Origin: Eubacteriales bacterium
GTDB taxonomy: Bacteria; Bacillota; Clostridia; Oscillospirales; CAG-272
Reading direction: 5' to 3'
NCBI GenBank assembly: GCA_045594085.1
Contig: JAZNXW010000023.1
Span: forward strand, 363 to 64,362
DNA length: 64,000 bases
Shown here: positions 1 through 64,000 of the stretch, piece after piece
Layout: every line of letters begins with the position of its first letter
Numbering within the stretch: the first letter of the stretch is position 1
The notes under the pieces: generated by a model
What the model was told of the DNA's origin: nothing
Database searches by the model: none
Seen by the model: only the letters and a program-made list of their open reading frames with translations
Made by a program: the position numbers and the translations under genes

Positions 1-462
1 CTCGATGGTACTGCAGCTCTTCCCGAAGGCTTCGGCGGCTACTATTGCAACATGAAGTGGACTGCTACTAATCTTCAGTTCAAGTTTATGGGAGTAGGTA
101 TGGCTGATATTTGGGGCGGCGACCCTGCTGAAGATCTCGAAAACGGCAAGGCGTATGCTCTTGAATTCACCGTTCTTCCGAATGGCGACAAGGCTAACGT
201 TACCTTCAAGATTGACGGTGTAGAAGTTCCGATTCCCAACAATGCTGATGTAATCAACAACGTTCTTTCCGATGAGATGCTCGTATTCGTTGGCGGTACC
301 GTATACGGTGATATGCCCAAGGGCGTTCAGATCGACAACGTAAAGGTTTACACCATGCAGGAAGTTGAAGAAGGCTCTGCTCCTGTAACCGGTGTTGCTA
401 CCATCGCTCTCGCAATCGCGGCAATCGCTTCCGGCGCTTACATCGTTTCCAAGAAGCACTAA
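1..462 (+). CDS. C-terminal part of a cell-wall-anchored surface protein (beta-sandwich domain, sortase-type sorting signal); 5' truncated by window
   Basis: Frame is open from base 1; ends APVTG + hydrophobic helix + KKH. Confidence 0.75.
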   Translation, partial: LDGTAALPEGFGGYYCNMKWTATNLQFKFMGVGMADIWGGDPAEDLENGKAYALEFTVLPNGDKANVTFKIDGVEVPIPNNADVINNVLSDEMLVFVGGTVYGDMPKGVQIDNVKVYTMQEVEEGSAPVTGVATIALAIAAIASGAYIVSKKH

Positions 463-470
463 TTTTACTT

Positions 471-502
471 AAAAAAAGACTCTCCGAGGAGAGTCTTTTT
501 TT
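471..502 (+). terminator. Intrinsic terminator
   Basis: AAAAAAAGACTCTCC-GA-GGAGAGTCTTTTTTT. Confidence 0.9.
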
Positions 503-589
503 TGTTTGCTGTTTTGTCGCGGCTGTGATTTGTTTAGACACAAATTGAGAAAAATATGAACAAACAATGAAAAAACGATACCGAAACTG

Positions 590-618
590 TTGACAAAACG
601 GATTTTGATGGGTATACT
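590..618 (+). promoter_or_regulatory. Sigma-A promoter
   Basis: TTGACA-17-TATACT. Confidence 0.75.
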
Positions 619-649
619 GAATCCATAGAGATCAATTGGAGAATCAATC

Positions 650-1384
650 GTGAAAAAGGTCGTTTCCTTCACCGTGTTGGCACTCGTGCTTGTCTTGATG
701 CCTGTCCGAGTGTGTGCTGCTTCGGGCAGAAATATCGCTCCGGACGCAACGGTTGATGCCCCTTACTGCTCTTATTGGGAATCTCCGGACGCGCTTTGCG
801 ACGGTGTGATCCCGTCGTCATCTGCGGCACAGGACATCGCACGCTATGGCTCGTGGGGAAGCGCGGCGTCAAACGTCGAATCGCTGACTTACTTTTGGAA
901 AGGCGAGGTTACGGTCGATTCTGTCGGAGTGTATTTCGCTGTTGACGGAACGCGCGCCGAGTGGCTCGCGGAGGGTGGACTCCATACGCCTGCGGTGTAT
1001 AAGGTGCAGTACCGTGACGGAGACGAATACGTCGACGTTAGCGGTGCGGCCGGTCTTGATGTGAAGACGGATGTTATGAATGTCACGACGTTTGACAGCG
1101 TCACAACAGATTCGATCCGTTTTGTGTTTTACAAGGTCACGGATGCGGAATATAACGGCGATGCCCTTGCGTCTGCCGTGTACGAGACGCAAAAGTATTA
1201 CGATGAAACGTATCCCGACGAAGGGTACGTCGCAACAGTCGATGACGAGCTCGCGTTTCGCGGGATCGGTATATATGAGATCGAGGTGTACGGCCTGCCG
1301 TGCGGGGAAGACGAGCCTTCGGCGTCCGTCGGTGTTGCTATGTCTGCCACGGCGGTTGCGGGTGTAATCGCACTTCTCGGATGA
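650..1384 (+). CDS. Secreted protein with discoidin/CBM32-like domain and hydrophobic C-terminus
   Basis: GTG start with GGAG; signal peptide; paralogous to the C-terminal domain of the next gene. Confidence 0.65.
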   Translation: MKKVVSFTVLALVLVLMPVRVCAASGRNIAPDATVDAPYCSYWESPDALCDGVIPSSSAAQDIARYGSWGSAASNVESLTYFWKGEVTVDSVGVYFAVDGTRAEWLAEGGLHTPAVYKVQYRDGDEYVDVSGAAGLDVKTDVMNVTTFDSVTTDSIRFVFYKVTDAEYNGDALASAVYETQKYYDETYPDEGYVATVDDELAFRGIGIYEIEVYGLPCGEDEPSASVGVAMSATAVAGVIALLG

Positions 1385-1456
1385 ATTACTGTCAAATCCG
1401 TTGCATTGATATTATAATGTAACGTGGAAATATTTATTATTTCAGGAGGATTTTTT

Positions 1457-2785
1457 ATGAAAAAGATTCTTGCTCTTGTCATCGTAATGATGATGCTCGT
1501 TTCTCTTGTCGCTTGCGGCGATGAGCCTGAGCTTCCCATTGTTGACGGCACAGGCACTCCCACTCCCGACAGCGGTACAGATGCTGAAACCGAAGGCGGC
1601 GAAGAAGATCCCGGCGAAGACGACTGGGTATATCAGCCCGACCTCGAAGCAAAGCACGCAGGCTCTGTGGGTATCGGCGTTGAAGAAGGTGCCGCTTATT
1701 TCGATAACCTCAAGGTTATTGATAAGGTATCCAAGAGAGAGCTTTACTACGACGAGATCGAAGGCGAAGCTCCCGCAATGACTCACGGTATCGGATCTGC
1801 CGATGATTGGTCTATTGCGATCGACCCGCTCGAAGAGGAAGAGGAAGAGCCCAACCACGCACTCTCCTACACAGGCGAAACTTCTATGGCTTATTTCGGT
1901 GACACCAAGTGGAACTACTATCAGTTCTCCGTTAAGGTGCTCCCTGTTGACGAAGCTACCGTTATCAACATTTACTTCCTCGTAACAGACGAAAACAACT
2001 ATTACGTTCTCTCTCTTAACGAGGGCGGCGAAGAAGCTGACTGCTATCAGGTAGTGGACGGCGCAAAGACATCCGTTGCGGCTAAGGTATTCTGCCCGCT
2101 TACAGTAGGCGAATGGTCCTCCGTAGGTGTTACCGTTGAACGTGAGACCGTTGAAGTTTACGTTGCAGGTACACACCGCTTCTCGCTCTTCAACCCTGAT
2201 TTCACTTACAGTACGTCTCTCTCTCCCAAGGCTACCATCGACGCGCCCTTCTGCTCGTCCTGGGAATCCTCCGCAGTTCTTAACGACGGTCAGTGGAACG
2301 ATACAACGTTCCTTGCAGCCTCCGGCGGAACAGCATACGGCTCCTGGAGTATGTCCGGTGTAACCGAAACCATCACTTATACGTGGGAAGAAGAGGTTAC
2401 CGTTGACGCTATTGGTATGTTCTTCTGGCGCGACTCCGCAGACCGCGACACATGGCTCGCAGGCGGCGGTATCTGCCCGCCCGCAGCGTACACAGTTCAG
2501 TACTGGAACGGAAGCGAGTACGTTGACGTAACGGGTGTTGTCGGCGGCGAGGTTGCCGAGGACGTTATGAACGTAATGTTCTTCGACGAAGTTACCACAA
2601 CCTCTCTCCAGTTCACGCTCATCAAGTTCACGGAAGATGAAGATGCAACCTACGGCTTCTCCGCTTACGCTGACTACGAGGGCGACACCGAGGCTGAAGA
2701 CGCTCCTCAGGATCCTTCCGTTCGCGGTATGGGTCTCTTCGAAATCGAAGTTTACCCCTCCGGCACAGTTGAAAGACCCGAATAA
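1457..2785 (+). CDS. Lipoprotein with ConA-like beta-sandwich plus discoidin/CBM32-like domain
   Basis: AGGAGG then ATG at 1457; lipobox LVAC; acidic linker; GSVGIG..YFDNLKV and GDTKWNYY motifs. Confidence 0.7.
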   Translation: MKKILALVIVMMMLVSLVACGDEPELPIVDGTGTPTPDSGTDAETEGGEEDPGEDDWVYQPDLEAKHAGSVGIGVEEGAAYFDNLKVIDKVSKRELYYDEIEGEAPAMTHGIGSADDWSIAIDPLEEEEEEPNHALSYTGETSMAYFGDTKWNYYQFSVKVLPVDEATVINIYFLVTDENNYYVLSLNEGGEEADCYQVVDGAKTSVAAKVFCPLTVGEWSSVGVTVERETVEVYVAGTHRFSLFNPDFTYSTSLSPKATIDAPFCSSWESSAVLNDGQWNDTTFLAASGGTAYGSWSMSGVTETITYTWEEEVTVDAIGMFFWRDSADRDTWLAGGGICPPAAYTVQYWNGSEYVDVTGVVGGEVAEDVMNVMFFDEVTTTSLQFTLIKFTEDEDATYGFSAYADYEGDTEAEDAPQDPSVRGMGLFEIEVYPSGTVERPE

Positions 2786-2795
2786 TTCGGACAAT

Positions 2796-2827
2796 AAAAA
2801 AAGAGTTCCCTCGGGAACTCTTTTTTT
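2796..2827. terminator. Bidirectional intrinsic terminator
   Basis: A-run, GAGTTCCC-TC-GGGAACTC, T-run between convergent genes. Confidence 0.9.
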
Positions 2828-2848
2828 TGCGTCTTGGATCAGACGGAG

Positions 2849-3505
2849 TTACATCATTTTCATCATTTCGATCGCGTCGCCGAGGCTGCTCGCAACAGCT
2901 CGGACAATTTGTTTTGCCTCATCATCGGGCTGCCACAGATCCGGTACCGCGATGACGTCGCATCCTGCCGCGTGTGCGGAAAGAATGCCGTTTTTGCCGT
3001 CCTCAAGCGCGATGGCGTCCGCAGGGGAGACATCGAGGTGTTCGCATGCTTTTAGATAAATGTCGGGTGCGGGCTTCGAGTATGCGACCATATCCCCGGT
3101 AACGATCGCATCGAAGCTGTCGTAGATTCCGACGGAGGTGAGCTGACGCTTCACTGTCTCCGAATAAGTCGAGGATGCGAGTGCGATCTTCACGCCGCGA
3201 GCTTTCAGATACGCGATGATCTCTTTTGCGTACGGCTTGACCGGCACGCCGTGCTTTGCTTCGTAGTCGAGCGTGAACTCGCGTTTTTTCTCCGCAAAGG
3301 CTTGCGGGGAGTATCCGTCACCGAACTCTGCGTAAAGGACAGCGTCCGCCGCCGTCACCGTAAGTCCGAGCACGTCCTTGATCATATATCCCGCCTTACC
3401 GATGCCTGTTGCCTCGCCGGCATAGTCATATGCGAGGGCGGCGAGACGCTCCGTGTCGAGCAAAAGTCCGTCCATATCGAAAATAACAGCCTTCAATTTC
3501 CGCAC
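2849..3505 (-). CDS. HAD-family phosphatase (beta-PGM-like)
   Basis: FDMDGLLLD motif I, ASS, KPAPD, EDG motifs. Confidence 0.9.
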   Translation of the reverse strand: MRKLKAVIFDMDGLLLDTERLAALAYDYAGEATGIGKAGYMIKDVLGLTVTAADAVLYAEFGDGYSPQAFAEKKREFTLDYEAKHGVPVKPYAKEIIAYLKARGVKIALASSTYSETVKRQLTSVGIYDSFDAIVTGDMVAYSKPAPDIYLKACEHLDVSPADAIALEDGKNGILSAHAAGCDVIAVPDLWQPDDEAKQIVRAVASSLGDAIEMMKMM

Positions 3506-3915
3506 TCCGAATAAAGATATTCAACGTTTCCGATTGAAAGGAAAAGTCCTACAGCCGCATAGATCAGCATCAGCATAATGGAAAGGTCGCTTGTGACAAA
3601 GCCCATGGAGCGGTTGAAAAAGTTCGTTATTGTCAAGGTTAGCACCGTGACGGAAAGCACGAGTGAGCCGTGCGGCAACAGCACGGACGAGATCGGATCC
3701 TTTTTGCCGAGACGGTAGCTTGAATCAATATATACAATTGCCGAAGCGACAACGAATACGGCATAAACAAGAAAGATCACGCCCGAATCTGTCGAGTTGA
3801 CGTACATCATCTCAGGCATGGCGGCGTGGGCGAATACAACAAACAAAATAAGGACCGAATAAACGAGCGTCAAGTGCGCGATCAGATTTTTGAGCATTTT
3901 TACTGCTAATTTCAT
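3493..3915 (-). CDS. Four-TM membrane protein, unknown function
   Basis: Four hydrophobic segments; overlaps both neighbours. Confidence 0.7.
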   Translation of the reverse strand: MKLAVKMLKNLIAHLTLVYSVLILFVVFAHAAMPEMMYVNSTDSGVIFLVYAVFVVASAIVYIDSSYRLGKKDPISSVLLPHGSLVLSVTVLTLTITNFFNRSMGFVTSDLSIMLMLIYAAVGLFLSIGNVEYLYSECGN

Positions 3916-4925
3916 TCGGATACCTCTCCGATAACGATGATATCATAGATCTTTCTTGGCTCATCGTCGGGTGTGGTCGCTCTTTCGTAATCCTGGCGAA
4001 GGATCTCGCCATCGTAATAGGCGAACGCCGAATCGCCTCCGTCCAAGTTATACGCAAGTCTAACACCGAGCTTTTCGTATATGTCCGCGAAGTCGTGCAT
4101 ACGGATTCCCTTGGAATAAACCATTTCGCCCTTATATTCAATATCAAGTCTGCCGTCAGCGACGATGAAAACGTAATGGCCGGGCTCGTAGTAGCCGATC
4201 GAGGAGCGCGGATTGCGCGAGGTTATGTCGCTGTAATGCTGGAAATCATTTTCTCCGTAAGCTTTTCCGGAAGGGTCAAGCAGCGACGGGCCGAAGTCCC
4301 ATACCTGATAAACGTCCTTGTCGTCAAAATAGTTGGCGGAATACGTATAAGGAGACACGATTTCCATCGTTCCGTCGCCGTAAAGGACGCAAATATCGTT
4401 TTCGAGGCGGTTATCGGACGTGAGCACAGTTCCGTTGCGAATCGCCACGGATGCGGAGTTGCCCCAGAAGTCACCGCTGATTGCCGCGATGGGATCTGCA
4501 GCGGCTACGAGATCCGTAAACGGCACGCGCTCCGTGCTTGCAACCGTAAACAGGTTCTCGAGATTGCGAACGTAAACGTCATACACTATGTATCTTGCAA
4601 CGTAATCGTCGATCGGCTCGATGATTTCCGTTACTGTCAGATTGATGTCATGGCTGCGGTAGTAGCCGTCTCCGGACTCAACCTCGCCCTCGGCAAGAAA
4701 AACGTCCGGAAGAGTTGCGGCAAAATCGCCCTTTGAGGAATTGCCTGCATTTTCGTTGTCCTCGTCGGTACCGTTATGCGATCCGCCGATGATAACTCCG
4801 CCGCCCTCATCATTGTCCGTCATTTTTTTGACGTGATGGAAATAACAAAAAGACAAAAGCACGATGACAGCAGCGAGCGTATCGCATATCACAGATGTAA
4901 TTATATAGCGTTTTTTTGGATTCAA
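3912..4925 (-). CDS. Membrane-anchored phosphodiester glycosidase (NAGPA) family protein
   Basis: N-terminal TM; NPRSSIG, VADGR, AYNLDGGDS motifs; TTG start with GAAAGGA. Confidence 0.8.
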   Translation of the reverse strand: MNPKKRYIITSVICDTLAAVIVLLSFCYFHHVKKMTDNDEGGGVIIGGSHNGTDEDNENAGNSSKGDFAATLPDVFLAEGEVESGDGYYRSHDINLTVTEIIEPIDDYVARYIVYDVYVRNLENLFTVASTERVPFTDLVAAADPIAAISGDFWGNSASVAIRNGTVLTSDNRLENDICVLYGDGTMEIVSPYTYSANYFDDKDVYQVWDFGPSLLDPSGKAYGENDFQHYSDITSRNPRSSIGYYEPGHYVFIVADGRLDIEYKGEMVYSKGIRMHDFADIYEKLGVRLAYNLDGGDSAFAYYDGEILRQDYERATTPDDEPRKIYDIIVIGEVSE

Positions 4926-5040
4926 GCTTGTTTTTTTCCTTTCGGTGAATGAAATTTCAGCTTATCGTTTTCATTTTATCACGCATCGCGAGCGGATTCA
5001 AGAAATCCACGAAAAATTTAACATTTTTCGCTTGCCGAAA

Positions 5041-5069
5041 TTGAAGAAATCGGAATGTTATGATAAAAT
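5041..5069 (+). promoter_or_regulatory. Sigma-A promoter with extended -10
   Basis: TTGAAG-17-TAAAAT, TG at 5061-5062. Confidence 0.5.
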
Positions 5070-5142
5070 TTTTGCAGTAGGTGAGTGGATCGCGCTTTTT
5101 TGACGAATAAATGGTGTAAGCTTACAAAAACGGAGGTGTGCG

Positions 5143-5715
5143 ATGACAAACGCAAATGACCGCGGTGCAGAGCTTTATAGGGCGTATCTCGACGGAGATT
5201 CGGAAGCCTTTGAGACTCTCGTCGGACTTTACCGCGAAAACGTCATCTTTTTCTGTCTGCGCTATCTTTCCGTCTTTGAGGACGCGGAGGATGCCGCAGC
5301 AGAGGCATTTGCCGCGCTCATAATCAATCCGACAAGATATGATTTTAAAACTGCCTTTAAGACGTATCTTTTCTCGATCGCAAAGAAAAAAGCCGTCGAT
5401 ATTTATCGGAAACGCGCACGCCTCGCAAGTGTCGATGCTGTGACCGATTCCGAGTGGGCGGAAACGATCGAAGCGTCCGTGCTTGCAGAGGAAGAAAAGC
5501 GAGAGCTTCACAGAGCGCTTGCGTCGCTTCCCGCTGATTACGGAACAGTCCTCCATCTTGTCTATTTTGAGGAGCTGTCCTGCGCCGAGGCCGCGTCTGT
5601 TATGGGCAAAACGAAAAAGCAAACGGAGAATCTTCTGTACCGCGCGAAAAAGACTTTGCGCACAAGGCTGGAGGACGGCTCCGCACCGAAAGGAAACAGA
5701 TATGAGATCAAATAA
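5143..5715 (+). CDS. ECF-family RNA polymerase sigma factor
   Basis: GGAGG SD; region 2 DAEDAAAEAF..FKTYLFSIA; region 4 LS.AEAA.VMG..LLYRAKKTLR. Confidence 0.93.
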   Translation: MTNANDRGAELYRAYLDGDSEAFETLVGLYRENVIFFCLRYLSVFEDAEDAAAEAFAALIINPTRYDFKTAFKTYLFSIAKKKAVDIYRKRARLASVDAVTDSEWAETIEASVLAEEEKRELHRALASLPADYGTVLHLVYFEELSCAEAASVMGKTKKQTENLLYRAKKTLRTRLEDGSAPKGNRYEIK

Positions 5716-7150
5716 AGAATTTCTCCTTACCGTATACGAAAAAGCAGAAAAAGGTAAGGCAAAGCGCGCGTCACGCAGGTACGCACTGACTGCGGTAACG
5801 TCTCTTTTGCTCGCAGTATGCATGCTCGCCGTAACTGCCGTTTACTTCAAAAACGAGCTGACACCCGACGCCGACACTCCCGTAATCAACGGAGTCGATA
5901 ATCCAACGCTCGGAACCGAAAAGCCGACTGCGGGCATCGTTCCACCCGAAATTTACGATGACTCGCTCAAAATCGACGGCGTCGAGGTTTCGTCAGGCTC
6001 CATCACGCAGAATCTGCTTGATGGATTGCAGTCCGAGAACGTAAAGGTCTCGTATGCACTCGAGCACCTCTTTGACGGATCTTCCGATTTCGCCTTTGAT
6101 ATGCTCGCAAAGACATACGAGGGCGAAAACGTTTTCATCTCACCTTATTCCATTATCGCCGCGCTCGCAATGACAGCCAACGGCGCAGACGGTGAGACGC
6201 GAGCAGAGATCGAATCTGCCGTAGGTCTCACCGTAGACGAAATGAACGAGCTTATTATGTCGTACAATCACCGATGCGAATATCTTAATTCCGCCAATTC
6301 GTTTTGGATGAGAAACGGCAGCTTTACCGTAAAGCCGGACTTTCTTATCAACCTTGACGCGTATTATGACGCAGGCGTGTTCGCCGCTCCGTTTGATGAC
6401 GGAACGCTCGATGACATTAACAAATGGGTGTCCGACAATACGGACGGAATGATCCCCGAAGCACTGACCGAAATCCCGGAGGACGTTGTCGCATATATCA
6501 TCAACACCTTGCTGTTCGCAGGCAAGTGGGAGGATCCGTACTATGAGAGCAAAAACACAACTATGACGTTCATCTCCTCCGACGGCACTGAAGCCGAGGG
6601 CGAATTTATGCACGGAGAGTCAGCCTTGCTCGAGCTTGATTATGCAACGGGCATCTGCAAGGATTATTCATGCGAGCTTTCTTTTGTGGCTCTTTTGCCG
6701 AACGAAGGCTGTACGATCGAGGATGTGATCTCCTCGCTCGACTCCGACAGTATCGCAGAAGCAATGAAAAACGGAAGGAAAACGCGACACTCTCGCTGTG
6801 CCGCCGAATCTTTGCCGAAATTCAAATCCGAGACCTCGCTTGAATTGAGCGATGCACTTAAGGAAACGGGAATTATATCCGCGTTTGATTTGCGCGCAGA
6901 TTTTTCGCGCATCACCGACTCGATTGAACTTTTTGTGTCGCAGGTCATCCATAAAACGGCATTTGAAATAGATGAAGAGGGATCACGTGCCGCCGCGGCG
7001 ACGATTGTTGAGCTTACAGAGGAATCCGAGGAAGAGTTTATTCACGAGCCTGAGAAGGTACCGGTGATCTTCGACCGTCCGTTCGTTTATATGATCGTCA
7101 ATTCCTATGGCTTCCCCATCTTCATCGGAGTTTGCGATTCGATCAAGTAA
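5702..7150 (+). CDS. Membrane-anchored serpin with anti-sigma-like N-terminus
   Basis: ATG 5702 overlaps sigma gene end; basic N-tail then TM; FISPYSI, INKWV, LPKFK, hinge EEGSRAAAAT, FDRPF. Confidence 0.88.
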   Translation: MRSNKEFLLTVYEKAEKGKAKRASRRYALTAVTSLLLAVCMLAVTAVYFKNELTPDADTPVINGVDNPTLGTEKPTAGIVPPEIYDDSLKIDGVEVSSGSITQNLLDGLQSENVKVSYALEHLFDGSSDFAFDMLAKTYEGENVFISPYSIIAALAMTANGADGETRAEIESAVGLTVDEMNELIMSYNHRCEYLNSANSFWMRNGSFTVKPDFLINLDAYYDAGVFAAPFDDGTLDDINKWVSDNTDGMIPEALTEIPEDVVAYIINTLLFAGKWEDPYYESKNTTMTFISSDGTEAEGEFMHGESALLELDYATGICKDYSCELSFVALLPNEGCTIEDVISSLDSDSIAEAMKNGRKTRHSRCAAESLPKFKSETSLELSDALKETGIISAFDLRADFSRITDSIELFVSQVIHKTAFEIDEEGSRAAAATIVELTEESEEEFIHEPEKVPVIFDRPFVYMIVNSYGFPIFIGVCDSIK

Positions 7151-7172
7151 AAGTAAATTTTCCGTTTTAGGG

Positions 7173-7201
7173 TTTACAAATCAGCCGTGATTGTATATAA
7201 T
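7173..7201 (+). promoter_or_regulatory. Sigma-A promoter of cys operon
   Basis: TTTACA-17-TATAAT. Confidence 0.75.
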
Positions 7202-7225
7202 GTATTGTAAGTTAATATGATCACG

Positions 7226-7443
7226 ACTATGACCGGAAAGAAAACGGAAAAAGCCGATTTACAGAGACCGTCCTGCCGCTGAAACGGACGGAATCGAGCT
7301 CCGAATGTGCATCCGCGAGTCTTGACGCGCGAAATAACAGTAGTGCGCCGCGTCACCGCACGTTACGCGGACAAAAGCAACAAATCGGAGTGGAACCGCG
7401 GTAATATCGCCTCCCGTGTATATCACGGGAGGCTTATTTTTTT
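7226..7443 (+). ncRNA. T-box riboswitch (Cys)
   Basis: AGAGA and GCTGAAA stem-I motifs; GAA-TG-TGC-A specifier (TGC 7308-7310); T-box AAATCGGAGTGGAACCGCG 7382-7400; terminator GCCTCCCGTG/CACGGGAGGC plus T-run. Confidence 0.9.
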
Positions 7444-7460
7444 GAAAGGAATCCGTTACA

Positions 7461-8177
7461 TTGAGTAAGATTCAGATAACAATAGAAGCTGTCCTCGCGC
7501 ACGACATCGGTCTTGCGCTCCTTAAGATGAATGAAAAAGCCGAAAAAATCGGTGATGAGATCAAAAACGACATAAAATCCGTTCGTGAACGCGATCCTGC
7601 GGCAAAAAGCGATCTTGAAGCGCTCCTGCTTTATCCCGGTGTACACGCGATCTGGGCGCATCGAATCTCGCATAAGCTCTATGAAAAAAAGCGTTACACG
7701 TCGGCACGTGCCGTCAGTCAGGCGGCGAAATTCCTGACAGGCATCGAGATCCATCCCGGTGCGAAGATCGGTCATGGACTTTTCATCGACCACGGCGCCG
7801 CCGTTGTCATAGGCGAAACTGCCGAGATCGGTGACAACTGCACGATCTATCAGGGAGTCACCCTCGGCGGTACGGGCAAGGAAACGGGCAAGCGTCATCC
7901 CACTCTCGGAGACGGAGTTATGGTCGGCGCGGGTGCAAAGGTGCTCGGCGGTTTTAAGATCGGATCCGGATCTAAGATCGCGGCGAATGCGGTCGTACTT
8001 TCGCCCATTCCCGAAAACTGCACCGCAGTCGGCATTCCCGCACGTCCCGTCCGTATGAACGGACAGCGCATCGATAAGCTTGACCAGGTCCACATTCCGG
8101 ACCCGATCGCGCAGGAGCTCTGTGCGATCAAAAAACGCCTTTCCGAGCTTGAGGAACGGAAGGCGGATCAAGAGTAA
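7461..8177 (+). CDS. cysE: Serine O-acetyltransferase
   Basis: RDPAA, YPGVHA, TGIEIHPGA, GGTGK..GKRHPT, hexapeptide repeats. Confidence 0.95.
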   Translation: MSKIQITIEAVLAHDIGLALLKMNEKAEKIGDEIKNDIKSVRERDPAAKSDLEALLLYPGVHAIWAHRISHKLYEKKRYTSARAVSQAAKFLTGIEIHPGAKIGHGLFIDHGAAVVIGETAEIGDNCTIYQGVTLGGTGKETGKRHPTLGDGVMVGAGAKVLGGFKIGSGSKIAANAVVLSPIPENCTAVGIPARPVRMNGQRIDKLDQVHIPDPIAQELCAIKKRLSELEERKADQE

Positions 8178-8199
8178 ATCAACGAAAGGAACGTAAAAT

Positions 8200-9381
8200 A
8201 TGATCTGTAAACGATGTTTCAGACTGTCTGACGACGATATGAGCTTTTGCCCGTACTGCGGAAAAGCCTTCGCTGATGACGTTGAAGATGCACCGAATGA
8301 AAAAACGAACGCAGAAGACACCGAGGCTCCCGAAACGGAAGCTCACGGTGGAGCGCCGGAAGAAAAGGAGCCCATCAATCTTTGGAACGACGGTCCGACC
8401 TCATATTATTATCGGTCAGAGCAGACATACGCTCAACCGGAGCGCGAGCAGTCACCGATCGGTAAGCTTTTTTCCTCGATGCTTCACGCGATATGCTATT
8501 TCATTTTGTTCTTAGTGATCCAAAGCGTCGTAGCAACGGGATTTCAGCTCGTGGCAGCATTCGCCGCATCGGCGGAATATACAAACAATTATTTCGAGGA
8601 ACACGGCATTAACATCGAAGCTCTCTCGGACGAAGAATACCTCGAGATAATCGAAACGATCACGATCGAATCCGAATCCGTGATGATGGACGCGATGCTC
8701 GCCGTTGACACGAACATGATAAGCGCCGTTGCGTCTGTTGTGGTCGTTCTTGCGCTTTTGGTGCTTGCCAAATATAAGCGCCGCAAGTTCAGCGATCATA
8801 CGTCGCTTTACTTCGCTCCGCTGAAAAATCCGCGCGCATGGGCGGCGATCCCCGCGGGAATTGCTATGCACAGCATCGTGCTTTTCATCATAAGCATAAT
8901 CCCGTTCCCCGAAAGTGTCATTGAAAGCTACAATGAGCTTTATGCCTTCATAGGCGAAAGTCCGCTCTGGCTCGAGATCATTGCCGTAGTCGTGCTCGCG
9001 CCGATAGTCGAGGAGCTCGTCTTCCGCGGATGCATACATTCGCGTCTGCGCCGCTCGATGAAGCCGCTGACGGCGGCTCTCATCTCCGCATTCATTTTCG
9101 GTGTGGCACACGGACATATCATTTCCGTCGTCTACGCATTCACGCTCGGTCTTGTGCTCACGTATCTTTACGAAAGATACAATTCCGTCGTGATCCCGAT
9201 GATATTCCACGCGGCATTCAACGGCGCAAACTACCTGCCCATTATTACAGAGAATACCACCTTCGGTGAGGTGTTCATCATCGTCGCTGTGAGCTCCGCG
9301 ATCTTTGCGATCTGCGCCGTCATCATCGCAAGCGGTCCCGCACAAAAAGAAACAGATAACGAAAACGACAAAGGAATCTGA
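8200..9381 (+). CDS. CPBP/Abi (CAAX-like) intramembrane protease with N-terminal zinc ribbon
   Basis: CxxC..FCPYCG; EELVFRG, FGVAH, HAAFN motifs; several TMs. Confidence 0.88.
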   Translation: MICKRCFRLSDDDMSFCPYCGKAFADDVEDAPNEKTNAEDTEAPETEAHGGAPEEKEPINLWNDGPTSYYYRSEQTYAQPEREQSPIGKLFSSMLHAICYFILFLVIQSVVATGFQLVAAFAASAEYTNNYFEEHGINIEALSDEEYLEIIETITIESESVMMDAMLAVDTNMISAVASVVVVLALLVLAKYKRRKFSDHTSLYFAPLKNPRAWAAIPAGIAMHSIVLFIISIIPFPESVIESYNELYAFIGESPLWLEIIAVVVLAPIVEELVFRGCIHSRLRRSMKPLTAALISAFIFGVAHGHIISVVYAFTLGLVLTYLYERYNSVVIPMIFHAAFNGANYLPIITENTTFGEVFIIVAVSSAIFAICAVIIASGPAQKETDNENDKGI

Positions 9382-9385
9382 CAAT

Positions 9386-10807
9386 ATGCTTTATCTTTAC
9401 AATTCCACATCACATGAAAAAGAACAGTTCATCCCGCACACCCCCGGTAAAGTCAGCCTCTATACCTGCGGCCCGACAGTATATCATTACGCTCATATAG
9501 GCAATCTCCGCTCTTACATTATGGAGGATATCCTCGATAAGTATCTGCGCTACTCCGGCTACGACGTAAAGCGCGTGATGAATATCACCGACGTCGGTCA
9601 CCTTACGAGCGATGCCGATGAAGGCGAGGACAAGATGCTCAAGGGCGCAAAGCGCGAGAAGAAGACTGTCCTTGAGATAGCGAAATTCTACACGGACGCG
9701 TTCCGTGCGGACTGCAAAAAGCTCAACATCCGTTGGCCCGACGTGACCGAGCCTGCGACAAAATGTATCGGCGACTATATCAAGATGATAAAGAAGCTCA
9801 TCGCTGACGGATACGCGTACGAATCGGGCGGAAACGTCTATTTTGATACTTCCAAGCTTGAGGAATACTACGTTTTCAATAAGCAAAATGAGGAGGATCT
9901 TGCCGTAGGCGTTCGTGAGGGCGTTGAAGAGGACAAATCCAAGCGCAACAAGTGTGACTTTGCACTTTGGTTCACAAAGAGCAAATTTGACGATCAGGAG
10001 CTCAAATGGAACAGTCCTTGGGGACTCGGCTATCCCGGATGGCACATCGAATGCTCCGCGATCTCCATCAAGCATCTCGGCGAGCATCTCGATATCCATT
10101 GCGGCGGTATCGATAATGCATTCCCGCATCACACAAACGAGATTGCGCAGTCCGAGGCTTACCTCGGACACAAGTGGTGCAACTATTGGTTCCACGTGCT
10201 TCATCTCAACACGACGAGCGGCAAGATGAGCAAGTCCTCGGGCGAGTTCCTCACCGTATCTCTGCTTGAAGAAAAGGGATACCTCCCCGTGGCATATCGT
10301 TTCTTCTGTCTGCAGTCGCATTACCGTAAGTCCCTCGTCTTCTCCTGGGAAGGACTTGACAACGCGCAGGGCGCGTACAATAAGCTTATTGAGAAGATCG
10401 CCACCCTCAAGGAAGGCAGCGATGTCGACCCCGATGCATTTGAGCAGTATAAGGCCCGCTTCGTCGAGGCTCTCGATAATGACATCAACACATCACTCGC
10501 GGTCACAGCAGTCTATGACGTCCTGAAGGCTCCCGTAAGTGACGCGACAAAGCTCGCATTGCTCTCCGATTTTGACCGAGTTCTCTCGCTCGATCTGATC
10601 GCAAATGCAAAGGCACAGCGCGAGCGCGATGAGCTTGCACGTCAGAGCGAAAACGGAGATCCCGAGATCCTTGCCGCAATCGCAGTACGTGCGAAGGCAA
10701 AGGCTAACAAGGATTACGCAGAGGCTGACCGCATCCGCGCAGAGCTTGCCGCAAAGGGCATTACTCTCATCGACACGCCCAACGGTACAACGTATAAAAT
10801 CGGTTAA
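9386..10807 (+). CDS. cysS: Cysteine--tRNA ligase
   Basis: CGPTVY, HIGN, PGWHIEC, FPHHTNE, KMSKS; ATG at 9386. Confidence 0.97.
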
Positions 10808-10812
10808 TATCA

Positions 10813-12006
10813 ATGAAAAAAGCAAAGAAACAGGGCAAAAAAGCCTTTCCAAAGCCGCCTGCGCTTATCTATTATCCCGCGATCTTCTTCGTCAGGATAT
10901 ATTTCCGCCTTCGTTACGGCGTAACCGTAGACAAATCAGCCGTCGGCAAGATCGCAGAGCCGTCGCTGATCCTGTCCAATCATCTTTCGGATCGCGACCA
11001 TTACCTGACCGCACTCGCTTTGACGCCGATACGTCCTACGTTTGTATTGTCAGCGCATTTTATGATGAATCGTACTCTGCGTCCCATACTGAAGGCGATG
11101 CACGTCATTACAAAGCGTATGTTTGACTCGGATGCGGGCTCTGTACTTAACATCATGCGCGCGATCCGCGCGGGCAATTCCGTCGTGCTGTTTCCCGAGG
11201 GGAGACTGACCTGGTACGCGCATTCGATGCGCATAACGGAGGGCACCGCCGACCTCATCAAGAAGCTGAAGGTCAACGTCTACCGCATCGTTCCCGCAGG
11301 CGCGGCGCTTACGTTCCCGAAATGGGCAAAGGCGCCCCGACGCGGAAAGATCAAGGTCACCGTCGAGCCGCTTTTTACCGCCGACGAGATCCCGGCTCTC
11401 ACAAAGGACGAGATCTTCCTCCGTATGGCAGACGCATTCCGTCATGACGACGAAGAAGCGTGCCGCGGCATCCGTTATAAGTCATCCGATACAGCCCTCG
11501 GACTTGACGGGATCCTGTTCAAATGTCCCGTCTGCGGCGGCGAGTTCACGCTTGCGACGAAGGACGGTCATATCAAATGTACCTGCGGACTTGACGCGAC
11601 GCTCAGCGAGTATTACGTTATCGAAAACGGTCCGTTTGATTCGATCAACAAGTGGTATGAATGGCAGTACGCGGATCTTGACGTTACGGCTCCGCTTGAA
11701 AGTGATGCCTCCGTCGGTACCACAGATGAGGACGGCATTATGATCCGCGGCGCCGGCTTCGGAAGATGCCGCGTTGACCGCGACGCATTCACATTTGACG
11801 GCGAGGTTTTCGGTGAGCACGTCTCGTTCTCCGTTCCCACCGCAGATATTGCCGCAGTACCGATCACGGTCTCTGACAGATTCGATATCTATCACGGCGG
11901 CAGACTCTACAATTTCACAATTTCTCCCGATCCGCGCCACACCGTCAAGTGGGCAGTCTATTTCGACCGCTTGACAGACGATCGCATCGGCACGAAAGGA
12001 AAATGA
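10813..12006 (+). CDS. Lysophospholipid acyltransferase (PlsC-like) with C-terminal extension
   Basis: NHLSDRD (HX4D), FPEG; C-terminal CPVC..CTC. Confidence 0.85.
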   Translation: MKKAKKQGKKAFPKPPALIYYPAIFFVRIYFRLRYGVTVDKSAVGKIAEPSLILSNHLSDRDHYLTALALTPIRPTFVLSAHFMMNRTLRPILKAMHVITKRMFDSDAGSVLNIMRAIRAGNSVVLFPEGRLTWYAHSMRITEGTADLIKKLKVNVYRIVPAGAALTFPKWAKAPRRGKIKVTVEPLFTADEIPALTKDEIFLRMADAFRHDDEEACRGIRYKSSDTALGLDGILFKCPVCGGEFTLATKDGHIKCTCGLDATLSEYYVIENGPFDSINKWYEWQYADLDVTAPLESDASVGTTDEDGIMIRGAGFGRCRVDRDAFTFDGEVFGEHVSFSVPTADIAAVPITVSDRFDIYHGGRLYNFTISPDPRHTVKWAVYFDRLTDDRIGTKGK

Positions 12007-12013
12007 TAACACA

Positions 12014-12041
12014 AAAAACCACCGCAACGCGGTGGTTTTTT
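12014..12041. repeat. Terminator hairpin, copy 1 of a 28-bp direct repeat
   Basis: AAAAACCACCGCAACGCGGTGGTTTTTT, identical to 13345-13372. Confidence 0.95.
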
Positions 12042-12045
12042 TGCG

Positions 12046-12546
12046 TTATTCTGTAATCTTGAAGGTTTTTGTTACCTTGGTATCATCAAAACTGAGCCAT
12101 TCGGTTACTTCAACTTCAATATCGGTTGTCGTATCATTAAGTTCATATGCGACCTCTACTTCAAGGGAGGCTCCCTTTTTTATTTCTTTTGTCTGATTGT
12201 CAGAGGAATAATCAGCGCTGTCGTCAAGAATATAAGATTCGTTGAGCCCCACACCGTTTTGATATACGGTTTCATCAAATGCTGTGTAGAAAGCTGTAGA
12301 TTCATCGCTCGATACGTTAGTGAAAATGTATTTAACGATAACCACATCTTTGCCCTCAAAGTCCTTGGCGAGTCGGCAACTGTCAATAACAACGGAATAG
12401 TCACCGATGTTAGCATTGTCTTCTTTTTTTGTTTCGACAGATCCCGTACCCTGATCCGAAGAAGAATCTGATTCCCCGCTGCCCATTGCAAACAGCGCAA
12501 ATGATGCGATTAAAAGAATCGCTAAGATAATGTTGAGTTTTTTCAT
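12046..12546 (-). CDS. Secreted/anchored DUF5067-like beta-sandwich protein
   Basis: Signal peptide; KDFEGKDVVIVKY, YQNGVGL, KEIKKGASLEVEVAYEL. Confidence 0.7.
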   Translation of the reverse strand: MKKLNIILAILLIASFALFAMGSGESDSSSDQGTGSVETKKEDNANIGDYSVVIDSCRLAKDFEGKDVVIVKYIFTNVSSDESTAFYTAFDETVYQNGVGLNESYILDDSADYSSDNQTKEIKKGASLEVEVAYELNDTTTDIEVEVTEWLSFDDTKVTKTFKITE

Positions 12547-12980
12547 TTGTTACTCCTTAAAATGTATTTGTTTATCATTACGGCAATTGCACATGCCGCC
12601 AGATACATAATGATATCGCAAACATCTCCTGTACCGTCGACAACATTCACTTTTTGCGAAAATTCCCAAAAAGTTCCGCATAAAAATGAAATAATTCCAG
12701 ATAGCAGTTCTTTTTTAGGGAAAATTGCAGAAAGTCCGCAACAAAGACTGAATGCCCATAAAAAATCCGAAAAATAAAATTTCGTAAAATTGTTTTCTAG
12801 AAATGACATACGAACGCGTATGAAATCAACATTTACAAACCGTTCGATAAAATCGGACACATAAGTGTTTTCTCTAAAAAGAACATAGAACATCCCACCG
12901 ACAAAAAGAGAGGTGGTGCACAGACACAGTTTTGTTATGGCGATACGACTTTTTAGATATGTTCTATCTTCGGTACGCAT
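12543..12980 (-). CDS. Small membrane protein (VanZ/DUF2809-like)
   Basis: About four TMs; DFLWAF, WEFSQ, GTGDxxDI; 4-bp overlap with downstream gene. Confidence 0.6.
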   Translation of the reverse strand: MRTEDRTYLKSRIAITKLCLCTTSLFVGGMFYVLFRENTYVSDFIERFVNVDFIRVRMSFLENNFTKFYFSDFLWAFSLCCGLSAIFPKKELLSGIISFLCGTFWEFSQKVNVVDGTGDVCDIIMYLAACAIAVMINKYILRSNK

Positions 12981-13014
12981 AATTTCTAATCAAAAAGCGA
13001 TAATATTTTCAGTT

Positions 13015-13081
13015 TGCTGATCTTTAACACAATTATAGCGCTGTTTGATGTTAAAGTCAAGAAAAATGTTGAACTTTAACA
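13015..13081. promoter_or_regulatory. Minus-strand sigma-A promoter overlapped by three 15-bp operator-like sites
   Basis: TTGACT-17-TATAAT (13060 to 13032); sites 13015-13029, 13049-13063 (inverted), 13067-13081 share CTTTAACA. Confidence 0.7.
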
Positions 13082-13099
13082 CAACAAGCGAGGCGAATT

Positions 13100-13339
13100 A
13101 TGAAAATATACGACTACAACGGCAGAAAAAATATGTGTGGAGACAGGATCAGGCTCGAGCGATTGAAATTAAAAATGTCGCAAAGCGATCTTGCGGCACG
13201 TCTGCAGGTCAAGGGTATTATTATTGAACGCGACAGCATAAGCCGCATCGAATCGGGTACGCGTTTCATCGCGGATTACGAGCTCAAAGCCTTCGCGGAG
13301 ATATTTTCGGTTGATATAAACGAGCTTTTTAATATTTGA
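13100..13339 (+). CDS. XRE-family HTH regulator
   Basis: SQSDLAARLQ..ISRIESGTR. Confidence 0.9.
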   Translation: MKIYDYNGRKNMCGDRIRLERLKLKMSQSDLAARLQVKGIIIERDSISRIESGTRFIADYELKAFAEIFSVDINELFNI

Positions 13340-13344
13340 GCGCG

Positions 13345-13372
13345 AAAAACCACCGCAACGCGGTGGTTTTTT
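13345..13372. repeat. Terminator hairpin, copy 2 of the 28-bp direct repeat
   Basis: Identical to 12014-12041, same orientation (AAC loop). Confidence 0.95.
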
Positions 13373-13377
13373 ACCGT

Positions 13378-14466
13378 TTATATCTTTCTTCCCGTGAGCT
13401 CGGTTGCTTCGAGCTGACAGCGGACGCACAGCTCTGCGGCGAGCAGAGCGTGCTCCTGCGTCATTGCCGTTTCGGTGCGGTCGATGCAGTCGCGGATGAG
13501 CTTTCCGAAATAGGGGAATCCGGTTTTTCGTGTAGCGTCTACGTAATGCTCGCCGGATTTGTTTGCCCAGAGGACGTGATTTCCGCCGCGCGATTTGGAC
13601 AGATCAATGTACTTGCGGAGCTCGATGTATCCGTCCGTGCCGAGGATGAAGGTGCGTCCGTCGCCCCACGTGCCGAGTCCGTCGGGAGTAAACCAATCGA
13701 CTCGGAAATAGCAGGATGCGCCCGTGTCCGCGACGAGATTTGCATCACCGAAATCGTCGAGCTCGGGATATTCGGGATGGTGGTAGTTGCCGATCTTGGC
13801 GTTCACGATCTTGGCGGATTTTGCGCCGGTGAAGTGAAGGAATTGCTCGATCTGATGGCTTCCGATGTCGCAAAGGATGCCGCCGTAGTTTTTTTTGATA
13901 AAGAACCAATCGGGACGTCCTGCGGCACCGAGTCTGTGCGGTCCCATACCGATGACTTGGATGACCTTGCCGATCTCGCCTGCTTCAATGAGATTTCCTG
14001 CATAGATGGCGGCCTCGTTTTGCAGTCGTTCGCTGTAGCAGACCGCGTATTTTCTGCCCGTCTCTGCGACGGTACGGCGCACGTCTGCGAGCTGATCGAG
14101 CGTTGTCAGCGGAGCTTTGTCAACGAAATAGTCCTTGCCCGCTTTCATGACGCGTATACCGAGCGCGGCGCGCTCGCTTGTCACGCAAGCGGATGCGACG
14201 AGCTTGACCTCGGGATCGGAGAGGACTTCGTCCTCGGAGCGAGCCGCTTTTGCCTGAGGATATCGCTTGAGGAATGCGGTAAGCTTGACGGGATCGGGAT
14301 CGTACGCCCATTTGAGCGTAGCGCCTGCGTCGATGAGGCTTCCCGTCATACCGTAGATGTGACCGTGATCCATACCGATTGCGGCGATGACGAACTCGCC
14401 CGGCTTAACGACAGGCTCGGGCAGCCCTTCGGGGATGTAATTCATACCGTCCATATTGTTAGCCAT
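13378..14466 (-). CDS. Gfo/Idh/MocA oxidoreductase
   Basis: IGMDHGH, FVDKAP, GGILCDIGSHQ. Confidence 0.88.
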   Translation of the reverse strand: MANNMDGMNYIPEGLPEPVVKPGEFVIAAIGMDHGHIYGMTGSLIDAGATLKWAYDPDPVKLTAFLKRYPQAKAARSEDEVLSDPEVKLVASACVTSERAALGIRVMKAGKDYFVDKAPLTTLDQLADVRRTVAETGRKYAVCYSERLQNEAAIYAGNLIEAGEIGKVIQVIGMGPHRLGAAGRPDWFFIKKNYGGILCDIGSHQIEQFLHFTGAKSAKIVNAKIGNYHHPEYPELDDFGDANLVADTGASCYFRVDWFTPDGLGTWGDGRTFILGTDGYIELRKYIDLSKSRGGNHVLWANKSGEHYVDATRKTGFPYFGKLIRDCIDRTETAMTQEHALLAAELCVRCQLEATELTGRKI

Positions 14467-14480
14467 TTTGGTTGCCTCCG

Positions 14481-15641
14481 TTATTTTTTGTAGTTACCGA
14501 GGGTTATTGTTCCGTCACCGAAGTTTTCAACGGCGGCGGATTTTTCATAGAAATGAGGTGCGTTTTTGAGAAGTCCTTCGAAGGTGTAGAATTCATCGTC
14601 GGGGGTTATGGGCAAAGACACCGTACGCTTCAGCGAGCCCGACTTGTATATCGCGGTAATGAGCTCAACGGTGCGTCTGCCGTCCGCGCCCGTTATCATC
14701 GGATGTGTGCCGTTTTCGATGGCGCTCATAAAGTTGTCGATCTCGCCGGTATGTCCTTCATAGGGAAGGGGAGGGATCGCATCGTAATCGGTGCGAAGCT
14801 CCGATTCGAGCGATTCGTTTCGGATGGGAAATCCGTTCGGGCGCGAGATTGACGCGAACACGTCAAAGGGAGTCTCGAGCTTTGCGTGCTCACATTGGAA
14901 AACGAGTCCCTGCTCCTCGCCGTGGTGAACGACGGAGGCGGTGATGTCAGCCATAAATCCGTCTGCGTAGCGCAGGATTGAGAAGGAGAGGTCCTCTATC
15001 TCGGCGTTGTCGTGTGCGACGTTGGAAAGAACGGAGGTGATCTCAACGGGAAGCTCACCGCGGAACCAGTTTATCATATCGATGTGATGCACGGCGTGAT
15101 TGAGCGTGCATCCGCCGCCCTCCTTTTCCCAAAGGCCGCGCCACCAAAGGTCATAGTAACAGTGCCCGCGCCACCAAAGCGAATTAACGTGTGCCATAAG
15201 CGGCTTGCCCGCTTTGCCGCTGTCAACGAGGGCTTTGAGCTTGCTGATGGGATTAACGAAGCGATTTTGTGCGATACAGCACATAGTTACGCTGTTTTTT
15301 TGCTCTGCCTCGAGCATCAGATCGCATTCGGCAAGGCAGGTCGCCATCGGCTTTTCGACAACAACGTGCTTTTTTGCGTTCATGGAGTTGATCGCGATCT
15401 CGGCGTGGGTGTAGGGCGGTGTGCAGACGTGAACGACGTCTATTGTCAGACCCGATGCGAGCATTTTTTCGTGATCGTCAAAGATCTCGCAGTCGAGACC
15501 GAAACGTGCCTTCATAGCTTCTGCCTTTTCGGGGTAAATGTCGCAGAGTGCGACTATCTTGCATCGTTCCGGAAAGGTGAGCAGGGCACCGACGTGAGCG
15601 GGCGCGATATTTCCTGTGCCGACAACGGCTACGTTAAGCAT
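14481..15641 (-). CDS. Gfo/Idh/MocA oxidoreductase
   Basis: VGTGNIA, CTPPYTH, EKPMA, GGGCTLNHAVHHID; start moved to ATG 15641 (GGAG SD). Confidence 0.9.
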   Translation of the reverse strand: MLNVAVVGTGNIAPAHVGALLTFPERCKIVALCDIYPEKAEAMKARFGLDCEIFDDHEKMLASGLTIDVVHVCTPPYTHAEIAINSMNAKKHVVVEKPMATCLAECDLMLEAEQKNSVTMCCIAQNRFVNPISKLKALVDSGKAGKPLMAHVNSLWWRGHCYYDLWWRGLWEKEGGGCTLNHAVHHIDMINWFRGELPVEITSVLSNVAHDNAEIEDLSFSILRYADGFMADITASVVHHGEEQGLVFQCEHAKLETPFDVFASISRPNGFPIRNESLESELRTDYDAIPPLPYEGHTGEIDNFMSAIENGTHPMITGADGRRTVELITAIYKSGSLKRTVSLPITPDDEFYTFEGLLKNAPHFYEKSAAVENFGDGTITLGNYKK

Positions 15642-15756
15642 AATATTATCTCCGTTCCGCCGCATAACGCAGCATAGTTTGATATGTATTTTGATTATAG
15701 CACATAAATTCTTGATGTGCCTCGGTTTTGATGAGAAAAATGAAAATATATCTACA

Positions 15757-15786
15757 AAAACGCCTGCGGTCAACCGCAGGCGTTTT
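15757..15786 (-). terminator. Intrinsic terminator after solute-binding protein gene
   Basis: AAAACGCCTGCGGT-CA-ACCGCAGGCGTTTT. Confidence 0.85.
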
Positions 15787-15791
15787 GCAAA

Positions 15792-17279
15792 TTAATATAC
15801 GTCGGTAAGGCTTTCGCAGAGTTTTTCAAGCTGCTTTTCAAGCATTTTTTTACTGCCGGAAACAGTAGTGGTAAACGAAGAAGGACCGTCGTTGAGCACG
15901 TTCTGATATGCTCCGCGGAGCGAGGATGCCCAATCAAGGTCTCCTGCCCAGTCATATACCTTGGAGTTGAGGATGTAGGTGAGCATTTCCTTGGATTCCT
16001 CGTCTCTGATGTACTTTGATTCAAGGAGCTGATCATAAAGTGCGGGTGTTACGTGGTCAGCGGATGATGCAGAGAGGCATTCGAGGATGATTCCGGAGGT
16101 GTTTGCGTCCTCATCGGTAACGCCGATCGGTATGCAGTATGCGGTTGTCCAGCCGTTGGAAACGTATGCGCAATAGCGTTCCATAGACTCATCGCCCTTG
16201 GGCATCGGCAGGATACCGAAATCTGTTTCCATATCTCTGAAATTGGGGATCATACCGAGCATTTCTCCATAGAAGAGGAACGTGTCGCTCATGAACTGAG
16301 ATGCGCTCATGCTCGTTGAGGTGGCTTCCTTGTTGGAGAAGATCGAGTAGATTTTATCGAGGACGGCGGTGTTGGTGTCGTTGGGCCAAACTACCTGAGG
16401 TATACCATCAGCGTTGGTTTCGCTCATTTTCTGTCCGTAGCAGAACATATAATGAGGCACTGCGTCGTAGTTGTCGCCAAGACCCATGATGTCAACTCCG
16501 GGAGTGTATGTACCATCACCGTTGTTGTCATATGCCGCGGCACATGCAAGCTCGTACATCTTGTCCATTGTCCAAGAGCCGTCTCTTACCATCTGGTAGA
16601 TGTTGCCGCTGCCTATTTCGGCTGCGAGCTGCTTGTTGAAGAACATGATCTGTACGGCGTAGTCATCGTAGTAGTTGATGTCGCCGGAGAGGGTGTAGAG
16701 GATGTTGCCGTTGATGGTAAAGGTATCGACGATCTGCTCATCCCACCAACCGTGCTCGAGATCCATCGTGGAGATTTCGTAGAAGTTACGGAGCATACCG
16801 TTTGTTGCAAAGGTGATTTCGTGGTCGAGACGGGAGAGAACCACGTCGTACTGCTCGGTGTCGTTTGCAGTGTAGTTGGTTCTTACGATGTCCTTGATGT
16901 TGCCTGTATCGCCTGCCCATACGGGAACGATTTCGATGCCGAGCTTTTCCGAAACCTCAAGGTTACGCTTGTAAATGGCGTTCGGGAGCGCTTCGGACGA
17001 GGGCTCTGCATAGTAGATCTCGTTCTCATCGGCTCCGCTGTAGCCGTAGAAGTGCTTGCCGGGATCGGGAGAGAGGATCTTGAATTCTCTTCCGGATACA
17101 TCGAAGGAGCCGAGCGCAGCGAGAGCTTTTTCAAAGTTCGTGCTGTCATCTTCAACGCCTACTGTGTTGGATCCGGAAGGAACGTTCGTGCCGTCTCCGT
17201 TGTCCGATGAATCGGCACATGCCGCAAAGGGCAGGAGCATTACGATAGCGAGGATCAGAGCGAATAATTGCTTTTTCAT
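15792..17279 (-). CDS. Extracellular solute-binding lipoprotein (sugar ABC type)
   Basis: Lipobox FAAC; DGSWTMDK, DFGILPMPK. Confidence 0.85.
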   Translation of the reverse strand: MKKQLFALILAIVMLLPFAACADSSDNGDGTNVPSGSNTVGVEDDSTNFEKALAALGSFDVSGREFKILSPDPGKHFYGYSGADENEIYYAEPSSEALPNAIYKRNLEVSEKLGIEIVPVWAGDTGNIKDIVRTNYTANDTEQYDVVLSRLDHEITFATNGMLRNFYEISTMDLEHGWWDEQIVDTFTINGNILYTLSGDINYYDDYAVQIMFFNKQLAAEIGSGNIYQMVRDGSWTMDKMYELACAAAYDNNGDGTYTPGVDIMGLGDNYDAVPHYMFCYGQKMSETNADGIPQVVWPNDTNTAVLDKIYSIFSNKEATSTSMSASQFMSDTFLFYGEMLGMIPNFRDMETDFGILPMPKGDESMERYCAYVSNGWTTAYCIPIGVTDEDANTSGIILECLSASSADHVTPALYDQLLESKYIRDEESKEMLTYILNSKVYDWAGDLDWASSLRGAYQNVLNDGPSSFTTTVSGSKKMLEKQLEKLCESLTDVY

Positions 17280-17349
17280 ACAGGGGTCTCCTTTTATTTT
17301 TTATTTTTATGTTGATTTAGTGAGAGCTTTGATGTAAAATTTATGTGAG

Positions 17350-18216
17350 GTGATTACAGTGTCTACTGCCAAAAAGAAATTCAAAATAGTCAAAAATCCG
17401 ACGGTAGCCGATTACTCGGACGCATATGTGACAAAGGACTTTGCCTCGGAGGACAATGAATACAACAACAACGTGCATTATCACAATTTTTATGAGCTTG
17501 AATTCATTGTGTCCGGTAAAGGCGTTTACGAAATAAATAACATTTCATACGAAGCGGTTCACGGTGCGCTTTTCCTTACGACGCCCGCGGATTATCATAC
17601 GTACTCGCTCACAAAGGATGAAACGCTCGACTTTTACTGCATTCAGTTTCGTCAATCACGCATAAACGAGGAGATCGCATCGCGGCTTTATTCGTATTCC
17701 GAGCCGATCGCTCTTTACTTTGATGGGGATAAATGCGAAAGCCGCGTCGCGGATTTCGATAAGCTCCTTTCCGCGTTCGAGGAAAAGGGCCCGATGTACG
17801 AGCTGAAGATCAGAAATCTCATAGAAAACATCTGCATCGACATCATCGGGGAAATGGAAAAGAAAAACAAGGGTGCCGAGATCCATCCGACTATAAAAAG
17901 CGCGATAGTGTACGTGAAAAATAACTACCGTGAGCCGATCACGCTCGGTGAAACGGCGAGACGTGTCGGACTTTCGAGCGCATATTTTTCACATCGCTTC
18001 GTTGAGGCTGTCGGAATGGGATTTTCGACGTACGTGCGCCACGTCCGCCTCACGGCGGCGGCAAATCTTCTGAAATCGACGGAGCTTTCCGTCAAGGAGA
18101 TCTGCTACAAAACGGGATTTACCGACCCGAACTATTTTTCGGGAGCGTTCAAATCGCAGTTTGGGGTATCGCCGCGTGTTTACCGCGAAAACGCGATGGC
18201 ATCGCGTCAGATATGA
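17350..18216 (+). CDS. AraC-family regulator (cupin plus double HTH)
   Basis: HYHNFYELE cupin; GFTDPNYFSGAFKSQFGVSPR. Confidence 0.93.
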   Translation: MITVSTAKKKFKIVKNPTVADYSDAYVTKDFASEDNEYNNNVHYHNFYELEFIVSGKGVYEINNISYEAVHGALFLTTPADYHTYSLTKDETLDFYCIQFRQSRINEEIASRLYSYSEPIALYFDGDKCESRVADFDKLLSAFEEKGPMYELKIRNLIENICIDIIGEMEKKNKGAEIHPTIKSAIVYVKNNYREPITLGETARRVGLSSAYFSHRFVEAVGMGFSTYVRHVRLTAAANLLKSTELSVKEICYKTGFTDPNYFSGAFKSQFGVSPRVYRENAMASRQI

Positions 18217-18226
18217 CAGTCAATTT

Positions 18227-18263
18227 AGCAAAAGCGGTCTGCAAAAGCGGACCGCTTTTTGCT
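18227..18263. terminator. Bidirectional terminator
   Basis: AAAAGCGGTCTGC-AAAA-GCGGACCGCTTTT between convergent genes. Confidence 0.8.
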
Positions 18264-18272
18264 GCATTTGAT

Positions 18273-19754
18273 TTATTCTGTCTCGATCTTGAAGACAACG
18301 GGCATATCGGAGGAGACGTTCTTCGTTTTGATGTGAAGTGCGTCGCTGTCACGCGTCCATTCGGGCGTTTCGTCGAAGCCGAGCACGGATATGGATTTGA
18401 TGATGCCGTGGAAGTGGGGCTTGGAGGATGCATCTCTGTCTGCGAGCGACTTCAACGCGATCTCGCCCGATTCGGGATAGTTGAGAGCAAATGCGTAGAT
18501 GGAGGAGCCGCGGCAGGTGTAGCGGATGTCCTCGTGAGTGAAGTTTTTCTTCTTGCCGTCGGTGAACTGACCTTCGGGGATCTCTGTCGGGCCTTCTGCG
18601 GACAGACGCCACGGACGGGATCCGTATACGGCGTCGCCGTTTGACTTGAGCCATTTACCGATAGAGAGCAGGATGTTTGTATCCTCGTCGGTGATGGTGC
18701 CGTCGGCGCGCGGACCGATGTTGAGAAGGAGGGAACCGTTTTTGCTTATGATGTCAACGAAATCGCGTACGATGTCAACGGGATCCTTGAAGCGGTTGCC
18801 GTTGGTGTAGCACCAGGAGTTGTGCGCGCAGGCTGTATCTGTCTGCCACGGATAAGGCTTGCAATCTGCAAACTGTCCGCGTTCAATATCGACGGTTGCG
18901 CATCCGAACGCGCACGCGTCGTGCTTATAGCACAGAACGGGCTCATAGCCCATCTCCTCGGCGCGGTTATAGTAGTATGCGGCGAATTTGCGCAGGTAAG
19001 GCTTGACTGCGGAGTGCTGTATCCACCAGTCGAAGTAGAAGAGCTTGGGTGCATATCTGTCTACGATCTCGCAGCAGCGGAGCAGCCAGTCCTCAAGGTA
19101 CTCGTCAGTGGGGGTGGGGGTGGAGAAAAGGTCCTGATGGTTGGGCTCGGGCATTGCGGGCCAATAGAAATCGCCAAGCTGCATCGGATCCTTAATATCG
19201 GAGTCGAACTCTTTACCGTGACCCATAAAGAACCAGTGCTCAACTCTGTGCGAGGATGCGCACAGATTCATACCCTCTGCTTCAACGGATGCCTTAAGCT
19301 CACCGAGAACGTCGCGGCACGGTCCCTTCTCGGCGGCGTTCCACTCGGAAAGGTCGCTCTTGTACATCTGGAAGCCGTCGTGATGCTCGGCAACGGGAAC
19401 AACGTAACCGGCGCCTGCATCGGCAAACAGCTTTGCCCATTTGTCGGGATCGAATTTTTCCGCCTTGAACATCGGAATGAAATCCTTGTAACCGAAGTCG
19501 CGGTGATCGCCGTAGGTTTTTTTGTGGTGCTCGAATTCGCGTGTTCCCTCTATGTACATACAGCGGGAATACCATTCGGATGCGTATGCGGGAACGGAAT
19601 ATACGCCCCAATGGATGAAGATTCCGAATTTAGCATCACGGAACCATCTCGGGGTTTCATACTGCGCGAGAGAGTCCCAAGTATCCTTGAATCGTCCGTT
19701 TGCGATGGTGTCTTCGATTTTTTTTAGGTAAGCTTTGCGGTCGATGGTGTTCAT
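18273..19754 (-). CDS. GH29 alpha-L-fucosidase family, cytoplasmic
   Basis: WFRDAKFGIFIHWG, EHHDGF, YFDW, LLLNIGP; no signal peptide. Confidence 0.92.
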   Translation of the reverse strand: MNTIDRKAYLKKIEDTIANGRFKDTWDSLAQYETPRWFRDAKFGIFIHWGVYSVPAYASEWYSRCMYIEGTREFEHHKKTYGDHRDFGYKDFIPMFKAEKFDPDKWAKLFADAGAGYVVPVAEHHDGFQMYKSDLSEWNAAEKGPCRDVLGELKASVEAEGMNLCASSHRVEHWFFMGHGKEFDSDIKDPMQLGDFYWPAMPEPNHQDLFSTPTPTDEYLEDWLLRCCEIVDRYAPKLFYFDWWIQHSAVKPYLRKFAAYYYNRAEEMGYEPVLCYKHDACAFGCATVDIERGQFADCKPYPWQTDTACAHNSWCYTNGNRFKDPVDIVRDFVDIISKNGSLLLNIGPRADGTITDEDTNILLSIGKWLKSNGDAVYGSRPWRLSAEGPTEIPEGQFTDGKKKNFTHEDIRYTCRGSSIYAFALNYPESGEIALKSLADRDASSKPHFHGIIKSISVLGFDETPEWTRDSDALHIKTKNVSSDMPVVFKIETE

Positions 19755-19797
19755 AATGTTGCCTCCGATCTTGGAATTATTGTGTGCTTACAAGAAT

Positions 19798-19867
19798 ATT
19801 ATAACATCATTTGCTTGGAATTGCGATTTTTTCGATTACACATATTTTTAGAATTTTACACATATTT
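19798..19867 (-). promoter_or_regulatory. Extended -10 promoter with upstream 12-bp direct repeat
   Basis: TG-T-TATAAT on minus strand (19806 to 19798); TTACACATATTT at 19836 and 19856. Confidence 0.55.
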
Positions 19868-19941
19868 ATATCATCCTTCCGGCTGCCTCCGGGTGCGGTT
19901 GCTTTTTGTGTGTGCAATCCGTGCGCCTTATCATAATCCCC

Positions 19942-19970
19942 TTGTAAATTGCAAAAAAATGTGATATAGT
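19942..19970 (+). promoter_or_regulatory. Sigma-A promoter of rimM operon
   Basis: TTGTAA-17-TATAGT with extended TG. Confidence 0.6.
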
Positions 19971-20031
19971 ATATAAAGATAAGTCTGCTTGCGGAAAATG
20001 ACGCTTTTCCGCCGAAAGGATAACACATTAC

Positions 20032-20541
20032 ATGAAAAGATCGGATTTTCTTCAGTGCGGAGAGATCATAAATACACACGGCGTACGAGGAGTCGTAAAG
20101 GCACGCTCCGATTGTGACGCGCCCGAAATACTTGCCTCGCTCGAATGCGTTTACACAGATGCGGACGGCAAAAACAGACTCGACATCATCACCGCGTCGA
20201 TACAGAAGGGGTTTGTTCTTCTGACGCTGGACGGAGTGAATGATATTGACGCCGCTATCGCGCTCAAGGGAACCGTCATATATGCCGCGCGCGAGGAGCT
20301 TCTTGAATTTATGGAGGAAGGGGACAGATTTATTGCCGATCTTATCGGTCTTCCCATCATCCACGCGGATACAAAGGAAACGCTCGGTACGCTTCGCGAC
20401 GTTATCAACCGCGGTGCATCCGATATATACGTCATCGACACCGATGGCGGCGAGCGAATGATGCCTGCCGTTGCCGAGTTCGTCACAGAAATGACGGACG
20501 ACGCGATCTTTGTCCGTCCGATCCCGGGAATGCTTGACTGA
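20032..20541 (+). CDS. rimM: Ribosome maturation factor RimM
   Basis: GEIINTHGVRG, DLIGL, ASDIYV; precedes trmD. Confidence 0.93.
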   Translation: MKRSDFLQCGEIINTHGVRGVVKARSDCDAPEILASLECVYTDADGKNRLDIITASIQKGFVLLTLDGVNDIDAAIALKGTVIYAAREELLEFMEEGDRFIADLIGLPIIHADTKETLGTLRDVINRGASDIYVIDTDGGERMMPAVAEFVTEMTDDAIFVRPIPGMLD

Positions 20542-20543
20542 AA

Positions 20544-21230
20544 ATGAGATTTGAGATAATGACGCTGTTCCCCGACATGGTGCGCTCCGTGCTCGATTCG
20601 AGCATCACGGGACGTGCGCAGTCGGCGGGACACATAACCGTAAATACACATAATATCAGGGATTATACCCTCGATAAGCACCGCAGAGTCGATGACACGC
20701 CGTATGGCGGCGGCAAGGGAATGCTTATGATGCCGCAACCCGTCGTTGACTGTCACGAAGCAATAATGAGTACGCTTCCCGAGGGGGCGAGTGTGAAAAC
20801 GCTCTATATGTCACCAAAGGGGAAGGTTTTTACGCAGAAAAAGGCGGAAGAGCTGCTCGAAAACGATGCAGTTGTGATCCTGTGCGGCCATTATGAGGGG
20901 ATAGATCAGCGCGCGCTTGATTTGATCGTTGACGAGTACGTTTCCGTCGGAGATTACGTGCTGACGGGCGGTGAGATCCCCGCGTGCATCGTTGTCGATG
21001 CCGTGTCAAGGCTTGTTGACGGCGTACTTGCCGCACCCGAGTGCTACGAATCGGAAAGTCTGCAGGACGGACTTCTCGAGTATCCTCAGTATACTCGTCC
21101 GCCCGTATATCGCGGACTTGCCGTGCCCGACGTGCTTCTCTCGGGGCATCACGAAAATATAGATAAATGGAGAAGGGACGAGGCGTTGAAGGTAACGCAG
21201 GAGAAACGCCCCGACCTTTTGGAAAAATAA
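20544..21230 (+). CDS. trmD: tRNA (guanine-N1)-methyltransferase
   Basis: VDDTPYGGG, CGHYEGIDQR, GDYVLTGGE, YPQYTRP. Confidence 0.97.
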   Translation: MRFEIMTLFPDMVRSVLDSSITGRAQSAGHITVNTHNIRDYTLDKHRRVDDTPYGGGKGMLMMPQPVVDCHEAIMSTLPEGASVKTLYMSPKGKVFTQKKAEELLENDAVVILCGHYEGIDQRALDLIVDEYVSVGDYVLTGGEIPACIVVDAVSRLVDGVLAAPECYESESLQDGLLEYPQYTRPPVYRGLAVPDVLLSGHHENIDKWRRDEALKVTQEKRPDLLEK

Positions 21231-21249
21231 TCGAAACGGAGGTGAGAAT

Positions 21250-23106
21250 GTGAGCGAAAAGAAAATATCAAAACTGAATAAAAGGTCGATGGGTGTTTTC
21301 GAGTATGTTTTTACCTCATACGAAAAGCTGGCGGAGAGGTGGAAAAAGAGCGCGGTGTCGCGCTTCTCTTACCGCGCATCCGCGTCAAGAGCCGTTGCAT
21401 CCGTGAGAAAGCGCATCGCGCGCTCCTCCGAAAAGAGTATGCTTCTTGGCGTCGTGAGACGCTTTGTGTCCGCGCTTCCGTCCGTTACGCTTCGCGCATA
21501 CGGAACGTTCATCTTCTCTCTCGGATTTTATTCAGCGCTCGTCTGCGTCATAAAGGCGATCGCGTCCACACTTGAAACGGATACGGATTCGCTCGTTTAC
21601 GGCGGCGTGCTTATGCTCGCCGCGATCCCGCTTTTGCTGTCGGGAAAAACGCTTGCGGATGCAGTGATTGAAAGCAGAGTCGGAGCTCTTATTGCGTTTG
21701 ACCTGCTTGGCTACAGACCTGAAGCTGCAGTCGCGTGCAAAACCGTTATCAAACGCTGTGACATTTCGATGATCGCTGGAATGGCGTTCGGACTTTGCTC
21801 GTTTTACGTTGATATTTCGTCTATAGTTGCGGGCATTCTCGGAGTGGTGGCGATTTACTTCATACTGACCGTGCCGGAGGGCGGAGTTGCCGCGTTTATC
21901 GCGCTTGCTCCGATAATGCCGATGCATATGGCTAAAATATACATCGCCCTCCTTTTCCTCGGTTACGTTTATAAGCTTGCAACGGGCAGACGCACGTTCA
22001 AGCTTGATCTTGCCGATTCGGCTATGCTTGTGTTTGCATTTTTGATCGTTCTCGGAGATCTCATCCACTACGGAAACGGAGCAGATATCGGCACGGGATC
22101 GCATTTTGCGCTCATCGCTGTTTATTTCCTCATTGTCAATCTCGTGAGAAATGACAAATGGCGAGAAACGTGCAGATTTGCCGTTGCCTTCGGCGGAGTT
22201 CTTACGGCGGTACTTTTCATCGCGTCTTGTTATCTGCCCGAACGTGTCGCGTCGCTTACGTTTGCGTCAGGCACTCTTGAAGGCATAAAAAACACGTTTC
22301 TGACTCTGATGGAGACCGCGGATGCCGCGGTGCTCTATACATCGGCTGTCCTGCCGATGCTTCTTGTGTCCGTGACGGGACGTTACGGCGGAAAACGCGC
22401 GGGCGGAGCTGCCCTTTGCGCAGCATTGACTCTTACGGCTGTGATCGTGAGCGGATCCCGAAGCCTTTGGCTTGGTGCCGCTGTCGGTTTTTCCGTCCTG
22501 CTTGTGTTTGTGAACAAAAAAATTATAATTATTCCCGCGTCGGTTGCGGCTTTGGTGCCGTTATCTATATTGATCCTTCCCGACAGATTCGACGTATACG
22601 TCAAGCGTCTGTTTGATTTTTCGGGAGAGGGAGCTGTTGCAAACGTAAACGTGCGTGAGGATTCGATCCGTATACTGCTCGATAATGTGATCGGCGGAAT
22701 CGGATCCGCTGACGGAGTCTTTTCCTCATTCTATGCCGCGTACACCAACTCGGGCGTGTACCCTGACAGTGCGAAGAATCTTTTCCTCGGTGTGGGAGTT
22801 GCACTCGGTGTGACAGGACTTGCTGTCTTTGTAATTGCGCTTGCTCTGCTGCTGGTAAAGATGTACACGTACGCAAAAACTAGCTCCGACAGCTCCGCGG
22901 TATCTATCCTTGCAGGCGTCGTTTCGCTTGTTTTTATCGGTGTAACAGTTGATATTTTTGCGGATCCGAAGATGTTTTTGCTGTTCTTTACGTATGCGGC
23001 GTTTGTTTCGTCGTATACGGCTGTCAGACCGACGCCGAAGCAGATGCTTGACAAGATGCCGTCAAACAGCGAAAAGGCCGCTGCTAAGGACATCGAATTC
23101 GAGTGA
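21250..23106 (+). CDS. Polytopic O-antigen ligase-like membrane protein
   Basis: Many TMs; SGSRSLW, GGIG loop, degenerate H-N motif (AKNLFL). Confidence 0.65.
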   Translation: MSEKKISKLNKRSMGVFEYVFTSYEKLAERWKKSAVSRFSYRASASRAVASVRKRIARSSEKSMLLGVVRRFVSALPSVTLRAYGTFIFSLGFYSALVCVIKAIASTLETDTDSLVYGGVLMLAAIPLLLSGKTLADAVIESRVGALIAFDLLGYRPEAAVACKTVIKRCDISMIAGMAFGLCSFYVDISSIVAGILGVVAIYFILTVPEGGVAAFIALAPIMPMHMAKIYIALLFLGYVYKLATGRRTFKLDLADSAMLVFAFLIVLGDLIHYGNGADIGTGSHFALIAVYFLIVNLVRNDKWRETCRFAVAFGGVLTAVLFIASCYLPERVASLTFASGTLEGIKNTFLTLMETADAAVLYTSAVLPMLLVSVTGRYGGKRAGGAALCAALTLTAVIVSGSRSLWLGAAVGFSVLLVFVNKKIIIIPASVAALVPLSILILPDRFDVYVKRLFDFSGEGAVANVNVREDSIRILLDNVIGGIGSADGVFSSFYAAYTNSGVYPDSAKNLFLGVGVALGVTGLAVFVIALALLLVKMYTYAKTSSDSSAVSILAGVVSLVFIGVTVDIFADPKMFLLFFTYAAFVSSYTAVRPTPKQMLDKMPSNSEKAAAKDIEFE

Positions 23107-23145
23107 TATCGAGACCTTTTACGAAGTGCTTGAATGGAGAATGTG

Positions 23146-23610
23146 ATGAATAACGGAAAAAAGAAAAACAATTCCGAATCCCCGCGCATCAAGGTGACAG
23201 CCGTCGATGTGCTTATAATCGCAGCGGCGCTCGTTCTGTGCCTTCTTGCCGTGCGTTACGTTTTTTCGACTGAAGCTGACGACGAGGCATACGAGATCAG
23301 CTACGTAATAAAGCTTTCCGAGATCCGCGATGAATTTGCGGATAAGATCGCCGCGGGCGACATCTTGTATCTTTCCTCGAACGGAGTTGAGATCGGTACC
23401 GTCAAGGCGTGCGAGGTGACTGTCGCTGTCAGAGACAAAACGGGACAGCGTGTGCCCGGCAGATCCGATATTTACGTGACGGTCGAAGCGCTTTCCGCTG
23501 ATCCCGAAACGGTCAGCATCTCGGGCTGTGATATATTCGTAGAGGGCGAATATTCGATACGTACGGCGGACTTTTCGTTTGAGTGTGTCTGCATCAGCGT
23601 AGGCGAATGA
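23146..23610 (+). CDS. DUF4330-like membrane-anchored protein
   Basis: VDVLII N-terminal TM, EIGTV, DIYVTV; GGAG SD. Confidence 0.6.
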   Translation: MNNGKKKNNSESPRIKVTAVDVLIIAAALVLCLLAVRYVFSTEADDEAYEISYVIKLSEIRDEFADKIAAGDILYLSSNGVEIGTVKACEVTVAVRDKTGQRVPGRSDIYVTVEALSADPETVSISGCDIFVEGEYSIRTADFSFECVCISVGE

Positions 23611-23672
23611 CGTCAATCGAGGATTACGATACTATATTTATGCCGCCGATGGCGGCAGACCGGAGGTTTGAT

Positions 23673-24170
23673 ATGCGAAACGGAAAAATATCTGTCGCCG
23701 CACTTGATATATTTTTTGCCGTGCTCATTGTCGTCGCGGTGATCGGTGTTGCGGCGCGATACCTTCTCACGGAGGAAAACGGCATACTTGCAAATACTCC
23801 CGAATATCAGGAGGCGGCTTTGTCCGTGCTCGTCACGGATATTGAGGGCACGTCTGCGGAGCATTTCGTGGAGGGCGGCAAATTCACGCTTACAGATGAA
23901 AAATATCAGGGCGTGATAATTGCGGATTTCATCGTAACTCCCGCAGAGTATTATGAAGAAAACGAAGCGGGTGAGCTTGTGATCGCTTATCACGATGAGG
24001 AAAACGGCAATATCGACTGCCGCGGTGCGGTCAAGGTCAACGGCTATTACCGCGACGGCGTCTATTATATTGACGGCGAAACGATCGTGACGTCGGGGAT
24101 GACTGTCACCCTTACGAACGGAAAGATCAGCGTAAGCGCGCTGATAACTGATATCTCTCCGATCTCCTGA
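23673..24170 (+). CDS. DUF4330-like membrane-anchored protein (paralog)
   Basis: LDIFF N-terminal TM; GGAGG before ATG 23673. Confidence 0.6.
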   Translation: MRNGKISVAALDIFFAVLIVVAVIGVAARYLLTEENGILANTPEYQEAALSVLVTDIEGTSAEHFVEGGKFTLTDEKYQGVIIADFIVTPAEYYEENEAGELVIAYHDEENGNIDCRGAVKVNGYYRDGVYYIDGETIVTSGMTVTLTNGKISVSALITDISPIS

Positions 24171-24381
24171 TTGTCCTTGAATGTCGCAAAAATAGTGAAA
24201 AATTGCATAAAAGTGTGCAGAGCCGACTTGAAAATATATTAATATGTACAATTGATTTTCTCCTTTGTATTTGTTATAATATTAGAAATAATATAAATGT
24301 CGGTTCAGCCGAATTTTTACGATATTTATCGAGGATCTGAGTATATAAATTGCCGCTGCGAGCGGCAGAATGGAGATTAGG

Positions 24382-24645
24382 ATGATTTCTAAGAGCGTCA
24401 CGGTAGCAAACAACGTGGGACTTCACGCAAGACCCGCAACATATTTCATTCAGAAGACCAACAGCTATGCGAGCTCCGTTTGGATCGAGTGCGATTGCGG
24501 CAAGGTCAACGCAAAGAGCCTGCTCGGCGTTCTTTCCCTCGGGATCAATCAGGGTACCGTTGTGAAGATCATCGCAGACGGTGTTGACGAAAATGAAGCA
24601 GTCGAAGGACTTACCGCATTGATCGAAACAGGATTTTCTGAATAA
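24382..24645 (+). CDS. ptsH: HPr phosphocarrier protein
   Basis: GLHARPA (His15), NAKSLLG (Ser46). Confidence 0.92.
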   Translation: MISKSVTVANNVGLHARPATYFIQKTNSYASSVWIECDCGKVNAKSLLGVLSLGINQGTVVKIIADGVDENEAVEGLTALIETGFSE

Positions 24646-24673
24646 GTTTTCGGTACATAAGACAAAATTGGCG

Positions 24674-24706
24674 AAAAACGGCGGATGCGATGCATCTGCC
24701 GTTTTT
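24674..24706 (+). terminator. Intrinsic terminator
   Basis: AAAAACGGCGGATGC-GAT-GCATCTGCCGTTTTT. Confidence 0.85.
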
Positions 24707-24732
24707 GTACTACCCGATTTTCATAATTTCTA

Positions 24733-24762
24733 TTGCAGAAACGCACGTTCGTGATTTATAAT
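24733..24762 (+). promoter_or_regulatory. uvrC promoter with LexA (Cheo)-like box
   Basis: TTGCAG-18-TATAAT; AAAC-GCAC-GTTC at 24739-24750. Confidence 0.6.
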
Positions 24763-24769
24763 ATCAGTG

Positions 24770-26632
24770 ATGGAAAACGTAAAAAACACAAACAACAGAA
24801 AAGAGCGCCGCCGCGCGCTGTTCCGCGAAGCATCCGAGCTTCCGCTCTCTCCGGGCGTATATATTATGCGGGACAAAAACGGAAATATAATATACATCGG
24901 TAAATCGCGTGCGCTCAAGAATCGCGTTTCGCAGTATTTTTCCGACACCGTGCATCAAATTAAAACGGAGCGTATGGTTTCGTCGGTCGCGAGCTTTGAA
25001 ACGATCGTCTGTGAGACGGAAATGGAGGCGCTGACGCTCGAAGCATCGCTGATCAAGCGTCACGAGCCGAAATATAACATCAAGCTCAAGGACGCAAAAT
25101 CCTATCCTTATATAAAGGTCACTGTTGCGGACGATTTTCCGAGGCTGACCGTAACGAGAAAGCGCGGTGCCGAAAAATCGACGGAGGCGCTGTACTTCGG
25201 ACCGTATTCGTCTGCGGCGGCTGTCAGGGAGATCATCACATCGATGGAGAGGATCTTCTCTCTTCCGACCTGTAGACACGAATTTCCGCGCGACATCGGC
25301 AGAGTCGGATCGTGCGTGTACGATCAGATGGGGCGCTGCTGCGGCGTTTGCAGAGGTCGTATTACATCCGAGGAGTATAAGGAAAATCTGCGCGCAGTCA
25401 TAACAGCGCTGAAAGGCGACATCCGTGCCGCTGCGTCCGAACTGCGCGAAAGGATGACGGCATATGCGGAATCGGAGAATTTCGAAGCCGCCGCAAGGTG
25501 CAGAGACAGCATACAGGCGCTCGAGCGCCTGAAGGAGCGTCAGAATGTTGTTGCCTCACCCGAAATCGAACGCGACATCATCGGATATTACGAGGACGAG
25601 GATGGAGTTTCTGCGTCGATGACGCTTCTCGTCATACGGGGCGGCGCCGTCGCTGACAGACAGAATTTCGAGTTTGGAGCCGAACGCATCCCCGATGCGG
25701 ACGGAATGGCGGAGTTGCTCACTCTCCTGTATTCGTCACGTGAATATATACCGCACGAGGTACTCGTTTCGTTTGCGCTTACGGACGATGAAAAATCGCT
25801 TCTGACGGAGTATCTTTCCGAGCGTGCCGGACATCGAGTGACTGTGAGAACACCCGAACGCGGCGAAGGCAAACAGCTCGTGCGTCTCGCCGTTGATAAC
25901 GCGCGCCACGCCGCAGAGCAGTATAAGGCGAGAGCAAGATCGGATCTTGAAACGTCTGTCAAGCTCGCATCGATGCTGGGGCTCGAAACGGTGCCCGAGC
26001 GCATAGAGTGCTACGATATATCAAATCTCGGCGCAGAGCATATCACGGCAGGTATGATCGTGTCGGAGGGCGGTAAGCTCAAAAAATCTGCGTACAGACT
26101 CTTTTCGATCGAGGGACGAAGCGCTCCCGATGACTACGCGGCTATGTCGGAGGCGATACGCCGCAGGCTCTCGCATCCCGAATGGGGCGATATGCCTGAT
26201 TTGATCCTGCTTGACGGCGGACGCGGTCACGTCAGCGTCATCAGAGCGTTGATGGAGGAGCTCAGATGTGACATCCCTGTTTTCGGTATGGTCAAGGACG
26301 AGCATCATAAAAGCCGTGCTATCGCATCGGATGACGGAGAGATCAGCATCGCGAGGGAACAGAGCGTGTTCCAGTTCGTATATAAGCTCAGTGAAGAGGT
26401 GCACAGATTTACGGTCTCAAGCATGCAGAGGGCGAAATCGAAAACGCTGTCCCGTTCGTCTCTGACGAACGTGCACGGGATCGGCCCGGCGAAGGCGAAG
26501 GCGCTTATATCTCGTTTCGGCACGATGAAGAATCTGCGCGCGGCAACGCGTGACGAGATTGCGGAAACATCCGGAATTTCCGAAGCGAATGCGGAGGCGA
26601 TCTACGGATTTTTGCACCCCGATGACAAATAA
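24770..26632 (+). CDS. uvrC: Excinuclease ABC subunit C
   Basis: GIY-YIG (PGVY..YIGK), UVR domain, RIECYDIS, DGG, HhH. Confidence 0.96.
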   Translation: MENVKNTNNRKERRRALFREASELPLSPGVYIMRDKNGNIIYIGKSRALKNRVSQYFSDTVHQIKTERMVSSVASFETIVCETEMEALTLEASLIKRHEPKYNIKLKDAKSYPYIKVTVADDFPRLTVTRKRGAEKSTEALYFGPYSSAAAVREIITSMERIFSLPTCRHEFPRDIGRVGSCVYDQMGRCCGVCRGRITSEEYKENLRAVITALKGDIRAAASELRERMTAYAESENFEAAARCRDSIQALERLKERQNVVASPEIERDIIGYYEDEDGVSASMTLLVIRGGAVADRQNFEFGAERIPDADGMAELLTLLYSSREYIPHEVLVSFALTDDEKSLLTEYLSERAGHRVTVRTPERGEGKQLVRLAVDNARHAAEQYKARARSDLETSVKLASMLGLETVPERIECYDISNLGAEHITAGMIVSEGGKLKKSAYRLFSIEGRSAPDDYAAMSEAIRRRLSHPEWGDMPDLILLDGGRGHVSVIRALMEELRCDIPVFGMVKDEHHKSRAIASDDGEISIAREQSVFQFVYKLSEEVHRFTVSSMQRAKSKTLSRSSLTNVHGIGPAKAKALISRFGTMKNLRAATRDEIAETSGISEANAEAIYGFLHPDDK

Positions 26633-26656
26633 GTTGATTTTATGTGAGGTATTGAA

Positions 26657-27223
26657 ATGAGAATCATAACAGGCAAAGCGAGAGGAAAAAAACTCATCAC
26701 GCTCGAGGGCGAAAACACGCGTCCCACGGGCGAGCGTGTCAAAGAGGCGGTTTTTTCGATGATACAGTTCGACATTGAGGGCAGACGTGTTCTCGATCTG
26801 TTCGGCGGTTCCGGACAGCTTGGACTTGAGGCCCTGTCGAGAGGCGCGGCGTCGGCGGTCATCCTCGATGCATCGCCCGAGGCTGTCGAAATAATCAAAA
26901 CCAACGCCAAAACAACGGGGCTTTTTGACAAATGCAGAATATCCGTAATGGAGTTTGAGGCATTTCTCAAACGTTCCGCGGGAAAGGAAAGCTTTGATAT
27001 AATTTTCCTTGATCCGCCTTACAAAAGCGGCTTTTTGCCCCGCGCGCTTGAGCTCATCTCGAGGGGCGGCATCGCGAACAAAAATGCGATCATAGTTTGC
27101 GAAAGTGCAGACGGAAACGTGTTCGGCGGTGACGCGGTACTTGAAGCAAAATACGAAGTTATGCGAGCGTCTAACTACAGCAAGGCGCACATCACTCTCC
27201 TCACTCCCGCTTCTGCGGAATGA
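26657..27223 (+). CDS. rsmD: 16S rRNA m2G966 methyltransferase
   Basis: MRIITG, TRPT, LDLFGGSG, DPPY. Confidence 0.95.
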   Translation: MRIITGKARGKKLITLEGENTRPTGERVKEAVFSMIQFDIEGRRVLDLFGGSGQLGLEALSRGAASAVILDASPEAVEIIKTNAKTTGLFDKCRISVMEFEAFLKRSAGKESFDIIFLDPPYKSGFLPRALELISRGGIANKNAIIVCESADGNVFGGDAVLEAKYEVMRASNYSKAHITLLTPASAE

Positions 27224-27247
27224 GGAAAATCGAATAAAAAACGTACA

Positions 27248-27287
27248 CCCCGACGGGAAACAGAATTTCCTGCCGGGGCGTTTTTTT
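27248..27287 (+). terminator. Intrinsic terminator
   Basis: CCCCGACGGGAAA/TTTCCTGCCGGGG plus T-run. Confidence 0.7.
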
Positions 27288-27471
27288 GCTGATTAACTGT
27301 CGTAAACGGGATGCGCGCAAAAGATGCGCTTTTGACTCTTCGGCGGCGAAAATGGCGAAATGTCACGCTTCTCGGCGCATCCTCTTGCCGAAAGATACTG
27401 CAATCTGTGAGAAAATGTCGATATATCAAGAAAAAGTCGGAAAATAGTTCCGAAAAAATTTTAATATTGTC

Positions 27472-27533
27472 TTGACTTGTATTGTATTTTAATGTACAAT
27501 TATTTCAAGGTGGTTGAAAGTGGTGCAAAGTGC
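27472..27533 (+). promoter_or_regulatory. dcw promoter with MraZ-binding repeats
   Basis: TTGACT-17-TACAAT; GTGG/GTGG/GTGC at 27510, 27520, 27530 (10-nt period). Confidence 0.8.
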
Positions 27534-27573
27534 CACACAAAACCCACAAATTCGGTGAAAGGAGAGCGCGACC

Positions 27574-28002
27574 GTGTTAAGCTTCTTCGGTGAATATGCA
27601 CAAGTCATAGACGCGAAAAACAGAGTCTTTATCCCGTCCAAGTTCCGCGAAATACTCGGCGAGAGAATATACATAACCCGAAACGTAGACGGTTGCCTTA
27701 CCGTTTATTCCGAAGAGATGTGGGCAGAGCTCACCGAAAAGATCAGAGCGATCCCGTCCAGCAAGGGCGGAAGCAAGATCGCGAGATTCGTGTTTTCCAA
27801 GTCCGCGGATGCCAAGTGCGATTCGCAGGGCAGAGTGCTCATTCCTCAGCCGCTCGTTGAATACGCCGAGCTCAAAAAAGACATTTACGTTATCGGCGTA
27901 GGCGATCACATCGAGATCTGGGATAAGGAAGCACGCGACCGCGATCAGTCTGACGAAAATATCGCCGATATCCTCGACATCATGAGAGAGTACGATATCT
28001 GA
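27574..28002 (+). CDS. mraZ: Transcriptional regulator MraZ
   Basis: DAKNRVFIP and DSQGRVLIP repeats. Confidence 0.95.
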   Translation: MLSFFGEYAQVIDAKNRVFIPSKFREILGERIYITRNVDGCLTVYSEEMWAELTEKIRAIPSSKGGSKIARFVFSKSADAKCDSQGRVLIPQPLVEYAELKKDIYVIGVGDHIEIWDKEARDRDQSDENIADILDIMREYDI

Positions 28003-28003
28003 T

Positions 28004-29044
28004 ATGGCTCGTCGTCGCAAAGAAAAGACCAAAACCGAGAACGTGTGCGGTACGGCACGCACGCGTTTGATTACGACGGATAATGACGGAGACCTCGGTG
28101 CGGAAGTGACCTTCTCGCACCGATCGGTTCTCCTTTACGAATGCATCGAGGGGCTCGCTATAAAGCCCGACGGTGTGTATGCCGACTGCACCGCCGGAGG
28201 CGGCGGTCATTCTTACGAGATAGCGTCAAGGCTTGACGGCGGACGTCTCATTTCGATCGACCGTGATTCGGATGCGATAGCGGCTTGCAAAAAACGTCTC
28301 GGCGTTTTCGGTGACCGCGTCACTCTCGTTCACGACAACTACCGCAACCTCGGATCCATTATCGAGGCGCTCGGTATAGAGGGACTTGACGGAGTACTCC
28401 TTGATCTTGGTGTCAGCTCACATCAGATAGACACAGTCGAAAGAGGATTTTCGTACAGTGCCTCCGAGCCCGCACCGCTCGATATGAGAATGTCACGTGA
28501 CGACGGACTCACCGCGTATGACGTTGTCAACGGATATGAGCCGTCGGAGCTCAGACGGATCCTTTACGAATACGGCGAAGAAAAATTCGCGTCACGTATC
28601 GTTGACAGGATCGTGGAAGCAAGAGAAAAAGCACCGATCGAAACGACGACGGAGCTTTCGGATATAATCAAATCTGCGATTCCCGCCGCATCTGTGGAGA
28701 AGGGATCGCATCCCGCGAAGCGTACGTTCCAGGCGATACGCATCGAGGTCAACGGAGAGCTCGACGGTATCGAGCCCGCGCTTACCGCGGCAATTGACTC
28801 GCTTGCGCCCGGCGGAAGGATCGCGGTGATCACATTCCATTCGCTTGAGGACAGAATAGTAAAGCGTATCTTCGCTGACAGAGTAAAGGGCTGTGAGTGC
28901 CCGCCCGACTTTCCCGTTTGCGTTTGCGGAAAGAAACCGACACTCAAGCTTGTGAACAAAAAACCTATCGTTTCCGGTGCGGACGAGCTTTCGGAAAATC
29001 CGAGAGCGAGAAGCGCGAAGCTCCGCATCGCAGAAAAGCTTTGA
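28004..29044 (+). CDS. rsmH: 16S rRNA m4C1402 methyltransferase (start uncertain)
   Basis: DCTAGGGGHS, DLGVSS, TFHSLEDR, NPRARSAKLR. Confidence 0.95.
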   Translation: MARRRKEKTKTENVCGTARTRLITTDNDGDLGAEVTFSHRSVLLYECIEGLAIKPDGVYADCTAGGGGHSYEIASRLDGGRLISIDRDSDAIAACKKRLGVFGDRVTLVHDNYRNLGSIIEALGIEGLDGVLLDLGVSSHQIDTVERGFSYSASEPAPLDMRMSRDDGLTAYDVVNGYEPSELRRILYEYGEEKFASRIVDRIVEAREKAPIETTTELSDIIKSAIPAASVEKGSHPAKRTFQAIRIEVNGELDGIEPALTAAIDSLAPGGRIAVITFHSLEDRIVKRIFADRVKGCECPPDFPVCVCGKKPTLKLVNKKPIVSGADELSENPRARSAKLRIAEKL

Positions 29045-29077
29045 TTTATAAAATCTATTGAAAGGAAGCTGAAAAAA

Positions 29078-29989
29078 GTGACTTACGAACGCGTTAACGG
29101 ACATCAGAATATGAATCAGGCGAAGGCTCGCCGTCCCGTTGCGTCCGAGGTGCGCCGCGAGTATCCCGGGGCGGACTATGCCACAACTCAGCTCGTAACG
29201 AAGCTTCGCTCGCGCGGAAGCGCAAATGCACCGCATCATCGCGCTCCGTCTTCCGATCTTATGCAGGATGCATACAAGACAGTTCCGACAAGACCGACCG
29301 CAAACGTGCGTGAGGTTGCTCCCACGCTCAATGATAAGTACAGTCCGTATTCGGACGTAAACGTAAGTGCGGCGAGAAGACAGCCGCAGGCGCGTCCCGT
29401 ACAGCAGACTCAGGTGAAGCAGCCGCAGGCGCGTCCTGCAGCAGGTGTTCAGCGTCCGCCTCATAGACAGAATACCGCAATCGCGGCATCAGAGCGTAAA
29501 GCGCCCGTTAAGACACCCGTTAAGAGAGCTCCCGCGTCCACGGAAGTGAAATTCCGCCGTCCTGCCGCAGGCACACAGATTGCGGAGTCCGGACCTCGCG
29601 AGGTCGCACTCAAGAACGTTCCGTTCCCGAAGCTTGTCTTTATGATCCTTATGTTTGCGATCATAATCTTCCTGATGATACAGAGCGTTGTTCAGAATTT
29701 CGAATATCAGCGTGAAATCACGGCGCTTCAGGCAGAACTTGACAGCCTTAACAGCCGCGCCGAATCGCTTCGTCTTGATCTCGAGGAAAGAGACGATCTT
29801 GCCGAAATCGAGCGTCGCGCAGAAGAGATCGGTATGATAAAGAGCAACAGCATTGAAGAAAAATACATAAGTCTCAACCATAGCGATATCATTGAAAATT
29901 TCGGAACGGAAGAGGACGATTACGGTCCGGTCACGACGATGCTCAGTGCGGTAAGCCGCCGCCTGTCCAAATTCTTTGACGGACAGTGA
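29078..29989 (+). CDS. FtsL/DivIC-like protein with long disordered N-terminus
   Basis: Position after rsmH; single TM then coiled coil ending IERRAEEIGM. Confidence 0.7.
   Translation: MTYERVNGHQNMNQAKARRPVASEVRREYPGADYATTQLVTKLRSRGSANAPHHRAPSSDLMQDAYKTVPTRPTANVREVAPTLNDKYSPYSDVNVSAARRQPQARPVQQTQVKQPQARPAAGVQRPPHRQNTAIAASERKAPVKTPVKRAPASTEVKFRRPAAGTQIAESGPREVALKNVPFPKLVFMILMFAIIIFLMIQSVVQNFEYQREITALQAELDSLNSRAESLRLDLEERDDLAEIERRAEEIGMIKSNSIEEKYISLNHSDIIENFGTEEDDYGPVTTMLSAVSRRLSKFFDGQ
29381..29436 (+). repeat. 17-bp direct repeat (QPQARP twice)
   Basis: CAGCCGCAGGCGCGTCC at 29381 and 29420. Confidence 0.85.
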
Positions 29990-30155
29990 GCCGTTGCCTC
30001 GGCATAAAGTGTGCCGCTTGCAAATATAATATACAAACCCATCAAAAGAGTAAGGAGACTTGACATTTTAAGCTCGTTACTCTTTTTGAATGAAGGGCAT
30101 AATTTCGAATAAGGTCGAAATTTGAAAGAAAAACTGTAAGGAAAGGAGAGCGAAT

Positions 30156-32528
30156 ATGAATAATACGAACAAAACTATAACCGGAAGAGCATATTTCGTT
30201 CTCGCTGTCTTTATAGTTATGTGGATCGCACTTTGCGCCGTGCTTTTCAACATACAGATACTTTCATACGAGGAGTATCAGGAAAAGGTAATAAATCAGA
30301 TCACGAAGGAGACGGAGGTAACCTCCGAACGCGGCGAGATCTATGACGCGAATATGAATCTGCTTGCGGCGAATAAGACTGTCTGGCTTATTTTCATCTC
30401 TCCGCAGGATATAATCGACGCGATGGCATCCGATTTTTCGATGTACGCTCTTGCAACGGAGGACGGAAGTCATAACATCGGCGCAATCGGTTATCTCGGT
30501 GCGCTTCATGAAGCGTCGGGACTTTACATCTATACGGATGCGGACGGAGTTTCATCCTCGTACACGATGGATAAACTCATTGCCAAGGGACTTTCCGAGA
30601 TCCTTGACGTCGAGTACACAAAAATAATGGACCTCACAAAGAAAAAGAACCGCTATTATGAGGTTGTGAAGAAGAACGTAGATAAGGAAGAGGCTGATCT
30701 CGTCCGTGAATTCATAGATAAATACGGACTTGAGGAGCAGATCTACCTTTCCGCATCGACGAAGCGTTATTATCCGGGCGGAACGCTCGCGTGCCACGTA
30801 GTCGGATTTGTCAACTCCGACGGAGACGGCGTGTACGGTCTTGAATCGTACTATAACGACGTGCTCAAGGGCAGCAGTGGCTCGTACATAACTGCAACGG
30901 ACGGCAAGGGTAACGACCTACCCGATTCATATGAAAGCTATCTTTCCGATCAGGACGGATACAATATTATAACGACGATAGATTCCTACATCCAGTATGA
31001 GCTTGAAAACGTTCTTGAGGAAACCATGACCGTCAACGCGGCGGCTAACCGCGTCGCGGGCATAGTTATGGACGTCAATACGGGCGGCATTCTCGCGATG
31101 GCGACTGTAGGCGGATACGATCTTAATCAGCCGTATGAGCTTACGGAGTATTATCAGGCGGCACTCGATGCGTCGGGATATTCACCCGACAGTGAAGAAT
31201 ATAAAAAGGAATTCTACGATCAGCTTTATACGATGTGGAACAACAAGGCTGTTACAGAGCTTTACGAGCCCGGATCCACGTTCAAGATCATAACAACCGC
31301 GATGTCCCTTGAGCTTGGCGTCGGTAAGCTGTCGGATCACTTCACCTGCAACGGCAGGATCAAGGTGGAGGGATATTCCGATCCGATCAAGTGCCACAAG
31401 CTTTCAGGGCACGGCGATCTCGATTTCAAGACGGCGCTGCAGCAGTCGTGCAACCCTGCGTTTGTCACGATCGGCATGCGAATCGGACGTGAAAACTTCT
31501 ACAATTACTTTAAAATGTTCGGCTACGGCTCAAAATCCGGAGTCGATCTGCCCGGCGAGGCAACGACGATCTATCATAATTATAAGGATTTCTCGAACGT
31601 CTCTCTCGCGGTTTATTCCTTCGGTCAGACGTTTAAGGTTACGCCCGTTCAGCATCTGTCTGCTATCGCGGCAGTTGCAAACGGCGGTTATCTTGTGACG
31701 CCTCATCTTCTTGACGAGGTAATCGACGATGACGGCAATGTAATTGACAGCTATGATGTTTCGTCAAAGCGTCAGATCCTCTCCGAGGCGACGTGCAAAA
31801 CTCTTGCGATGATCCTTGAGGACGGCGTTTCCGGCAACGGAGGCGCGAAAAATGCGTACGTTGCGGGCTATGCTGTCGCGGCAAAAACGGGTACGTCCCA
31901 GAAGCGAGACGAAGCGGACGAATCTCTCCGCGTCGGCTCATGCGTTGCATACGCGCCTGCGGACGATCCGCAGATAGCGGTGCTCATCCTCGTCGATGAG
32001 CCCTCTGCGGGCAGTTCCTACGGCTCTGTTGTAGCGGCGCCGTACGTTTCGAAGCTCCTCTCATACGTTCTTCCGTACCTCGGATTTGAGCCGCAGTATA
32101 CGGAGGACGAAGCGGCGTCCGTTGAGTCCGCCGTGAGCGACTACAAGGGACTTACTCTTACGACAGCGGTTTCTCTGCTTGACAAAAACGGATATGACTA
32201 TACCATCGTCGGAGACGGTGCTTCCGTAACAGGTCAGTGGCCCGCATCGGGCACGATTGTATCCGAACTGTCCAAGAAAATAGTCATTTATACAAACGGC
32301 GAAGAGCCGGAGGCAACTGTAAAGGTGCCTGACGTCGTCGGCAAGTCCGCGGAAGCGGCAAACCGACTTGTCATCAACGAAAATCTCAACATACGCATAG
32401 ACGGTGCCGCAAACTACACAAGCGGAAGCGGCGCGACTGTTATTTCGCAGTATCCCGTGGCGGGAACGGTCGTTCCGGAGGGAACTGTTATCACGCTTGA
32501 ATTTATGCATCTTTCCGATACCGACTGA
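30156..32528 (+). CDS. Class B penicillin-binding protein (SpoVD/FtsI type) with two PASTA domains
   Basis: RGEIYD, RYYP, EPGSTFK, SCN, KTG. Confidence 0.93.
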   Translation: MNNTNKTITGRAYFVLAVFIVMWIALCAVLFNIQILSYEEYQEKVINQITKETEVTSERGEIYDANMNLLAANKTVWLIFISPQDIIDAMASDFSMYALATEDGSHNIGAIGYLGALHEASGLYIYTDADGVSSSYTMDKLIAKGLSEILDVEYTKIMDLTKKKNRYYEVVKKNVDKEEADLVREFIDKYGLEEQIYLSASTKRYYPGGTLACHVVGFVNSDGDGVYGLESYYNDVLKGSSGSYITATDGKGNDLPDSYESYLSDQDGYNIITTIDSYIQYELENVLEETMTVNAAANRVAGIVMDVNTGGILAMATVGGYDLNQPYELTEYYQAALDASGYSPDSEEYKKEFYDQLYTMWNNKAVTELYEPGSTFKIITTAMSLELGVGKLSDHFTCNGRIKVEGYSDPIKCHKLSGHGDLDFKTALQQSCNPAFVTIGMRIGRENFYNYFKMFGYGSKSGVDLPGEATTIYHNYKDFSNVSLAVYSFGQTFKVTPVQHLSAIAAVANGGYLVTPHLLDEVIDDDGNVIDSYDVSSKRQILSEATCKTLAMILEDGVSGNGGAKNAYVAGYAVAAKTGTSQKRDEADESLRVGSCVAYAPADDPQIAVLILVDEPSAGSSYGSVVAAPYVSKLLSYVLPYLGFEPQYTEDEAASVESAVSDYKGLTLTTAVSLLDKNGYDYTIVGDGASVTGQWPASGTIVSELSKKIVIYTNGEEPEATVKVPDVVGKSAEAANRLVINENLNIRIDGAANYTSGSGATVISQYPVAGTVVPEGTVITLEFMHLSDTD

Positions 32529-32545
32529 TAAAGGAGGAAACGCCC

Positions 32546-34036
32546 ACGAAGCTTCTTTTCGAGCTTTTGAGGGGGATTACGTGCGATATAACTTGCGCGA
32601 GTGCTCTCTCTGTTACGGACGTTGAAATTTCGGATGTGACCGCCGACAGCAGACGGGCGGGAAAAGGAACGCTTTTTGCGGCGCTTTGCGGCAAAAGGCA
32701 TAACGGAAACAAATTTATAAACGATGCCGTTGAGAGAGGCGCCGTTGCTGTTCTGACAGACGAGCGCATCTCAGCGGCGGCAGAGGTGCCCGTGATTTCG
32801 GTACGCGATGTGAAAACGGTGTTTTCACGTCTGTGTGCGCGGATGTATGCTGACGGTGCGGCATCAAACATCATTGCAGTGACGGGCACGAACGGCAAAA
32901 CCACAACCGCAATGGCGACGGCGCATATTTTTGCGTCTGCGGGCTTTGAAACCGCAGTCATAGGTACTGTCGGTAAGGGATTTTACGGCAACATGACGCC
33001 GTCCTACGACGGAATGACGACTCCCGTACCCGAGGAGCTTTACCGTGAGATCGGCAAACTTTCGTGCGCGGGCGCGGAGTATATAATTATCGAAGCGAGC
33101 TCACATGGAATTGCGGAAGGAAGGCTTGCGGGGCTCATTGACACCGACTGTGCGCTGAAGAGCGCGATATTCACGAATCTATCGCCCGAGCATCTCGATT
33201 ATCACGCCGATATGGAGGATTATTTTCGGGTTAAGTCGCGTCTGTTCACTGATTTTGGCTTTGTATGTTCCGTCATCAACGTGGACGGCAGATACGGACG
33301 CAGAATGGCTGATGCCGCGCTTGGACACGTCATTACCGTGGGAGATAACGCGGATTATGGCGCGTCATGCATAGAGTACGGCGCGGACGGAGTCGGATAT
33401 CTGATATCCTCTTCTCGCTTGAGGCTTCGCGTGCGATGCCCCGCCATCGGAGCTTATATGGCGGAAAACACTCTGCTTGCCGCGGCGACGGCACTTACGT
33501 CGGGAATCGATCCTTTGACGGTGACGGAGGCGATCGGTACCTTTCACGGCGTGCGGGGAAGAATGGAAAAGGTGGATACGGGCTCGTTTGGCGTGTCCGT
33601 GTACATAGATTTTGCGCACACTCCAGAAGCGCTCTCGGCGCTTCTTACGTCTGCGAGACGTATGCATCCGCAGGGCAGGCTCATCCTGCTTTTTGGCTGC
33701 GGCGGCGACAGAGACAAGACGAAACGCGCCGCAATGGGCGCTGTTGCGTCCGAATATGCCGATTACGTTGTCGTTACATCCGACAACAGTCGAACGGAGC
33801 GCGCGGAGAATATCATTTCCGATATTCTGAAGGGGATGGCGCAGGCTTCGTCATATTCCGTCATAGAAAGCAGAAAAGATGCGATAGAATATACGTTGAA
33901 GATCGCGAGCAAGGGAGATGTGATCCTGCTTGCGGGCAAAGGGCACGAAGATTATGAGGACCGAAACGGCGAAAAAACACGCTTTAACGAGCGTGAGATC
34001 GTCCGCGAGGTGATCGATAAAATAAACGGATCCTGA
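32546..34036 (+). CDS. murE: UDP-MurNAc-tripeptide synthetase; probable ACG start
   Basis: GTNGKTT, EASSHG, DFAHTP, GCGGDRD, DNSR, AGKGHE; AAGGAGG 8 nt before in-frame ACG. Confidence 0.93.
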   Translation, partial: TKLLFELLRGITCDITCASALSVTDVEISDVTADSRRAGKGTLFAALCGKRHNGNKFINDAVERGAVAVLTDERISAAAEVPVISVRDVKTVFSRLCARMYADGAASNIIAVTGTNGKTTTAMATAHIFASAGFETAVIGTVGKGFYGNMTPSYDGMTTPVPEELYREIGKLSCAGAEYIIIEASSHGIAEGRLAGLIDTDCALKSAIFTNLSPEHLDYHADMEDYFRVKSRLFTDFGFVCSVINVDGRYGRRMADAALGHVITVGDNADYGASCIEYGADGVGYLISSSRLRLRVRCPAIGAYMAENTLLAAATALTSGIDPLTVTEAIGTFHGVRGRMEKVDTGSFGVSVYIDFAHTPEALSALLTSARRMHPQGRLILLFGCGGDRDKTKRAAMGAVASEYADYVVVTSDNSRTERAENIISDILKGMAQASSYSVIESRKDAIEYTLKIASKGDVILLAGKGHEDYEDRNGEKTRFNEREIVREVIDKINGS

Positions 34037-34040
34037 AAAT

Positions 34041-35516
34041 ATGAAAGGACGCGGAAAAACCGCAACCGCTATGAAAGAAAACTACATCGAGCTTACACTT
34101 ATGCCTCTGGACGCGGAGTCCGTGTGCAGAATAACCGAAGGAGAGCTTATCCGTGTGAACGGAGGCTTCGGCGGAAGAATACAGTACGTCACGTCAGATT
34201 CGAGAGTCGTGCTTGAATCGGGTATGTTTGTTGCAATCAATGGCGAGACCTTTGACGGCAATGCATACATCGAGGACGCGGTGCGAAAGGGCAAGCGTCT
34301 TGTCCTTTGCGAGCGCGCGGACACATATCCTGCCGATATGCCGGGGGCTGATCTTGTAGTTGTACCCGATTCCGTGATCGCGCTCGGCAAGCTCGCCAAG
34401 CATTATATTTACGAAAGCAGAGTCAGAACTGTTGCTGTGACGGGCTCTGTCGGCAAAACGACGACAAAGGAGTTCATCCATGCGGTTCTGTCGCAGAAAT
34501 ATAGAACACAGAAAACGGAAGGCAACAAAAACAACGAGATCGGTCTGCCCGAAACGGCGCTGAAGATCGAGCCCGATGCCGAATATGCCGTTTTTGAATG
34601 CGGTATGTGCGGACTCGGTGAGATAGAGTATCTTTCGAAGATCGTGTGTCCCGATATCGGTGTTATTACGAATATCGGATCCTCGCATCTTGAAAAGCTT
34701 GGTACGCGCGAGAACATCGCAAAGGCGAAGCTCGAGCTGACGGAAGGAATGTCCACAGACGCACTTCTCGTCATCAATGCGGATGAGCCGCTTCTGACAG
34801 AATCCGAAAAGGTCAAAAATCACGGACGCGTCGTAACGGCGGCACTTCGTAACAGAAACGCAGATTACAGAGCACTCAATCTCCGCACGGTAGCGACGGG
34901 AATGGTGTTTGACCTCATTTACAGAAATCGCGTTGCGGCGAACGTGGAGATCCCCGTTTTCGGTGCGCATAACGTATACGATGCGCTTTATGCATTTGCC
35001 GTCGGTATCGAGGCAGGTATGAGCGAATCCGATATACGTCTCGGACTTATGTCGTACAAGGGCGCGGCAATGCGTCAGCGCATTTATGAGGTGGGCAATA
35101 TTACCGTTATCGAGGATTGCTACAACGCAAGTCCCGAATCGATGAGAGCCTCCATCGACGTGCTTGCATCAATGGCGAAGACAAAGGGAACACGTGCAAC
35201 GGCGCTTCTCGGGGATATGAAGGAGCTCGGTGAATATACGGTGCTGATGCATCAGCAGGTAGGCGTTTATGCCGCAAAGGCGGGTGTCAAGGTGCTTTAC
35301 ACTTACGGTCAGCTTGCAGAAAACATCGCAGAATCCGCGATCACCAACGGAGTCAGAGCCGAAAATGTCTACGTCAATCTTGATTCAAACGCGCCGAGTG
35401 TTACCGGCGATATGATACTTTCCGCGGCAATGCCCGGCGACGTACTTCTTGTCAAGGCATCGAGGGCTGTCGCTGCCGAGAAGGTCATCGAATACATCAA
35501 GAAAAAACTCTCCTAA
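34041..35516 (+). CDS. murF: UDP-MurNAc-pentapeptide synthetase (start 34041 or 34071)
   Basis: GSVGKTTTKE, NNEIG, DCYNASPES, GDMKELG, KASR. Confidence 0.95.
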   Translation: MKGRGKTATAMKENYIELTLMPLDAESVCRITEGELIRVNGGFGGRIQYVTSDSRVVLESGMFVAINGETFDGNAYIEDAVRKGKRLVLCERADTYPADMPGADLVVVPDSVIALGKLAKHYIYESRVRTVAVTGSVGKTTTKEFIHAVLSQKYRTQKTEGNKNNEIGLPETALKIEPDAEYAVFECGMCGLGEIEYLSKIVCPDIGVITNIGSSHLEKLGTRENIAKAKLELTEGMSTDALLVINADEPLLTESEKVKNHGRVVTAALRNRNADYRALNLRTVATGMVFDLIYRNRVAANVEIPVFGAHNVYDALYAFAVGIEAGMSESDIRLGLMSYKGAAMRQRIYEVGNITVIEDCYNASPESMRASIDVLASMAKTKGTRATALLGDMKELGEYTVLMHQQVGVYAAKAGVKVLYTYGQLAENIAESAITNGVRAENVYVNLDSNAPSVTGDMILSAAMPGDVLLVKASRAVAAEKVIEYIKKKLS

Positions 35517-35556
35517 ATAAAAGACGTTCAACATACCGAAAGGAACGGTCACAACA

Positions 35557-36582
35557 ATGGAAAAATATATCTACATAGTGGCGGCTGTAAGCGGCATTCT
35601 CACGTTTGTACTGACAGTTATTCTGTCGCGTATCATTATTCCCATTCTCAAGAGCCGCAAGATGGGACAGAAAATCCTCGATATCGGCCCGCGTTGGCAT
35701 AAATCCAAGGAAGGCACGCCCACGATGGGCGGCATCGCCTTCATCTTCGCGATGACGGTGGCGATGATTGTTGTGATCGTCGTTTTGTCGGTCAAAAACG
35801 AAAAGGTTCCCGTGATGCTAACGGCAACCTTCGTTTACGCGCTTTCCTGCGCGTTTATCGGATGCATAGACGATTCCGCGAAGCTCCGCAAAAAGCAGAA
35901 TGAGGGGCTCACAGCGATCCAGAAGCTCACACTTCAGATCGTAACGTCGAGCGCGTACACCGCGGCACTCGTTTACTTCGGCTGCATCGGAAGCTCGCTT
36001 TACATCCCGTATTTTAACGTGTGGATAGAGGATCTCGGTATCGTTTATTACGCATTTGTCGTGTTTATGCTCGTCGGCGTCAACAATGCCGTCAATCTCG
36101 GTGACGGAATCGACGGACTCGCATCCTCCGAGGTGCTTGTCATCGGCGCATTCTTCATCGCCGCCGCATTCGGAAAATACGGACAGATCACCGCTGTCGC
36201 ATCCGAGCTCGGTGTGCTTGGCGCTTGTATGATAGGTGCCGCTGCAGGCTTCCTTGTCTACAATTTCCACCCCGCCCGTGTGTTTATGGGCGATACGGGC
36301 TCGCTTTTCTTCGGCGCGCTCGTTATGGGCGGTGCGATCATGCTCGATAATCCGCTGATCGTCATCGTTTACGGCTTTATGTTTATTCTCGAGGCTGTTT
36401 CCGTGATTATTCAGGTCGGATATTTCAAGCTGACGCACGGAAAACGCTTCTTTAAGATGGCACCCATCCACCATCATTTCGAAAAATGCGGATGGAGCGA
36501 AAACGAGGTCGTTGCAGTGTTCGCCGCGGCGACGTTGATCTTCTCGATCCTCGCATATTTCGGACTTTATTCCGTAATGTAA
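35557..36582 (+). CDS. mraY: Phospho-MurNAc-pentapeptide transferase
   Basis: KEGTPTMGG, NAVNLGDGIDG, FMGDTGS, MAPIHHHFE. Confidence 0.97.
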   Translation: MEKYIYIVAAVSGILTFVLTVILSRIIIPILKSRKMGQKILDIGPRWHKSKEGTPTMGGIAFIFAMTVAMIVVIVVLSVKNEKVPVMLTATFVYALSCAFIGCIDDSAKLRKKQNEGLTAIQKLTLQIVTSSAYTAALVYFGCIGSSLYIPYFNVWIEDLGIVYYAFVVFMLVGVNNAVNLGDGIDGLASSEVLVIGAFFIAAAFGKYGQITAVASELGVLGACMIGAAAGFLVYNFHPARVFMGDTGSLFFGALVMGGAIMLDNPLIVIVYGFMFILEAVSVIIQVGYFKLTHGKRFFKMAPIHHHFEKCGWSENEVVAVFAAATLIFSILAYFGLYSVM

Positions 36583-36622
36583 TTAATTCAAATTGCAAAT
36601 CTGACGAAAGGAGGGCGAATGC

Positions 36623-37942
36623 TTGGACCGTAACGTAAACGACAGCGCGCACCGCCGTAAAAGAGCACCCGGCAACGTAAGACCGGATGTGTCTTCGGTA
36701 TCCGAAAGCGCACGTGGCACGGCAGGCTCACGTAACGAGCTTGTGAAAAGGGAAGCGGAGCTTCCCGCTGTTCGTGAGGAAGTTATGCCGGGACGTAAAA
36801 AGACCGAATACGAGCGTATCAAGACCTCGCCCGACCGAATCCTTATCGTTATCATCTTTATGCTCGTCTGTATGGGATCGCTGATGGTCTTTTCCGCAAG
36901 CTATCCGTATGCGGTGAGTCAGAACCTCGGCAGCTACTATTATCTCAAGCGTCAGGTCGTGTTCGCGGCTCTCGGATTTGTCACGATGACGATCGCGTCG
37001 AAGATCCCCTACGATTTTTATAAGAAGGTTGCGTGGATCGCATATGCGATTGCGGCGGCGCTTCTGGTGCTTGTGCTTGTTATGGGCGTAAGCGAGGGTG
37101 AGGCTCAGAGATGGCTCGTAATTCCCGGAACGGGTATCTCGATGCAGCCGTCCGAGATCATGAAGGTCGCGCTTATACTTGTTATGGCGCGTTACGTCAG
37201 CATCAATGCCGAATATATGATGCAGAAAACGTCCGGCAAGCTTCAGTTTTTGTACGGAACCGTTTATCCGACGTTTATTCTTTTTCCGACCTGCGCGCTC
37301 GTGCTTCTCGAAAAGCATCTTTCCGGCACGGCGATCATATTTATGATCGGTTGTATCATTCTTTTCATCGGCGGAGCAAATCTCGGCATGCTTATCGGAA
37401 CGTATCTGCCCGTGGGACTTATCGGCGGCGGACTCTTCCTTTATTTCAACTCGTACGCGTGGAAGCGCGTTATGACCTTCTTCGATGAAAACGCAAACGC
37501 TCTCGACGAGGATTGGCAGACGACGCAGGGGCTTCTTGCGATCGGATCGGGCGGTCTTTTCGGATTGGGACTCGGTGAGAGCAGGCAGAAATACGGCTAC
37601 GTTTCACAGCCGCAAAACGACTTCATATTCACGATACTTTGCGAGGAGCTCGGATTTATCGGAGCGCTGTTCGTGATTGCGTTGTTTGTTGCGCTTCTCT
37701 GGCGCGGATTCACTGTCGCGCGCCGTGCACCCGATGTCTTCTCATCGCTTGTTGCGTACGGCATAATGAGCCACGTCACCATTCAGGCGGTGCTCAATAT
37801 TATGGTAGTAACGGACTCCTTCTTCAACACGGGCGTGTCTCTGCCGTTCTTCTCGTACGGAGGCTCGTCGCTCGTAATGCTGATGACGGAAATGGGAATC
37901 GTGCTTTCGATCTCACGCCATTCGCGACAAAAAAAGGCATAG
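36623..37942 (+). CDS. ftsW: SEDS glycosyltransferase FtsW/SpoVE
   Basis: QPSEIMK, GSGGLFG, NDFIF, PFFSYGGSS; TTG start with AAGGAGG. Confidence 0.92.
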   Translation: MDRNVNDSAHRRKRAPGNVRPDVSSVSESARGTAGSRNELVKREAELPAVREEVMPGRKKTEYERIKTSPDRILIVIIFMLVCMGSLMVFSASYPYAVSQNLGSYYYLKRQVVFAALGFVTMTIASKIPYDFYKKVAWIAYAIAAALLVLVLVMGVSEGEAQRWLVIPGTGISMQPSEIMKVALILVMARYVSINAEYMMQKTSGKLQFLYGTVYPTFILFPTCALVLLEKHLSGTAIIFMIGCIILFIGGANLGMLIGTYLPVGLIGGGLFLYFNSYAWKRVMTFFDENANALDEDWQTTQGLLAIGSGGLFGLGLGESRQKYGYVSQPQNDFIFTILCEELGFIGALFVIALFVALLWRGFTVARRAPDVFSSLVAYGIMSHVTIQAVLNIMVVTDSFFNTGVSLPFFSYGGSSLVMLMTEMGIVLSISRHSRQKKA

Positions 37943-37993
37943 GCGACAAATCATATCACATACAAAACTGACATTGATATTTTTGGAGGAACA

Positions 37994-39106
37994 ATGCGAG
38001 TTTTAATGACAGGCGGCGGTACAAGCGGCCACGTTAATCCCGCTATTGCTATAGCGGAGTCTATCAAATTGAATTTTCCCGGATCGGAGATTGCTTTTGT
38101 CGGTACTCCCCGCGGAATCGAAAATAAAACAGTACCTGCGGCAGGATATAAGCTCTATCACGTTGACGTGCGCGGCATCAGACGCTCGCTTTCGCCCGCA
38201 AATATCCGCGCGGCGTATCTTGCACTTACCTCTCCCTACCGTGCGAAAAAAATAATCAAGGAATTCAAGCCCGACATCGTTATCGGTACGGGCGGATACG
38301 TTTCGTGGCCCGTTTGTAAGGCTGCGTCGATGATGGGGGTGCCTTGTATGCTCCACGAGGCGAACGCGTATCCGGGCGTTGCTGTGCGTATGCTGTCCGG
38401 GTGTGTTGATAAGATCCTTCTCAACTTTGATAAGAGCGCGGAATATCTCAAATGCCCGAAGGAAAAGCTCGTAACCGTGGGCAATCCGCTTCGCAACGGA
38501 TTCACTCCTCCCGCAGACATCAGGGAGGCGAAAAAAGCCATAGGCGCCGACGGATATGAAAAGATGATCCTCTCGTACGGCGGAAGCCTCGGCGCGCAGT
38601 ACGTCAATGAGGCTGTTCTCGCGATGATGCGCGACTACACGAAGAAGCACCCCGAGGTGCTTCATGTACACGCGGTAGGCTCCATCGAGCTTGCCGACGC
38701 TACAAAGATGTTCAACGATTACGGACTTGCAGATGCACCGAACATCAAGCTGCTTGAGTATATTTACGATATGCCCGCACAGATGGCGGCGGCAGATCTT
38801 CTTATCTGCCGTGCGGGAGCGATGACCATATCCGAGGTCGCGATGATGCAGAAGCCCACTATCTTTATCCCGTCTCCGAACGTTACCGAGAATCATCAGT
38901 ACAAAAATGCACGTGTCCTCGAGGAAAAGGGCGCGGCTGTTATCATTGAGGAAAAGGACCTCGACGGCGGCAAGCGTCTGACGGAGGTTGCGTCGGGATT
39001 GCTTGAGGATGAGTCGGGGAGAGTCGAAATGGGACGCCGTGCGGGCGAATTTGCCGTCACGGACGCAAACAGACTCATTATCGAGGAGATCAGAAAGCTG
39101 GTCTGA
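37994..39106 (+). CDS. murG: Lipid II GlcNAc transferase
   Basis: GGGTSGH, GGYVS, GGSLGA, RAGAMT, HQYKNA. Confidence 0.97.
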   Translation: MRVLMTGGGTSGHVNPAIAIAESIKLNFPGSEIAFVGTPRGIENKTVPAAGYKLYHVDVRGIRRSLSPANIRAAYLALTSPYRAKKIIKEFKPDIVIGTGGYVSWPVCKAASMMGVPCMLHEANAYPGVAVRMLSGCVDKILLNFDKSAEYLKCPKEKLVTVGNPLRNGFTPPADIREAKKAIGADGYEKMILSYGGSLGAQYVNEAVLAMMRDYTKKHPEVLHVHAVGSIELADATKMFNDYGLADAPNIKLLEYIYDMPAQMAAADLLICRAGAMTISEVAMMQKPTIFIPSPNVTENHQYKNARVLEEKGAAVIIEEKDLDGGKRLTEVASGLLEDESGRVEMGRRAGEFAVTDANRLIIEEIRKLV

Positions 39107-39132
39107 GTCCGCTTTTATAAACGGAGTTTGAA

Positions 39133-40119
39133 ATGACAGACGAAAAAGAAGTTGCCCTTGCTGAGCGTAAGGAGCTGACGAAGGAAGAAAAAAGACTCCT
39201 CGGACGTCTCAGACGTCAGGCTGGATATCATAAAAAGAGCCCCGAGGAACGGGCGAAGCTCGACGTTGAATTACGCGCGCTTGCGAAGCAAAGCCTTGAG
39301 CGCAAGTCGGACGAGACCGCATTTGCGAAGAATGTGGCTGTCGCGGCAAAGCACGAAAAGCGCGTTTACTTCAAGGCACGATGGCGTCTTTTGACGCTTC
39401 TCGTAACGGCGTCGTTTGTGCTTCTTCTGGCAATGTACGTCCTGTACTCGTACGTGCTTGTGGTTGCGTCGGTGGAGGTCGTGGGAAACGAACGCTACAC
39501 CGCAGAGGCGATCGCGGTGGCAAGCGGTATCTCGGTCGGAGATAAAATGTACGCCCTCGCCGTCGATGAAGATGAGCTCGCGTCGGAATTGACAAAGCAG
39601 TTTCCGTACATACAAAGCGTCGAGATGAAGCGCGTCATACCGGACCGCATCGTGATAACGGTGACGGAGGAAATGGCGGTCTTCGTGTCCGAGATATACG
39701 GTGAATACGTATTGCTTTCGAAGGAGCTGAGGGTGCTCGAGCTTTCACCGACGGAGCCTGCCGGCGACTATATCAAGCTCGTTTTGCCCGACGTAAAAAA
39801 TGCGATAGAGGGTGAAGTGATCGAGTTCAAAACGAATATGCTCGACGTCGCAAAAAAAGCCGCCGATGCGGTGTGCTCCGACAGTATGCGCGAGGGGACG
39901 TCGGTGCTTGATATCTCGGACAGATTCAATATCTGGATCGCGTTTGAGGGCAGGTACAAGCTTATGATAGGCGATATCAATGACATCGAAATCAAGCTGA
40001 CACTCGCGTTTGAGATAATGAAGGACGAGGTCTTCTCCGGAGGCAATAAGGGGCTGATTTATCTAGACAATGTCAGCAGTCCGAGCGTTATTATAGACAA
40101 CAGTATAACAATTGAGTGA
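39133..40119 (+). CDS. ftsQ: Cell division protein FtsQ/DivIB
   Basis: Single TM, POTRA (VEVVGN..FPYI..PDRIVITVTE); position before ftsZ. Confidence 0.82.
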   Translation: MTDEKEVALAERKELTKEEKRLLGRLRRQAGYHKKSPEERAKLDVELRALAKQSLERKSDETAFAKNVAVAAKHEKRVYFKARWRLLTLLVTASFVLLLAMYVLYSYVLVVASVEVVGNERYTAEAIAVASGISVGDKMYALAVDEDELASELTKQFPYIQSVEMKRVIPDRIVITVTEEMAVFVSEIYGEYVLLSKELRVLELSPTEPAGDYIKLVLPDVKNAIEGEVIEFKTNMLDVAKKAADAVCSDSMREGTSVLDISDRFNIWIAFEGRYKLMIGDINDIEIKLTLAFEIMKDEVFSGGNKGLIYLDNVSSPSVIIDNSITIE

Positions 40120-40362
40120 ACTTTGTGGCCGTTTGAAAGCTGCGGAAAAGCTCAAAAATGTGCCAAAAACGCAAAAAAATCCGAAAAATGTAGAAATATC
40201 AAAGAAAATTACAAAAAAACTATTGCAAAACAAGAAAAAATCCTTTATTATATTACTGAAGAAACATAAGCGAAATTAGGCATCCGCCTTTATTAGCCAA
40301 ACGTAAAAAATAAATGATGTGATGCATCCGACAGGTTAGTCGGTTGCGGAAAGGAACAAAAA

Positions 40363-41619
40363 ATGGCTTTTGAACTTGACGATAACTTTGAAAGTGGCGT
40401 AAATATTAAAGTAGTCGGCGTCGGTGGCGGCGGCGGAAACGCTGTTAACAGAATGATCTCCTCTATCAGAGGTGTTGAATTCATCTGCATCAATACAGAT
40501 AAGCAGGCGCTTCTCCATTCCAGCGCAACAAATAAAATTCCGATCGGCGAAAAGATCACCAAGGGTCACGGCGCAGGTGCCAATCCCGAGGTAGGCGCAC
40601 GCGCAGCCGAGGAAAACCTTGAAGAAATCAAGAACGCTATCAGCGGTGCTGATATGGTGTTCATCACCGCCGGTATGGGCGGCGGTACCGGTACAGGTGC
40701 GGCTCCCATCGTTGCACGCGCAGCTAAGGAAATGGGAATTCTCACCGTCGGCGTTGTAAGTAAGCCCTTCGCTTTCGAAGGCAGACGCAGAATGGCTCAG
40801 GCCGAAGGCGGTATCGAAAATCTCAGCCAGTACGTTGACTCTCTCGTTGTTATTCCGAACGAAAGACTTGCTCAGGTATCCGACGCAAGAATCACTCTCA
40901 TCAACGCATTTGAAATCGCAGACGATATGCTCCGCCACGGTGTGCAGAGCATTTACGAGCTCATCAACGTCCCCGGACTTATCAACCTCGACTTTGCCGA
41001 CGTTTCCTCCGTTATGATGGACGCAGGTCTCGCTCACATGGGCGTAGGCGAAGGCACCGGCAAGGACAGAGCAGAGATCGCAGCGAAGGCTGCTATCTCC
41101 TCCCCGCTGCTTGAGACCTCTATCTCCGGCGCAACCGGTATCCTCGTCAGCATCTCCGGTTCTCCCGATATGGGACTCGACGAAGTTATCCAGGCTTCCA
41201 CCATGGTATCCGCAGAGGCTCATCCCGATGCAAATATCATTTGGGGTGCTAATATTGATCCTAATCTTGAAGACAAGATGAAGGTCACCATCATCGCGAC
41301 AGGCTTTGCAAAGAAGGAAGGCGACCCTCGCGTACAGCGTCACGTTGCTCCGATGCCCGAATCCAAGCCCCGCTATGAAGCCCCTGTAAAAAAAACTGAA
41401 CCTGTAGAAACAGCCCCCGTTAAGGACGACGGCGAGGATCTTTTCGCAGAGGACAACATCTATTCTGCTGAAGAAAAGGCAGCTCCCGCAATCGAGACTC
41501 CCGTAGAAAACTACGAGGTCGGCGAGACTGACGATAACCTCACGGACGATGATTTCGACGATCTTATGAGCATTCTCAAGAAGACGAGAAATAACAACAA
41601 CGGCGGAAGAAGATTCTAA
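40363..41619 (+). CDS. ftsZ: Cell division protein FtsZ
   Basis: [24 protein letters not shown]. Confidence 0.98.
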
Positions 41620-41630
41620 AGTTAAAATGA

Positions 41631-41660
41631 AAAAAAGCACCGAGCGATCGGTGCTTTTTT
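41631..41660. terminator. Intrinsic terminator after ftsZ
   Basis: A-run GCACCGA-GCGA-TCGGTGC T-run. Confidence 0.9.
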
Positions 41661-41679
41661 GTTGGGGTGGGCATCAAGG

Positions 41680-41799
41680 CTCCCTCGTGAGGGAGGTGCC
41701 AGCGTCGCCGCCACTGTAGGGACCGACGTCGGTGTTTGCCGAGGCAAACACTACGGTCCGTTTTTGCTATACGTAAATGGCGGGAGCAAGCCCCCCGCC
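41680..41799. repeat. Cluster of REP-like GC-rich palindromes
   Basis: CTCCCTC-GT-GAGGGAG; GTAG-GGACCG..CGGTCC enclosing GTGTTTGCC-GA-GGCAAACAC; GGCGGGAGC-AA-GCCCCCCGCC. Confidence 0.65.
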
Positions 41800-41829
41800 G
41801 TGATCTCTCTCTCGATGGGTGACTGCGAA

Positions 41830-42207
41830 TCATATTTCGACTAATCGGTATTCTGCGATCCCGGATATGTCTCGAACGAATTCGAGATCATACGTTGCAT
41901 TCGGGTACACTGTTCCTGAAACGGTAAATGCATTTTTTCCGAGATCTATAATCACTGTTGTTGGTCCGTTAATTTTTAACCGGGCGACCTCTCCGAGCTC
42001 ACCTACCCAAGTCTTCCCTGTTTTTGTCGAGACCGTGACCCAATGCTTTTGTAACGAACAATGTGTGAATTTTTCGAGTTGATAAGGAGTTTTGATTTTT
42101 ACATATCCAATATCTGGAGTGTTTGAAATCGGATATCCGCAAGAAGGGCAGAACGCGGCAAATGATGAAACATCTTTTTTGCATTCCGGGCACGGAATAA
42201 TAGCCAT
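41830..42207 (-). CDS. Zinc-ribbon domain protein
   Basis: MAIIPCPEC..FCPSCGYPI; AGGAGG SD. Confidence 0.8.
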   Translation of the reverse strand: MAIIPCPECKKDVSSFAAFCPSCGYPISNTPDIGYVKIKTPYQLEKFTHCSLQKHWVTVSTKTGKTWVGELGEVARLKINGPTTVIIDLGKNAFTVSGTVYPNATYDLEFVRDISGIAEYRLVEI

Positions 42208-42227
42208 AAAAGCCTCCTAAATAACGC

Positions 42228-42306
42228 AGTTGCACCTGTATAGGTGCAACTTTATTATAATATCTTCATAAAATAATGTCAAGATGATTGTTCCGATATG
42301 GGAGCA
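42228..42306. promoter_or_regulatory. Minus-strand consensus sigma-A promoter flanked by two related 18-bp palindromes
   Basis: TTGACA-17-TATAAT (42282 to 42254); TGCACCTGTATAGGTGCA and TGTTCCGATATGGGAGCA. Confidence 0.7.
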
Positions 42307-42320
42307 AAAGGGGGCTTGGC

Positions 42321-42551
42321 ATGAATAAGGCTATTGAGACCGTAATAGGTCAGAACATCAGAAAAATAAGAGAATCAAGGAAAATGACGCAAGAAATGCT
42401 TGCTGCTAAATTGCAGCTATGCGGCTGTGATATTACAAGAAGTGCACTTGCGAAAATAGAGGTCGGGCAAAGGCATTTGTATCCCGATGAAATAATTTTG
42501 CTTCATCAAATTCTTAACGTAACGTATGATGAGATATTTAATATTGAATAG
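42321..42551 (+). CDS. XRE-family HTH regulator (same subfamily as 13100-13339)
   Basis: TQEMLAAKLQ..ITRSALAKIEVGQR. Confidence 0.9.
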   Translation: MNKAIETVIGQNIRKIRESRKMTQEMLAAKLQLCGCDITRSALAKIEVGQRHLYPDEIILLHQILNVTYDEIFNIE

Positions 42552-42554
42552 CTG

Positions 42555-42591
42555 AAAAAGGAGCACGAATTAACGAATTGTGCTCCTTTTT
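42555..42591. terminator. Bidirectional terminator
   Basis: AAAAAGGAGCAC..GTGCTCCTTTTT. Confidence 0.85.
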
Positions 42592-42593
42592 CC

Positions 42594-43148
42594 TCACTCC
42601 CCGTGTTCGCGCTTGAGCACGGAATAAAACGCGATGTCGTGCATCTCGCCGGACGGCGTGCGATAGAATTCGCGCTTTGTGCCCTCGTAAGTCAATCCGC
42701 ACTTGCGTGCTACCTTGCCTGATGCGGGATTTTTCGTTGCGTGGCTTATTTCTATTCTGTTAAATCCGACCTCGTCAAATAAAAAGTCGATGACGGCGCT
42801 TGCTGCCTCTGTCATAATTCCGCGCCCCCAACGGTTGTGACTGAGACAGTAGCCGATGCAGGCATATTCGTGCTTGTCGTTAACGAGAACAACGCTGATG
42901 TTGCCTATCGGTGTTCCGCCCTCGGTGATCGTCCAGTTATAGTAATCGTTGCGTTCGTACTCCGCACACCAAGCTGTGAGAAGCTGACGTGTGAACTCGA
43001 CGGAGCTGTGCGGTGTCCACGTCAGATAGCGCGTAACGCGTTCGTCGCTTGCCCAGTTTGCGAACATCGCTTCCGCATCATCGGGGGAGAATCGGCGCAG
43101 AATGAGTCGGTGAGTCTTGATCGTTATTGTGCCTTTGTGTGTAAGCAT
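42594..43148 (-). CDS. GNAT acetyltransferase (RimJ/RimL type)
   Basis: THRLILRR, WGRGIMTEA, NPASGKV. Confidence 0.9.
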   Translation of the reverse strand: MLTHKGTITIKTHRLILRRFSPDDAEAMFANWASDERVTRYLTWTPHSSVEFTRQLLTAWCAEYERNDYYNWTITEGGTPIGNISVVLVNDKHEYACIGYCLSHNRWGRGIMTEAASAVIDFLFDEVGFNRIEISHATKNPASGKVARKCGLTYEGTKREFYRTPSGEMHDIAFYSVLKREHGE

Positions 43149-43151
43149 ATC

Positions 43152-43940
43152 TTACTCCTTTCTGAAAATATCGAGCGAATGGTTGGACATACCGATGAGA
43201 TCCTGCCGTTCGCAGGTGGCGAAATGATATCTGAGGTATATTTCGTAGGTGAAATCGTCCATTTCCGCGAGTGTGGCGCGCATATGATTAGCGTAGCCGT
43301 CGGTTGCGACGAGATGTAGGTGCGTTACGTTAAAGTGCGAACGCAGATCCTCTATCTCTGATTTGCGGTGAAGCACGAACAGATCGTCGGGATTTGACGA
43401 AGCCTTGAACGTTTCGAGGTCAAGTATGCCTTTATCGAGCAGACTCGGAAGTCCGCCGCGAATGAACCCGTACTGAACTATCGACGAATCCTCCATGCAG
43501 TACGCGACGAAGATGACGCCGCCCTTTTTTGTAACGCGGACAGCCTCTGCGAGCGCACGGATCTTTTCGTCTTCCGTGAAAAGATGATACATCGGGCCGA
43601 GAAGCAGGGTGATATCGTAGGTTTCGTCCGCAAAATCGGAAAGATCGATTGCGTTGCCCTGCGTGACGGTGACGTTTTCGCCCTCTGATGTGTTTTTGCG
43701 GAATATCTCGATATTGTGCTCGATCAGCTCAACGGCATCGACGGAATATCCCATTCGCGCGAGCGTGTGGCTGTAGCGCCCCGTGCCTGCGCCTATCTCG
43801 ATGATGCGTGCACCCGGTGTGAGATATTTTTCGACGAATTTCATCGTTGTGAGATATTCGACTTGGCCGTGGCGTGTGAGAAGACGTCCGTTTTCGTCGT
43901 AGGCGGTGTAGTAGTCGTTCAAGTAATCAAATGCGTTCAT
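43152..43940 (-). CDS. Class I SAM-dependent methyltransferase
   Basis: IEIGAGTGRY, LLGPMYHL; AAGGAGG before ATG 43940. Confidence 0.9.
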   Translation of the reverse strand: MNAFDYLNDYYTAYDENGRLLTRHGQVEYLTTMKFVEKYLTPGARIIEIGAGTGRYSHTLARMGYSVDAVELIEHNIEIFRKNTSEGENVTVTQGNAIDLSDFADETYDITLLLGPMYHLFTEDEKIRALAEAVRVTKKGGVIFVAYCMEDSSIVQYGFIRGGLPSLLDKGILDLETFKASSNPDDLFVLHRKSEIEDLRSHFNVTHLHLVATDGYANHMRATLAEMDDFTYEIYLRYHFATCERQDLIGMSNHSLDIFRKE

Positions 43941-43960
43941 GGTTTTCCTCCTTATAAATA

Positions 43961-44006
43961 AAAATACAGCGCAAGACGGAGATGAGAGATCCCGGACTTG
44001 CACTGT
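43961..44006 (-). terminator. Attenuator-like terminator upstream of methyltransferase
   Basis: ACAGTGCAAG..CTTGCGCTGT then ATTTT, directly before the SD. Confidence 0.7.
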
Positions 44007-44037
44007 TTTGCTTATAAATATAAAAATACAGATAAAT

Positions 44038-44133
44038 TTATATCAGAGCATAACGCGAAAGCCCGGCCGACTGCCAATAATAAACAGCGGGGACGGACAT
44101 GACGGGCACGTTATTGATAACGGTGCGCTTCAT
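44038..44133 (-). CDS. Putative 31-aa leader peptide MKRTVINNVPVMSVPAVYYWQSAGLSRYALI
   Basis: AAGGAG upstream, ATG to TAA, followed by attenuator hairpin. Confidence 0.55.
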   Translation of the reverse strand: MKRTVINNVPVMSVPAVYYWQSAGLSRYALI

Positions 44134-44181
44134 TGCTTTCGTTTGCTCCTTTTTTGAATTTAGTTAATTATACAGCCGCAC

Positions 44182-45399
44182 TTAACGTATGTCAAGGGCG
44201 GAATCTGCATTTTCCGATGTTTTTTTCAAATGTTTCTTCATTATTATAAGGGCTGCCGTCATAGTCAGCGGAAAAATAACGGCGGCGAGGATACCGAGCT
44301 TCAAATTGTCACCGAAGCGGTCCGAGACGAATCCCACAAGCGACGGGCCTGCAGAGCATCCGAGATCGCCCGCAAGCGCAAGAAGCGCGAACATCGCGGT
44401 GCCTCCCCGTCTGAGAGCGGATGCGGCACGGCTGAACGAGCCCGGCCACATAATGCCGACGGTGAGTCCCGTCAGTGCGCATCCGAGGAGAGATAGAGCT
44501 GGCGAGGGCGAAAGCGAGGCAACAAGATAAGTTGCAACGCAGACGGCGGAGCTGACTGTCATGAACGAGTCGAGGTCGATCTTCTCACCGTACTTGCCGT
44601 AAAAAGTGCGCGAGATGCCCATCATTACGGCAAATGTGAGCGGCCCTGCGAGGTCACCTACTGTTTTGCTTACGCCGAGACCGAGCTCCGCGAATGCGGA
44701 CGCCCATTGGCTGACCGCTTGCTCGGACGCGCCGGAGCAGACCATCATCACCATCAGTATCCAGAATATACGCGAACGGAACAGCTCCGAAAGAGACATT
44801 CCGATGTCGCCTTCCTCAATCAGGCTTGCAATCGGGGTGAGGGCGAAGATGATTATGTTTGCGATCGGAAAGAGTGCCCATACGTACGCGAGTATGCGCC
44901 AGTTCTCGATTCCGACGGAATTGAAGAAGAGAGTTGACAGAAGCACGACGCCGACGTGTCCCCAGCAATAAAACGAGTGAAGCAAGCTCATCGTTTTTTC
45001 CTTGTTTTCGGAAGGACAGCTTTCAACGATCGGACTTACGAGCACCTCAAGGATACCTCCACCGACGGCGTAGATGATGACGGAGGTGAGAATTCCCGTA
45101 AACGGTGAGGGCATAACGTCGGGCAAAACGGTGAGTCCGAGAATGCCGAGCGCGGCAAAGACGTGCGCGAGGATCATTGCGCATCTGTAGCCGATCTTGT
45201 CGATGAACTTAACTGACAGAAGATCAACTGTGAGTTGTACGGCGAAGTTGATTGTTACGAGAAGCGTGATCTGCGAGAGAGGGATGCCGTAGGTGCTTAT
45301 GAAGGTGATGAAAAGCAGGGGAACGAAATTGTTGACGATCGCCTGTACGATGTAACCGAGAAAGCAGGCGAAAACGGTTGTTTTATACGTGAATTTCAT
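44182..45399 (-). CDS. MFS transporter
   Basis: About 12 TMs; DKIGYR loop motif. Confidence 0.9.
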   Translation of the reverse strand: MKFTYKTTVFACFLGYIVQAIVNNFVPLLFITFISTYGIPLSQITLLVTINFAVQLTVDLLSVKFIDKIGYRCAMILAHVFAALGILGLTVLPDVMPSPFTGILTSVIIYAVGGGILEVLVSPIVESCPSENKEKTMSLLHSFYCWGHVGVVLLSTLFFNSVGIENWRILAYVWALFPIANIIIFALTPIASLIEEGDIGMSLSELFRSRIFWILMVMMVCSGASEQAVSQWASAFAELGLGVSKTVGDLAGPLTFAVMMGISRTFYGKYGEKIDLDSFMTVSSAVCVATYLVASLSPSPALSLLGCALTGLTVGIMWPGSFSRAASALRRGGTAMFALLALAGDLGCSAGPSLVGFVSDRFGDNLKLGILAAVIFPLTMTAALIIMKKHLKKTSENADSALDIR

Positions 45400-45402
45400 A
45401 GT

Positions 45403-46719
45403 TTACTCTGTGATGATGACTCCGTGTGCGATCCCGTCCTTCACGTCAGTGAATCGGACGCGTCTGATCTCGCCGGAGGCGATGCCCGAAATCGGCGTTC
45501 TTACTTCGACGAAATTTGCGGTGTGTCCCGAGTGCATACCGTCAATATCGGATTCGAAAAGCACGTCACATTCGGGGGTGTTTTTTATGAAATCGCGCAC
45601 GACCGCCTCTGAAATCTCCTTTGCGAGCGCGATCAGACGGGCGGATCTTTCGTGCTTGACGGATTCCGGGATCTGATCCGGCATCGTTGCGGCGGGAGTG
45701 CCGCGTCGCTTGGAATATTGGAAGACGTGCATATCAAGGAAGCGAGCGCGGCGCACGAAATTTAGTGTTTCCTCGAAATCCGCGTCTGTCTCGCCTGGGA
45801 ATCCTACGATCACGTCTGTTGTGAACATCACGTCGGGGAGCGCGGCGCGCAGTGCCTCAAGCTTCTGCATTGCTGTCTCAGCCGTGTATTTGCGGCGCAT
45901 CGCGCCGAGCGTGCGTGTGCATCCGCTCTGAAGCGACAGATGGAAATGCGGAACAGCCTTAGGAGTTTTTGCGAGCGCGTCTATGAAATCGGCACGCATA
46001 ACGGTCGGCTCGAGCGAGCCCATACGGATGCGGTCGAGCCCCTCTATCTCAGCGAGCTTTTTTATGAGATCTGCAAGGGATTCCTTTGTGTCTCTGCCGA
46101 ATGCGGCTGTCTCGATGCCTGTAAGCACGATCTCGCGGCATCCGGATTCAACGAGCGAGGTGACCTCTTCGTATATGTCCGCTATTGTGCGCGAACGGAC
46201 GCGTCCGCGGACCGAAGGAATGATGCAGTACGCGCATTTTCCGTCGCATCCGTCGCAGATCTTGACGTAAGCGCGGGTGCGCGGCGCGTGATCGATGCGC
46301 ATCGGCTCGATGGAGTATTCCTCCGCGATCTTTCCGTCGGCAAGGATGACGGGCGCGGCGGGCGCGCCGTTTTTCACTGTGAAAAGCGCGGCATCGGCGG
46401 CGTAGAGCTTGTTTTTGTTGCCGATGACGTACGCAACGCCATCGATATTGGCGGCGGCGTCTGCGTCGCTTTCGGAAAAGCATCCGCAAACGATTACAGA
46501 TGCATCCGCATTCTTTTTCCTTGCGCGGCGTATAGTCTGTCGGCTCTTTCTGTCTGCCTCTGCCGTCACCGTGCAGGTGTTGATTATGTAAATGTCGCAA
46601 GACTCGGACGGATCAAGCACGTCAAATCCGAGGGAGAGAAGACGCTCCGCGATAGCTTCGCTTTCGTATTGGTTTACCTTGCATCCGAGGGTGATGATTG
46701 CGGCGGTTGGTCTGTTCAT
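45403..46719 (-). CDS. mtaB: tRNA t6A37 methylthiotransferase
   Basis: TLGCKVNQYES, NTCTVT, CDGKCAYC, C-terminal TRAM-like region. Confidence 0.92.
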   Translation of the reverse strand: MNRPTAAIITLGCKVNQYESEAIAERLLSLGFDVLDPSESCDIYIINTCTVTAEADRKSRQTIRRARKKNADASVIVCGCFSESDADAAANIDGVAYVIGNKNKLYAADAALFTVKNGAPAAPVILADGKIAEEYSIEPMRIDHAPRTRAYVKICDGCDGKCAYCIIPSVRGRVRSRTIADIYEEVTSLVESGCREIVLTGIETAAFGRDTKESLADLIKKLAEIEGLDRIRMGSLEPTVMRADFIDALAKTPKAVPHFHLSLQSGCTRTLGAMRRKYTAETAMQKLEALRAALPDVMFTTDVIVGFPGETDADFEETLNFVRRARFLDMHVFQYSKRRGTPAATMPDQIPESVKHERSARLIALAKEISEAVVRDFIKNTPECDVLFESDIDGMHSGHTANFVEVRTPISGIASGEIRRVRFTDVKDGIAHGVIITE

Positions 46720-46836
46720 TGCAATAATGTCCTTTTTGAAAAATCAAGATAATTATATCATTTAACGCGCCGATTGCAACCGAAAAAACATTATTTTCTA
46801 CGTTTACTTTCAATTTTTACATCTCATATTAATTAT

Positions 46837-47751
46837 ATGAAGAAAACTGTGAAATACAAAACGCATCCCATATACAAAGCGCTCACGTGGCTGATGCTGA
46901 CTATAACGGTGGCGGCACTGCTTTTTGCGTGGGCGGTATATGTGTCTGCGGGCACAAAGGAGCGTATGTACGGCTCTGCGATGGAGTCGTGCGGATATGA
47001 GGCGTATCTCTCATTTTGCGAAAAACTCGGTGTGATCGCAGAATCGGATGACGGGACAGAGACGGCGTATGCGTCGGTGGCTGCGGGCGAGGCGCTTTCG
47101 CGCTACGTCCTTTTTTCGGATATTGAAACGGACGCTGACGCGCTCCGCGGCCTGCTTATGTCGGGGCAAGTGGGGAAGGAAGAGGCGGAGGAGCTTTTGC
47201 GCGTGCTTTCGGAGGGGGGCACGCGCGATGAAGCCGTATCCGCGGCGATAAAAACGGCGCTTGAGTGGGGCAAGGATCCGACCATATCATCGGAACGCGA
47301 CAGCGGCGGATGGAGGTGGCTTTCATCGCTTCCGGAGGTGAAGGAGACGGAGGCGTCAAAGACAGCGGCTCGCTTTATAGGTGGCGGAGGAAAGGTCAGA
47401 CGCGGTGAAAGTCACGCATTTCCGCTCGTGTATTCATACGTGAACGGCAATGCTTCGGCTGAGGTGACGCGTATGGGGGGCAGACTCATTCGTATGTATA
47501 AATTCCCGATCGGAAGCGCGGAAAAACGAACGGTCGAACAGTGCGCTTTGTCGGCGGAGAGATTCTTGCGCGACGCAGGTATAAAGGATGCGGAGCTATA
47601 CTCGGCTGAGCTTGTCGGTGACGTGGCGGAGCTCAAGTTTGCGCCTCCGTCTGAGACGGAAGAAAGTGCGCGGTCGATCTCGGTGAATGTGGCGCTTTCG
47701 GGCGCGACGGTGATATATTTTGATGCGTATGAGTATTATCGGAATCGCTGA
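46837..47751 (+). CDS. YpeB-like germination protein (short, divergent)
   Basis: N-terminal TM; PepSY-like segments, VTRMGG, VNVALSG..FDA..Y; preceded by GTTTA-18-CATATTA. Confidence 0.55.
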   Translation: MKKTVKYKTHPIYKALTWLMLTITVAALLFAWAVYVSAGTKERMYGSAMESCGYEAYLSFCEKLGVIAESDDGTETAYASVAAGEALSRYVLFSDIETDADALRGLLMSGQVGKEEAEELLRVLSEGGTRDEAVSAAIKTALEWGKDPTISSERDSGGWRWLSSLPEVKETEASKTAARFIGGGGKVRRGESHAFPLVYSYVNGNASAEVTRMGGRLIRMYKFPIGSAEKRTVEQCALSAERFLRDAGIKDAELYSAELVGDVAELKFAPPSETEESARSISVNVALSGATVIYFDAYEYYRNR

Positions 47752-47838
47752 AATGTACGTCGGTGGCGAAAAAAGGACGAAAATGGGGCGAAAAACAGCA
47801 CTTTAGGGTGCAAAATCCGTGTTTTTCGCCCGAAAACC

Positions 47839-47867
47839 TTGCAATATATAAAATATGGTGTTATAAT
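47839..47867 (+). promoter_or_regulatory. Sigma-A promoter of metG operon
   Basis: TTGCAA-17-TATAAT with extended TG. Confidence 0.75.
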
Positions 47868-47941
47868 CCGAGAGTATAATGGATAAGTATATGCTGCCCA
47901 TTTGCGGCATATAAGTAATGAAAGAAAGGCGGATCATCACC

Positions 47942-49915
47942 GTGAGAGAGCATTACAGCGAACACAAAAATAAGAAATTTTACATTACCACCGCGATAGC
48001 ATACGCATCGCGCAAGCCTCATTTCGGAAACACCTACGAGGTCATTATGACAGACGCGATAGCGCGTTTTCGCCGTCAGATCGGAGAGAACGTCTTCTTC
48101 TGCACCGGTACGGACGAGCATGGCGAAAAGATCGAAAATCTCGCCAAGGACGCGGGCATCACACCGAAGGAGCACGTTGATAAGGTTGCCTCCGAGGTCA
48201 AGGGCATCTGGGACCTGATGAACACGAGCTACGATTATTTCATCCGTACAACGGACAAGAATCACGAGGAAGCCGTACAGCATATCTTCCGCAGAATGTA
48301 TGAAAAGGGCGACATATATAAAGGTCATTACGAGGGCTGGTATTGCGTACCTTGCGAAAGCTTCTTCACCGATACGCAGATAACGGACGGAAAGTGTCCC
48401 GACTGCGGCAGACCCGTTGAAAAGAAGAGAGAAGAGGCGTACTTCTTCCGTATGAGTAAATATGCGCCTGCGCTTATGAAGCATATCGAGGAAAATCCCG
48501 GCTTCATCGAGCCCGAAGGACGCAAAAAGGAAATGGTAAACAACTTCCTCGTTCCCGGACTTCAGGATCTTTGCGTTTCGCGCTCGTCCTTCAAGTGGGG
48601 AATTCCCGTATCCTTTGATGAAAATCACGTCACGTACGTTTGGCTTGACGCGCTGTCCAACTACATCACCGCGCTCGGATATGATCCCGATAATGATGAG
48701 CAGCCTGAGGCATTCCGCGAGCTCTGGCCCGCAGACGTGCATATTATAGGTAAGGACATTCTTCGTTTCCACACGATCTATTGGCCCATTTTCCTTATGT
48801 CGATGGGGCTTCCGCTCCCGAAGAAGGTCTTCGGCCATCCGTGGTTCAACTTCGGCGCGGACAAGATGTCAAAGTCCAAGGGCAACATCATCTACGCGGA
48901 CGATATGGCGAAGAAAGTCGGTGTTGACGGCGTAAGATACTACGCGCTTGCCGAAATGCCTTACGCATCCGATGGAAGCATCACATGGGAATCCGTTGTC
49001 AACAGATACAACACCGATCTTGCCAATAATCTTGGAAATCTCGTTCAGCGCACGCTTTCTATGGCGAAAAAATACTTCGACGGCATCGTTCCCGCTCCCG
49101 CAGAGGAAACGGAACTCGACCGTGAGCTCAAGGATGCATTCGCGACTGCTGTGGACGAGGTGTATAACTATATGCTGTCGTATCACATCGCGGATGCGGC
49201 TGAATCCATCTTCACTGCGCTCCGTCGCGCAAACAAGTACATCGACGAGACAACTCCCTGGTCGCTCGCAAAGGGCGGCGAGGCTGAGATCGCACGTCTC
49301 GGTACCGTTATTTACAATCTTCTCGAGGCGATCCGAATTGCGGCTGTTCTTCTTGTGCCCTTCGTTCCTCAGACAGCGGAGGATATCCTGACTCAGCTCG
49401 GTACGTCCGAACGTGATTATGACACGCTCGAGACGTTCGGCGCGCTCAAATCGGGAGTTCCCACGGGCGAGGCAAAGGCGCTCTTCGCGCGTATTGATGA
49501 GGCGAAGTTCCTTGCAGAGATCGAGGCTGAACGCGAAGCTGCGATCAAGGCTGCTGAAAAGGAAGCTAAGCAGAAGGAACGTCCCGAGGGCGTTGCTCGG
49601 ATAGGCATTGAGGATTTCATGAAGGTCGAGCTCCGCACGGCACAGATCCTCGAATGTGAAAAGGTGCCGAAGGCGAAAAAGCTTCTCAAGTTGAAGATCG
49701 ATCTCGGTTATGAGACGCGCACCGTCGTTTCGGGTATCGCAAAGTGGTATCAGCCCGACTCCCTGATCGGCAAGAAGATAATCGTCGTTGCAAATCTTGC
49801 ACCCGCAACTCTTTGCGGAATCGAGAGCAACGGAATGATCCTCGCATCGGGCGAGGACGAGGTAAGAGTCGTATTCCTTGCTGACGATACTCCTCTCGGA
49901 GAACGCGTAAGATAA
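47942..49915 (+). CDS. metG: Methionine--tRNA ligase with C-terminal tRNA-binding domain
   Basis: YITTAIAY, HFGN, GTDEHG, CxxC pairs, YVWLDAL, KMSKS; GTG start (alternative ATG 47918). Confidence 0.97.
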   Translation: MREHYSEHKNKKFYITTAIAYASRKPHFGNTYEVIMTDAIARFRRQIGENVFFCTGTDEHGEKIENLAKDAGITPKEHVDKVASEVKGIWDLMNTSYDYFIRTTDKNHEEAVQHIFRRMYEKGDIYKGHYEGWYCVPCESFFTDTQITDGKCPDCGRPVEKKREEAYFFRMSKYAPALMKHIEENPGFIEPEGRKKEMVNNFLVPGLQDLCVSRSSFKWGIPVSFDENHVTYVWLDALSNYITALGYDPDNDEQPEAFRELWPADVHIIGKDILRFHTIYWPIFLMSMGLPLPKKVFGHPWFNFGADKMSKSKGNIIYADDMAKKVGVDGVRYYALAEMPYASDGSITWESVVNRYNTDLANNLGNLVQRTLSMAKKYFDGIVPAPAEETELDRELKDAFATAVDEVYNYMLSYHIADAAESIFTALRRANKYIDETTPWSLAKGGEAEIARLGTVIYNLLEAIRIAAVLLVPFVPQTAEDILTQLGTSERDYDTLETFGALKSGVPTGEAKALFARIDEAKFLAEIEAEREAAIKAAEKEAKQKERPEGVARIGIEDFMKVELRTAQILECEKVPKAKKLLKLKIDLGYETRTVVSGIAKWYQPDSLIGKKIIVVANLAPATLCGIESNGMILASGEDEVRVVFLADDTPLGERVR

Positions 49916-50715
49916 TGATACTTTTTGACTCCCACGCACATTACGACGACGGCAGATTTGAGAGCGAATTTGAGGGCGGCGCCCTCGGCGCGCTCCGTGC
50001 CGCACGTGATGCGGGCGTGATGTACGTTGTAAATTCGGGCTCGTGCCTTCGCACGTCGAAAAACAACTTTGCTCTCGCAGAGTTGTCCGATACGGACGAA
50101 ACTCTCCCCGAAATTTACGTCTCTGCGGGAATTCATCCCTCAGAGACAGACTCCTATGAAAGTCTCGATTCCGCTATGGCAGAGCTTGAAGCGATGCTTT
50201 CGCATCCGCGATGCGTCGCCGTAGGAGAGATCGGTCTCGACTATCACTATCCCGACACGGATAAAGTCGCACAGCACGAGCTTTTCGAGGCACAGCTCGC
50301 GCTTGCGAAAAAGCACGGCTTACCCGTTGTCATCCATTCACGCGACGCACACGGTGATACGTTTGACATACTGAAAAAGCATCGCGGCGAAAAGATTATG
50401 CTTCACTGCTATTCCGGAAGTGCCGAAATGGCAAGACAATATGCGGAGATGGGATTTTCGTTTTCATTCGGCGGTGTTTTGACGTTCAAAAACGCGGCTA
50501 AAACGAAGGAAGCGGCTCTTGCGGTCCCCCGTGAAAGCCTGCTTCTTGAAACGGACTGCCCGTATCTCGCACCCGTGCCTCACAGAGGTAAGCTTAACTA
50601 CTCTGGATATATGTCTCATACTGCGGCGGTGCTTGCCGAGCTGCTCGGCATCACAGCCGATGAAGCGGCATATCTTGCGTCGGAGAATGCAAAGGCATTC
50701 TTTGGCATAAACTGA
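49915..50715 (+). CDS. tatD: TatD-family nuclease
   Basis: DSHAH, GIHP, GEIGLDY, HSRDA, HCYSG, ETDCPYL. Confidence 0.93.
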   Translation: MILFDSHAHYDDGRFESEFEGGALGALRAARDAGVMYVVNSGSCLRTSKNNFALAELSDTDETLPEIYVSAGIHPSETDSYESLDSAMAELEAMLSHPRCVAVGEIGLDYHYPDTDKVAQHELFEAQLALAKKHGLPVVIHSRDAHGDTFDILKKHRGEKIMLHCYSGSAEMARQYAEMGFSFSFGGVLTFKNAAKTKEAALAVPRESLLLETDCPYLAPVPHRGKLNYSGYMSHTAAVLAELLGITADEAAYLASENAKAFFGIN

Positions 50716-50738
50716 ATCGGAAAGGAGGAAAACCGAGG

Positions 50739-51977
50739 ATGATAATAAGACCAAAATCAAAGGACGACGCCCTGAGCGGAAGCGTGCTTCTTGTCGCGGC
50801 GCTCATAATTGCGATCATTATGGTGACGGTGTATTTCGTCGGCGCGCAGTTCCGTAATGCGGATGGAGAATCTGACTCGGATTTTCCGAGCGGATCCGAT
50901 GGCGGTGCGGAGATTGAGCCCGTGCCCGATTTCGATGAACCTGAGCCTGTGCCGGACGGCACGCAGACGGAAGAGGATGACGTTAGTGACGGCGAATCCG
51001 AGTCGGAGTTTGAATCGGAAACTGAAACTGAGACTGAAACTGAAACTGTGACTGAAACTGAAACTGAAACGGAAACTGAAACTGAAACGGAGCCTCCCGA
51101 AACCACAACGACTCCTCCCGAAACAACAACGCAGCCTCCCGAAACGACAACCAAGCCCCCTGAAACAACGACCAAGCCTCCCGAAACAACGACGGAGACA
51201 ACCACGAAGGAGGATGATCCCGAGCCGGGTCCCGTTGAAAGCTTGCCGATCTACGTCGACGGAACGCTTGTTTCGTCCCTTGAGGTAACATACGTAAACG
51301 GCACGGCGTTTGTGCCTGTTTGCGGATTTGCGACGGCGGTCGATGATGCGGAGCACTCTTTGCGCGACAACAAAGACACCGCAAAGGTGACGGCGGAAGG
51401 CCTTTCCGTCACTGCGTCTGTGGGCGATCCTTACATAATTGCGAACGGCAGAGCACTGCCGCTTCAAAAATCAGGTAAACCGTCTGTGACGGTTACGCTG
51501 ATAGATGGCAATGTTGCGGCTCCCGTGGCTGTGCTTGCAAAGGTGTTCGTTTCCTCTGTTGAGGAGAAAGAGGACGGTGTTTACGTCTCATCCTCGAGCG
51601 CTTACATCGAGTCCGGTGACGAATTTTACGATGCCGAGGAGCTGTATCTCATTTCTCACGTTGTCAATCTTGAGGCGGGATACGAAAGCTTTAACGGCAA
51701 GCTCGCCGTTGCGAGTGTTATAATGAACCGCGTTGCGGGCAGTGAATTCCCCGACACGGTCTACAGCGTCGTTTATCAGAAAAATCAGTTTTCGGTCGTT
51801 GATTCGTCGAGGTTTGATGACGAGCCGAATGCGGACAGTCTCATCGCAGCTAAAATGATACTTGAAGGTTACAGATACGATAAGCGTATTCTCTTCTTCG
51901 ATTCGACCGGCGACAGCTGGGCGGCTGAAAACAGGACTTTCCTTTACAAGCTCGGCGGACATTATTTCTATGATTAA
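50739..51977 (+). CDS. Membrane-anchored SleB/CwlJ-like cell wall hydrolase with Glu/Thr/Pro stalk
   Basis: N-terminal TM; VVNLEAG, AVASVIMNRV, FPDTV..VVYQKNQF, GGHYF. Confidence 0.85.
   Translation: MIIRPKSKDDALSGSVLLVAALIIAIIMVTVYFVGAQFRNADGESDSDFPSGSDGGAEIEPVPDFDEPEPVPDGTQTEEDDVSDGESESEFESETETETETETVTETETETETETETEPPETTTTPPETTTQPPETTTKPPETTTKPPETTTETTTKEDDPEPGPVESLPIYVDGTLVSSLEVTYVNGTAFVPVCGFATAVDDAEHSLRDNKDTAKVTAEGLSVTASVGDPYIIANGRALPLQKSGKPSVTVTLIDGNVAAPVAVLAKVFVSSVEEKEDGVYVSSSSAYIESGDEFYDAEELYLISHVVNLEAGYESFNGKLAVASVIMNRVAGSEFPDTVYSVVYQKNQFSVVDSSRFDDEPNADSLIAAKMILEGYRYDKRILFFDSTGDSWAAENRTFLYKLGGHYFYD
51018..51197 (+). repeat. Coding tandem repeats: 12 x 6 bp (ET) and 5 x 21 bp (PPETTTx)
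   Basis: GAAACT-like units 51018-51089; 21-bp units 51093-51197. Confidence 0.95.
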
Positions 51978-52010
51978 CAAAAAGCCCCTCACGTGAGGGG
52001 CTTTTTGTTA
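51975..52010. terminator. Bidirectional terminator (perfect 36-bp palindrome)
   Basis: TAACAAAAAGCCCCTCAC/GTGAGGGGCTTTTTGTTA. Confidence 0.92.
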
Positions 52011-52484
52011 TTCGATCTCTGTGTGGAGCTTTAAAGCTTCGGGAAGGAAATCGAGCTTGTCCTTTATGAACAAAGGATAGAAATATTCATCCTTCAGATG
52101 ATTGACGTCGAGCCATTCGAAATCGTGGACGTGGTGCCGCTCACGGAGAGTGAATCGCTCTCCTTTTTCAAGCAGAGGAGTTTTTGAGACATCGACGAGA
52201 AAATAAAGACAGAGCTCGTGAAAGCGCTCTTTGTTTACGTCCTCGGTGAAAAAGCTCTGATTGAGCCAAAGCGGACGGACGATCTCTGCGTCGATCTCAA
52301 GCTCCTCCTTCAGCTCTCTTAAAATTGCCGATTCAGCTGTCTCGTGAAGTGCGACTCTCCCACCCGGCAGATAATAATACGGCGAACGCTCGTCGTGCAT
52401 TGCGAGGATCCTTCCGTCGTGCAGGATCACGGCACATACGCGATAGTTGAATCTGCCTTCGGGCGTTTTGAAGGTTATGTCCAT
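52008..52484 (-). CDS. NUDIX hydrolase
   Basis: LPGG..ETAESAILRELKEEL Nudix box. Confidence 0.92.
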   Translation of the reverse strand: MDITFKTPEGRFNYRVCAVILHDGRILAMHDERSPYYYLPGGRVALHETAESAILRELKEELEIDAEIVRPLWLNQSFFTEDVNKERFHELCLYFLVDVSKTPLLEKGERFTLRERHHVHDFEWLDVNHLKDEYFYPLFIKDKLDFLPEALKLHTEIE

Positions 52485-52508
52485 ATGTTGCCTCCTTGTT
52501 TGGAAAAT

Positions 52509-52545
52509 AAAAGCACGGACGCGCTGTGAGCGGGCGTGTCCGTGC
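52509..52545 (-). terminator. Terminator after rpsT
   Basis: GCACGGAC..GTCCGTGC then TTTTATTTT on minus strand. Confidence 0.8.
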
Positions 52546-52560
52546 GGCTTGTTTATTTAC

Positions 52561-52824
52561 TTATGCGAGCTGGGAGAGCGCCTTGGTGAACTGGCTCTTC
52601 TTGCGAGCTGCGGTATTCTTGTGGATGATACCCTTAGCTACACCCTGGTCGATCTTCTTAACGGTTTCACGGTAGATAACCGCTGCGGCTTCCTTATCGC
52701 CTGCTTCGAGAGCAGCATTGTACTTGCGGATGGAAGTGTGGAGAGCCGACTTGAACATTCTGTTCTGAAGGTTCTTCTTCTCGCTTACGCGAACGCGCTT
52801 TTTCGCGGACTTGATGTTAGGCAT
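52561..52824 (-). CDS. rpsT: 30S ribosomal protein S20
   Basis: MPNIKSAKKR, KGIIHKNTAARKKS. Confidence 0.98.
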   Translation of the reverse strand: MPNIKSAKKRVRVSEKKNLQNRMFKSALHTSIRKYNAALEAGDKEAAAVIYRETVKKIDQGVAKGIIHKNTAARKKSQFTKALSQLA

Positions 52825-52923
52825 GGTCTGTTCCTCCTATAATATTTGTGTTTTGATATTCTGCAGATGAACTGCCGACGCCTGAGAGGGTGCGTCGAGC
52901 GCATTCTCGCTTCACAATGATAT

Positions 52924-52952
52924 ATATTACCACGGTCTTTTGAAAATAGCAA
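52924..52952 (-). promoter_or_regulatory. Sigma-A promoter of rpsT
   Basis: TTGCTA-17-TAATAT with extended TG. Confidence 0.6.
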
Positions 52953-53111
52953 TACCTAATTTGAAAAAAACTTAATATTTTTTCGAAAAAAGCTCCGGGA
53001 ACGCTAAAATTTACAAAATGTTAACAAGTAAAAAGAGTGTAAACAATCAAAAAACAAAGTGTAAATTGGTGCCAAAATCCGCCCAATTATATAATAATTG
53101 TTGAATATCTC

Positions 53112-53140
53112 TTGACAATCCGAGGGGTGGGTGCTAAAAT
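53112..53140 (+). promoter_or_regulatory. Sigma-A promoter of rpoBC
   Basis: TTGACA-17-TAAAAT with extended TG. Confidence 0.8.
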
Positions 53141-53239
53141 AATAAACTGCATTGTTTTGTGCTTATATAATGATATAATTATATAATAATATGCGTCAAA
53201 AATGTATTTGAAAGATATAAGAAGGAGTGACCGATCAAC

Positions 53240-56200
53240 ATGGTAAAACCCCAGAAACTCGGAAGAAACACTCGAATGAGCTTCTCGAAAATCGATGAAG
53301 TTCTCGAGATTCCGAACCTTTTAGAGGTGCAGAAGAAGTCGTTCAAATGGTTCGTTGAGGAGGGCCTCATGGAAGTATTCCGTGACATTTCCCCTATCTC
53401 CAACTATTCCGGCAATCTTCTGATCGATTTTGTGTCGTACAACCTTGAAGCTAAGCCGAAGTATACGGTTGAAGAATGCAAGGAACACGACGCCAACTAC
53501 GCCGCACCGCTTAAGGTAAACGTTCGTCTCACCAATAAGCAGACCGGCGAGGTCAAGCAGTCCGAAATTTTCATGGGCGATTTCCCGCTTATGACGGAAA
53601 AGGGTACTTTTGTCATCAACGGCGCGGAGCGCGTTATCGTTTCGCAGATCGTCCGTTCTCCCGGAATCTATTACGATTCCCAGATCGATAAGACGGGTAA
53701 ACGTCTTTACACCGCTCAGGTCATCCCCTATCGCGGAGCATGGCTTGAATACGAAACGGACGTAAACGACATCTTCTACGTCAAGATCGACAAAAACAGA
53801 AAGCTCCCCATCACCGTACTCATCCGCGCTCTCGGCATTGAAACCGAGCGTGACATCGTTGAGTACTTCGGTGAGGAAAAGATACTTCTCGAGTCCGCGC
53901 GCAAGGACGAGCTTGCAAAGCAGGCGCTCGAAAACGGTACCACCGAGGGCGAAGAAGCGCTCAAGGAGATCTATAAGCGTATGCGTCCGGGCGAGCCCGC
54001 TATCGTAGAAAGCGCTCAGATCCTTATCAATAATTCGTTCTTCGATCCCAAGAGATACGATCTTGCTCCCGTCGGACGCTATAAGTTCGACAAGAAGCTT
54101 GCGCTCGCTCAGCGTATCAAGAACCACAAGCTTGCCGCTGATGTCGTAAGCCCCGTTACGGGTGAAGTCGTTGCGGAAGCAGGCGAAGTCCTCACGTTTG
54201 AAAGAGCTACCGAGATCGAAAATTCCTGCGTGAATACGGTTTATCTCGAGGCATCCGACGGTGCAACCGTTAAGGTCTTCTCCAATAATACCGTTGATCC
54301 CGTCAACGTGCTCGGCTACTCTCTTGCGGATTGCGGCGTTTCCGAAAAGTGTGACTATGCTATCCTCTCCGAGATCATCGAAGAGGCTGACGGCGATGAA
54401 GAAACGATCAAATCTCTCGTTAAGCGCAGAATTAATGAGCTCTGCCCGAAGCATATCACCAAGGCGGACATTTTCGCAACGGTAAACTACCTGCTCAACC
54501 TCACTCACGAGATCGGCTCCATGGACGATATCGACCATCTCGGCAACCGCCGTCTCCGTTCTGTCGGTGAGCTTCTGCAGAACCAGTTCCGAATCGGTCT
54601 TTCCAGAATGGACAAGAACATCAAGGAAAAGATGTCTATCCAGGATAACGAGACCGTAACTCCTCAGCAGCTTATCAATATCAGACCTGTGACAACGGCG
54701 ATCCGCGAATTCTTCGGATCCTCTCCGCTGTCTCAGTTCATGGACCAGAATAACCCGCTTGCAGAGCTTACTCACAAGCGCCGTCTGTCTGCTCTCGGTC
54801 CCGGCGGTCTGTCCCGTGACCGTGCATCCTTCGACGTCCGTGACGTTCACTACACGCACTACGGAAGAATGTGCCCGATCGAGACTCCCGAAGGTCCGAA
54901 CATCGGTCTTATTTCTTATCTTTCCACATACGCTCGCATCAGCGATTACGGCTTCATCGAAGCTCCGTACCGCAAGGTCGAGCACATCAAGGATCCTGAA
55001 ACGGGCGTCGTAAAGAGCCGCGTTACAAACGAGATCCAGTATATGACCGCTGACGTAGAAGATAACTACGTTGTGGCTCAGGCAAACGAACCCCTCGACG
55101 AGGATTCCTTCTTCATCAATCGCAGAGTTGCCGCACGTGACCGCGCAGAGATCATCGAGACCTCTCACGAAAACGTCGATTTTATGGATGTGTCCCCCAA
55201 GATGGTCGTTTCCGTTGCTACGGCGATGATCCCCTTCCTTGAAAATGATGACAACTCCCGTGCACTTATGGGTTCGAACATGCAGAAGCAGGCAGTTCCG
55301 CTTCTCGTTACCGATTCCCCCATCGTCGGTACAGGTATGGAGTACAAGGCGGCTATGGACTCGGGTGTGGTCGTTATCAATGAGGAAGGCGGCTTCGTTG
55401 AGCGCGTAAGCGCAGATGAGATCACCATTCACGGCGATTCCGGCGCAAAGAAAACATATCACCTCACCAAGTTCAAGAGAAGCAACCAGAGCACTTGCAT
55501 CAACCAGCGTCCTATCGTTAAGGTAGGCGAGCGTGTTGAAGCGGGCGAATGCATTGCCGACGGTCAGTCTACCGATAAGGGTGAGATCTCCCTCGGTAAG
55601 AACGCTCTGATCGGCTTTATGAGCTGGGAAGGCTACAACTACGAGGACGCGGTACTCCTCAACGAACGTCTCGTTCGCGATGACGTTTATACGTCCATCC
55701 ACGTTGAGGAATACTCCCACGAAGCAAGAGAAACCAAGCTCGGACCGGAAGAGATCACCCGCGAGATTCCCAACGTCGGTGAAGATGCACTCAAGGATCT
55801 TACCGCTGAGGGTATCGTTAAGATCGGTACAGAGGTCAGAGCCGGTGATATTCTCGTCGGTAAGGTAACGCCTAAGGGCGAGACTGAACTGACCGCAGAG
55901 GAAAGACTCCTCCGCGCTATCTTCGGTGAAAAGTCCCGTGAAGTAAGAGATACCTCTCTCCGTGTTCCTCACGGTGAAAACGGTATCGTTATCGACGTTA
56001 AGGTGTTCTCCCGTGAAAACAGCGATGACCTCGCTCCCGGTGTCACCAAGGTCGTAAGAGTATATATCGCACAGAAGAGAAAGATCTCCGTCGGAGACAA
56101 GATGGCGGGCCGTCACGGTAACAAGGGTGTCGTTTCCCGTATTCTTCCTCCCGAGGATATGCCTTTCCTTCCCGACGGCACACCGCTTGATATCGTCCTG

Positions 56201-57142
56201 AACCCCCTCGGCGTTCCTTCCCGAATGAACATCGGTCAGGTGCTTGAGGTCCATCTCGGTATGGCGGCAAGAACCCTCGGCTGGAAGGTTATGACCCCCG
56301 TATTTGACGGTGCAAACGAAAAGGATATCACCGAGTGCCTCGCTGAAGCAGGTCTCGGACGTGCTCCGTTTGCAAATGAAAATTACGACGGCAAGCCGCT
56401 TTACGAGCTCATCGACGTTGTTGACGGCAGGGAAAAGTATCGCGTGCTTACCGCTGAAGAAAAGGCGGATAAGGACTATCAGAAGGCGCTCATCGCTGAA
56501 GATAAGCTCCGCATTGTTGACGGTAAGACGAAGCTTTATGACGGAAGAACGGGAGAACCCTTCGATAACCCCGTTACCGTCGGTATCATGTATTACCTCA
56601 AGCTCCACCACCTCGTTGACGATAAGATCCACGCACGTTCCACGGGGCCCTACTCCCTCATCACTCAGCAGCCTCTCGGCGGTAAAGCCCAGTTCGGCGG
56701 TCAGAGATTCGGTGAGATGGAAGTTTGGGCGCTTGAGGCATACGGCGCGGCTTACACCCTCCAGGAGATCCTCACTGTCAAGTCCGACGACGTTATCGGC
56801 CGTGTGAAGACCTACGAGGCTATCGTCAAGGGTCAGAACATCCCGCAGCCCGGCGTTCCCGAATCCTTCAAGGTCCTTGTCAAGGAGCTTCAGTCTCTTG
56901 CTCTGGACGTAAAGGTTCTCGACCGCGATGGAAACGAGATCGAGCTCTCCTCCCTCTCCGAGGAGCTTGATCCCCCGAACGTTGTTTCCGACGTGAACGA
57001 AAATGACGTCGGAGAAACCGTTGATGCGGGCGACTATCATAAGGATTCCTTCGTTGAAAAGAATCCCGATGAATCCGACGACTACATCTACGCCGACAGC
57101 TACGCTGACGAATCCGATTATGCAGACGAAGATTACGAGTGA
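53240..57142 (+). CDS. rpoB: RNA polymerase beta subunit
   Basis: [36 protein letters not shown]. Confidence 0.99.
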
Positions 57143-57185
57143 TCTTCCCACGTCTCAAACTGAACAAAGAAGGGTAAATATATAA

Positions 57186-60100
57186 ATGGAACGTAACACG
57201 TTTGATTCTATAAAAATAGGTCTCGCGTCGCCCGAAATGATAAGAAGCTGGTCTTACGGTGAAGTTAAAAAGCCTGAAACCATCAACTATCGTACGCTTA
57301 AGGCGGAGCGCGAAGGTCTTTTCTGCGAGCGTATCTTCGGACCGACAAAGGACTGGGAATGCCTTTGCGGAAAGTATAAGAGAATACGCTACAAGGGTAA
57401 GGTTTGCGAAAAGTGCGGAGTTGAGGTAACGACAAAGAAGGTTCGCCGCGAACGTATGGGTCATATTGACCTTGCGGCTCCCGTTTCGCACATCTGGTAC
57501 TTCAGAGCGATCCCCTCGAGAATGGGTCTTCTTCTTGATATTACTCCCCATAACCTCGAAAAGGTCCTCTATTTCGCGAGCTATATCGTAATTGATCCCG
57601 GTAATACTCCTCTCGAAAAGAAGGAGCTTCTTACCGAGTCCAAGTACCGTGAGTACTACGAAAAGTACGAGAATGACTTCCGCGTCGGTATGGGCGCGGA
57701 GGCTGTCAAGGAGCTCCTTGCGGAGCTCGACATCGAAGCTCTCTCCAAGGAGCTCAAGGCAGAGCTTGCAACTGCTACGGGTCAGAAAAAGGTTCGTATC
57801 ATCAAGCGTCTTGAGATCGTTGAGGCGTTCCGTAAATCCGGCAACCGCCCCGAATGGATGATCCTCGACGTCGTTCCGGTAATTCCTCCGGAAATCAGAC
57901 CTATGGTCCAGCTCGACGGCGGACGCTTCGCTTCCTCCGACCTTAACGATCTGTACCGCAGAGTCATCAACAGAAATAACAGACTTAAAAAGCTCCTCGA
58001 AATGCATACGCCCGAGATCATCGTAAGAAATGAAAAGCGTATGCTTCAGGAAGCGGTCGATGCTCTCATCGACAACGGTCGTCGCGGTAAGCCCGTAACA
58101 GGTCCCTCCAACAGACCTCTCAAATCCCTCTCCGAAATGCTCCGCGGTAAGCAGGGACGTTTCCGTCAGAACCTTCTCGGTAAGCGAGTTGACTATTCCG
58201 GACGTTCCGTTATCGTCGTCGGACCTGATCTGAAGATCTATCAGTGCGGTCTGCCGAAGGAGATGGCTCTCGAACTCTTCAAGCCCTTCGTTATGAAGCG
58301 CCTTGTTGAAACTCAGAAGGCATCCAACATCAAGGAAGCAAAGAAGAAAGTTGATAAGATCTATCCTGAGGTCTGGGACGCTCTCGAAAACGTAATCAAG
58401 GAACACCCCGTACTCCTCAACCGTGCACCTACACTCCACCGTCTGTCCATTCAGGCGTTCGAGCCCGTGCTCGTTGAAGGTAAGGCTATCAAGCTCCATC
58501 CGCTCGTATGTAAAGCGTTCAACGCGGACTTCGACGGCGACCAGATGCCTATCCACGTTCCGCTTTCCGCGGAAGCTCAGGCGGAAGCACGTTTCCTTAT
58601 GCTCTCTGCAAACAACCTGCTCAAGCCCGCTGACGGTAAAGCAGTTGCAGTTCCTTCTCAGGACATGGTCATCGGTAACTTCTATCTTACTATGGATAAG
58701 CCCGGTGAGCCCGGCGAAGGAAAATCCTTCCGTAACTTCGACGAAGCCGTTATGGCTTACGAAAATCACCTGCTCGGCATCCATGCTCCCATCAAGGTCC
58801 GCGTATTCAAGGAAAGAAACGGCGTGATGGAGTCCAAGGTTATCGACGCTACTCTCGGCCGTCTCATCTTCAACAAGGCGATCCCTCAGGATCTCGGCTA
58901 CGTTGACAGAACAGATCCCGATAAGTACTTCGATCTTGAGATCACCGAGGCTATGACGAGCAAGAAACTCTCCGGTATCATCGACGCGTGCATCAAGAAG
59001 CACGGCTTCTCCGTAACGGCGCAGGTCCTCGACGATATCAAGAGCATCGGTTATAAATATGCGACAAGAGCCGCAGTTTCCATTTCCGTTGCGGATATTA
59101 TGATCCCTGACGAAAAGTATGCGCTCGTTTCAGCCGCAGAAAAGAAGATCGAAACGATCAACCGCCACTTTATGCGCGGTGAGCTTGCTGAAGAAGAAAG
59201 ATACAAGGACGTTATCAAGGTTTGGGAACAGACCACAAAGGACGTTGTTGAATCTCTCCAGAAGAACTTCGACAAGTACAACTCCATCAAGATGATGATG
59301 GACTCCGGAGCCCGCGGTAACATCACTCAGATGCGTCAGCTCGCCGGTATGCGCGGACTTATGTTTGCGACAAACGGTAAGACGATGGAGCTCCCGATCA
59401 AGTCCAACTTCCGCGAAGGTCTTAACATACTCGAATACTTTATGGCTGCAAGAGGTGCACGTAAGTCCCTTTCTGATACGGCTCTCCGTACCGCTGACTC
59501 CGGTTACCTCACGAGACGTCTTGTTGACGTATCTCAGGAAGTTATCATCCGCGAGGATGACTGCGGCGCCGACAAGGGTATTTGGGTATCCGATATCAAG
59601 GAAGGCAATGAAATGATCGAGCCTTTGAAGGACCGTCTGTTCGGACGTTTCGTCATCGGCGATGTTGTTGATCCTGCGACCGGCGAAGTTATTGTTGCTG
59701 ACGGCTGCATGATCGGTGAAGAAGATACAAAGAAGATCGTTGCCGCAGGCATCGAACGCGTGCATGTTCGTACAGTTCTTCAGTGCCGCGCACGTCACGG
59801 CGTCTGCGCTAAGTGCTACGGTGCAAACCTCGCGTTCGGTACTCCCGTTAACGTTGGTGAGGCTGTCGGTATCATCGCTGCTCAGTCTATCGGTGAACCC
59901 GGTACACAGCTTACGATGAGAACGTTCCACACCGGTGGTGTTGCAGGTTCCGACATTACACAGGGTCTGCCTCGCGTCGAAGACCTCTTCGAGGCGAGAA
60001 AGCCCAAGAAGCCCGCTGTTGTATCCGAGGTTGAGGGTACTGTCGCTATCCGCGACGATAAGAGAGTTCACGTCGTTGACGTTAAAACTCCCGACGGTGA

Positions 60101-60947
60101 GGTCAACTCTTACACGATTCCTTACGGCATGAGAATCCTTGTTTCCGAGGGCGATTACGTTTCCCGCGGTCAGGCACTCACCGAAGGTCATATGAGCCCT
60201 GCCGATATTACACGTATCAACGGTCTTGATGCAACCTACGATTACATCGTTCGCGAAGTACAGAAGGTTTACCGTCTCCAGTCCGTTGACATCAACGATA
60301 AACATATCGAAGTTATTACACGTCAGATGACACGTAAGGTTAAGATCGACGATCCCGGCGATACAGATCTGCTCGTCGGTACGATGATCGATCAGAGCGA
60401 GCTTGCTGAAGAAAACGACAAGATCCAGGCACGTATCGATGCGGGTGAGATCACTCTCCGCCTCGCTGCCGCTACTCCCGTTCTCCTCGGTATCACAAAG
60501 GCATCGCTTATGACCGAATCCTTCCTGTCTGCCGCTTCCTTCCAGGAAACGACAAAGGTTCTCACCGAAGCCGCTATCCGCGGTAAGGTCGACCACCTGC
60601 TCGGACTTAAGGAGAACGTCATTATCGGTAAGCTTATCCCCGCAGGTACGGGTATGGAGCGTTACCGTAACGTTGAGATCGAACGCACGGATTCGAGCTC
60701 CGAAACGATGCTCAATCTCCTCGCAGGAACCCGCGTTGCTGTCGATGACGCAAACGATGACGATGATGAGCCGCTTGAACTTATCCACGATAACGACGAT
60801 GCTGCTGACGTCTTCGAAGAAGATGATGCAAGCGACGTTGATTTCTTCGATGATGAAGAGGATGAATTTGACGACGGTATTTCCGATGATGAATATGCGG
60901 ATGCCATCGATAAGATCCTTGAGCGTCAGCTCGGTCTCGATAAGTAA
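57186..60947 (+). CDS. rpoC: RNA polymerase beta-prime subunit
   Basis: [30 protein letters not shown]. Confidence 0.99.
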
Positions 60948-60961
60948 TCCAAACACATCCG

Positions 60962-60997
60962 AAAGGAGCTTCAGCGCCCTGCTGAGGCTCCTTTTTT
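60962..60997 (+). terminator. Terminator after rpoC
   Basis: GGAGCTTCAGC/GCTGAGGCTCC plus T-run. Confidence 0.88.
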
Positions 60998-61090
60998 GCG
61001 CGTCGGTTGGATTATTTTCTCAAAAAAACGGCTCCCGCCGTGAATTGTGTTTGTGTAATAGGGAGAAAATAGAAGATAAAAAAATACCTC

Positions 61091-61119
61091 TTGACAATCG
61101 GCGCTCGTTAGGATATAAT
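61091..61119 (+). promoter_or_regulatory. Consensus sigma-A promoter of str operon
   Basis: TTGACA-17-TATAAT. Confidence 0.9.
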
Positions 61120-61276
61120 CTATGGTGCGTATCTGCGGCTGTGGTATATTTCTGCGTATTTGCAAAAAATGTCACATTCAGCCGTCGCGGAAACGCAAAG
61201 CACCTCCGACGGTTATCGTCTTCCGAAGGTCGTGCAAGCATAAACTTTTTATTACTACTAAAGAAGGAGGAAAGAG

Positions 61277-61690
61277 ATGCCTACCTTTAACCAGCTTGTT
61301 AAGCAGGGACGTAAAGATAAGGTTTATAAGTCTAAGGCTCCGATGCTCCAGACGGGTTTCAACTCCCTGAAGAACACCGCAACCGCCCAGAGCTCGCCCC
61401 AGAAGCGCGGCGTATGCACTAAGGTCACCACAACGACCCCTAAGAAGCCGAACTCCGCTCTTCGTAAGATCGCGAGAGTACGTCTTACCAACGGTCTTGA
61501 AACAACGACTTATATCCCCGGTATCGGACACAATCTTCAGGAGCACTCCGTCGTTCTCATCAGAGGCGGAAGAGTTCGCGACCTTCCCGGTTGCCGTTAC
61601 CACATCATCCGCGGTACGCTTGACGCTCAGAGCGTAGCAAACCGTAACCAGAGCCGTTCCAAGTAAGGTGCAAAGAGACCCAAGAAATAA
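61277..61690 (+). CDS. rpsL: 30S ribosomal protein S12 with in-frame TAA at 61664-61666 (ORF as sequenced ends at 61666)
   Basis: [25 protein letters not shown]; conserved tail GAKRPKK continues in frame to TAA at 61688-61690. Confidence 0.97.
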
Positions 61691-61858
61691 TTTTTTAAAA
61701 ATTACAGCGAAAAAACAAAATACTTCGGGGTGTTTTGCCGCTTGAGTTATAAATTTGGCAGTAATAAGCAGTTTATGTACTCTGAGCCTCGGCAGACACA
61801 ATCGGGATTTAATTTCGAGTACCTGTGATATCATTATTTAATGAAGGAGGGAATAACA

Positions 61859-62329
61859 GTGCCTAGAAGAGGTCAGATTTCCAAGAGAGAAGTTTTACCG
61901 GATCCGCTTTACAATTCCCAGCTCGTAACAAAGCTGGTAAACAACGTAATGCTGGACGGCAAAAAGGGCGTTGCGCAGAAGATCGTTTATGACGCATTCG
62001 CTATCGTAGAAAGCAAGACAAACGAAAATCCTCTTGTGATTTTCGAAGCTGCTCTTGAAAACGTTATGCCTTTGCTTGAAGTAAAGGCTCGCCGCGTAGG
62101 TGGTGCGACATACCAGGTTCCGATGGATGTACGTCCTGAAAGACGTCTTACACTCGGTCTTCGTTGGTTCGTAAACTATGCAAGATCCAGAGGCGAAAAT
62201 ACCATGGCTGAAAGACTTGCAGGCGAGATCATGGACGCTAAGAACAGCACAGGCGGTGCGTTCAAGAGAAAAGAAGAAATGCACAGAATGGCAGAAGCTA
62301 ACAAGGCTTTCGCACATTACCGCTATTAA
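61859..62329 (+). CDS. rpsG: 30S ribosomal protein S7
   Basis: GTG start after AAGGAGG; [26 protein letters not shown]. Confidence 0.98.
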
Positions 62330-62434
62330 TTTCAGCAAAGACGATGTTAAAAAACTGTTTATCCGGGCTGAGGATGAACGAAAGTATACCAATTATTATA
62401 TTACGTGTCGCCCGTGAGGGGCGTGGGGAACAAA

Positions 62435-64000
62435 ATGCCTAGAGAATATTCACTTTTGAATACGCGAAATATAGGTATCATGGCTCACATCGACGCCGGA
62501 AAGACCACAACGACTGAGAGAATTCTCTTCTATACGGGAGTTACTCATAAGCTTGGTGAAACCCACGAGGGTTCCGCAACGATGGACTGGATGGAGCAGG
62601 AGCGTGAACGCGGTATCACAATTACGTCTGCCGCTACTACCTGTCATTGGCGTAATACAAGAATCAATATTATAGACACTCCCGGTCACGTCGATTTCAC
62701 CGTAGAGGTGGAACGCTCTCTCAGAGTCCTTGACGGAGCGGTGTGTGTATTCTGCGCCAAAGGCGGAGTTGAACCGCAGTCTGAAACCGTATGGCATCAG
62801 GCTGATAAGTATCAGGTTCCGCGTATGGCTTATGTAAACAAAATGGACATTATGGGCGCTGACTTCTACCGTGTCGTAGGCATGATGAAGGACAGACTCA
62901 AATGTAACCCGGTGCCGCTTCAGTTGCCTATCGGCGCTGAAGACAGCTTCCGCGGTATCATCGACCTTATTAACATGAACGCTACCATCTATTATGATGA
63001 CATCGGACGCGATATGCGTATCGAGGAGATCCCGGCGGACATGCTTGAAATCGCTGAGGAGTATCGTGCAAATCTGCTCGAGTCCGTGGCTGAGGCCGAT
63101 GAAGAGCTCTTTGAAAAGTACTGCAACGAGGAAGAGATCACGATTGAAGAGATCAAATCCGCGATCAGAATTCAGACTATCGCGAATAAGATCGTCCCTG
63201 TAGTCTGCGGAACCTCTTACAAAAATAAGGGTGTTCAGAGACTTCTCGACGCTATCGTAGAGTATATGCCTTCTCCGCTTGATGTTCCCGCTATCCGCGG
63301 TATCAACCCCAAGACGGAAGAGGAAGAAGAAAGACCTTCCAGCGACGAAGAACCGTTCTCGGCTCTCGCGTTTAAGGTTATGACAGACCCGTTTGTAGGC
63401 CGTCTGTGCTTCTTCAGAGTATATTCCGGTACCATCGAAGCGGGTAAAACAACGTATAACTCCACGAAGCAGATCCGTGAAAGACTCGGTCGTCTCCTCC
63501 AGATGCACAGTAATGAACGTAAGGACATTGAGTGCGTTTACTCAGGAGACATCGCAGCCGTGATCGGAACAAAAAATACAGGTACGGGTGATACCTTCTG
63601 CGACGAAAACCATCCTATCATTCTTGAATCGATGGAATTCCCCGAGCCCGTTATCAGAGTCGCTATCGAGCCTAAAACAAAGGCGGGCGAGGAAAAGATG
63701 ACGATCGCTCTCGTTAAGCTCGCTGAAGAGGATCCCACCTTCAGAACCTATACAGACGAGGACACAGGTCAGACGATTATCGCCGGAATGGGCGAACTTC
63801 ATCTTGAGATCATCGTAGACAGACTTCTCCGTGAATTCAAGGTCGAAGCTAATATTGGTAAGCCTCAGGTTGCGTATAAGGAAGCCATCCGCGGCACAGC
63901 TACGGTTGACACTGTATATTCCAGACAGAACGGCGGTCACGGTCAGTACGGTCACGTTAAGATCGTTGTTGAACCTACCGACAATGAAGAGGAATTCGAA
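62435..64000 (+). CDS. fusA: Elongation factor G, 3' truncated by window (absent from ORF track)
   Basis: Read by eye: [37 protein letters not shown]. Confidence 0.98.

What the first reader, a model, noticed from the sequence alone, without database searches (positions are those of the whole stretch)
5143..7150. ECF sigma factor coupled to a membrane-tethered serpin: candidate protease-sensing sigma/anti-sigma system
Seen: the gene overlapping the ECF sigma stop (ATG 5702) encodes a ~26-aa basic helical tail, one TM helix, a Pro/Thr linker and a full serpin with an inhibitory hinge. Known: ECF sigmas are usually co-translated with a single-pass anti-sigma whose outer domain is the sensor, and serpins undergo a large irreversible conformational change when their loop is cut. 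Inference: the serpin occupies the anti-sigma slot and acts as protease bait, so cleavage releases the sigma. I know of no described serpin-type anti-sigma.
Basis: partly seen in the sequence, partly recalled or inferred. Interest (0 to 1): 0.85.

Follow-up and report, generated by a model that had tools for sequence, protein, structure and literature searches.

The report
ECF sigma with serpin-tipped anti-sigma
A gut bacterium pairs a stress-type sigma factor with a membrane protein that probably holds the sigma inside the cell and displays a protease-trapping serpin outside; this pairing recurs widely in related bacteria and may let them switch on protease defence when attacked.

Summary
An ECF sigma gene (5143-5715) overlaps by 14 nt a gene (5702-7150) for a 27-residue basic tail, one membrane helix, a disordered linker and a complete serpin with an inhibitory-type hinge.

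The pairing is not chance:
- Of 109 serpin genes with enough flank in the same order, 51 lie behind an ECF sigma. Nine are direct tail+TM+serpin fusions; 42 are lipoprotein serpins behind a sigma and a separate tail+TM protein.
- The window's tail belongs to a conserved short module ("T1"). It follows one sigma clade in 28 of 28 serpin-linked loci and in 39 of 40 loci without a serpin.
- A complex prediction puts the tail on sigma region 2 (0.67; best control 0.11).

I read it as an autoregulated sigma/anti-sigma unit whose anti-sigma carries a serpin ectodomain, probably tying protease attack to serpin supply. The trigger step is inferred.

Three literature searches found no description. This scan noted the same architecture earlier in other genomes.

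The parts
5041..5069 (+). sigma-70-like promoter candidate (TTGAAG, 17 nt, TAAAAT, TG before the second hexamer). It could be a basal promoter of the operon.
   Evidence: Consensus scan, 9 of 12 matches. This is a pattern match only.
5082..5110 (+). ECF-type promoter candidate: TGAGT, 17 nt, CGAATAA, ending 33 nt upstream of the sigma ATG.
   Evidence: The same two blocks and the same 17-nt spacing stand upstream of the sigma in the deep-branching T1 loci L087, L054, L056/L057, L080 and L083. The expression TGAG[ATG]-N17-CGA[AC]TAA has 1 match on both strands of the 2.0-Mb genome, and it is this site; three shuffles gave 1, 4 and 1. Coordinates.
5143..5715 (+). ECF (group 4) sigma factor gene, 190 aa (P0002), a member of the 'T1' sigma clade.
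   Evidence: Pfam Sigma70_r2 and Sigma70_r4_2; NCBIfam TIGR02937 at 88.5 bits against a cut-off of 42.9. It lies in a clade of 28 rows with SH-aLRT 99.
5702..7150 (+). Gene for the tail + TM + linker + serpin protein, 482 aa (P0001). Its start overlaps the sigma gene by 14 nt.
   Evidence: The start at ATG 5702 is supported by alignment of the tail with 23 slot proteins that start at the same point.
5702..5782 (+). Cytoplasmic tail, residues 1-27: the T1 anti-sigma-like module.
   Evidence: The alignment A2 has no indels across the tail in 24 loci. Identity to P0004 and P0038 is 77% and 48%, higher than for the serpin core at 67% and 44%. Residues 1-22 contact sigma residues 24-61 in the complex prediction: ipSAE 0.67, best control 0.11. 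The single-chain model shows a helix over 4-53.
5783..5848 (+). Single transmembrane segment, residues 28-49, preceded by a K/R cluster (N-terminus inside).
   Evidence: It is the only Kyte-Doolittle 19-residue window run above 1.6 in the protein, with starts at 26-35 and a maximum of 2.34. It lies within the model's helix 4-53, with 10-residue block pLDDT of 76-88 over 21-50. No lipobox is present (read).
5849..6007 (+). Extracytoplasmic linker, residues 50-102, rich in T, P and D.
   Evidence: pLDDT is below 50 for residues 57-90. Identity to P0004 and P0038 is 35% and 9%, with 12 and 34 gaps. Composition.
6008..6079 (+). N-terminal extension of the serpin, residues 103-126, including N104-L105-L106.
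   Evidence: It aligns with the N-terminal extension of tengpin: query 103 onwards on 2pee_A residue 4 onwards, with N-L-L over N-L-M. In tengpin, N40-L41-M42 trap the native state (PMC1905895, abstract and passages). L105 is at least 90% conserved in 75 homologues. pLDDT is 74-78 for residues 91-110.
6080..7147 (+). Serpin domain, residues 127-482.
   Evidence: Pfam PF00079 at 8.6e-76. Closest solved chains are tengpin 2pee_A at 1.7e-59 and miropin 5ncs_A at 9.7e-46. pLDDT is mostly 85-97.
6974..7063 (+). Hinge and reactive-centre loop, residues 425-454. By counting 17 residues from the hinge Glu (a recalled rule), P1 would be E441.
   Evidence: The hinge matches the E.G[TS][KR]A[AG]A[AV]T pattern seen in most of the related serpins printed. 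The loop is 30 residues against 23-29 in relatives. pLDDT is below 50 for 433-446, consistent with an exposed loop. Identity to P0004 and P0038 is 36% and 26%.

Best explanation
The two genes form a self-contained, autoregulated ECF sigma/anti-sigma operon.

Shown or supported in silico: the second protein is a modular anti-sigma factor. Its 27-residue cytoplasmic helix (the 'T1' module) binds sigma region 2 and keeps the sigma off RNA polymerase. One membrane helix anchors it with the N-terminus inside. A disordered spacer of about 50 residues carries an inhibitory-type serpin on the cell surface.

Inferred: the signal is extracellular protease activity. While active serpin is present it neutralises nearby target proteases. 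When proteases exceed or escape it, the exposed linker or ectodomain is clipped, either by the attacking protease or by a site-1 enzyme such as signal peptidase as in RsiV and RsiP. The genome's M50 site-2 protease then cuts the stub, the tail is degraded and the sigma is freed. The sigma transcribes its own operon from the TGAGT-N17-CGAATAA promoter, replacing both itself and the surface serpin.

The commoner three-gene form (sigma, T1- or T2-tail membrane protein, lipoprotein serpin) would work the same way, with sensor and inhibitor on separate proteins. The window's gene is a fusion of the two.

My odds: sigma-binding anti-sigma with a serpin ectodomain, about 0.75. Protease as the signal, about 0.5. 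This exact order of cuts, lower.
For: 1. Slot and coupling. The serpin gene overlaps the sigma stop. In 36 of 47 other sigma/slot pairs the slot start overlaps the sigma stop by 4 nt, 37 after correcting L063.

2. The tail module tracks the sigma clade.
- On a tree of 56 sigmas, all 28 sigmas followed by T1 tails form one clade (SH-aLRT 99).
- All 18 followed by T2 tails fall in the other clade, together with 5 further ECF sigmas of this genome. I assigned tail types by eye before building the tree.
- In a sigma-centred survey, 39 of 40 further T1-like sigma loci have a T1 tail+TM gene directly behind the sigma; the fortieth ends at a contig end.

3. Constraint. The tail is better conserved than the serpin core between P0001 and P0004 or P0038: 77% and 48% against 67% and 44%. 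The linker is at 35% and 9%.

4. Binding prediction. ipSAE was 0.67 (three runs: 0.67, 0.66, 0.72) against a best control of 0.11. Partner pLDDT was at least 74 and at least 94% of contacts were shared between runs. The mark was reached by 58 of 80 solved complexes and 2 of 110 mismatched pairs; these counts hold only roughly because my own alignments were used. The interface joins tail residues 1-22 to sigma residues 24-61.

5. Serpin linkage.
- Of 120 serpin genes other than the window's, 109 had at least 2.5 kb of upstream sequence or a sigma found. Of these, 9 are fused directly behind a sigma, 42 lie in a sigma operon and 58 have no sigma.
- In other orders of the class, 7 of 40 loci are linked, one of them fused.
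- Fusions involve three different tail types and are scattered on the serpin tree. Starred branches force at least 3 changes of the fused-T1 label and 2 of the fused-T2 label.

6. The serpin looks functional. It has a canonical hinge, an exposed low-confidence loop on a confident core and a retained N-L-L cap.

7. The promoter motif is shared with related loci and is unique in the genome.

8. A Peptidase_M50 gene is present at 215 bits.

9. Bifidobacterial serpin transcription is reported as induced by proteases (passage of PMC8201313).
Against: - There is no experiment. Binding rests on one in-silico job using my own alignments.
- The tail matches no Pfam or NCBIfam anti-sigma family.
- The T1 module does not need a serpin: 0 of 40 further T1 loci had one within about 4.5 kb downstream, and only 25 of 78 T1-like sigma hits lie at serpin loci.
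- In 42 of 51 linked cases the serpin is a separate lipoprotein. This fits 'output' as well as 'sensor'.
- 58 of 109 serpin genes have no sigma nearby.
- No close orthologue of this sigma (best 44% identity) and no fused gene was found in the 18 other genomes of the genus. The window's version is therefore a young or rare lineage, known otherwise only from P0003 (98%), P0004 (62%) and P0038 (37%).
- A weight matrix built from the inner T1 clade's promoter did not reach a score of 10 at the window's site. I wrote the strict motif after seeing the window's site together with the others.
- Expression evidence is weak. It comes from contigs of RNA libraries of a single study, which may contain DNA.
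- No signal-peptide or topology predictor could be run.
Confidence: 0.5

Rival explanations
1. One reading: the serpin's own mousetrap is the switch. A target protease cuts the reactive loop and the loop inserts into sheet A. This remodels the surface where the juxtamembrane N-terminal extension (the N-L-L cap) docks. The freed tether becomes open to a site-1 cut, and the sigma is then released.
For: - The extension 103-126 aligns with tengpin's N-terminal extension, N-L-L over N-L-M. There, residues 40-42 cap a hydrophobic patch and hold the native state.
- In tengpin, strands s1A-s3A and helices E and F, which the N terminus contacts, shift on loop insertion (PMC1905895, abstract and passages).
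- L105 is at least 90% conserved in 75 homologues.
- Residues 91-110 are modelled with pLDDT 74-78, while 57-90 are disordered.
- Serpins have been fused to three unrelated tail types.
- RsiV is a precedent for an anti-sigma that is the receptor of a hostile enzyme, with site-1 cleavage gated by a conformational element (titles and abstract starts of PMC4183432 and PMC6066255).
Against: - After the loop is cut, most of the ectodomain and the covalently trapped protease stay attached to the stub.
- No data show that the cap undocks in the cleaved state.
- The commoner three-gene form has the serpin on a separate lipoprotein, so this coupling cannot be the general mechanism.
- The model output gives no contacts, so docking of the cap on this protein is not shown.
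Confidence: 0.18
2. The serpin is passive cargo. The sigma/anti-sigma pair senses something unrelated to proteases, such as general envelope stress, or nothing outside the cell. The serpin is simply a regulon product. The fusion arose by a deletion joining neighbouring genes and merely swaps a lipid anchor for a membrane helix.
For: - The T1 module works with hypervariable ectodomains and mostly without serpins (0 of 40).
- 42 of 51 linked serpins are separate lipoproteins.
- In L045 the fused serpin is sister (support 100) to the lipoprotein serpin next to it. This fits duplication followed by fusion of neighbours.
- The nearest relatives of the window's serpin are lipoprotein serpins of the same genus.
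Against: - In the fused proteins the only parts outside the cell are the linker and the serpin, so any outside sensing must pass through them.
- Fusion recurred with three tail types and in several families, which argues for selection rather than accident.
- ECF systems commonly sense the threat that their regulon counters. Examples are sigmaV with lysozyme and sigmaP with beta-lactams (titles and abstract starts).
Confidence: 0.25
3. There is no anti-sigma function. The N-terminus is only a signal anchor or an ordinary cleaved signal peptide for serpin export. The sigma is regulated in some other way and the adjacency reflects co-expression only.
For: - The tail matches no known anti-sigma family.
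- No topology or signal-peptide predictor was available.
- The ectodomain is an ordinary exported serpin.
Against: - A 27-residue charged, conserved n-region is unlike the short n-regions and lipoboxes of the related lipoprotein serpins.
- The tail is conserved more than the serpin core.
- The same tail follows the same sigma clade in 28 of 28 and 39 of 40 loci, whatever the ectodomain.
- The predicted interface scores 0.67 against 0.11 for the best control.
- No other anti-sigma candidate lies nearby. The neighbours are a NAGPA-family protein, a HAD hydrolase, serine acetyltransferase and a CAAX-type protease.
Confidence: 0.07

Closest known systems
sigmaV / RsiV (Bacillus subtilis, Clostridioides difficile) and sigmaP / RsiP (Bacillus thuringiensis)
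   Same: Each has an ECF sigma followed by a single-pass anti-sigma with a short cytoplasmic sigma-binding part. The ectodomain binds the hostile agent (lysozyme, or beta-lactams) and the regulon counters that agent. Activation is by regulated intramembrane proteolysis, with signal peptidase at site 1. I saw titles and abstract starts of PMC4183432, PMC5014341, PMC6066255, PMC9044953 and PMC8844934.
   Different: Here the ectodomain is a serpin, a suicide inhibitor that covalently traps its ligand. No Pfam or NCBIfam family of RsiV or RsiP type matches the protein. The countermeasure and the putative receptor are the same polypeptide. Site-1 cleavage is not shown.
Tengpin (Thermoanaerobacter tengcongensis serpin; PDB 2pee, 2pef, 2vh4)
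   Same: It is the closest solved homologue (1.7e-59). It shares the N-terminal extension with the N-L-M/L cap that traps the metastable native state.
   Different: Tengpin was studied as a soluble truncated protein. The words 'membrane' and 'transmembrane' do not occur in the paper's main text, and no sigma link is described there. The window's protein places a sigma-binding tail, a TM helix and a spacer before the extension.
Lipoprotein serpins in three-gene ECF operons of related bacteria
   Same: They share the same sigma clade, the same T1 tail+TM module directly behind the sigma, a serpin in the operon and a related promoter motif.
   Different: There the tail+TM protein has its own ectodomain of 130-300 residues with no known family, and the serpin is a separate lipoprotein. 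In the window both are one protein.
Protease-induced serpin expression in Bifidobacterium
   Same: A gut commensal raises serpin transcription when proteases are present (passage of the review PMC8201313).
   Different: That is a different phylum. The regulator recalled from the literature is a two-component system; the review holds that term once, and I did not see that passage. No sigma/anti-sigma pair is involved: 'sigma' and 'operon' occur 0 times in the review's text.
Short (class II, CnrY-type) anti-sigma domains; modular RsgI anti-sigma factors of cellulolytic clostridia (both recalled, not tested)
   Same: In these systems a very short cytoplasmic peptide is enough to hold an ECF sigma. 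They also show a conserved N-terminal module combined with interchangeable outside domains.
   Different: No sequence relation was tested or found here. Neither is known to me to carry a serpin.

Membership tests
ECF (group 4) sigma-70 factors | Regions 2 and 4 only, about 170-200 residues, scoring above the family cut-off | tested here: met
   Pfam Sigma70_r2 (residues 27-93) and Sigma70_r4_2 (120-172). NCBIfam TIGR02937 at 88.5 bits against a cut-off of 42.9, covering residues 21-176 of 190.
ECF (group 4) sigma-70 factors | An autoregulated two-block promoter upstream of its own gene | tested here: inconclusive
   TGAGT-N17-CGAATAA is shared with 5 related loci and is unique in the genome. 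However, the motif was written after seeing this site, the inner-clade matrix misses it, and there are no transcription start data.
Serpins (PF00079) | A full-length serpin fold | tested here: met
   256 bits against a cut-off of 27, on profile positions 3-365 of 370. Tengpin at 1.7e-59. AlphaFold2 core pLDDT mostly 85-97.
Inhibitory serpins | A hinge with small residues at P15-P9 that allows loop insertion (consensus recalled) | tested here: met
   The sequence G-S-R-A-A-A-A-T follows E-E at residues 425-434. The loop at 433-446 has low confidence, consistent with exposure.
Inhibitory serpins | Forms a covalent complex with, and inhibits, a protease | not testable with these tools
   This needs a biochemical assay.
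Membrane anti-sigma factors of ECF sigmas | A gene directly downstream of, and translationally coupled to, the sigma gene | tested here: met
   The overlap is 14 nt here. In 36 of 47 related pairs the overlap is 4 nt.
Membrane anti-sigma factors of ECF sigmas | A cytoplasmic N-terminal part that binds the sigma | tested here: inconclusive
   The prediction supports binding: 0.67 against 0.11 for the best control, with the interface on region 2. Tail type co-varies with sigma clade. No experiment.
Membrane anti-sigma factors of ECF sigmas | A known anti-sigma domain family (zf-HC2/class I, RsiV-type, RsgI_N) | tested here: not met
   Pfam and NCBIfam gave no hit other than Serpin for P0001. Related slot proteins gave none either.
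Regulated-intramembrane-proteolysis circuits | A site-2 (M50) protease in the genome; stepwise cleavage of the anti-sigma | tested here: inconclusive
   A Peptidase_M50 gene is present at G000:C17:69874-70848, 215 bits. Cleavage itself cannot be tested here.

The most novel reading that the evidence does not exclude
The serpin's irreversible stressed-to-relaxed 'mousetrap' transition is used as a signalling switch. Trapping a target protease inserts the reactive loop and remodels the docking site of the tengpin-like N-L-L cap that joins the serpin to its membrane tether. This exposes the tether to a site-1 cut and so frees an ECF sigma. If so, a protease inhibitor would double as a one-shot receptor that reports each protease it has consumed. 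It would be the first transmembrane signalling role for serpin conformational change in bacteria.
Probability: 0.18. Interest if true: 0.9.

Novelty: new variant of a known kind. Interest (0 to 1): 0.72.

Why it matters
- It would add a new sensor type to ECF signalling: a suicide protease inhibitor as the outside domain of an anti-sigma factor. It would also add a very short, so far unnamed, anti-sigma module that is widespread in gut Clostridia-like bacteria.
- It offers a concrete, testable circuit for how gut commensals match surface serpin supply to protease pressure from host or neighbours. That question is raised in work on the gut 'serpinome' and inflammation (PMC8201313, passages).
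- The two-gene unit is small enough to move into a reporter host, so the open question of what triggers it can be tested directly.

Tried and rejected
- A position weight matrix built from 15 inner-clade promoter sites did not find the window's site at a score of 10 or more. Its top genome hits looked like chance. I replaced it with the deep-clade motif.
- Pfam and NCBIfam scans of the tail and of eight related slot proteins gave nothing above noise.
- BLASTP clustering of the T1 ectodomains gave mostly singletons, so there is no common sensor domain.
- Rfam had no match in 4800-7600.
- The search of earlier findings for this place was empty.
- RNA evidence. Two metatranscriptome runs of one study hold 0.80 and 0.68 of the sampled words. 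Contigs bridge the sigma/serpin junction: X1 covers 4881-6331, and X2 runs from 5195 to the end of the laid stretch at 7500. These are contigs from RNA libraries that may hold DNA, so I do not count them as proof of transcription or of one transcript. The gap in X2 over 4800-5195 proves nothing.
- I considered an internal start at Met41. I rejected it because it would lack an n-region and would ignore the conserved tail.
- I considered the conserved Cys in the membrane segment as a lipobox. I rejected it because the Cys lies mid-helix with hydrophobic residues on both sides.
- I did not run fold search on the model, because the sequence match to tengpin already names the fold.
Full report
**Observation**

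The window holds an ECF sigma gene at 5143-5715 (+) and a second gene from ATG 5702 to 7150 (+) whose start overlaps the sigma stop by 14 nt.

- The sigma (P0002, 190 aa) hits Pfam Sigma70_r2 and Sigma70_r4_2. It scores 88.5 bits on NCBIfam TIGR02937 (sigma70-ECF) against a cut-off of 42.9.
- The second protein (P0001, 482 aa) hits Pfam Serpin at 8.6e-76 over residues 127-476.
- Its first 27 residues carry 9 K/R and 3 D/E.
- The only hydrophobic stretch is at residues 26-50.
- Residues 50-102 are rich in T, P and D.
- The hinge and reactive loop are residues 425-454.

An AlphaFold2 model built on 75 homologues has mean pLDDT 82.4 and pTM 0.77. It shows one helix over residues 4-53, a disordered stretch at 57-90, a confident serpin core and a low-confidence loop at 433-446.

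**Neighbours**

- The gene upstream on the other strand is a NAGPA-family protein (3912-4925).
- Downstream lies serine acetyltransferase (7461-8177). It has its own strong sigma-70-like promoter (7173-7201) and a hairpin with a T run (7409-7433).
- No other anti-sigma candidate is nearby.

The unit therefore has two genes.

**Serpin-centred survey**

I searched 401 genomes of the same order with P0001; 163 had a serpin at E <= 1e-20. I fetched 100 regions chosen down the listed ranking, with 4 kb upstream, and added the 11 loci. I dropped 4 of these as duplicates that I had refetched with longer flanks.

Sigma genes were found with a profile built by jackhmmer from P0002 on this genome's ORFs. 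Of 120 serpin genes other than the window's:

| Category | Number |
|---|---|
| Upstream flank too short to judge | 11 |
| No sigma within at least 2.5 kb upstream | 58 |
| In an operon behind an ECF sigma | 42 |
| Directly behind the sigma as tail+TM+serpin fusion | 9 |

The fusions are L045, L055, L059, L094, L097, L101, L102, L104 and L109.

In the operon form the order is sigma, then a 'slot' gene, then a serpin with a lipoprotein signal. The slot gene encodes a short tail, one membrane helix and 130-300 further residues with no Pfam family.

Four genomes of the window's own genus (G004, G006, G007, G012) have this three-gene form. None of the 18 has the fused gene or a close orthologue of the sigma; the best is 44% identity.

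In 40 loci from other orders of the class, 7 are sigma-linked and one of these is fused.

**The tail is a module of its own**

Slot proteins begin with one of two main tail types.

- T1 has the pattern M-[KR]-x3-E-F-x3-[VI]-[FY]-x-[KR], followed by a K/R cluster. The window's tail belongs here.
- T2 is of the L-x-D-A-L-x-x-[IL]-D-D type. It also follows five other ECF sigmas of this genome.
- A third type occurs in L094 and L176.

I assigned types by eye before building a sigma tree of 56 rows (IQ-TREE, quick). All 28 sigmas with T1 tails form one clade (SH-aLRT 99) that holds no other ECF sigma of this genome. All 18 with T2 tails lie in the other clade. Related sequences share labels, so this is support for co-evolution, not proof.

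**Sigma-centred survey**

P0002 found 78 non-self hits at E <= 1e-28 in 62 of 400 genomes.

- 25 lie at serpin loci already known.
- Of the other 53 I fetched 40; 13 were not fetched.
- 39 of the 40 have a T1 tail+TM gene directly behind the sigma. The fortieth ends at a contig end.
- None of the 40 has a serpin within about 4.5 kb downstream.
- One (L131) probably continues into a serpin on another contig end. That is inference from its likeness to L054.

The ectodomains of T1 proteins are hypervariable. BLASTP at 1e-4 leaves mostly singletons, and the serpin is the only recurrent recognisable domain.

T1 sigma plus T1 tail is thus a general sigma/partner family with interchangeable outside domains. 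The serpin is one such domain, or an operon companion.

**Further support that the tail is functional**

- Between P0001 and its full-length homologues P0004 (62% overall) and P0038 (37%), the tail is 77% and 48% identical. The serpin core is 67% and 44%, the linker 35% and 9% with many gaps, and the reactive loop 36% and 26%.
- The complex prediction used the sigma (24-row alignment A1) and tail residues 1-32 (A2). It gave ipSAE 0.67 (runs 0.67, 0.66, 0.72) against a best control of 0.11. Partner pLDDT was at least 74 and at least 94% of contacts were shared between runs.
- The mark was reached by 58 of 80 solved complexes and 2 of 110 mismatched pairs, and holds only roughly with my own alignments.
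- The interface joins tail residues 1-22 to sigma residues 24-61, within region 2. From general knowledge, this is the surface that ECF sigmas use for core RNA polymerase.

This supports binding; it does not show it.

**Promoter**

Most inner T1-clade loci carry a motif of the form tAAGGAat, 13-14 nt, t[CT]GTATAAT. It lies 50-130 nt before the sigma domain in 18 of 28 loci. A matrix built from it does not pick out the window's site.

The deep-branching T1 loci share TGAG[AT]-N17-CGA[AC]TAA (L087, L054, L056/57, L080, L083).

The expression has one match in the whole 2.0-Mb genome, on either strand, and it is this site; shuffles gave 1, 4 and 1. I wrote the expression after seeing the window's site together with the others, so the test is one of location, not a blind one. 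The single match suggests a regulon limited to this operon.

**The serpin**

- The closest solved chains are tengpin (1.7e-59) and miropin (9.7e-46).
- The hinge has the small residues expected of inhibitory serpins (a recalled consensus), like most of the related serpins printed.
- The loop is 30 residues against 23-29 in relatives, and it is acidic.
- Counting 17 residues from the hinge Glu (a recalled rule) gives P1 = E441. Many relatives also have Glu at that count. This is a lead, not a result.
- Residues 103-126 align with tengpin's N-terminal extension, N-L-L over N-L-M. In tengpin that triplet caps a hydrophobic patch and traps the native state, and the region it touches moves when the loop inserts (PMC1905895, abstract and passages). 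L105 is at least 90% conserved among 75 homologues.

On a FastTree of 121 serpins the fused ones are scattered. Starred branches force at least 3 changes of the fused-T1 label and at least 2 of the fused-T2 label. L045's fused serpin is sister (support 100) to the lipoprotein serpin next to it. The window's serpin is sister (support 94) to lipoprotein serpins of its own genus. Fusion therefore happened several times.

**How it most likely works**

Shown or supported in silico:
- a sigma;
- a coupled membrane protein with a conserved sigma-clade-specific tail predicted to bind region 2;
- an outside serpin of inhibitory type;
- a conserved promoter;
- a site-2 protease gene in the genome.

Inferred: protease activity outside the cell leads to loss of the ectodomain or linker, then a site-2 cut, then sigma release and renewed synthesis of sigma and serpin. 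Under this reading the serpin buffers the sensor against the proteases it inhibits.

It needs an extra step, because the bulk of the ectodomain stays on the stub. The tengpin-like cap offers a possible route, which I keep as the most novel reading.

The cargo reading has the serpin as output only. It fits the three-gene form but explains the recurrent fusions less well.

**Comparison with what is known**

The nearest described systems are sigmaV/RsiV and sigmaP/RsiP. There the anti-sigma's outside domain binds the hostile agent and signal peptidase makes the first cut (titles and abstract starts). The window's protein fails the family test for any known anti-sigma domain, so it works like them but is not a member.

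Bifidobacterial serpins are reported to be induced by proteases (passage of PMC8201313).

Searches for a description in print:

| Search terms | Papers |
|---|---|
| 'serpin' + 'anti-sigma' | 18 |
| 'serpin' + 'ECF sigma' | 3 |
| 'serpin' + 'extracytoplasmic function' | 5 |

None had either term in its title or abstract, and judging from titles and abstract starts alone none concerns such a pairing. The gut-serpin review has 0 occurrences of 'sigma', 'operon', 'transmembrane' or 'lipoprotein'. Subscription journals are not in the library, and supplements were closed.

This scan's own notebook holds at least eight earlier notes of the same architecture in other genomes. I read them after my analysis, and they agree with it.

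**Limits**

- No experiment was done.
- There was only one complex job.
- Tail types were assigned by eye.
- Gene starts were chosen by rule.
- Trees were quick or FastTree.
- Loci were sampled from the top of ranked lists.
- The organism is inferred to be a Clostridia-like gut bacterium only from the names of nearby database proteins and from coded run labels.

Noticed in passing
window 5783-5848; slot proteins of L002-L192 and of G000 contigs C9, C15, C17, C29, C2: The membrane helices of these sigma-adjacent proteins, of both T1 and T2 tail types, nearly always carry a small-small-Cys motif (A-A-C or A-V-C) in mid-helix. It is too deep in the helix to be a lipobox. It may matter for intramembrane cleavage or acylation.
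   Followed up: partly
window 6974-7063 and the serpins listed: Counting 17 residues from the hinge Glu puts a Glu at P1 in the window's serpin and in many related clostridial serpins (patterns such as A-E-S-A and D-E-C-A). This hints at Glu-specific bacterial proteases as targets rather than pancreatic ones. The 98% variant P0003 differs at P4 (L438F).
   Followed up: partly
window 7173-7460: The serine acetyltransferase gene has a near-consensus sigma-70 promoter (TTTACA, 17 nt, TATAAT) and a leader of about 260 nt ending in a strong hairpin with a T run (7409-7433). No Rfam family matches at gathering score. It could be an unrecognised attenuator or a divergent T-box.
   Followed up: partly
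G000:C9:35958-38612 (-): An 884-residue open frame matches the ECF sigma profile (jackhmmer E 6e-46). It may be a sigma fused to a large extension, or an ORF-calling artefact.
   Followed up: no
G000 contigs C15:8751-10922, C17:131301-134126, C9:309358-310881, C29:31173-32552, C26:1-395: Five other ECF sigmas of this genome are followed by T2-tail membrane proteins with large outside parts of unknown family (up to 941 aa). This 2-Mb genome therefore invests heavily in this modular sensor family.
   Followed up: no
L022:2205-2715 (+) compared with L004:673-1377 (+): The outside domain of the slot protein in L002, L004 and L008 (motif F-S-F-S-L-T-W ... S-Y-D-S) recurs in L022 as a separate small lipoprotein between the slot gene and the serpin. 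Sensor domains in these operons also exist as stand-alone lipoproteins.
   Followed up: no
G000:C14:10328-11467 (+): The genome has a second serpin (41% identical). No ECF sigma gene was found next to it; the nearest sigma hit on that contig is 26 kb away.
   Followed up: partly

Follow-up and report, generated by a model that had tools for sequence, protein, structure and literature searches.

A putatively foreign gene cassette between two identical copies of a predicted transcription terminator in a member of the Clostridia

The window, by which we mean the whole 64,000-nucleotide stretch analysed here, comes from a contig (JAZNXW010000023.1) of an Eubacteriales bacterium. Within it, two converging genes, for an acyltransferase and an oxidoreductase, are separated by a cassette of three genes, and the same 28 bp stand at both ends of that cassette. 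From left to right, the features of the locus are:

10813..12006, + strand: acyltransferase gene, left flank, native (PF01553; 67-73% nucleotide identity to genus relatives)
12014..12041, no strand assigned: left terminator copy, 28 bp, a bidirectional intrinsic terminator as predicted from its fold
12046..12546, - strand: DUF5067 protein, 166 aa (PF16729, E 4e-27; phrog_806, E 6e-11)
12543..12980, - strand: small membrane protein, 145 aa, weakly DUF2809/VanZ-like (PF10990, E 1e-5, under the curated cut-off)
12981..13099, no strand assigned: divergent control region with a candidate promoter and repeated CTTTAACACAA / TGTTAAAG motifs
13100..13339, + strand: XRE/Cro-C1-type HTH regulator, 79 aa (PF01381, E 8e-7)
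13345..13372, no strand assigned: right terminator copy, 28 bp, identical to the left and predicted on the same basis
13378..14466, - strand: GFO/IDH/MocA oxidoreductase gene, right flank, native (PF22725 and PF01408; 65-84% nucleotide identity to genus relatives)

The 28-mer AAAAACCACCGCAACGCGGTGGTTTTTT occupies 12014-12041 and 13345-13372, on the + strand in both cases and at a spacing of 1331, and searches of the window and of the whole assembly bear out the original prediction of an exact duplication in the same orientation. No match to such a pair appeared in 100 shuffles. These are the only two exact copies in the entire 2,006,604-bp assembly, where the next-best site (contig C8) has 3 mismatches, so the sequence is not a dispersed repeat, an outcome that would have counted against the original prediction. 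Over 34 nt the copies still agree at 32 positions (32/34). Each copy consists of a 7-bp GC-rich stem and a 3-nt loop, a 17-nt perfect hairpin flanked by an A run (A5-6) and a T run (T6-7), and because the loop has the same orientation (AAC) in both, the copies are direct repeats. Folds are predicted on both strands, at -17 to -22 kcal/mol (z -3.3 to -4.7). The GC-rich stem-loop, the U run on either strand and the adjacent convergent stops all point to a bidirectional intrinsic (Rho-independent) terminator, as had been proposed. The two copies lie 4-7 nt from four stop codons: the left copy follows the stop of the acyltransferase gene by 7 nt and is 4 nt from that of the DUF5067 gene, and the right copy follows the HTH stop by 5 nt, with the oxidoreductase stop 5 nt away. 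An Rfam search at a permissive threshold returned just 4 sub-threshold, terminator-like matches. Both junctions are reproduced by Logan contigs, the product of an independent assembly pipeline; one 2290-bp X1 contig covers 12041-14330 and two short X1 contigs cover 11997-12070. Among the metagenome contigs scanned, the exact 28-mer was matched once, at the end of efp in a Bacteroidota-like contig that also carries lpxA and SusD-like genes. Being a chance convergence in an unrelated contig, this match was rejected as strain evidence.

Between the copies GC content is 0.33-0.42, compared with 0.54-0.60 in the flanks and about 55% in the chromosome, and the open reading frames in this AT-rich DNA are those claimed at the outset, two cargo genes on the - strand and, divergent from them, an HTH gene on the + strand. 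Pfam likewise confirmed the convergent acyltransferase (+) and oxidoreductase (-) flanks. The DUF5067 protein has a hydrophobic, signal-like N-terminus without a Cys lipobox, and its gene start is overlapped by the stop of the membrane-protein gene. In the ESM Atlas the membrane protein falls into unnamed clusters; a VanZ match at 0.81 is a lead only. The control region contains a candidate promoter, TTGACT-17-TATAAT, on the - strand at 13060-13032 (an 11/12 promoter match), and its repeated motifs (repeats D6 and I4) are invariant 5' of HTH homologues in 4 other genomes. PADLOC gave only generic HTH matches, and NCBIfam nothing above cut-off. The reported absence of an integrase or transposase was also upheld: no such Pfam domain was detected in the cassette's three ORFs, in the two ORFs beside it or in the 19 ORFs scanned in window 1-27 kb. 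As far as can be read from domains and spacing, the cargo is a self-contained unit comprising an XRE repressor-like gene, a divergent promoter, a membrane protein and a putatively secreted DUF5067 protein.

Judged by composition and distribution, the enclosed DNA is foreign cargo without a mobility gene. We base this on its low GC, on the lack of DUF5067 in the genus and on 44 related loci in other Clostridia. The 18 other genomes of the genus contain no credible DUF5067 homologue, the one marginal match (E 3.3e-4) lying within a 645-aa frame, and homologues are present in 5 of 120 other genomes of the family. At the DNA level the membrane and DUF5067 genes were unmatched in 40 relatives, and HTH homologues of 51-67% identity occur in 3 of the 18 genus genomes. 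It is not the case that relatives all carry the cassette, an outcome named in advance as counting against the original prediction. In being absent from relatives and having no mobility genes, the insert resembles insertions with long target duplication.

The cassette has the layout of an HTH / DUF2809-like / DUF5067 module, that is, a divergent Cro/C1-type HTH gene, a membrane gene and then DUF5067. The 44 related loci, in other ruminant-gut Clostridia, are 46-80% identical. The DUF5067 protein has 965 homologues, the best foreign one 83% identical; a word-indexed search gave only 2 foreign homologues of the membrane protein, and tblastn placed a membrane homologue 5' of DUF5067 in 32 of the 44 loci (1.5 kb off in one of these). 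Divergent small HTH ORFs lie 5' in many DUF5067 loci, and all six tested were HTH_26 or HTH_3. An 83% HTH homologue and the 83% DUF5067 homologue are each on a 139,464-bp contig. Related modules stand in many unrelated housekeeping contexts, with GC below that of the flanks in 26 of 28 loci and no mobility gene among 54 neighbouring genes. None of the 44 homologous loci is bracketed by a duplicated hairpin; a hairpin is present on both sides in 4 of the 18 loci inspected, and left and right hairpins differ in each. Pairs of 14-mers straddling the module were discarded in L035, L051 and L067, where sequence context marks them as chance matches rather than hairpins, and in L046, where the 14-mer is AT-rich. 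DNA searches with the cassette found no match in plasmids and, among phages, two unannotated faecal 'Bacteriophage sp.' records that match the HTH region only (70-72% identity). No hit was confirmed in the viral contigs scanned with DUF5067, and in the literature, to the extent that its text is accessible, the domain receives incidental mentions only.

Both flanking genes are on one contig in 4 relatives, and in all four they are 6-11 kb apart. The acyltransferase-oxidoreductase junction is seen in the present species alone and reflects a ~9-kb inversion. Because the junction exists only here, after that inversion, relatives offer no empty site, and the comparison suggested as a check on the original prediction cannot be passed. 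A single-terminator precursor is hypothetical and would need a prior inversion, since the flanking genes are nowhere adjacent in relatives. The A-run flank and stem ends of the left copy align with the acyltransferase terminators of three relatives (G014, G017 and G011), and from this alignment the left copy appears to be the native acyltransferase terminator. At the position of the right copy, relatives have a different terminator after the oxidoreductase gene. The hairpin itself, allowing up to 3 mismatches, is at no orthologous place in the 18 genus genomes, which contain unrelated look-alikes only. An inverted duplication from a staggered-break inversion was ruled out: the repeats are direct, and the other end of the inversion (window ~2797-2828) carries a different hairpin.

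Within the species, the cassette is fixed in the sampled strains. Contigs of 4 of 4 sequencing runs, from two studies, hold parts of it, and X1 contig depth is equal (~9.6) in flanks and cassette. The circle junction or deletion that had been anticipated was not found in the contigs of these 4 runs, a form of data that drops rare forms; there was neither a joint skipping 12042-13372 nor a backward joint. No recombinase gene lies near the cassette. The assembly, 96.7% complete, contains no Y1 transposase (0 matches to PF01797), serine recombinase, IS110, rve or reverse transcriptase, and just 3 tyrosine recombinases (PF00589), on contigs C3, C27 and C19 and none on the contig of the window.

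The same arrangement of terminators recurs elsewhere in this genome. Among 298 consecutive terminator-hairpin pairs, 3 are identical, direct and at least 300 bp apart, compared with 0.23 expected (Poisson P 0.002), and none is identical in inverted orientation. One of the other two pairs, of 33 bp (C5 20058/21886), surrounds a sigma-factor operon that in G011 and G008 is likewise 3' of a GH43 gene but has two different terminators. The other, of 26 bp (C4 161886/162792), surrounds a gene 3' of typA that is kept in G011, G013 and G014, where the typA terminator is different or missing. Because both pairs surround native, ancestral genes, terminator identity alone is no marker of a mobile unit, and because their orthologues have two different terminators, identity can arise here without insertion. 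Identical terminator families are also dispersed through the genome and recur at unrelated loci, one hairpin at 7 sites. Pairs on C4 that are 3.2, 7.5 and 8.9 kb apart were set aside, as they belong to a multi-copy hairpin family around native genes; this family is found in other species at 100% identity. No identical neighbouring pair was seen in a low-power scan of ~250 kb of relatives' loci and 307 kb of other loci.

Established features of the locus are the repeat, the segment's foreign origin, the tight gene-to-terminator spacing and its fixation among the sampled strains. To account for them we tentatively favour a one-off insertion at a terminator with target duplication, an event of the kind known as insertion with long target duplication. 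The lineage leading to this species would have acquired the three-gene envelope module horizontally, in a single insertion into the bidirectional terminator ending the acyltransferase gene, at the junction made by the ~9-kb inversion; the module would comprise an XRE repressor with its operator and promoter alongside the membrane protein and the secreted DUF5067 protein. We infer that the duplication arose at insertion, which would have copied the target terminator (28 bp exact; 32/34 including flank). Each copy would now terminate one native and one cassette gene, and the insert would for that reason be transcriptionally insulated. Direct repeats would also permit scarless loss through ordinary recombination, leaving one terminator between the convergent flanking genes, an outcome already foreseen by the original prediction. 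Consistent with a single insertion are the exactness of the repeat and its uniqueness in the genome, the lack of a mobility gene in the insert and the near absence of non-coding ends, with 4 and 5 nt from the cassette stops to the repeats. However, the cargo is not a restriction system, the exact repeat of 28 bp is borderline, just below the >30-bp threshold of Furuta et al. (PMC2853133), relatives lack an empty site, and identical pairs also surround native genes in this genome. Moreover, the right copy sits exactly where relatives keep the oxidoreductase's own terminator, which in-place replacement would fit equally.

A close rival to one-off insertion, although one that we regard as somewhat doubtful, is that one terminator was later copied over the other. 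The cassette would have been caught between two different terminators at the inversion junction, one of which was afterwards overwritten in place. We propose that short-patch copying between neighbouring terminators could achieve this, with microhomology provided by the A and T runs, for instance through template switching within a replication fork or through unequal exchange followed by collapse. The excess of identical direct neighbours, two of the three around native units, argues for such homogenisation, as do the positions of both window copies, at which relatives have terminators. However, no mechanism is established for copying 26-33 bp, the low-power scan of other loci gave no such pair, and a frequency of ~1% per neighbouring pair is below the ~6% at which long target duplication accompanies R-M indels (Furuta et al., PMC2853133). 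Coincidence has some appeal, given that terminator sequence space is small, that the 28-mer also ends efp in a Bacteroidota-like contig and that unrelated loci of this genome share identical hairpins. However, a given neighbouring pair would be identical with a probability of only ~8e-4 and the identity runs on into the A and T runs, to 32/34, while an assembly artefact is contradicted by the independently assembled junctions; chance convergence or artefact is scarcely credible.

The original prediction saw in the hairpins the attachment sites of a non-autonomous mobile cassette. By analogy with PeSL mini-circles, a 1331-bp circle with one hairpin would integrate at a matching hairpin, and we propose that either a trans-acting recombinase or host recombination on ~28 bp of identity could serve. 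As a circle, the cassette would be complete and compact, its HTH and DUF5067 genes converging on one terminator. The unrelated, mobility-gene-free contexts of low-GC modules elsewhere and the dispersed terminator families agree with this model, and mini-circle formation by PeSL-flanked ORFans is documented (PMC2839356). Against it, none of the 44 homologous loci is bracketed and the two-sided loci have differing hairpins, the recombinases listed above are missing or on other contigs, and a donor would need to carry the very hairpin of a native terminator peculiar to this species. The hairpin has just 2 copies, and so there is no other landing site. We thus consider this model, or its homologous-recombination version, quite improbable. 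With no circle or deletion joint, and native genes also lying between identical pairs, the prediction is only partly supported: the layout is real and the cargo is foreign without a mobility gene, whereas recurrent use of terminator hairpins as attachment sites was not supported. A CIME-like relic, in which the 28-bp repeats would be attL/attR cores left after internal loss of the integrase and other genes, would explain direct repeats around low-GC accessory DNA with no integrase, and DUF5067 does match a phage family (phrog_806). However, the unit is gap-free, has its cassette stop codons 4-5 nt from the repeats and contains no pseudogene debris, its three-gene architecture stands alone in other genomes, and the viral contigs and plasmids searched gave no close relative; such an origin is very unlikely. 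A broader conjecture, to which we give little credence, is that terminators in this lineage act as copy-and-paste or linker sequences. The identical direct pairs at three loci would then be insulated joints for capturing and losing cassettes, the window cassette one captured unit, and the whole a chromosomal counterpart of PeSL shuffling.

Insertion with long target duplication was reportedly described by Nobusato et al. in 2000. Furuta, Abe and Kobayashi (2010, PMC2853133) report 9 such insertions among 158 R-M indels, with repeats of at least 46 bp at gene 3' ends and no mobile-element genes, under an operational repeat threshold of >30 bp. As in our case, the genes are foreign with deviant GC, and there is no integrase, transposase or inverted repeat; the direct repeats there represent one copy of a native gene-3'-end sequence, as they would here. 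Their cargo is R-M systems, their repeats range from 46 bp to ~420 bp, and sister-strain empty sites prove the insertions; the word 'terminator' is absent from the main text of PMC2853133. Here, in contrast, the cargo is a regulator and envelope proteins, the 28-bp (32/34) repeat is exactly a terminator, and there is no empty site.

PeSL (promoter-early stem-loop) shuffling is, to our knowledge, known only from T4-type phages, whose PeSL cassettes were reportedly also treated by Comeau et al. in 2014. According to Arbiol et al. (2010, PMC2839356), these cassettes are small self-expressed genes between terminator stem-loops, and recombination of nearby copies, for which no dedicated recombinase is known there, yields circular intermediates as well as insulated insertions and deletions. 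PeSL is a many-copy conserved promoter plus stem-loop motif of phage hyperplastic regions. Unlike PeSL, the hairpin here has 2 copies, with none orthologous in 18 relatives, no shared promoter beside the copies and no circle in contigs, and it is a native chromosomal terminator.

Integron attC sites are imperfect palindromes of 57-141 bp with extrahelical bases and paired GTTRRRY / RYYYAAC core sites, recombined by IntI beside attI. Integron gene cassettes resemble the present one in having hairpin-forming direct repeats as bounds, and a circular form is conceivable here. They differ in that our hairpin is a perfect one of 17 nt with A and T runs and no core site (the nearest GTT after the left copy, GTTATTC, misfits GTTRRRY) and our cassette has its own promoter and regulator. 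No IntI with attI and Pc lies beside it, PF00589 being absent from the contig of the window. We know of no likeness of the 28-mer to dif, and a dif/Xer-type site was rejected. Elements of the IS200/IS605 type and REP/RAYT end on either side in a similar hairpin of matching orientation, and they lack both terminal inverted repeats and short target duplications. The cassette, with its like-oriented hairpins, recalls them; however, these elements require a Y1 HUH transposase and usually have many copies, whereas this assembly has no PF01797 match and 2 hairpin copies. The minimal mobile elements of Neisseria are independent units between conserved genes without mobility genes. Phage morons, with their own promoter and terminator, are likewise slotted between conserved genes without mobility genes (PMC2839356, Discussion). 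Neither class is defined by duplication of a flanking terminator. Rapid terminator turnover between E. coli and Salmonella is the subject of a preprint (10.1101/2024.07.17.603904), the available text of which does not treat duplication. Our literature search found no account of a terminator-duplication cassette layout in bacterial chromosomes.

Much of the accessory genome consists of small islands without mobility genes, whose route of entry is poorly understood. The long-target-duplication layout has already been described, and the present case would extend it to regulator and envelope cargo with a terminator as the repeat. This one locus, which has shown neither an empty site nor a circle, adds an example and does not decide the mechanism. 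The two native loci suggest that terminators may also be copied from one site to its neighbour; if so, their turnover would involve more than point mutation, and identical flanking hairpins would be unsafe markers of mobile elements. Insertion exactly at a bidirectional terminator, with duplication, would leave an insert insulated on both sides and losable without a scar, and this combination would explain why such insertions are tolerated.

The DNA between the convergent acyltransferase (window 10813..12006, + strand) and GFO/IDH/MocA oxidoreductase (13378..14466, - strand) genes is bounded by two copies of a 28-mer, AAAAACCACCGCAACGCGGTGGTTTTTT, at 12014-12041 and 13345-13372, both on the + strand and spaced 1331 bp apart. 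Each copy comprises an A run, a 7-bp GC-rich stem, a 3-nt loop and a T run, with predicted folding of -17 to -22 kcal/mol that is good on both strands, and the gap from stop codon to terminator is 4-7 nt for all four genes that meet a copy. The exact direct duplication described in the original prediction is therefore real, and the repeat reaches 34 nt when two mismatches are allowed. The genome-wide count proposed with it as a check returned only these two exact copies, with no third in the whole assembly (2,006,604 bp in 29 contigs, 96.7% complete). Window shuffles produced no match to the 28-mer pair, and we regard chance or artefact as a scarcely credible origin. The identical 28-mer also ends an efp gene on an unrelated metagenome contig with lpxA and SusC/SusD-like genes (L029 3001-3028), which shows that exact terminator identity can come from convergence across phyla.

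Between the copies GC falls to 0.33-0.42, against 0.54-0.60 outside them, and the reading frames are laid out as predicted, with two cargo genes and a divergent regulator in AT-rich DNA:

minus strand: membrane protein, 145 aa (DUF2809 E 1e-5, VanZ 6e-3, both under curated cut-offs)
minus strand: DUF5067 protein, 166 aa (PF16729, E 4e-27), with a hydrophobic N-terminus
+ strand: XRE-type HTH protein, 79 aa (PF01381)

The start of the DUF5067 gene overlaps the stop of the membrane protein gene. The 119-bp divergent region contains a TTGACT-17-TATAAT promoter directed at the membrane protein gene, together with repeated CTTTAACACAA and TGTTAAAG motifs, and a region of about 90 bp 5' of the HTH gene (window 13015-13084) carries the motifs ATCTTTAACACAA, TAAAGTCAAG and CTTTA. 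Because the motifs upstream of the HTH gene are invariant in five genomes, this one and four others (loci L022, L023, L024 and L028), two of them outside the genus, the HTH gene, its operator and its promoter together resemble a portable switch made of repressor and operator. In those genomes the HTH homologues face different surface-related genes, such as that for a 1014-aa surface protein in G036. The HTH protein probably acts through the conserved repeats to repress the divergent promoter as well as its own. We infer an envelope-associated accessory function for the membrane protein/DUF5067 pair. DUF5067 matches phrog_806, a family of phage proteins with no known function, which makes a surface role in countering phage or envelope stress possible.

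No credible DUF5067 match was found in the 18 other genus genomes, where the sole hit is marginal (E 3.3e-4, within a 645-aa frame), and the gene was found in 5 of 120 other family genomes. Close HTH homologues (51-67%) are likewise confined to 3 of the 18. A large protein collection holds 965 DUF5067 homologues, those with a named source labelled Lachnospiraceae or Ruminococcaceae bacteria, and a genome collection yielded 44 DUF5067 loci from ruminant-gut Clostridia. Upstream of DUF5067, 32 of the 44 carry a membrane protein homologue, and a small divergent HTH frame is present at many of the loci (all six tested were HTH_26 or HTH_3). Of 28 full-length loci, 26 have a module GC below that of the flanks. 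The HTH and DUF5067 proteins each have an 83% homologue on a contig of 139,464 bp, presumably the same one. Since it is rare in the genus and family, present in other Clostridia and low in GC relative to its flanks, the cassette is a module of three genes with a sporadic distribution, which this species has acquired.

Parts of the window are present in 13 sequencing runs, and contigs from four of these, drawn from two studies, were compared with it; all four contain cassette sequence. In one run a 2290-bp contig extends from 12041 through the right copy into the oxidoreductase gene, two short contigs span 11997-12070, and contig depth is about 9.6 in cassette and flanks alike. The left copy is variable in that run, one form lacking a T and another having two substitutions. 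The contigs of the four runs include no joint that skips the cassette or runs backward. Contigs drop rare forms, so this result demonstrates that the cassette is fixed in the sampled runs, not that excision is absent.

Orthologues of both flanking genes occur in 18 of 18 genus genomes and are adjacent in none. A block of about 9 kb (window 2925-12004), running from a HAD hydrolase gene to the acyltransferase gene with a serpin gene and cysS inside, is inverted relative to all five relatives examined in detail (G001, G011, G013, G014 and G017). Both breakpoints fall within convergent-terminator intergenic regions, and the right junction alone was confirmed by independent contigs. In this gut Clostridia-like genome, the product of the serpin gene (window 5483-7150) is 555 aa long and includes a complete serpin domain (PF00079, E 1e-75). 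In the five relatives a slot of variable content (L017 2258-7672, L018 2130-5200, L019 7174-10255, L020 8593-8634 and L021 6798-6923 of the relatives' loci) separates the 3' end of the oxidoreductase gene from the HAD hydrolase gene (window 2849-3505), which it faces. In G001 and G013 the slot contains one terminator and nothing else; G014 and G017 have a putative lipoprotein of 928-930 aa there, and G011 has an ABC transporter with a two-component system (5.3 kb). The slot is a gain-and-loss hotspot in the genus. The relatives' acyltransferase gene ends at its own terminator with other genes alongside, and the left copy aligns with those terminators in flanks and stem ends. Where the right copy sits, the terminator of the oxidoreductase gene is a different one in every relative. 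The hairpin itself was found in no relative and, with the flanking genes never adjacent, none is a valid empty-site comparator.

The original prediction held that the hairpins serve the cassette as attachment sites, and comparison did not support this. No bracketing hairpin repeat was found at any of 44 related loci. Four 14-mers straddle the module; the three viewed in context were chance matches, and one, at L046, is AT-rich. Hairpins stood on both sides in 4 of 18 loci inspected by eye, and in all four the left differed from the right. The duplication is therefore not a property of the module.

It is partly a property of this genome, which has 325 perfect-stem terminator hairpin sites and, genome-wide, 41 direct and 33 inverted identical pairs. 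Among 298 consecutive pairs, five are identical and direct, two of them in short tandem arrays. At spacings of at least 300 bp, three identical direct consecutive pairs were observed against 0.23 expected (P about 0.002), and no inverted ones. The pair in the window is one of these, and the remaining two enclose native genes:

C5 20058-20090 and 21886-21918: 33-bp exact direct repeat around a sigma-factor operon
C4 161886-161911 and 162792-162817: 26-bp exact direct repeat around a membrane-protein gene located 3' of typA

The C5 operon also lies 3' of the same GH43 gene in G011 and G008 (identities: GH43 92%, sigma factor 69-74%, the other two proteins 37-48%), flanked there by two different terminators. 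On C4 a perfect TTGACA-17-TATAAT promoter comes after the upstream copy. The membrane-protein gene recurs in G011, G013 and G014 at 46-57% identity, declining with species distance, and typA has its own, different terminator plus promoter in G013 and G014 and none in G011. Because both units are native and their orthologues have different terminators, it appears that twice in this lineage a terminator was replaced in place by its neighbour's copy, without gene insertion. Identical hairpins are also dispersed over many contigs, GCACCCGAAAGGGTGC and GCACCGCAGAAATGCGGTGC at seven sites each and others at three to five; GCACCCGAAAGGGTGC is also found, with 100% identity, at several positions in other species of the genus. 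Such families may be the product of convergence towards an optimal hairpin, or may mark a spreading element of REP type. Short tandem arrays with a period of 110-216 bp and terminator-like hairpins in their units occur at C11 5668-5945, C4 48268-48640, C25 64357-64620, C5 8950-9250, C17 63839-64105 and C10 8724-9075.

As predicted, integrase and transposase domains are absent from the ORFs scanned (19 in window 1-27 kb, plus the three cassette and two flanking ORFs). They are equally absent from the 54 nearest large neighbours of the module loci, which are varied housekeeping genes. A relic of some larger element is a very unlikely source of the cassette. Three tyrosine recombinase genes were found in the assembly, none of them on this contig, and there was no match to the Y1 transposase, resolvase, reverse transcriptase, IS110 or rve families; since insertion sequences are often lost from metagenome assemblies, such absence is weak evidence.

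We tentatively favour an insertion of the foreign module that would itself have duplicated the native terminator, because the foreign DNA is precisely bounded and a precedent is described. Furuta et al. (2010; PMC2853133) use the term 'insertion with long target duplication' for restriction-modification genes that were inserted without genes of a mobile element and have native sequence directly repeated on either side. This class accounted for 9 of 158 indels, and examples include 46-bp repeats that overlap the 3' ends of genes; they give the mechanism as unknown and propose an insertion-amplification-release life cycle. Such an insertion requires a prior single-terminator junction, which nobody has seen. 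Somewhat less probable, though a serious rival, is later homogenisation, in which one terminator was overwritten by a copy of the other after module capture: the C5 and C4 pairs are direct precedents in the same genome and both window copies occupy ancestral terminator sites, but the process has no established mechanism and its apparent rate is lower. That the hairpin is an attachment or linker site acting through a circular intermediate is doubtful. It would explain the module's scattered distribution without mobility genes, and Arbiol et al. (2010; PMC2839356) describe T4-type phage ORFans whose flanking promoter-plus-terminator stem-loop motifs recombine, give rise to mini-circles and bring about insulated shuffling, a plasticity they state to be unknown in cellular organisms. 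However, other module loci have no flanking duplications, the hairpin is unique and species-specific, and there is no candidate enzyme. Common to all of these readings is that this species carries a foreign, self-contained module with a copy of a native terminator on each side.
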